The notes under the pieces were generated by a model, which did not search any database, was not told the DNA's origin, and saw only the letters and a program-made list of their open reading frames with translations. From a virus (taxonomy: Duplodnaviria; Caudoviricetes): a stretch of 24,507 bases of DNA. A program made the position numbers and the translations under genes. The stretch lies in the IMG/VR virus record IMGVR_UViG_3300032332_000065, positions 1-24,507 of that record. One strand, given 5' to 3'. Of the stretch, positions 1-24,507 are shown piece after piece (position 1 is the stretch's first letter; every line of letters starts with the position of its first letter).

Positions 1-1
1 C

Positions 2-733
2 ATTCCTGCGGCACAAGCTACGCCTGAAATTACTCCAATGATGATGGAAATGTTGAAATTTGGTATAACAGCGTTTAAAGCTGGCAAAGGCCTTGAGGGA
101 CTTATTGACGAAACTGCCGACAAATTCCGCGAACAGGCTAAAGCTAAAGAAGGACAACCTAAACCGCCTAGCCCTGAAGAACAAAAGATGCAAATGCAAT
201 TACAGATTGAGCAAGCCAAGATGCAAGCCACGCAACAACAAGCACAACAATCTGCCCAACTTGAGCAACAAAAGATGCAGATGCAAATGCAACTTGAGAA
301 GGCCAAGCAAGAGTATCAGGCCCAAGAGAATCAGCTTAAATTCCAATTGGAAGAACAGCGCAATCAGGCTGATGCACAAATGAAGATTGCTTCTGACCAA
401 GCCAAGATGGAAATGGATATGAAGGTTGCCCAAATGAAGATGATGACAGAGCGCAATACCCAAGTATTATTGGCTCACATCAACAATGGCGCAAAGATTG
501 AAGTTGCTAGAATTGGCGCAGATGAATCAACTGGCGAGCAATCTTATTTGACCGAAGAAGAATATGTAAAATCCCAAGAGCATCCATTACAACCTATTGC
601 TAACGCTATTGGCCAAGGAAATCAGCAAATGGCGCAAGCAATTACGGCTTTAGTAGATACAATCAATAACCAACATAACCGCCCTAAAACGGTTATTCGC
701 GGTCAAGACGGTAAAATAATTGGGGTTCAATAA
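2..733 (+). CDS. Portal protein, C-terminal part (5' truncated by window edge)
   Basis: Frame is open from base 2 (IPAAQATPEITPMMMEML...). Long Gln/Met/Glu-rich coiled coil resembles the helical barrel at the end of P22-type portals. Lies upstream of scaffold and capsid genes. Confidence 0.75.
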   Translation: MPAAQATPEITPMMMEMLKFGITAFKAGKGLEGLIDETADKFREQAKAKEGQPKPPSPEEQKMQMQLQIEQAKMQATQQQAQQSAQLEQQKMQMQMQLEKAKQEYQAQENQLKFQLEEQRNQADAQMKIASDQAKMEMDMKVAQMKMMTERNTQVLLAHINNGAKIEVARIGADESTGEQSYLTEEEYVKSQEHPLQPIANAIGQGNQQMAQAITALVDTINNQHNRPKTVIRGQDGKIIGVQ

Positions 734-3700
734 TGGCTATAACAGTCAAGCATAAATTTGTAAGTGCTATTCCCGATGCTGGTGACCCAACGATTGTCCA
801 GCCATCAAATTGGAACGATGACCATGATTTAACAGGTGTAATTCCTATTGCCAATGGCGGTACTAATTCGACTGCTACGCCTACTGCTGGTGGGGTTGGA
901 TATGGTACAGGAACAGCTTTAGCTTATAGCTCTGCTGGCGGTTCAGGTCAATTCTTACAGTCAAATGGTACAGGCACTCCAGTTTGGGCAGATGTTATTT
1001 CTAATGCTGGTTCTGTTGGTTATTATGGTGCTTTTTACGATACTGCAGCCGCACAAACAGCGTCTAGCACAACAACTGCTTACCAAGTATTATGTGGCTC
1101 AACTGCCGCAAACAATGGCATTTCATTAGCTTCTAACGCTGTTACCTTTACCAACGCTGGTAAATATTTGTATGCGTTTAGTTTGCAAATAGCAAACCCT
1201 AATTCTTCTATTTCTACTGTTACTGTTTGGTTTAAAGTCAATGGAGTAGATTTACCTGATTCTGCTGGTACTTATGGTGTACCCGCAAAGCATGGCGCAA
1301 CCAATGGTTTATCTATTGTCGGATGGGAACAATTATTAGTTCTTAACGCTGGCGATGTGGTTACTATGTACTGGCAAGCAGATGTGGCAGGAACTAGAAT
1401 TGAAACATTGCCCGCTGGCACAAGTCCTGTATTACCTGAATCCCCAGCCGTTGCTATTAATGCTTATTCTTTGGCGCAAGTTGGCATTGGTTATTACAAT
1501 GAAACTTCTGCAACTTCTACCACTATTGGCACAGGTAGCAAAACTTTTACAGTTACTATTCCAGTTACAAGCACAGCATTTACAGTCGGCACAAGAGTAA
1601 GAGTAGCTTACGCAGTAACGCCTAGCAACTTTATGGAAGGTGTCATAACAGCGTTTACCACTACTTCTATGACAGTCAATGTGGATGCCACAGGCGGTAG
1701 TGGAACTTATGCTAACTGGACTATTTCTGTAGCTGGTATTGCTGGTGCAAATAGTACAGTAGGTGGCTCTACTACTCAAATTCAATATAACAATGCTGGT
1801 AATTTTGGTGGAGTACCTTTACTGACATATAACGGCTCTACGCTGGCTATGACAGGCAGTACTATTGATTCTACAGTCATTGGTGGTACTACCCCTGCGG
1901 CTGGTACATTTACTACGCTTACAAGTTCAGGAACAGCAACATTAGCTAATGGTTCTACTACTTATGTAACCATTACTGGTGATGCTAGTTACCCAATGGT
2001 AAAAGCTACTGGTGGTACAAATACTCCATTAGTTCTATCTCCATTAGGTACAGGCGCACTACAAGCACAAAAGACTGACTCTACAGCAACAGGCGGTAAC
2101 GCTAGAGGTGCTAATGCGGTTGATTGGCAGACTCAAAGAAACGCTGCTGCACAAGTAGCTTCAGGTTCACAATCTTTTATTGGCGGTGGTGGTTTCAATG
2201 TTGCTTCAAATCAATACTCTACTATTGTTGGTGGAACAGGCAATACTGCGGGTGGTTTTGCAGGAAGTATTGTAGGTGGCTCAAGTAATAATGCTGGTGG
2301 TTCTAGTTCTTTTATTGGAGGCGGTACAAGCAACACAGCTACTTCTGCTAATAATGGAATTGTTGCTGGACAATCTAATACTGCCGCTGGATATTTTAAT
2401 TTTATTGGCGGTGGTTTTACAAACTCTGGTACTGCATCTGCCGCAGTAACTACCCAAGCAACCACAATAGCTGTAACTGCTGGCACTACTCTTTATTTAA
2501 GTGCAACCAACGCTAACATTAAAGTCGGGCAGTACATAACAGGCACAGGCGTAACAGCTAATACCTACGCAACATCTACAGTAACTACTGGTACTGCCGC
2601 AGTAATGAACACTTCTACCATTAGTGGAACAACGCTTACTGTAGGCTCTTTAGCATCAGGCACAATTATTGCTGGTATGGTTCTAACTGGTACTGGTGTA
2701 ACTGCTGGTACTTATATCGTTAGTGGTGCTGGTAGTTCTTGGACAGTTTCTACATCACAGACTGTATCTTCTACAACAATTACTGGTACAGCCTATACAT
2801 TCACAATCAGCCAAAATGCTACAACTACTGCTGGTATTACCTTGTCTTTCTATACTCCTCATGGGGTAGTAGTCGGTGGTGGTAATAACCAAGCAACAGG
2901 AGCATATAGCTTTATCGGTGGCGGTGGCGATGCTGGAACATTGGCTTTTAGAAACACAGCATCAGGGGACTGGGCTACTATTGCTGGCGGTAGACAAAAC
3001 ACAGTTTCTAGTACTTATGGAACAGTTATTGGTGGCACTTCTAACATTGTAAATACTGGTGCAGATTCCGCTACAATTATTGGTGGTTCAGGATGCTCTG
3101 TTTCTGCAAGTGCAACTTACGCTATAGCTGGTGGAAATACTTGTGCGGCTAATAACTTTGCTGCTATAGCTTTAGGTGGTAGGCAAAATATTGCAAGTGG
3201 TGGTGGTAGTACAGTAATTGGCGGAAGTAGAGGAACAACGAGGTCAATCAATGGAATGGTATCTTTACCAGCTTCTTATTTTCCCATTGCTGATGTTTCA
3301 GGTGTTCAACAGGCTTCTACTTTAATTTTAGGCAGACAAACCACCGATGCTACAGCTACAGTTCTTACAAGCGACACATCAGCCGCAGGAACAACCAATC
3401 AAGTAATCCTACCTAATAACTCTGCATACGCTTTTACTGCTACTGTTATCTCTACTGCTAACTTTGCATTAGCTACTACTGCTACTGCTGGTTCGGCAGG
3501 AACAGCTACTATTACCTTTGCAGCGCAAACTGTAGCACCATTTATTGTAGGTCAGACTATCGTAGTCGCTGGTGTAACTCCTACTGGCTATAACGGCACT
3601 TACACAGTAACAGCTTGTACAACTACTACAGTTCAGTACGCTAACGCTACAACAGGCGCACAAACAGTCGCAGGAACAGTAACAGCTACTTCTTTGACTA

Positions 3701-3930
3701 AAGCATGGAAGCTAGAAGGTTGCATTATGAGAACTTCTGCCGCAGCAGGTACACGCTTGGTAGGTTCAGTTACTTCTACAGTTTTAGCAACTGATACAGG
3801 CACAGCAGCATGGACAGCAGTAGCGGCAGCCGATACGACTAATGGTGGACTAAAGATTACCTTTACTGGTGCAGCAGCAACGACTATCAGAACTGTAGCG
3901 CAGGTTTCTACTGTAGAAGTAACCTACTAA
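733..3930 (+). CDS. Long virion fibre/spike protein, 1065 aa
   Basis: Thr/Gly/Ala/Ser-rich. Contains the fibre motif IGGTTPAAGTFTTL and many (F/I)IGGGxxNxA beta-roll repeats. TAATG coupling to portal. Confidence 0.85.
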   Translation: MAITVKHKFVSAIPDAGDPTIVQPSNWNDDHDLTGVIPIANGGTNSTATPTAGGVGYGTGTALAYSSAGGSGQFLQSNGTGTPVWADVISNAGSVGYYGAFYDTAAAQTASSTTTAYQVLCGSTAANNGISLASNAVTFTNAGKYLYAFSLQIANPNSSISTVTVWFKVNGVDLPDSAGTYGVPAKHGATNGLSIVGWEQLLVLNAGDVVTMYWQADVAGTRIETLPAGTSPVLPESPAVAINAYSLAQVGIGYYNETSATSTTIGTGSKTFTVTIPVTSTAFTVGTRVRVAYAVTPSNFMEGVITAFTTTSMTVNVDATGGSGTYANWTISVAGIAGANSTVGGSTTQIQYNNAGNFGGVPLLTYNGSTLAMTGSTIDSTVIGGTTPAAGTFTTLTSSGTATLANGSTTYVTITGDASYPMVKATGGTNTPLVLSPLGTGALQAQKTDSTATGGNARGANAVDWQTQRNAAAQVASGSQSFIGGGGFNVASNQYSTIVGGTGNTAGGFAGSIVGGSSNNAGGSSSFIGGGTSNTATSANNGIVAGQSNTAAGYFNFIGGGFTNSGTASAAVTTQATTIAVTAGTTLYLSATNANIKVGQYITGTGVTANTYATSTVTTGTAAVMNTSTISGTTLTVGSLASGTIIAGMVLTGTGVTAGTYIVSGAGSSWTVSTSQTVSSTTITGTAYTFTISQNATTTAGITLSFYTPHGVVVGGGNNQATGAYSFIGGGGDAGTLAFRNTASGDWATIAGGRQNTVSSTYGTVIGGTSNIVNTGADSATIIGGSGCSVSASATYAIAGGNTCAANNFAAIALGGRQNIASGGGSTVIGGSRGTTRSINGMVSLPASYFPIADVSGVQQASTLILGRQTTDATATVLTSDTSAAGTTNQVILPNNSAYAFTATVISTANFALATTATAGSAGTATITFAAQTVAPFIVGQTIVVAGVTPTGYNGTYTVTACTTTTVQYANATTGAQTVAGTVTATSLTKAWKLEGCIMRTSAAAGTRLVGSVTSTVLATDTGTAAWTAVAAADTTNGGLKITFTGAAATTIRTVAQVSTVEVTY

Positions 3931-3949
3931 TTTTTAAAGGAGCATTAAA

Positions 3950-4225
3950 ATGGCATTAACAATGACAGCAGTAAATCCAACAACAGGCGAAACTACTAAT
4001 GTAGCCTACGCTAAAGTCACTAACTTTTATGGTACTAAAGACCAACTTCAAGTCCAAGTAGCGGTTTATGCTACTAAAGAGGCTAGGGAAAATAATCTTC
4101 AGACTATTAAAGATAACGCACACTATATCGGTGTTGCCGACCTACCAGCCAATACAGACCTGATGCCAGCTATTTACACAGTCTTAAAGACAATGGCTGA
4201 ATATGAAGGCGCAGTAGACGCTTAA
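3950..4225 (+). CDS. Small fibre-associated protein, probable assembly chaperone
   Basis: AAAGGAG SD. 91 aa directly after the fibre gene. C-terminal Y-x-x-LK-x-x-x-EY-x-GA-x-D ending typical of small proteins following phage fibre genes. Confidence 0.6.
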   Translation: MALTMTAVNPTTGETTNVAYAKVTNFYGTKDQLQVQVAVYATKEARENNLQTIKDNAHYIGVADLPANTDLMPAIYTVLKTMAEYEGAVDA

Positions 4226-4689
4226 TGTTTCAAACTGCGTTTCAACCCAATGCGTTTCAAAATAACGCATTTCAGATTGTCATTAAACCTTTAGGGGGAG
4301 ATGATGGCGGTGGTTGGACAAAAGAAGAATTAAAAAGAATCCAAAAAATTCATCTAAAGATCGCGGAAAGACAGCGCAGGCTTGAACAAGCAACAAAAGA
4401 CGCAAATACTTATCGTAAGCAAGCATTTAAAGATTTAATTGATCCTGTTGCAAAGGTTAAGCAATCTAAAGTACAATTAAAACAAGAGGTTAAAGCTGAT
4501 ATACCGTTAGCTGAAACAGAAGATTTACAACGGTCTATAAGCTACCTTGAAAAACAACGGGATAACATCCTTGCGGCAGTAGCTTACAGAAAACAACAAA
4601 ATCTCATAAGAGATCAGTTGATATACATGGAAGCCAAACGCCTAGAGGAACTAGACGATGAGGAATCCATATTAATACTTCTGCACTAG
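4225..4689 (+). CDS. Hypothetical virion-module protein with N-terminal AFQ repeats and coiled coil
   Basis: TAATG coupling. MFQTAFQPNAFQNNAFQ, then a Gly linker and helical region ending DDEESILILLH. Confidence 0.7.
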   Translation: MFQTAFQPNAFQNNAFQIVIKPLGGDDGGGWTKEELKRIQKIHLKIAERQRRLEQATKDANTYRKQAFKDLIDPVAKVKQSKVQLKQEVKADIPLAETEDLQRSISYLEKQRDNILAAVAYRKQQNLIRDQLIYMEAKRLEELDDEESILILLH

Positions 4690-5576
4690 ACGCTGATAGC
4701 CAATATAAACTAGCCTACAAACATCTACACGCTGGCCGTTATGAGGCTGGATTTAGGCTTTTTGAATACCGTTGGCATCCTGATATTGTGGCCCAACAAG
4801 CTGTACCTTACGCTCCATCTTTAAAAATGCCTGTATGGAGAGGTGAAAGCCTATTGGGTAAGTCAATCACCGTACAGATGGAGCAAGGCTTTGGTGACAT
4901 CCTTATGTTTGCTAGATTCTTGCCAGCATTAAAAGCTTTAGGAGCGTCTAAAGTCGTTGTTTTGCAAGAAGGTACACTACACCACCTTTTAGGGCAGATT
5001 GACGCTGTGGATGTATTTAGCAACGGATTAGAGGGTGTTGTGAATGAATCTGACTACTGGATTGGTTCAATGTCGCTTCCTTATTACATTTCTTTGTCCC
5101 ATCCCCTTGTTAAATCGCTATTTCCCGTCACAAAAGACAAGATTGTGGGTTCAGAAGGCTATTTACACGCTATCCCAAGCAATATTCCGCCCAAGATCGG
5201 GGTAAATTGGGAAGCATCCAAGCAAACCTTGTACTACATCAAGTCGATTGCCCATGAGCATATGGCCGAAATGGTCGGTGATGACGCTTATAGCCTAAAT
5301 CCTAACTCTGAAGGGCTATTTCACCCACTTCCTAATGACGGATGGAAGAAAAACTGGGTACAAACAGCTTCTCATATGAAAGCTATGAAGGGAATTGTGA
5401 CTGTAGACACAGGAACTGCTCATTTAGCTGGTGCTTTAGGCGTAAAAACTATTGTTTTGTTACCTAAAGAAGAATTTGTGTGCTGGCGGTGGAAAAATGC
5501 CCGTTGGTACGATTCTGTAGTTACATTACGCCCACACGAATATGACCAAATACCCGATTTAATAAGGAGAATGTGA
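4671..5576 (+). CDS. GT-B fold glycosyltransferase (GT9/heptosyltransferase-like, TPR-GT type); start uncertain (ATT 4671 proposed, first canonical start GTG 4788)
   Basis: Motifs WRGESLLGK, EQGFGDILMFARF, SMSLP, VTVDTGTAHLAGALG and WRW...WY. The upstream in-frame stretch LAYKHLHAGRYEAGFRLFEYRW matches the last TPR-like helix that usually precedes this domain. Confidence 0.8.
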   Translation: MNTSALDADSQYKLAYKHLHAGRYEAGFRLFEYRWHPDIVAQQAVPYAPSLKMPVWRGESLLGKSITVQMEQGFGDILMFARFLPALKALGASKVVVLQEGTLHHLLGQIDAVDVFSNGLEGVVNESDYWIGSMSLPYYISLSHPLVKSLFPVTKDKIVGSEGYLHAIPSNIPPKIGVNWEASKQTLYYIKSIAHEHMAEMVGDDAYSLNPNSEGLFHPLPNDGWKKNWVQTASHMKAMKGIVTVDTGTAHLAGALGVKTIVLLPKEEFVCWRWKNARWYDSVVTLRPHEYDQIPDLIRRM

Positions 5577-5947
5577 TGCAATGCCCTAATTGTGGCTGGA
5601 TAGCTAATAACCATGTAAAAGCTAAACAATCTGACGAAGAATTCTTTATAGAATGGTGGACACCTACTATTGGAGAGGAAGCCGCCAAGGCATCTTGGTT
5701 AGATAAGGTTGCTATGAAAACTAGGGTTGCCCCGATGGTGATGTCTGACATTGAAGGTCATATATCGATGGCTGATGGTACTTGGGTATCTTCCCGTTCA
5801 AAGCACAGAGAGAATTTAAAGCGCAATAACTGTATTGAATTAGGTAATGATGTGCCTACGCAACAAAAAATGCATGAATTTTCAAGAAAAGACCAAGAAG
5901 CCCGTAAGCGTCAAATTGCGGAAGTAGCCTACGCCAAATTAACATAA
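5573..5947 (+). CDS. Conserved-type head-module hypothetical protein with N-terminal CxxC
   Basis: Overlaps the GT stop (GTG 5573 or ATG 5576). CPNCG at the N-terminus. C-terminal DGTWVSSRSKHRENLKRNNCIELGND. Immediately precedes the scaffold gene. Confidence 0.7.
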   Translation: MMQCPNCGWIANNHVKAKQSDEEFFIEWWTPTIGEEAAKASWLDKVAMKTRVAPMVMSDIEGHISMADGTWVSSRSKHRENLKRNNCIELGNDVPTQQKMHEFSRKDQEARKRQIAEVAYAKLT

Positions 5948-5957
5948 GGAGCATTAC

Positions 5958-7058
5958 ATGAGTGAAGAATTAGACCGTAGAGAAATGTTGGAAGCCGCAT
6001 TAGAACAAGCCGAAGAAGGCACTTTAGAAGCACCAATCGAAAAGGAGATAGAAGAAAATGACGATCCAATCCAAGCCGAAAACGAAACTAGCACTCAAGA
6101 AAGCAACGACCGTGACGAAAAAGGTCGTTTCAAAGGTAAGTCGGAAGAAACCAGTAGCCAAGACGATACCGCTGAAGAACCTGAACTGGTGGCAGAAAAT
6201 AGTTCTGAAACTGAAGTTGATGTAAAGCCATCGCGCCCAACTACATGGAAAAAAGAGTATGTAGAAATTTGGGACAAGATGGAAAAAGGGCAACAGCTAG
6301 AAAAGCAAGACTTTGTTAAGTTTGCTGAATATGCCAATCAACGCGAAGCTGAATACAAGCGTGGTGTATCTGCTTACAAAGCTGAAGCTGACAGCGCAAG
6401 ACAATTAACCGAAGCAATTGGGCCTTATGTTCCTGAACTACAAGCGCAAGGAATTCACCCAGTAGCTTGGATTAATAATCTTGGTCGCGCGCACATGATT
6501 TTGTCTAAAGCACCGTACGACCAAAAAGTACAGATGTTTCATAGACTTGCACAAGATTATGGAATACAATTAGATAAAAATGCGATGCAAATGCCCGAAC
6601 AGGCGTATGTAGACCCGTATCAACAACAGTTAATGCAACAACTTCAAGCTACACAGCAACAAGTTCAGCAACTGTCACAGATTCGGGAGCAAGAGGAAAA
6701 TGCTCGATTGACCCAAGAAATCAGTCGAGTAAGCGGTAACAAGGTGGCTTTTCCGCACTTTGATATGGTTAGGGAAGATATGGCTCAATTACTTGAGCGA
6801 GGTTTAGCCCAAGACCTTGAATCGGCTTATGCAAAAGCTGTGCGTATGAACGATGAAGCTTACAAACTGGAACAGGAAAAACTCCTGAAGTCAGCAAGTA
6901 GTCAAGCATCTAAAGCACAACAAGTAGCAAAGGCTAAAGCAACTGCGGTTAGTCCGAAGTCCGTTACTCCTAGCGGTCAGGTGTCTAAAACAGAGGCAAA
7001 GGATAGACGCTCTGTGTTAATGGCTCAATTGTCAGAAGCAGAGAGTGGTCGGGTTTAA
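5958..7058 (+). CDS. Capsid scaffolding protein
   Basis: TAAGGAG SD. Acidic disordered N-terminus with RDEKGRF motif, coiled coils, directly upstream of the major capsid gene. Confidence 0.8.
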   Translation: MSEELDRREMLEAALEQAEEGTLEAPIEKEIEENDDPIQAENETSTQESNDRDEKGRFKGKSEETSSQDDTAEEPELVAENSSETEVDVKPSRPTTWKKEYVEIWDKMEKGQQLEKQDFVKFAEYANQREAEYKRGVSAYKAEADSARQLTEAIGPYVPELQAQGIHPVAWINNLGRAHMILSKAPYDQKVQMFHRLAQDYGIQLDKNAMQMPEQAYVDPYQQQLMQQLQATQQQVQQLSQIREQEENARLTQEISRVSGNKVAFPHFDMVREDMAQLLERGLAQDLESAYAKAVRMNDEAYKLEQEKLLKSASSQASKAQQVAKAKATAVSPKSVTPSGQVSKTEAKDRRSVLMAQLSEAESGRV

Positions 7059-7081
7059 CTTAATTTTATAAAGGATATATC

Positions 7082-8059
7082 ATGGCATTCGCTAATAGCG
7101 CAATTACCGATATTATCGCTACAACCATTCAAAGCCGTAGCGGTGTATTGGCAGACAACTTGACACAAAACAATGCGATCCTTCAGCGTTTGAACGCTAA
7201 AGGTAATGTACAACCGTTTTCAGGTGGTAATGTGATTTTGCAAGAAATCATGTACAACGACCCAAATACCAATAACGCTAGTTCATATAGCGGTTACGAA
7301 GTATTGAACATCACCCCTGATAGCCCTATTTCTGCGGCTCAATTTTCAATCACCCAGTACGCAGATAGCGTAACAATGAGTGGTTTGGAAATGTTGCAGA
7401 ACAGTTCTAAAGAAGCAATCATCGACCTGTTAGATGGCCGTATGCAAGTTTCCGAAGCCCGTTTGTTAAACCGTATTTCAGGTGACATCTATGGTGACGG
7501 TACAGGTAATGGCGGTAAGAACATTACTGGTTTGGCTGCTGCTGTTTCTACTTCACCTACAAGCGGTACTTATGGTGGTATTAACCGTGCTAACTGGACT
7601 TTTTGGCAGAACCAAGCGACTACTGGTGTAACTGGTTACGCTAACATTCAAGCCAAAATGACTGACGCAGCTATCAAGTCTGTTCGCGGAACTGATAAAG
7701 TTGACACAATCGTTGCTGGTAACACTTTCTACTCATACTATGTTCAATCCTTACAAGCTATTCAGCGTATCGCTGGTGTAGACGAAGGTGCGGCTGGTTT
7801 TGCTAGTTTGAAGTTCTACGGTGGCGGTATGTCTGCTGATGTGATCTTGGGTGGCGGTTATGGCGCACAAGAAACCGCAACTTATATGTATTTGTTGAAC
7901 ACAAATTACTTATTCTTGCGCCCACATAAAGAGCGTAATTTCGTTCCTATCGGTGGCGAGCGTCAATCGATCAATCAAGACGCGATCGTAAAATTGTATG
8001 GCTGGGCGGGCAATTTAACTTGCTCCAACTCATTCCTACAAGGCGTGTTGACAACTTAA
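7082..8059 (+). CDS. Major capsid protein (HK97 fold)
   Basis: AAAGGA SD. 325 aa with motifs IIATTIQSRSGVLADN, YGDGTGNGGKNITGL, GTYGGINRA and NQDA...WAGNLT. Follows the scaffold gene. Confidence 0.9.
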   Translation: MAFANSAITDIIATTIQSRSGVLADNLTQNNAILQRLNAKGNVQPFSGGNVILQEIMYNDPNTNNASSYSGYEVLNITPDSPISAAQFSITQYADSVTMSGLEMLQNSSKEAIIDLLDGRMQVSEARLLNRISGDIYGDGTGNGGKNITGLAAAVSTSPTSGTYGGINRANWTFWQNQATTGVTGYANIQAKMTDAAIKSVRGTDKVDTIVAGNTFYSYYVQSLQAIQRIAGVDEGAAGFASLKFYGGGMSADVILGGGYGAQETATYMYLLNTNYLFLRPHKERNFVPIGGERQSINQDAIVKLYGWAGNLTCSNSFLQGVLTT

Positions 8060-8086
8060 TCCATTGATTAGAAAAGGAAATTTATC

Positions 8087-8380
8087 ATGGCATATACCGT
8101 TCTCCCCATCGCTGGCGTGGATTTGGCTAATACAGCACAAACAAATCCTAACTCCGCTGGCACAGCAATTGCAACATTTGGCCCTTTAGGTGCTGAAACT
8201 TTCGGTAGCGATGGCTTCCGTTATGTTTTTGCCCAAGCCGCAACAGCAATTGGCGCATCAACCGCTACTTGCGTAATCAACGCATCTACATTCCAAACAA
8301 CTTTGGGTGTAGGTACATACTTGTCAGGTGCTTCTATGGCATCAGGCGATTATGGCTGGTTTAGCAAGGCTAGTGTTTAA
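8087..8380 (+). CDS. Probable capsid decoration/cement protein
   Basis: Small Ala/Gly/Thr-rich protein between the capsid gene and terminator. G-x-DG-x-RYVF-x-Q and GDYGW motifs. Confidence 0.65.
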   Translation: MAYTVLPIAGVDLANTAQTNPNSAGTAIATFGPLGAETFGSDGFRYVFAQAATAIGASTATCVINASTFQTTLGVGTYLSGASMASGDYGWFSKASV

Positions 8381-8401
8381 TAGCAATTTGTAGTAAAAAC
8401 G

Positions 8402-8437
8402 AAGGGTTACCTCAAAAGGGTAGCCCTTTTTTTCTTT
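8402..8437 (+). terminator. Intrinsic terminator after capsid/decoration genes
   Basis: AAGGGTTACCT-caaaa-GGGTAGCCCTT stem (with G-U pairs) running into TTTTTTTCTTT. Confidence 0.9.
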
Positions 8438-8474
8438 AATCGTTTTACCCTTAATACCTTGAGGAGATTTAAAA

Positions 8475-9125
8475 ATGGCTTTACCAAGCGATGAGCATAA
8501 TGCAGATTCCCGATTACAAGTACGCTTTTACAAGCGCGCTATAAAACAGGAAGATGCTTCTAACGAAGCTGGCAGACCGATATTCAAAGAATTTGATTTT
8601 GTCCATATCTGCGTTGCTGGCGATACTTTAACCGAAATTGATACTTATGCACTAGAAAACCATAAACAGCGTTTTCCGCTACATTGGTCGGCATATCAAA
8701 ACAAACTAGGTGCTGATGATGCTGGATATGAAGGAACTCCCTTAACAGAGTGGCCTTTAGTATCAAAGTCACAGGCAGAAGAACTCCGTGCAATGAAGTT
8801 TCACACGGTAGAAGCAATAGCAGGCGCATCGGATCAACAGCTACAACGCATTGGAATGGCAGCAGGAATGTCACCCTATGCGTTTCGCGATAAAGCAAAG
8901 GCATTTTTAAATTTAGCCACAGCATCGGCAGAAACTGACAAGCGTGAACAAGAATTAAACGCATTACGCGAAGAACTTGCCAAAAAAGACCAAGAAACTG
9001 CTAAAATAAAGGCAGAAACAGATGCGAAGATGGCCTTAATGCAGGAACAAATGGCCACTATACTTGCCGCTGTTGGTGAAAAGAAACCCCGTAAATCAAA
9101 AACGGTAGCCACAGAGGAAGCTTAA
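8475..9125 (+). CDS. Hypothetical morphogenesis-module protein (possible helix-hairpin-helix-like core, C-terminal coiled coil)
   Basis: GAGGAG SD. GTPLTEWP...AEELRAMKFHTVEAIAGASD core, then coiled coil and basic tail. Confidence 0.7.
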   Translation: MALPSDEHNADSRLQVRFYKRAIKQEDASNEAGRPIFKEFDFVHICVAGDTLTEIDTYALENHKQRFPLHWSAYQNKLGADDAGYEGTPLTEWPLVSKSQAEELRAMKFHTVEAIAGASDQQLQRIGMAAGMSPYAFRDKAKAFLNLATASAETDKREQELNALREELAKKDQETAKIKAETDAKMALMQEQMATILAAVGEKKPRKSKTVATEEA

Positions 9126-9126
9126 T

Positions 9127-10032
9127 ATGTCATACAATCTGCTCGAATTAGTACAGCAAGTCACCGCTGAACTTAACCTAGCTGTACCTACATTTGTAGC
9201 TGGAAACACTAGCCAAGATGTGCAGCAAATTCTTGCGTTAATGAATCGCGCTGGATATGACTTGGTAAAAGAGCATGATTGGCAAGCATTAGAGCTTGAG
9301 TATCGCTTTTATACAACTGCTGTAACTACGACCTGTAATACTGTTGATCAATCTTATATATTAAGTAACATTCCCAGTACTACAGGTCTAGATAATACTT
9401 ATTCCATCGTAGGAACAAGTATTCCGCAAGATACTTACATTGATACAGTTACTAACAGCACTAGTCTAGTAACTACCCAGTTAGCTTCAGCAACTTCTAC
9501 AGGCGGTTCTGTTACTTTTAGTAAAACTATTTACGATTTACCGCCTGACTACGAAACCATTACAGACAACACCCATTGGGACAAAACAAAGCATTGGCAG
9601 ATGCTTGGCCCAGTAGATGCACAGCAATGGCAATGGCTAAAGTCGGGTTATATCTCAACAGGGCCTAGAGTCCGTTGGCGTATCCTTGGCAATACATTTC
9701 AAATTTGGCCACCCTACAATACCCAAGAATATCTAGGGTTTGAGTACCGTTCTAGGGGTTTTGTCAGAAGCGCGTCAGGCGAAGTTAAGAACAGCTTTAC
9801 AGCTGACACAGACACAACTGTATTGGATGATGCTGTAATTGTATTGTTGACTAAACTTAAATATTTTCAAATTAAGTCGTTTGATACTACAGCCTTAAAT
9901 CAAGATTATATGCGTTATTTAAACATCGCCAAGGCTAATGACAAGGGTTCTGCCACATTGTCCTTTGCTCCGCAACCTAGCGCAGTCCTTATCGGTTGGG
10001 CAAATATTCCTGATACTGGCTATGGGTCATAA
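9127..10032 (+). CDS. Head-tail adaptor (P22 gp4/T7 gp11-like position)
   Basis: N-terminal LLELVQQV...LMNRAG...HDWQAL helices, YDLPPDY and FQIWP motifs. Precedes the tail hub gene. Confidence 0.7.
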   Translation: MSYNLLELVQQVTAELNLAVPTFVAGNTSQDVQQILALMNRAGYDLVKEHDWQALELEYRFYTTAVTTTCNTVDQSYILSNIPSTTGLDNTYSIVGTSIPQDTYIDTVTNSTSLVTTQLASATSTGGSVTFSKTIYDLPPDYETITDNTHWDKTKHWQMLGPVDAQQWQWLKSGYISTGPRVRWRILGNTFQIWPPYNTQEYLGFEYRSRGFVRSASGEVKNSFTADTDTTVLDDAVIVLLTKLKYFQIKSFDTTALNQDYMRYLNIAKANDKGSATLSFAPQPSAVLIGWANIPDTGYGS

Positions 10033-10034
10033 TT

Positions 10035-11810
10035 ATGGCTCAAGCACAAGGTAGAAATGCAGTAACAACATCGTTATCATCCCCTATTGGTGGATGGAAC
10101 GCTAGGGATTCTTTGGCAGATATGCCACCTTTGGATGCGGTTCAAATGGTCAATTTTTGGCCTACAACAACCGATGTCCAATTGCGTAAAGGGTATACAA
10201 AGCTTTCAACGGGAATTACTGGCAAAGTCTACACAATTATTAATTACCCGTACAACAATTCGCGTGGTTATAAACTTTTTGCTTTTGCAGAAACAAAAAT
10301 TTACGATGCCACAAATGACCCTGCAACTGTAGTATTTACTGGCTTATCTAACGCCAAATGGCAATATGTCAATATTTCTACTTCTGGTGGTGATTTTATC
10401 ATTGCTTGTAACGGTGTTGACCCTACCCTGATTTATGATGGCACTTCATGGGCGTTTATGGCAACAACGCAGACTGCCCAAACTATTAGCAGTATCACTA
10501 GGGGCGGTACAGGAAATTTAACAGCTACGCTTACTACTGCCGCGCCCCATAACCTAATAACAGGTAACAGGATTACCGTTTCGGGGGCTACCCCTACACA
10601 ATTTAATGGTACTTTTGTCATTACCAAAACAGGTGCAAATACCTTTACCTACACGATGGCATCTGCCCCTAGTGGCAATGCTTCTGTGGTTGGAACTTAC
10701 ACAATAACAGGCATAACAGGCGTAAACAGCAACACATTTGTTAATGTTAATTTGTTTAAAAACCGTTTATATTTTTGTAAAAACAACAGTTTAAGTTTTT
10801 ATTATTTAGATGTTCAATCTATATCAGGCGCAGCTACAGAATTTTCTTTAGGTGCTTTTTTCCGCAATGGCGGTTATTTGCAAGCAATGGGTACATGGAC
10901 ACTTGACGCTGGTTATGGTGTTGATGACTTTGCTGTGTATGTGACTAGCATGGGCGAAATTCTTGTTTATCAGGGATTTAACCCTAGCGACACTAATAAC
11001 TGGACTATGAAAGGTCTTTGGCAAATGGGCCAAACCTTTAGCCGTAGATGTTTCTTTAAATGGGGCGGTGATCTATTACTACTAACGCAAGATGGATTAG
11101 TTCCTTTAACTTCTGCCCTTCAATCTGACCGCCTTGATCCCCGTATTAATCTGACAGATAAGATTTACTACGCTGTTTCTGTTGCCGCATCTAATTTTTC
11201 ACAAAATTTTGGTTGGCAAATTAATTATTTAGCTGCTGAAAATATGCTTATTTTGTCCATTCCTGTGGATGGTGGAATGGAGCAGTATGTAATGAACACA
11301 ATTAGCAAAGCTTGGGCGCGATTTACTAACATAGAAGCTTATTGCTTTGCTGTTTCGGGCGATCAGGATATGCATTTTGGTGGCGATGGCTATGTAGGCA
11401 GATTCTTTTATACCAATACTGACGATATAAACAATATTGTAGGAAATTGCCAACAAGCGTACAGTTATTTTGATAGTCGTGGTCAATTAAAGCGTTTTAC
11501 CCTAATTCGCCCTATTATTCAAACAGATAACGGCACTCCTACGGTTTTATGCGGTATTTCAACAGATTTTGATACCGTGCCATTAACCAATCAAATTAGT
11601 TATAACCCAGCCCTTTTAAATGTGGCTAAATGGGATGTAGCCAAATGGGATGTGGCAAGTTGGGGCGGTTTATTAACAACTACTAAAAATTGGCAAGGTG
11701 TAACAGGAACAGGTTTTGCAGCATCCGTTAATATAAATGTGGCATCGCAAGGAATAGACTTTCATTGGGCATCTACCGATTATGTAATGGAACGAGGGGG
11801 TGTCTTGTAA
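10035..11810 (+). CDS. Tail hub/nozzle protein (P22 gp10-like DNA stabilisation protein)
   Basis: PIGGWNARD start, N(F)WP...LRKGY, FKNRLYF and beta-propeller-like composition. 591 aa following the adaptor. Confidence 0.75.
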   Translation: MAQAQGRNAVTTSLSSPIGGWNARDSLADMPPLDAVQMVNFWPTTTDVQLRKGYTKLSTGITGKVYTIINYPYNNSRGYKLFAFAETKIYDATNDPATVVFTGLSNAKWQYVNISTSGGDFIIACNGVDPTLIYDGTSWAFMATTQTAQTISSITRGGTGNLTATLTTAAPHNLITGNRITVSGATPTQFNGTFVITKTGANTFTYTMASAPSGNASVVGTYTITGITGVNSNTFVNVNLFKNRLYFCKNNSLSFYYLDVQSISGAATEFSLGAFFRNGGYLQAMGTWTLDAGYGVDDFAVYVTSMGEILVYQGFNPSDTNNWTMKGLWQMGQTFSRRCFFKWGGDLLLLTQDGLVPLTSALQSDRLDPRINLTDKIYYAVSVAASNFSQNFGWQINYLAAENMLILSIPVDGGMEQYVMNTISKAWARFTNIEAYCFAVSGDQDMHFGGDGYVGRFFYTNTDDINNIVGNCQQAYSYFDSRGQLKRFTLIRPIIQTDNGTPTVLCGISTDFDTVPLTNQISYNPALLNVAKWDVAKWDVASWGGLLTTTKNWQGVTGTGFAASVNINVASQGIDFHWASTDYVMERGGVL

Positions 11811-12242
11811 ATGATTGTGGTTGCAAATACATTGGAATTAAAAGATATTGCAAATAAAATATTACTTAATGAAATTGGAGTGCAACCTTGCGGAGATTTA
11901 CAAGCAATTTTTTGGGCAAATAAAGAGAATCAAGTTGAATGGGTAGTGGGATATACAGCTTTTATAGGCAAAACTTGTCAAATGCACATGGTAAACCTAA
12001 AAGGTGGCTATACCCCTAAAGAATTGTTAAAATCAGCTTTTGATTATCCATTTAAGCAATGTGGTCTTAAAAAGGTTTTTGGAATAGTAAATAGCAATAA
12101 TGTAAAAGCTATGGAATATGACAAAAAACTAGGTTTTAAAGAAGTAAATCGTTTTGTAGAGATGCACGATGATAATGGCGATATAGTAGTTTTTGAAATG
12201 GATGAAGCTAATTGCAGATGGATTAGGGAGCGTAAAAAATGA
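11811..12242 (+). CDS. GNAT-family acetyltransferase
   Basis: AFDYPF...V-x-x-x-N-x-KA...KLGFKE motif. Typical position between tail and ejection genes. Confidence 0.8.
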   Translation: MIVVANTLELKDIANKILLNEIGVQPCGDLQAIFWANKENQVEWVVGYTAFIGKTCQMHMVNLKGGYTPKELLKSAFDYPFKQCGLKKVFGIVNSNNVKAMEYDKKLGFKEVNRFVEMHDDNGDIVVFEMDEANCRWIRERKK

Positions 12243-13117
12243 GTATATTAAGAAGCAAACATAGTGGTTGGACTTGGGAAGGCAAACGCACTCCATTTGG
12301 CGGTGGCAAAGGTTCAGCCCCACCAGCCCCCGACTATACAGCAGCCGCAAAAGAAACAGCGGCAGGCAACCTTGATGCAGCAAGAGCCGCTACTGCGGCA
12401 AATCGGGTAAATCAAGTAACGCCTTATGGCAATTTAAACTACACAATTAACGGTGCTGACCCTTACGGAAACCCTACATGGACAGCAACACAAACCCTAG
12501 CTCCTGATCAACAAAAATTATTAGATATTCAAAATCAAACCAGTCTTGGTTTGGGTAATTTAGCTGGTCAAGGCCTTGGGTATGTTCAAGATATGCTTTC
12601 TAAACCGTTTGACACAAGTGGTTTGCCACAAACAGGTTTTAATGCAGGTCAGAATTACCAAGATGCCTATATGCAACGCCTTTCACCGCAAATTAATCAA
12701 CAGCGTGAATTGTTAAACAATCAATTGTCTAATTCAGGCATTCCTGTAGGTTCTGAAGCGTGGAATCGCGCTCAAATGAATCAAGGTCAAAAAGAAAATG
12801 ACTTACTTGCCGCAGCAACTACGCAAGGATTTAATACTGGTTTGGCTGCAAATCAGCAAGGATTTCAACAACTTGGGTATATGCGGAATGAACCAATCAA
12901 TACTTTAAATGCGGTTCGTACTGGTTCACAAGTAACTAGCCCTAATTTTATAAATAACATCGCACAACAAGCTACCACTCAAGGTGCTGACTTATTGGGC
13001 GCGGCTCAAATGCAACAAAATGCTTCTCAAGCGGCTTCTAACGCTTCTAATGCTTCTTCTAGCAATTTAACAAGTGGATTAATGGGTCTTGGTGGTGCGG
13101 CAATGATGGCGTTTTAA
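12239..13117 (+). CDS. DNA ejection/pilot protein (P22 gp7-like)
   Basis: GGGKGSAPPAPDY near the N-terminus, NRVNQVTPYG, Gln/Ala/Asn-rich body and hydrophobic GLMGLGGAAMMAF C-terminus. Confidence 0.7.
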   Translation: MSILRSKHSGWTWEGKRTPFGGGKGSAPPAPDYTAAAKETAAGNLDAARAATAANRVNQVTPYGNLNYTINGADPYGNPTWTATQTLAPDQQKLLDIQNQTSLGLGNLAGQGLGYVQDMLSKPFDTSGLPQTGFNAGQNYQDAYMQRLSPQINQQRELLNNQLSNSGIPVGSEAWNRAQMNQGQKENDLLAAATTQGFNTGLAANQQGFQQLGYMRNEPINTLNAVRTGSQVTSPNFINNIAQQATTQGADLLGAAQMQQNASQAASNASNASSSNLTSGLMGLGGAAMMAF

Positions 13118-13419
13118 TGACCCCAGTAAATGAAAGTGCATGGTCATATTTTGGTGAGCCTAGCGTAGCAATATGGGAAAACGATGAATATAAGGTTTAT
13201 TCGTTTGAAGATGGAATTTCGTTACGGCTTGATATTAGTAGAAAAGATGGTAAAGATGGAATAAAATGGGATGACTTGCAACAAATTAAAGCCGATTGTG
13301 GATTTAGTCATTGTGATGCTGTCGAGTTTTTCCCTTCTGAAGTTGATGTTATTAACACAGGAAACTGGCGGCACTTATATGTTTTTTTTGACAAACTACC
13401 TTTAATTAGACGATTATGA
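13117..13419 (+). CDS. Hypothetical globular phage protein
   Basis: TAATG coupling. WDDLQQIK...AVEFFP...N-x-RHL pattern recognisable as a recurring phage family of unknown function. Confidence 0.7.
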   Translation: MTPVNESAWSYFGEPSVAIWENDEYKVYSFEDGISLRLDISRKDGKDGIKWDDLQQIKADCGFSHCDAVEFFPSEVDVINTGNWRHLYVFFDKLPLIRRL

Positions 13420-13769
13420 TAATTCCAAACAATCCATACATTCAGCAAGCGCAAGGTTTAGACCAACAAGGTTTAGCTCCTGTATATCAAAATATTGCAC
13501 AGCAACAAGCTACGCAAAATGCGGCTTTAGCTCAACAAAATCAATTAGTTAATCAAGCTGGTCAAAAACAACAGGGTGGCATAAACCCTATGGCAATGGC
13601 TATGGCATTGCGTAAAGATGGTGGCGTAACCCCATTACAAAACGCACAAGCGTTTATTAATTCTAAATTTGGTCGTGATCCATTGCAAGCTGATACTGGC
13701 GATGCTGCCAATACTGCTCAACAATATTACGGTAATACATATAATCCTGATGCAGGATGGAGTTCATAA
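13416..13769 (+). CDS. Small Gln-rich probable internal virion protein
   Basis: ATGA overlap with the upstream gene. Gln/Ala/Asn-rich, lies among ejection genes. Confidence 0.6.
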   Translation: MIIPNNPYIQQAQGLDQQGLAPVYQNIAQQQATQNAALAQQNQLVNQAGQKQQGGINPMAMAMALRKDGGVTPLQNAQAFINSKFGRDPLQADTGDAANTAQQYYGNTYNPDAGWSS

Positions 13770-15010
13770 TGGCAGATGCAATAAATCTAGGTCAAGCAGG
13801 TACATTAAGTCCTGAAGATTATGCTCAACAGCAAGCATTAAACCGCCAACAACAAATGGCAAATTTGCTTATGCAAAATACTGCCCAGCCACAAGGTCAA
13901 ATGATTAGTGGTCGTTATGTAGCACCTTCTTGGGCGCAACAATTAGTGCCTATGGCCAATATTGCAGCTTCTAAATACATTGGCGAAAAAGCAGATACAG
14001 ATACTGCTAAATTGGCACAAGCTATTAGAGGTAAACAACAAGAATCTGTGCAAAATTATATGCAAGCACTTAATCCACAGCAAACTGAATTGGCAGGGCC
14101 AACACCAAATGGTACGCCTTTACAAACCGTTAATCAACCTGATTATAGGAAAGCATTTCAAGCAGCGACAAGCCCTTATGCGCCTGCTCCATTGCAATCT
14201 GCTGGGTACGAAATGCTTAAACCTAGAACCCTTAAAAAAGGTGAAATTGAAACAACGCTTGATTTTAATACTGGAGAGCGTAGGCCAATTGGTCAAGGTA
14301 TGCCTGATTTGCCTGCTGGCATGGAATCTGCACAAATAGCACTTGGTTTGCCACAAAATCCTGCTACATGGACACCTGCACAAAGACAAGCCGCTTCTAA
14401 TTATGAAATTGGATTAAAACGGGCTAATGCAAATCAAAATACCATTAATATGCCACCAGTCGAAAGTGCTTACAATGCCGCATTTGGTAAAGGTGTTGCA
14501 GAACAAGATTTGACATTAAAGGGTATTGCTGAAGGTGCTAAAACAACCGTTGAAAATATTGCAAGACAAAAAGAAATTCTTGATAGCGGCAAATTCTTTA
14601 GCGGTAAAGCGGCTAATATTCAAAATGAATTGGCTAACTACGGTACTGCCCTTGGCATTACTGGAAAAGATGGTCAAGAAAAAGCGGCAAACACACAAAG
14701 TCTTATTAGCGGTGGTGCTGGCATAACATTAGATTCTATTAAAGGATCAGGATTAGGCGCAGGTCAAGGATTTACTGATAAAGATTTACGATTCCTTGAG
14801 GATGCTAAATCGTTTAAGATTGTTTGGAATAAAGAAAACATTGCTAGGGTTCTTGATTTGCAAGAAAGAGCCGCTATCGAAGGTGCTAAAAAATGGAATA
14901 GCCGTCATAGTCAAATTCAAAAGACAGCTACTGGCCCTATTAATGTTGGCCCTGTTGATGTTCCAAAACCATATAGCGGTCAAGTTAAATATTTAGGGCC
15001 TGAACAATAA
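13769..15010 (+). CDS. DNA ejection protein (P22 gp20-like position)
   Basis: Start placed at ATG 13769 (GGAG SD, TAATG overlap) rather than 13757. GQMISGRYVAPS motif, helical Gln/Ala-rich sequence. Confidence 0.65.
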   Translation: MADAINLGQAGTLSPEDYAQQQALNRQQQMANLLMQNTAQPQGQMISGRYVAPSWAQQLVPMANIAASKYIGEKADTDTAKLAQAIRGKQQESVQNYMQALNPQQTELAGPTPNGTPLQTVNQPDYRKAFQAATSPYAPAPLQSAGYEMLKPRTLKKGEIETTLDFNTGERRPIGQGMPDLPAGMESAQIALGLPQNPATWTPAQRQAASNYEIGLKRANANQNTINMPPVESAYNAAFGKGVAEQDLTLKGIAEGAKTTVENIARQKEILDSGKFFSGKAANIQNELANYGTALGITGKDGQEKAANTQSLISGGAGITLDSIKGSGLGAGQGFTDKDLRFLEDAKSFKIVWNKENIARVLDLQERAAIEGAKKWNSRHSQIQKTATGPINVGPVDVPKPYSGQVKYLGPEQ

Positions 15011-17031
15011 TGGCTGAAACATTTGTTGCTAAAGTACAGCTTCCTGACGGCAATATAGGCCGTTTTGAAGTGCCTGTTGGCATGAAACCTGCTGACATTG
15101 AAGAACAAGCTTTAAGTGCTTACATGGCGCAAGGGCGTACTCAAAGTCTTTTAGCACCCAAAACAACCGAAAAAAGTACACCTAAAGTATTGGCTCAAAG
15201 CGCAGGAAAAGCTGTAGCTAATATTGGTGACATTATTGCTGGCGCGCCTGAAAATTATAAGCGTTTAGGTCAGTACGCTTTAGGAAAGATGCAAGGACAA
15301 GAAGTTGAAGCACCAAGAGCGTCTACCCCATTAACTAATTATTTGGTTAAACACGGCATTTTTACCCCACAAAACGAACCTAATACCCCAGTAGGGAACA
15401 TTGCTGATTTTGCTATACAAGTTGCTCCTGCTGTTGCTAGGGGCGATGTTGGTTCTATTCCATCGTTTGCTAAAGCTATGGGCAAAAATCTTGCCGCAGG
15501 TACGGCAGGCGGTAGCGCAATAGAATTAGCTAAATCTTCAGGTATTGAAAATCCTTTTGCCCAGTTTGCTATAGGCGCAGGAACAATGGGCGCGGCTCAA
15601 GTTCCTTTTGCGTTGCGTCATACTGCCGCTAGTGTAGCTAACGAAGCTACTCGTAATGTATCGGCACAGCAAATGAAGATGGCTGATGACTTGGTAAAAG
15701 AATCTTATCGTCTAGGATCACCAATTACGGGCGCAGAAGCTTTGGCAAAGGTAACTGGTGCTAGTCCATTAACAGCAGTTCAGCGCGTTGTAGAGAACCT
15801 TCCACAGAGTTCTGAAACAATGGCTAGTTTTATGGCTCAAAGGCCACAAGCTAATGAGCAAATGGTCGCTAATGCTTTGCGTAATATTAGCCCTAATCAG
15901 CCTACATCACAAACCCCAGTAGCGTTACAACAAGCTGGTCAACAAGTTGTGCGTGGTGCTGAACAAGGTGTTACAGCAAATGTAAACCCAATTTATCAAC
16001 AAGGCATGGCAGAAATGCGTAATATTTCTGCTAACAAAGCATTGCCTGTACTGCCTGCTGAAGTTACTGCTTTAAGGAAAAATTCAGCCATTGAGGATGC
16101 AATTAATCATGTTGTAAATGATTCGTATTCGGGCGTTAAAGGTCTTTCTGCTAACGATCCTAGAACATTAAACGCGGCAAAGATTTACCTTGATGCCCAA
16201 TACAAAAACTTTTCTAAAGCAATTTCTTCTAGCGAAGATAAGGCAAAAGCTGGTAATGCTTGGGGCGCAAGTCGTGAATTAGACCAATTTTTGTCATCCA
16301 AATCGCCTATCTATGCTCAAGGTAGCAAAAACTACGAAACAGCTTACAAGACGCAAATTGAACCATTACGGGCTGGGCCAGTAGGTCAAATTGCTGAAGG
16401 TAAAGTTGGCCAAGAAACATTGATGCCTAACAAACCTGTTTCTTTATACCCTACTGACATCAAGCGTACTGTTGAATTATTGCGTAGAAAAGACCCTGCG
16501 GTTGTTCCTGAATGGACACGCCAACAATTAGAGGGAATATTTAACGAAACTGCACAAAACTTACAAAATGGGCCAAACCAGTTTGGTGGTGCTAAATTTG
16601 CGTCTACCATTCAAGGTAATAAGCAACAAAAGGCTAACTTACAAACATTAATTCAAGAATCCGCTGGTGTACAAGCATATCAAGGTTTTGAGCGTGTTTT
16701 AAACAACCTTGAAGCACAAGGCACAAGACAAGGCGCAGGTTCAGCTACATCGTTTAATAATCAATTTCAGCGTGAATTGTCTGAAGGTGGCCCATTAGCT
16801 GCGGCAAAGTTAGTATTTAAACCATCTGAAGTTGCTACAAAATATGAACAATTCCAATTAGGCAAAAACGCTAATAAATTAGCTAATATGTTAACAAATG
16901 AAGATTCTATTAAACAATTAGAAGAATTAGCAAGAACCAAGCCTAATACAGCAAAAGAGCGTTTATTAGTAAACAGTATTGTTGGCGGTTATGTAGCACA
17001 AAAACCTGAAATGACAGAGGAATCAAAATGA
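15010..17031 (+). CDS. Large DNA ejection protein (P22 gp16-like position)
   Basis: 673 aa, helical and Ala-rich, with Gly/Ala hydrophobic segments (AAGTAGGSA, FAIGAGTMGAA). Last of the internal protein cluster. Confidence 0.65.
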   Translation: MAETFVAKVQLPDGNIGRFEVPVGMKPADIEEQALSAYMAQGRTQSLLAPKTTEKSTPKVLAQSAGKAVANIGDIIAGAPENYKRLGQYALGKMQGQEVEAPRASTPLTNYLVKHGIFTPQNEPNTPVGNIADFAIQVAPAVARGDVGSIPSFAKAMGKNLAAGTAGGSAIELAKSSGIENPFAQFAIGAGTMGAAQVPFALRHTAASVANEATRNVSAQQMKMADDLVKESYRLGSPITGAEALAKVTGASPLTAVQRVVENLPQSSETMASFMAQRPQANEQMVANALRNISPNQPTSQTPVALQQAGQQVVRGAEQGVTANVNPIYQQGMAEMRNISANKALPVLPAEVTALRKNSAIEDAINHVVNDSYSGVKGLSANDPRTLNAAKIYLDAQYKNFSKAISSSEDKAKAGNAWGASRELDQFLSSKSPIYAQGSKNYETAYKTQIEPLRAGPVGQIAEGKVGQETLMPNKPVSLYPTDIKRTVELLRRKDPAVVPEWTRQQLEGIFNETAQNLQNGPNQFGGAKFASTIQGNKQQKANLQTLIQESAGVQAYQGFERVLNNLEAQGTRQGAGSATSFNNQFQRELSEGGPLAAAKLVFKPSEVATKYEQFQLGKNANKLANMLTNEDSIKQLEELARTKPNTAKERLLVNSIVGGYVAQKPEMTEESK

Positions 17032-17531
17032 GTAGAAACGGATCGGGGATTTACACTCTCCCAACTGGTAACCCAGTAGTTACAAATACCATAATTAGCT
17101 CTACATGGGCTAATTCAACGCTAACAGATATTGGTAGTGCTTTAACTGGTTCTGTGGCAGCGGATGGTCAAACACCGATGACTGGCCCATTAAACTTAAA
17201 TAACAATAAGATTACTAATCTTACTGCTGGAACTGTTGCTGGTGATGCTGTTGAATATAGCCAATTAGCTACTTATTTATCAAATCCAGTAGCAATTACT
17301 GGCGGCACAATAAACAACACAATTATTGGTGGCACAACCCCTGTGGCTGGTACATTTACTACGATTACAGGAACAAGTGTAACGGGTACATCATTTGATA
17401 CCACCAATTTTCATATTTCTGAAAGTGGTGGAAAATTGCTTTTTAAATATGGAACAACCACCATTGCTTCATTAGATTCTTCAGGAAATCTTATTGTTAA
17501 AGCCAACATAACTGCATACGGAACTCCATAA
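17028..17531 (+). CDS. Short tail fibre with N-terminal virion-attachment domain
   Basis: MSRNGSG-x-Y-x-LP...DGQTPMTG-x-L...KITNL...DAV anchor, IGGTTPVAGTFTT fibre motif, ends GNLIVKANITAYGTP. Confidence 0.75.
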   Translation: MSRNGSGIYTLPTGNPVVTNTIISSTWANSTLTDIGSALTGSVAADGQTPMTGPLNLNNNKITNLTAGTVAGDAVEYSQLATYLSNPVAITGGTINNTIIGGTTPVAGTFTTITGTSVTGTSFDTTNFHISESGGKLLFKYGTTTIASLDSSGNLIVKANITAYGTP

Positions 17532-17935
17532 TGAAGAATGGCATAGACTTTGTTTATGAATATTCTGATTTAAACCTTTTTCAAACAAGGGTAAAAGTTC
17601 TTACTGGTAGATACAGAGGACTTATTCTAGAGTTTGGTGGGTCTGTTCTTTCCCAAAAAGGTGATGAAAACTCGTTTACTTTTGACTATACACTATATGA
17701 AATACCTGAACAATTAGCTTGTTACCAGTTGCGTGGTACAAAAGAGTTTGAAGAATTTTTGGCTTATTTACTTGTTGATGTTATTAATGCAAGAAATAAA
17801 GATAAAAACGAAAAACAAAAACTTAATGAAGCGGCTAGTGCTAAAGGAAAAACTACTGCAGATATTAAAATTGCTGATTTTTGGTATCCAAAGTTAAAAA
17901 AACAACCAATAGCACAAGGCTTACAGGACTTATAA
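17531..17935 (+). CDS. Hypothetical protein between short fibre and adhesin
   Basis: TAATG coupling, fills the gap in the operon, ends QPIAQGLQDL. Confidence 0.65.
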   Translation: MKNGIDFVYEYSDLNLFQTRVKVLTGRYRGLILEFGGSVLSQKGDENSFTFDYTLYEIPEQLACYQLRGTKEFEEFLAYLLVDVINARNKDKNEKQKLNEAASAKGKTTADIKIADFWYPKLKKQPIAQGLQDL

Positions 17936-17936
17936 C

Positions 17937-18905
17937 ATGACATTAAATTCATCGGGTCCAATAAGTTTAGGCGGTGCTACTGTTGGTCAATCAGTTAATT
18001 TAGAACTAGGATTTTCTGCAACTGCCACCATTGCAATGAATACGACTGCAGTAAGAACATTAGCTGGATTTCCAACTGCTGGAACGCAGTATTCCATGTC
18101 TGATTTCTATGGTAAATCTAATAGAGCGGTAATTAGCTATACATTTACAACAAGCACAGTAAATGCTTCATTAAATGTAAGCACTATTGGCGGATATGCG
18201 GCTGGAACTTCAGATATTACTGTTACTGTTAATAGTAGCATTTATTTGTGGGCTAATAGTACAGGAAATTATGGATTAAATCTTACTGGAGCAACTACTG
18301 GCGATACTGTAACGCTTGTAAACAATGGTTATGTTATGGGCCAAGGGGGAACTGGTGCTGGAACTAATAGCGCTTCTGCTACAACTGGCGGTCCCAGCTT
18401 AAATGTTGGAGTTGGTGTAAATATTACAGTTACAAATACTAGCGGTTATATTGGTGGCGGTGGCGGTGCTGGCGGTAGATGGGCAGCCGGCTCTACAACT
18501 GGTGGCGGTGGCGGTGCTGGCGGTGGAAATGGCGGTGGTTATTATGATTGTTGTGGCCCATCATGCGGACCAGGTGGTACTGGTGGTTCAATAGGAAATG
18601 GTGGAAATTCTGGTGGAAGCCTTGCTGGAAACGGGGGCGGAAGAATTATGCCGGGAACAGACCAAAGCAACCAAGCCGGTGGAAATGGTGGAAATACCGG
18701 GCCAAATGGCGGCGGTGCTGGAAACGCTGGTGGTAGTGGCGCCCCTTATGGCGGTGGCGGCGGCGGTGGTTATGGTGCTAGTGGCGGAAGTGGTGGATCA
18801 ACTGGTGGTGCCGCTGGCGGAAAAGCCGTTAATTTAAACGGAAAAACTATTACTTGGACTGGTGGTTCTGCTAGTTCTTCCCGTGCTTATGGAGCCGTAT
18901 CGTGA
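17937..18905 (+). CDS. Glycine-rich receptor-binding adhesin (T2 gp38-like)
   Basis: N-terminal SGPIS...ELG...SMSDFYGKS, then VTLVNNGYVMGQGG and IGGGGGAGG with multiple polyglycine runs, ending GGKAV...RAYGAVS. Confidence 0.75.
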   Translation: MTLNSSGPISLGGATVGQSVNLELGFSATATIAMNTTAVRTLAGFPTAGTQYSMSDFYGKSNRAVISYTFTTSTVNASLNVSTIGGYAAGTSDITVTVNSSIYLWANSTGNYGLNLTGATTGDTVTLVNNGYVMGQGGTGAGTNSASATTGGPSLNVGVGVNITVTNTSGYIGGGGGAGGRWAAGSTTGGGGGAGGGNGGGYYDCCGPSCGPGGTGGSIGNGGNSGGSLAGNGGGRIMPGTDQSNQAGGNGGNTGPNGGGAGNAGGSGAPYGGGGGGGYGASGGSGGSTGGAAGGKAVNLNGKTITWTGGSASSSRAYGAVS

Positions 18906-19357
18906 TATATAACGTACCTAATTTTATTACTGAATTACCTATGTATGTATGCCCAAATCAAGAAACTATTGATTCAGGAATTGCATTTAAATATCAAGGC
19001 ACTTTTGTTATTGGCACAGAAGATGACGCTAATTTAGCGCTTAATATGTCACGTCAAGAGTATTTACCAACCGTGCTAAATCAATTTACTGTTAATAAAG
19101 ATATTAATTCTGATCCTATTGATACAACATGGGTAAATTGTGATTTAAATATAGAGCCGCCAAATACAGATATTGATTACAATGTTTTTGACCCTAAAGA
19201 TGGTATATATAATTTAGCTATTGGTTTGGATAATGCTAAAAATTTATTAGAACAAACAAAACAAAAGTATTTAAATTGGGCAATCCAAATTATTTCTTTT
19301 GATAAATTTGAACGTTTGCCTAAACCTATTATTTCTACTGGACTACAATCATTATGA
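18902..19357 (+). CDS. Hypothetical adhesin-associated protein
   Basis: GTGA overlap with the adhesin stop. Visibly AT-rich. Ends KPIISTGLQSL. Confidence 0.65.
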   Translation: MIYNVPNFITELPMYVCPNQETIDSGIAFKYQGTFVIGTEDDANLALNMSRQEYLPTVLNQFTVNKDINSDPIDTTWVNCDLNIEPPNTDIDYNVFDPKDGIYNLAIGLDNAKNLLEQTKQKYLNWAIQIISFDKFERLPKPIISTGLQSL

Positions 19358-19641
19358 GCCAAGTAATTCGGTTAGAGCCAGCTCATTCTTTTGTTTATGA
19401 TGGGGCAAAAATAAATGTATTTCATGCTGATAAAGGTGAAGGACTACCACGACACGAACATACTTTTGCCCACGCTACAATGTGTCATTCAGGCTCTTGT
19501 TGGGTTCGTAAAGAAGGTAAAGAAATACTAATAACCAAAGAAACTCAACCAATCAATTTAGTAGCTAATGAATGGCATGAAATTGAAGCTGCAGAAGATG
19601 GAACTGTTTTTGTAAATGTTTTTGCTGAAAATAAATATTAA
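19354..19641 (+). CDS. Cupin-domain protein
   Basis: GLPRHEH-x-x-x-H...G motif 1 and ANEWHEIEA motif 2 of the RmlC-like cupin fold. Confidence 0.85.
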   Translation: MSQVIRLEPAHSFVYDGAKINVFHADKGEGLPRHEHTFAHATMCHSGSCWVRKEGKEILITKETQPINLVANEWHEIEAAEDGTVFVNVFAENKY

Positions 19642-19652
19642 TTGAGAAAATT

Positions 19653-19862
19653 ATGTCTTTTGAAATCGACCCCGTTAAATACGGACAGCTTTGGGAAAAA
19701 GTTGACCAACAAACCGCCAAGATAGATAAGCTAGAAGCTGGCATGGAAGAATTGCTTGCTTTGGCCAACAAAGGTAGGGGCGGTTTTTGGGTAGGCATTA
19801 TGGTAGTTTCAGCTTTTTCTACATTAATTGGTTGGGCAATTCATTGGGTTACGGGTAAATGA
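19653..19862 (+). CDS. Small coiled-coil plus single-TM protein (holin/antiholin-like)
   Basis: Coiled coil followed by GRGGFWVGIMVVSAFSTLIGWAI. First gene of the lysis cassette. Confidence 0.6.
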   Translation: MSFEIDPVKYGQLWEKVDQQTAKIDKLEAGMEELLALANKGRGGFWVGIMVVSAFSTLIGWAIHWVTGK

Positions 19863-20227
19863 TTTTAGAAACCATCATTGGTGCGTTAGTCCCTGTAGGA
19901 ATTGATGGTATTAAAAGCCTAATTGGAATGTTTACAGGTGGGGTAAAACCTATATCTGTTGATGAGCAAATAAAGCTAGACCAAAACGACATAGCAAAGT
20001 TAGAAGCCATTGCTAAACTAGATAATCCTTATGGGCAACCTAGTCAATGGGTAATCGATTTAAGAGCCTCTAGTCGCTATTTAGGGGCTTTGTTTGTCAT
20101 TGTGGTAGGCATCGGTACTTTATTCTTGCCAGTAGCCCCTGAAATACAAAGAATAGGCATAGAAGCAGCCAACATTGCTTTTGGATTCTTGTTCGGTACT
20201 CGCATTATGGCTAACCTTAAAAAATGA
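19859..20227 (+). CDS. Probable holin
   Basis: Hydrophobic segments, SQWV-x-DLR-x-x-x-RY and FGFLFGTR with basic tail. Directly before the endolysin. Confidence 0.7.
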   Translation: MILETIIGALVPVGIDGIKSLIGMFTGGVKPISVDEQIKLDQNDIAKLEAIAKLDNPYGQPSQWVIDLRASSRYLGALFVIVVGIGTLFLPVAPEIQRIGIEAANIAFGFLFGTRIMANLKK

Positions 20228-20805
20228 CATTAGAGCAGTTAGACAAATTAGGTATAGATCACAAATGGCTTGATCCCCTAAACGAAACATTTGCCAAGTA
20301 CGAAATAAATACTCCCAAAAGACAAGTTTGTTTTATCGGTCAATGTATGCACGAATCAGGCGGTTTTAAGAATTTAACGGAAAACTTAAACTATTCTGCC
20401 AAGGGCCTAATGAATACTTGGCCCAGTCGCTTTCCCAACCTAGAAACCGCAGAAAAGTACGCGCATAATCCCGTCAAAATTGCGTCAAAAGTATACGCAG
20501 GTAGGATGGGAAACCTTACACCTGAAGATGCTGGCAAGTACATTGGGCGCGGATTAATACAACTTACGGGTAGGGAAAATTATGCAAACTGCGGACTTGG
20601 TTTGGGTGTGGATTTTATCGGGAATCCTGATTGGCTGGCTACTCCTAAATATGCGGCTTTAAGTGCAGGCTGGTACTGGCACAAGAAAAACCTTAATGCG
20701 CTGGTCGATGATATAGAAACTATGACCAAACGCATTAACGGTGGGCTTATTGGCCTTGATGACCGTAAAGCCAAAATTAATATGGTTTTAAACGCGATTA
20801 GCTGA
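20224..20805 (+). CDS. Endolysin, glycoside hydrolase family 19
   Basis: FIGQCMHESGG, ENLNYSA, YIGRGLIQLTGRENY and TKRINGG-x-x-GL-x-DR motifs. Confidence 0.93.
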   Translation: MTLEQLDKLGIDHKWLDPLNETFAKYEINTPKRQVCFIGQCMHESGGFKNLTENLNYSAKGLMNTWPSRFPNLETAEKYAHNPVKIASKVYAGRMGNLTPEDAGKYIGRGLIQLTGRENYANCGLGLGVDFIGNPDWLATPKYAALSAGWYWHKKNLNALVDDIETMTKRINGGLIGLDDRKAKINMVLNAIS

Positions 20806-20986
20806 TAGTTTTCCAAAAGCTGTATGCAAACACAGTTAAAAACAATAAAGCCCCACAAAACGCACCAAACCCGTCAAAATCAGACGATTCGGGTCTTTGT
20901 AAGGCACTAGCATAGTCGGCATCTTTGAACGCTTCTGACGCTGTTCTGTAGGTTTTGCCGACCATTCCCTTTGATCTTGTACTCAT
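20798..20986 (-). CDS. Small C-terminally membrane-anchored hypothetical protein
   Basis: ATGA overlap with the upstream minus-strand gene. YRTASEAF motif and one TM segment. Confidence 0.65.
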   Translation of the reverse strand: MSTRSKGMVGKTYRTASEAFKDADYASALQRPESSDFDGFGAFCGALLFLTVFAYSFWKTIS

Positions 20987-21291
20987 TGCAATACCCTCAC
21001 GCTTGGTACGGTTGGTGGGCTAGGCGGTACGCTATAACCTGTAGTTCCTACTACGCCTGTGGTGTAACCGCTAGGGGTGCTAAATACAACCTGATTAGGG
21101 TAGATTGTGGCCGTTTGGGTTGTGTAACCCATCGGGTTTACAAACTGGGCTGTATTGCCCTGTATTTGAACCGTACCCACATTGTAGCCACGCGCATCGG
21201 TCATAGGATAGGTCTGCGCTTTAGCTGTGCCGTAGGCAAACATACAACCCAATAAAGCGCCCAGTAAACAAGCTCCAATAAAGTCTTTCAT
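20983..21291 (-). CDS. Exported hypothetical protein with signal peptide
   Basis: Start reassigned to ATG 21291 (GGAG SD, ATGA overlap). MKDFIGACLLGALLGCMFAYGTAKA|Q signal-like N-terminus and repeated P-x-GYTT beta hairpins. Confidence 0.7.
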   Translation of the reverse strand: MKDFIGACLLGALLGCMFAYGTAKAQTYPMTDARGYNVGTVQIQGNTAQFVNPMGYTTQTATIYPNQVVFSTPSGYTTGVVGTTGYSVPPSPPTVPSVRVLQ

Positions 21292-21563
21292 ATTAAATCT
21301 CCAAGTTGTTCGCGTGTATAACCGTTGCAATTACTAGCATTTTTTAATTTTTCAATTTCTGCAACTGCTTCTTCATAAGTTTTTGCCCAGCCTGATAACT
21401 GACCCCTTGGTGTTATTTGCTTGTAGCCAAATGATTTGCCAAAAGAAGGGGTAATTTCGTATATTGCTAAACCACGAAAAAAATCAATTGCATGATTAAA
21501 AGCTGAATGTGCCATTGAATCATCGTTTTGAATACGACTGGTGCGTTGTGCTGTTGTTTCCAT
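21288..21563 (-). CDS. Hypothetical early protein
   Basis: AGGAG SD and promoter directly upstream. Coupled to the next gene. Confidence 0.7.
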   Translation of the reverse strand: METTAQRTSRIQNDDSMAHSAFNHAIDFFRGLAIYEITPSFGKSFGYKQITPRGQLSGWAKTYEEAVAEIEKLKNASNCNGYTREQLGDLI

Positions 21564-21599
21564 TTGTTTCTCCTATCTCACTCGGTATTGAGTAATGCT

Positions 21600-21630
21600 A
21601 GTATACATTAAGACAGCTTAACTATGTCAA
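21600..21630 (-). promoter_or_regulatory. Sigma70-type leftward promoter with operator in spacer
   Basis: Minus strand TTGACA-19 nt-TATACT. Dyad TTAAG-ACAG-CTTAA at 21608-21621. Confidence 0.7.
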
Positions 21631-21851
21631 CACTTTTTTAGTAAGGAAAACCCTAGGTATATCCTAAAAAGATATAAATTGCACACAAACTGTCATATAT
21701 CAAACTGTACAGAAAAATGTACAACACCCCTTTTTGTACCCAATTACACCCATAAATTTTGCGCCCTATAAATGAATCATTAATGGACTTATGGATTTAT
21801 TTGTAAACCATTTTGTACAAAACCCGACAATTTGTAACAAATATGTTAATA

Positions 21852-21940
21852 AAGGCTGTATTTGGCAGTTACCATCAATGGGCGAGAAAGCCGCAAAATT
21901 ACCCAATTACTGCATCCTACAATGACGGCTTAACGCCCTA
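21852..21940 (-). ncRNA. Candidate pseudoknotted structured RNA
   Basis: Minus-strand nested stems AGGGC/GCCUU, UGUA/UACA, GCAGU/ACUGC and UGGG/CCCA, plus AAGCCGU pairing with GCGGCUU in the terminal loop. G-U pairs favour the minus strand. Confidence 0.55.
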
Positions 21941-21948
21941 AAGAAGTT

Positions 21949-21992
21949 GGGGTACTTGCTTCTTTACGCTTTCCCCCGTTCCCGTGAAGGAA
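21949..21992 (-). other. Two RNA hairpins after nuclease stop, one with loop E-type internal loop
   Basis: Minus strand UUCC-UUCACG-GGAA, then GGGG-GAAA-GC...GC-AAGUA-CCCC. Confidence 0.5.
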
Positions 21993-22754
21993 TTAAAGAT
22001 TGTTTTTGATCTGATAGACCCGTAACAAGTGTTGGAAGCACTCCCAGCCATTTTGTAGCTTGGATTCTTCCACTTCTACCAATTTTACTTGGTTTGTAGT
22101 GCCGTTGACAAATAGGATAGCACAGCGCGCGTTGGGCAAGTTTAGGCCTTCGCGATAGCTCGCTAGTTGTAACTCATGCTCAAAATATACCTCAACTTTG
22201 TCTAAATCGGTATCCTTGGTTTTGAAGTCAACAATGTAGCCTGTACCCTGACCGTTGACAGGTTTAGCCATCAAATCGCATTTGCCACCAAACCCTAGCG
22301 GATGCCCAAAAGACTTCTCTGCAAGCCAAGGTTGATCCCCAAAATGATGCTTTAGTACATCATCTATCGCATCAAGGTAGGCTGGCTTGACAGGCATATA
22401 CACCTGTTCAAAATAACTTTCAATAATGGCGTGGATAGCAGTACCGCGTTCCGCAGCTTCCCTACCAGTAGCACGGCTGTCTTGCATAACGCGCTTTAGC
22501 CACTCCTGTTCGAATTCGTTTACTTCTCTAGGCAAAGTCAAGGCTGCAAGTAAGACCTGTTGCAACTTCCAGTTAGTAAGGCCTGCCTTGTCCAAGACAT
22601 TGATGATTGTAGTAACTGACGGTAAAAGACCTTCTTTTCGCGCATCACGCAAGGTTGTAGGCCTTTCCCCAGTTTTACCAATGGTTGTATAGGCAGGTGT
22701 TCCCTGACGGGTATACCAATGGCCACTTTCTTGTTGTTTGTCTTTAATTATCAT
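21993..22754 (-). CDS. PD-(D/E)XK exonuclease (RecB/Cas4-like superfamily)
   Basis: LPSVTTI, RGTAIH, E, GKCDL, IVDFKT and QLASY motifs. Confidence 0.88.
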   Translation of the reverse strand: MIIKDKQQESGHWYTRQGTPAYTTIGKTGERPTTLRDARKEGLLPSVTTIINVLDKAGLTNWKLQQVLLAALTLPREVNEFEQEWLKRVMQDSRATGREAAERGTAIHAIIESYFEQVYMPVKPAYLDAIDDVLKHHFGDQPWLAEKSFGHPLGFGGKCDLMAKPVNGQGTGYIVDFKTKDTDLDKVEVYFEHELQLASYREGLNLPNARCAILFVNGTTNQVKLVEVEESKLQNGWECFQHLLRVYQIKNNL

Positions 22755-23368
22755 CAGAAGGGGATATCCTTCAAATCGTCATCTTCTAACTTTGGCGCAT
22801 CAGCATCACGCTGTTTTTGGCCACGCCATTCACTACTTTCGGTAATCTTTTCTTTGTAGTATTTTGGCAACGCATCGTAATCTTCTTGCTTGTAGTCCTG
22901 TAACCAAAAGATTTTAGTAGGGTTAATGCCTTCAGGCTGGGCCGCGCGCAAGGCTGACGGTACAGGGCTAATACCGCTGATGTTAGCGTACTTGCCATCT
23001 TCTGAATGAGTGATGTTGACCATACAAAACTTACCCAACAAGTTCTTGAGGTCAAAGTTTTTTCTGTCCTCTGCACTCATTTTTTTGTTAGACCAGCTTT
23101 CAAGGTCTTGACGCAATCGCGCTTGATCCCCAAGGCTTACGGTATAGCGTTTAGACACAATTAAAGGCTTCTTATCGTCTGTTTGTAATGGAAGTCCTGC
23201 ATCGTCATCGCCATGCAACTCCCAAGTCAGCACAACTTTGTGCATAATCTTGGATTCGCCAGCCCATTCTACGGATTGGTGGCCCAAATCAATAATGCTA
23301 TACAAGCGCGCCATATGAAGCCCTGCTGGGGCTATTTTAAATTCTTTACTGTTATCTGAAATAATCAT
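22754..23368 (-). CDS. Probable ssDNA-binding protein (NGO0469-like phage family)
   Basis: PAG-x-H-x-AR-x-x-x-IIDLG-x-Q, LR-x-DLESW and FDL-x-x-LLGK-x-C core. Acidic SSB-type tail DDDLKDIPF. Confidence 0.7.
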   Translation of the reverse strand: MIISDNSKEFKIAPAGLHMARLYSIIDLGHQSVEWAGESKIMHKVVLTWELHGDDDAGLPLQTDDKKPLIVSKRYTVSLGDQARLRQDLESWSNKKMSAEDRKNFDLKNLLGKFCMVNITHSEDGKYANISGISPVPSALRAAQPEGINPTKIFWLQDYKQEDYDALPKYYKEKITESSEWRGQKQRDADAPKLEDDDLKDIPF

Positions 23369-23568
23369 TATGCGTTCCTAAAAATATTTGAAAAGTCATC
23401 AAAGACTGCTTTTAATACTGGGTTTGGTCTTATTGGGGCAGGTAAACCACAGGCGTAACGAAGGTCACCGATTTCATCGGCAGTTAGCATCATTCCGTCA
23501 TCGAGGTCTTTAAAGATGCGTTCCAAATGTTCTTGGAAGCTATTGAAGTCTTGATCTTGCTCACTCAT
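23368..23568 (-). CDS. Small hypothetical early protein
   Basis: Start reassigned to ATG 23568 behind AGGAG SD. First gene of the leftward operon, TAATG-coupled to the SSB-like gene. Confidence 0.7.
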   Translation of the reverse strand: MSEQDQDFNSFQEHLERIFKDLDDGMMLTADEIGDLRYACGLPAPIRPNPVLKAVFDDFSNIFRNA

Positions 23569-23607
23569 ACGAGTTCTCCTAATTAACACGGCACATACCG
23601 TATTTAG

Positions 23608-23636
23608 ATATTAAGCCAACTTAAATAAGATTGCAA
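23608..23636 (-). promoter_or_regulatory. Leftward early promoter with operator
   Basis: Minus strand TTGCAA-17 nt-TAATAT. Dyad TTAAG-CCAA-CTTAA at 23611-23624. Confidence 0.65.
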
Positions 23637-23644
23637 TAGATTAT

Positions 23645-23679
23645 TTGAAATTTGTTGTAAAAATGTTAAGATAGCTTAT
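23645..23679 (+). promoter_or_regulatory. Rightward promoter for cro-like gene with operator
   Basis: TTGAAA-16 nt-TAAGAT with TGn extension. Near-perfect dyad TTAAG-ATAG-CTTAT at 23666-23679 overlapping the ATG. Confidence 0.65.
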
Positions 23680-23908
23680 GGAAAAAATTACAGCAAGAGC
23701 AATGATTAAGTTGTTGGGCGGGCCTACAAAGGTAGCAAACCTAGTAGGCGTAAGCGTTCCAGCGGTGTCTATGTGGCAAAACGGGATAATTCCTTACGAT
23801 AAGTTGGTGATCCTTGCCGCAACCCTAGAAAAGGAAAGTGCTGGTCTTATCACTAGAAAAGAGCTTTTTCCGCTTTCTTACAAAATGATATGGCCTGAAT
23901 TAAGATGA
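23678..23908 (+). CDS. Cro-like helix-turn-helix regulator (YdaS/Cro family)
   Basis: IKLLGGPTKVANLVGVSVPAVSMW HTH and IWPEL C-terminus. Divergent from the recombination operon. Confidence 0.88.
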   Translation: MEKITARAMIKLLGGPTKVANLVGVSVPAVSMWQNGIIPYDKLVILAATLEKESAGLITRKELFPLSYKMIWPELR

Positions 23909-23920
23909 TGTATACTATAG

Positions 23921-24282
23921 CTGTCAAGGGTGGAACTTTGGCAGAATAAGACCTCATTCACATGGGTTGGTTTCGACACTTGTTTTATTAAAGTCAAAAT
24001 TCCACCCCCAGCCCAGCTGAATGAGGTTTTTCTTTGGGCGCGACCTAGCCCGTTCTCAAGCGTGTTGCAACGGTAAAGGCTGTAAATACCCCTAGAAACT
24101 ACTAGCGCGAATGCGCCTTCCCTATCCGTTATTGCTTGGATAGTCAGAAGAACCGTACTGTACGGATAGACCGATGATGTGATAAAGACAGACCTAGGCA
24201 CGACAAAGACATCGAAGCAATAATTTGAAAAAGAACTCAACAAGACTGACAAGCTATTCCTCATAGTAGGGATAGCTATGTC
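23921..24282 (+). ncRNA. Candidate large structured non-coding RNA/cis-element
   Basis: No credible ORF. TATACT at 23911-23916 just upstream. Hairpin 23921-23944, 23-bp stem 23948-23970/24008-24030, loop-loop complement GGGTGGAA/TTCCACCC, and further stems up to hairpin 24248-24282. Confidence 0.6.
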
Positions 24283-24327
24283 CTGAATCTAACAATCCTG
24301 ACGAAAAAACAACAGTTAATAAAAATA

Positions 24328-24356
24328 TTTACTCTTAAGTTTACTTAACATATACT
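24328..24356 (+). promoter_or_regulatory. Rightward promoter with operator in spacer
   Basis: TTTACT-17 nt-TATACT. Perfect dyad TTAAG-TTTA-CTTAA at 24335-24348. Confidence 0.65.
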
Positions 24357-24384
24357 TCAATTAGTTTAACTTTTGGAGTACAAA

Positions 24385-24507
24385 ATGACTTGGAATTTAC
24401 GATTAGTAAATATGAGTAATTCTTACGAAGATTACTTTGAAATTCGCGAAGTTTATTACGACACAATGGGTAAACCTATTGGCCACAGTAAAGCTGCTAT
24501 TGGTGGG
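24385..24507 (+). CDS. Hypothetical phage protein, 3' truncated (not in ORF track)
   Basis: GGAG SD at 24375-24378. MTWNLRLV...YFEIREVYYDTMGKP is open to the window end. Confidence 0.75.
   Translation, partial: MTWNLRLVNMSNSYEDYFEIREVYYDTMGKPIGHSKAAIGG

Follow-up and report, generated by a model that had tools for sequence, protein, structure and literature searches.

The gene-free region that follows cro in this phage genome holds a conserved, folded, non-coding cassette with two supported pseudoknots, which represents a new double-pseudoknot RNA family without an entry in Rfam. The original prediction had placed here an undescribed structured RNA, possibly serving as a replication origin in place of an initiator protein. 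The RNA itself is supported by covariation in 39 homologs and by the lack of an Rfam family. For its function, an RNA-based origin is the best reading of the comparative evidence, although the phages keep the C-terminal domain of an initiator and a primase can coexist with the RNA.

The window, i.e. the whole stretch of 24 507 nucleotides that was analysed, is a partial (71%) record of a tailed phage from freshwater. Portal-to-lysis genes are followed by a short leftward operon with an exonuclease gene (21993-22754) and the adjoining gene of a probable single-strand DNA binding protein (22754-23368, - strand), for which PHROG 862 and 298 are the matches; the probable binding protein is 32% identical to a phage RIO-1 protein annotated as putative ssDNA-binding. 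Next come a cro-like repressor gene (23678-23908, + strand; PHROG 35, E = 2.9e-10), which served as the anchor for gathering relatives and of which the homolog in locus L061 matches Pfam P22_Cro, and then the element, termed class A. Among bacterial assemblies, the closest homolog of a neighbouring gene (75%) belongs to a Betaproteobacteria MAG; its remaining matches come from bins of taxa unrelated to one another, probably through mis-binning of phage contigs. The left operon contains a second gene-free A/T-rich stretch (21660-21980) with repeated TGTACA words, and a hairpin-like region lies near 21885-22046, homologs of which are present in contigs from RNA runs. Palindromes resembling TTAAG-n4-CTTAA occur at 23610-23680 and 24335-24354 and recur in many relatives at divergent promoters and after the element; they are candidate Cro operators.

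Fold and conservation of the element

The class A element spans positions 24045-24302 of the + strand. A credible open reading frame had been judged to be absent from this region, and this holds across the homologs: of 147 insertions and deletions relative to the window, 146 have lengths that would shift a reading frame, and none of 39 homologs keeps 80 codons open in a + frame, which together rule out a decayed ORF. A 128-codon ORF on the - strand was likewise rejected, being without a PHROG match and having a - frame of 80 codons open in only two of the 39 homologs.

The + strand of the region folds better than shuffled sequences (z = -2.42, with two of 200 shuffles as good), the - strand does not (z = -0.16), and eight homologs have mean z values of -1.95 and -0.7 on the two strands, respectively. 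Folding energy alone is modest evidence and homologs were therefore collected via cro (the best 80 of 246 relatives), by DNA patterns and via a divergent neighbour gene. Removal of duplicates and of one chance match (L293, where the pattern fell inside a gene) left 65 distinct elements, 46 of subtype A1, to which the window belongs, and 19 of subtype A2. Of 80 metagenome loci to which a covariance model was applied, 36 gave no match and were set aside. The 29 class A elements among the best 80 of the 246 cro relatives are 84-94% identical to that of the window. A covariance model built on A1 detects the divergent subtype A2 at 57-83 bits and has no match among the other slot classes tested, class C included.

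The structure comprises 51 base pairs in ten helices. In 39 A1 sequences chosen from the 46, 98.5% of the pairs are formed compared with 93.5% after shuffling, and 15 pairs show two-sided changes compared with 6.7, a number reached in none of 500 shuffles; the structure was derived from the same alignment on which it was counted, which favours it. Slid alignments gave 31-42% paired. Structural covariation, which had been put forward as a check on the RNA, is thus present. One-sided changes mostly yield G-U pairs on the + strand, which points to the RNA of this strand.

All 65 elements retain the complementarity of helix P1 (24050-54 with 24069-73), which comes in three sequence versions, and of pseudoknot PK2 (24091-95 with 24194-98), which comes in five. 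Two-sided changes affect two of three pairs in both hairpin P4 (24106-15) and helix P3 (24117-19 with 24148-50), and four of six in hairpin P5 (24122-43). The loop of P5 (24130-36) pairs with 24216-22 to form pseudoknot PK1, in which 273 of 273 cells are paired. This long-range contact had been proposed from the start, and it has one two-sided pair in the 39 homologs, with both strands changing together in subtype A2. Hairpin P6 (24153-65) and helix P7 (24172-76 with 24210-14) are supported by pair counts, and helix P8 (24179-81 with 24199-201) is invariant. The terminal hairpin P9 (24252-24277) lacks a U-tract, as had been noted; 349 of its 351 cells are paired, and one pair changes on both sides (in seven sequences) and three on one side. 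P1, PK2 and two repeats that flank the terminal hairpin come in addition to the pairings first listed. The two pseudoknots, together with many invariant unpaired bases, suggest a tertiary fold.

The original prediction named each motif of the region at its correct place and saw among them mutually exclusive folds, which are mostly not conserved. The local pairing of CUAUCC with GGAUAG stands, with two-sided changes in four of six pairs in the 39 homologs; taken as a 7 bp helix it keeps all its pairs in only 23 of 39, largely owing to an outer pair that breaks in 13, and its inner pairs covary. Its proposed competitor, CUAUCCGU with ACGGAUAG, is not supported: it is fully paired in 21 of 39, and the 3' strand stays fixed while CUAUCC varies. 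AAGGC and GCCUU are paired in only nine of 39, and CUU covaries instead with AAG at 24148-50. The CUAG strand, read at first as a local hairpin, pairs long-range with CUAGG at 24194-98 (PK2). The GCGC hairpin and the CGAUG/CAUCG pairing are upheld by two-sided changes in two of three and two of five pairs, respectively. The dyad CCGTAC-T-GTACGG amounts to no more than a 4 bp hairpin that changes on one side only, and GGGC/GCCC is where it was placed but occurs only behind the leader family of the window. One possible alternative involves ACGG at 24070-73, which could also pair with 24080-83 (156 of 156 cells paired, nearly invariant). The element looks like one conserved fold with this one possible alternative; strands that covary in an alternative pairing, as in a predicted switch, are found in the leader (23920-24035) and for the most part not in the element itself.

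Nothing in the window reaches an Rfam gathering cut-off, and the matches found at E up to 10 are at chance level. A blastn search of INPHARED phages gave no match. A literature search, which covered the supplements of two motif surveys in part, found no description of it, and short words of the element are absent from four supplementary files of PMC10690425. Small shares of the element occur in 24 RNA runs; contigs over it were obtained in four RNA runs at low depth, with the flanking genes covered too, and strand and level are not readable from such contigs.

The slot after cro

In the slot that the element occupies, cro or the cargo genes inserted behind it are followed by a -10-like site, a leader of about 115-130 nt that contains a terminator-like hairpin, a single element free of genes, a tract rich in A/T and some small genes. 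Of the best 80 of the 246 cro relatives, 77 carry one and no more than one of four elements (class A in 29, B in 40, C in seven and D in one), and the other three end within 663 bases of cro. Counted from the leader side, 114 of 120 leader matches had 200 bases downstream, which hold class B in 39 cases, A in 20, D in 19, C in 18, A2 in nine, E in four and other sequences in five. An initiator-like gene follows the leader in none of these 114, the three distinct 'other' sequences being judged by eye. The slot is obligate and swappable and is common to at least four unrelated elements besides class A.

Class B, the commonest filler, is about 240 nt long with many covarying pairs (L001:10374-10613 and 57 distinct relatives); the loci that were scanned gave no Rfam match at E 1. 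Class C is the Rfam motif Betaproteobacteria-1 (RF02932, 101-107 bits). Its RNA runs about 70-80 nt past the end of the Rfam model (L526, L543, L530 and others) and often lies directly beside helicase, primase or ParB-like genes; searches of 151 + 151 bacterial genomes gave one match each, both in phage-like contigs. Class D is almost invariant (96-100%) across dozens of phages (L076:4564-4753), and L451 and L500 have the slot filled by two further elements that remain unclassified. The class E filler (L174:1954-2110 and L200) is rich in T, bears G7-TA-G7 on the transcribed-sense strand and is followed by a gene that we take to be HNH-like from its motif. Its G-tract is reminiscent of the one at OriH of mitochondria. 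R-loop formation is promoted when a transcript is rich in G (PMC4412123, partial text).

The predicted promoter of leader and RNA is the -10-like hexamer TATACT (23911-23916, + strand). It is kept in homologs, often as TG-n-TATACT, and stays with the cassette when cargo genes insert after cro; the promoter consensus scan does not list it. PAPS-reductase-like and DUF5672 cargo genes lie between cro and the cassette promoter in L028:10275-11548, L016 and L011, where promoter, leader and element are unseparated.

Inverted repeats I2 and I6, the fold and the leaders of homologs suggest that the leader (23920-24035, + strand) is an attenuator switch. It consists of a 5' hairpin, a long terminator-like hairpin with a U-tract and an alternative pairing of 23928-23940 with 23995-24007, and its strands change together, judged by eye in 18 listed leaders that include the window. 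Leader families and element classes combine freely. At least three families were seen, highly variable in sequence, in which 5' segments stay complementary to the loop or interior of the terminator hairpin (L007, L068, L078, L158), and such variable leaders could act as specificity or incompatibility switches. The U-tract is absent from the leader of L279. A second lineage of class A loci has a leader of about 110 nt with a long stem, inner hairpins and no U-tract (L251, L291, L256, L288), the first bases of which could pair with the conserved start of the element.

Downstream of the element, the tract 24303-24372 is 81% A/T and by its composition is a candidate unwinding element. The consensus scan places a promoter-like site for the next genes inside it (24328-24356) and finds no promoter on the - strand in 23915-24507, where it marks two terminator-like sites of the - strand (24117 and 24165). 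In all five complete genomes for which it was computed, GC skew tracks gene direction and is uninformative on the origin.

The shortened initiator and its neighbourhoods

A stand-alone gene for a protein of about 125 amino acids lies 0.8-2.6 kb after cro in 66 of the best 80 of the 246 cro relatives. In those 66 loci the frame is open for no more than 21 codons ahead of the conserved domain; the remaining 14 loci extend no further than 2187 bases past cro. The protein matches only positions 174-262 of the initiator/primosomal PHROGs 270, 9474 and 9327 (E from 1e-13 to 6e-9) and is the C-terminal domain of an initiator kept as a separate gene. N-terminal Pfam domains (PF13730 or PF14297) are present in two of five longer homologs. 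Of 69 homologs from bacterial assemblies, 60 are extended at the N-terminus by at least 129 residues. The loci of these 60 and of one intermediate form gave no match to the class A model, and leader and element accompany all six stand-alone forms from the same assemblies. Two further short forms and the intermediate form, checked for class A only, gave no class A match.

The class A phages are common and 33-36 kb in size. No helicase, primase, polymerase, integrase or full initiator was found in three complete class A genomes (138 ORFs of at least 65 aa searched in Pfam, 66 of them in PHROGs), and neither DnaB_C nor HTH_36 exceeded the cut-off (0 of 5 each); small or unannotated proteins could hide an origin-binding factor. 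A conventional initiator elsewhere in the genome, which the original prediction had named as evidence against the origin idea, was not found among these ORFs, but its C-terminal domain is kept. In the complete genome MW202674 the short gene occurs together with a class B-like element. The SSB-like gene is also present in MW202573, which encodes a 245-aa initiator and DnaB and carries no element. A full initiator did not turn up in the slot of any close relative, and the contrast rests on distant phages and MW202573.

Among 114 class A loci examined for context, the short gene is present in 69 and absent from the vicinity in 16, while 29 end too early to tell; 15 of the 16 are assigned to the second lineage because of their different leader. 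Three apparent long initiators beside class A proved to be upstream-start artefacts of 42-54 residues. In the second lineage the class A RNA precedes a ParB-like gene or its remnant and then a helicase, and a primase is encoded in all three records tested. The anticorrelation with primase genes that the original prediction envisaged therefore fails, and the co-occurrence suggests that the element may open an origin and not itself prime. Class C agrees with this. The short gene is found in 34 of 80 loci, 17 are beside a helicase or primase, six have only cro and 23 are without a match to four probes, among them two with a primase-helicase, several with a ParB-like gene and one before terminase genes. 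With a primase in three of three class A records and a helicase or primase beside 17 of 80 class C elements, a primer role is not required. The tie of the element is to replication modules and to the absence of the full-length form of the initiator, not to the absence of a primase.

The fold predicted for the short initiator has a pLDDT of 82.5. Foldseek gave no match at E 0.001, and the best VIA-align scores were to unrelated helical pieces (Z 6.1), with SPP1 G39P at Z 4.3. There is no solved homolog by profile, no NCBIfam family and no Pfam match, and the Atlas leads are all under 0.9 (Phg_2220_C 0.88, T4 gp59 N 0.84, DnaB_2 0.81, DnaT 0.80). On these leads and the PHROG names, the protein may be a loader.

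In-step repeats and the proposed origin

Two direct repeats flank the last hairpin. R1 (24233-24250, + strand) is the predicted guide in the RNA, and R2 (24285-24302, + strand) is the predicted target, the template strand of which would pair with R1. The repeats change in step, in parallel and not complementarily, at a spacing of 52-60 bases with no fixed phase. Among the 46 A1 elements, nine variant states are identical in both copies and five are not. The 14 distinct R1/R2 pairs, which are related to one another, have 11.64 of 12 positions in common compared with 10.03 when shuffled (0 of 5000), and in subtype A2 one repeat position agrees in 19 of 19 sequences across three letters. Class C has a different fold and the same repeat-hairpin-repeat layout beyond the 3' end of the Rfam model. 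Here, 86 distinct pairs (110 parsed of 120 loci) have a common word of 6.38 bases, compared with 4.09 across phages and 3.5 as reverse complement. In-step repeats were also looked for in class B and were not convincing. Pairing of RNA with the template strand predicts just this: one segment in the RNA and another, further downstream in the DNA, that have to stay identical.

These repeats, taken with the fold, a slot that is obligate, the replication genes nearby and an initiator reduced in length, lead us to favour, by a modest degree and from sequence comparison, a transcription-activated, RNA-guided R-loop origin gated by the leader. Host RNA polymerase would start at the TATACT promoter, and the leader would choose between termination and read-through. 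The RNA would then fold, hairpin P9 bringing R1 beside the just-transcribed DNA at R2. R1 would pair with the template strand and the following RNA would stay as an R-loop into the A/T-rich tract. Finally, the initiator C-terminal domain of about 125 aa (in the lineage of the window) or the phage helicase and primase (in the second lineage) would load the replisome onto the strand that has been displaced, with or without the RNA end as primer. All of these steps are proposed, from transcription and attenuation to the R-loop, the loading of a helicase and any priming.

The element follows cro directly, is preceded by a leader that resembles a terminator and has early genes downstream, a position that would suit a regulatory RNA of the early right operon, for instance a trans-acting small RNA or a factor-independent antiterminator like put of phage HK022; the link to replication would then be one of operon position only, and Rfam does type class C as sRNA. 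A separate promoter-like site after the element and the occupation of the slot by an unfolded G/T-rich tract speak against this reading, which also leaves the in-step direct repeats unexplained, and we consider it unlikely.

Direct repeats beside an A/T-rich tract are typical of iteron origins. The repeats here do adjoin such a tract and a short initiator domain is kept, so the origin could be in the same place with R1 and R2 acting as double-stranded sites for a phage or host protein, the fold being secondary or acting as single-stranded DNA. The variable spacing without a fixed phase and the short initiator, which is 126/127 identical whether the phage carries a class A or a class C element, argue against iterons read by a protein. 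So do the 62 different repeat words of class C and the G-U bias of one-sided changes on the + strand. Moreover, features of lambdoid iterons are lacking: the short initiator has no N-terminal DNA-binding part, and only two-copy repeat families are found in 23500-24507. Repeats bound by a protein thus seem quite unlikely.

R1 and R2 might also be alternative RNA strands for the same RNA site, in strand exchange, oligomer formation or catalysis. The tertiary fold suggested above would fit, and part of R1 can pair with part of R2 in the commonest version. In addition, the 23-nt hairpin at 24179-24201 has a loop similar to model positions 72-94 of EGFOA (RF02955), an RNA that forms a 3' strand-exchanged dimer (bioRxiv 10.64898/2026.07.01.735769, partial text); the match scores 17.3 bits against a cut-off of 37.7, and the rest of the 108-position model is unaligned. 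The version in the window breaks the R1-R2 pairing and the copies are still identical, and a scan of the alignment columns showed no third strand that would complement the letters which vary in the repeats; this reading is very unlikely. Highly improbable, finally, is that slippage or gene conversion keeps the repeats alike with no pairing role and that the RNA has some other job: these phages recombine freely and five of 14 variant states are not common to both copies, but certain differences between the copies stay fixed within the repeats even as the letters beside them change in both, and the same layout recurs in the different fold of class C.

Returning to the RNA-guided origin, a wider form of this proposal is that tailed freshwater phages have replaced the origin-recognition half of the initiator by interchangeable RNA cassettes, in which two or more unrelated folds each bear a guide word, free to vary, that locates its copy in the DNA of the phage itself and opens the origin, variable leader switches setting incompatibility. 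We put this forward tentatively.

In the partial texts of PMC3035462 and PMC6380287, ColE1 and the MRB plasmids are the replicons named as starting from RNA instead of a Rep protein. In ColE1, a stretch of RNA pairs with the template DNA and nucleates a persistent hybrid (PMC4412123, partial text), to which the in-step R1/R2 repeat would be analogous. A further likeness to ColE1 RNA II would lie in a Rep-independent start from a folded transcript with control at the 5' end of that transcript (PMC4412123, PMC3035462 and PMC6380287, in the parts available), and the three complete class A genomes, among their ORFs of at least 65 aa, encode no origin-binding Rep or initiator beyond the C-terminal domain. 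There is, however, no sequence likeness to ColE1 in Rfam or in the plasmid collection apart from one 28-base chance match. The pairing word of the element is of mixed sequence and free to vary, whereas that of ColE1 is rG/dC in the text available. The consensus scan showed no antisense promoter here, the leader resembling a sense attenuator, and the host of the element is a tailed phage that keeps an initiator C-terminal domain.

The MRB replicons of Vibrionaceae likewise have an ORF-free, RNA-dependent origin in which a variable regulatory RNA sets incompatibility, but they use two complementary RNAs and reside in plasmids (PMC3035462, partial text). A second RNA is not indicated here, and 72,556 plasmids gave no match beyond the one chance match mentioned above. 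The ARRPOF, GEBRO and PAGEV plasmid motifs are structured, 223-349 nt long and tied to replication regions, and ARRPOF lies in a region that supports replication without a rep gene; these motifs occur in plasmids of other phyla or classes (PMC5737381, partial text) and have no Rfam match to the element.

Betaproteobacteria-1 shares with the element the slot in sister phages, the neighbours and the repeat-hairpin-repeat layout, but differs in fold and sequence, positions 23400-24507 having no match to it even at E 10 (cut-off 49.4 bits). Phage T4 encodes its own replisome, which the lineage of the window does not appear to do. At T4 oriF and oriG a promoter and a downstream unwinding element lead to an RNA-DNA hybrid (PMC4412123), an arrangement to which the -10-like site and the A/T-rich tract here may correspond, but the part of that description available has no folded guide RNA. 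If the proposed reading holds, the element works like ColE1 or MRB and is not a member of either, with no homology, no rG/dC contact and no antisense RNA indicated. By score it is neither EGFOA nor Betaproteobacteria-1, and it is probably a new variant of RNA-initiated replication.

The finding adds a double-pseudoknot RNA family and ties an orphan Rfam motif, Betaproteobacteria-1, to replication, which, if true, gives that RNA a function. Phages of 33-36 kb that show no recognisable replication start are offered one by the cassette, and a repeat, a hairpin and a second repeat changing in step provide a search signature for other orphan phage RNAs. If the proposal is true, phages possess a programmable, RNA-guided origin system, the freely changeable guide word of which would serve the building of orthogonal replicons.
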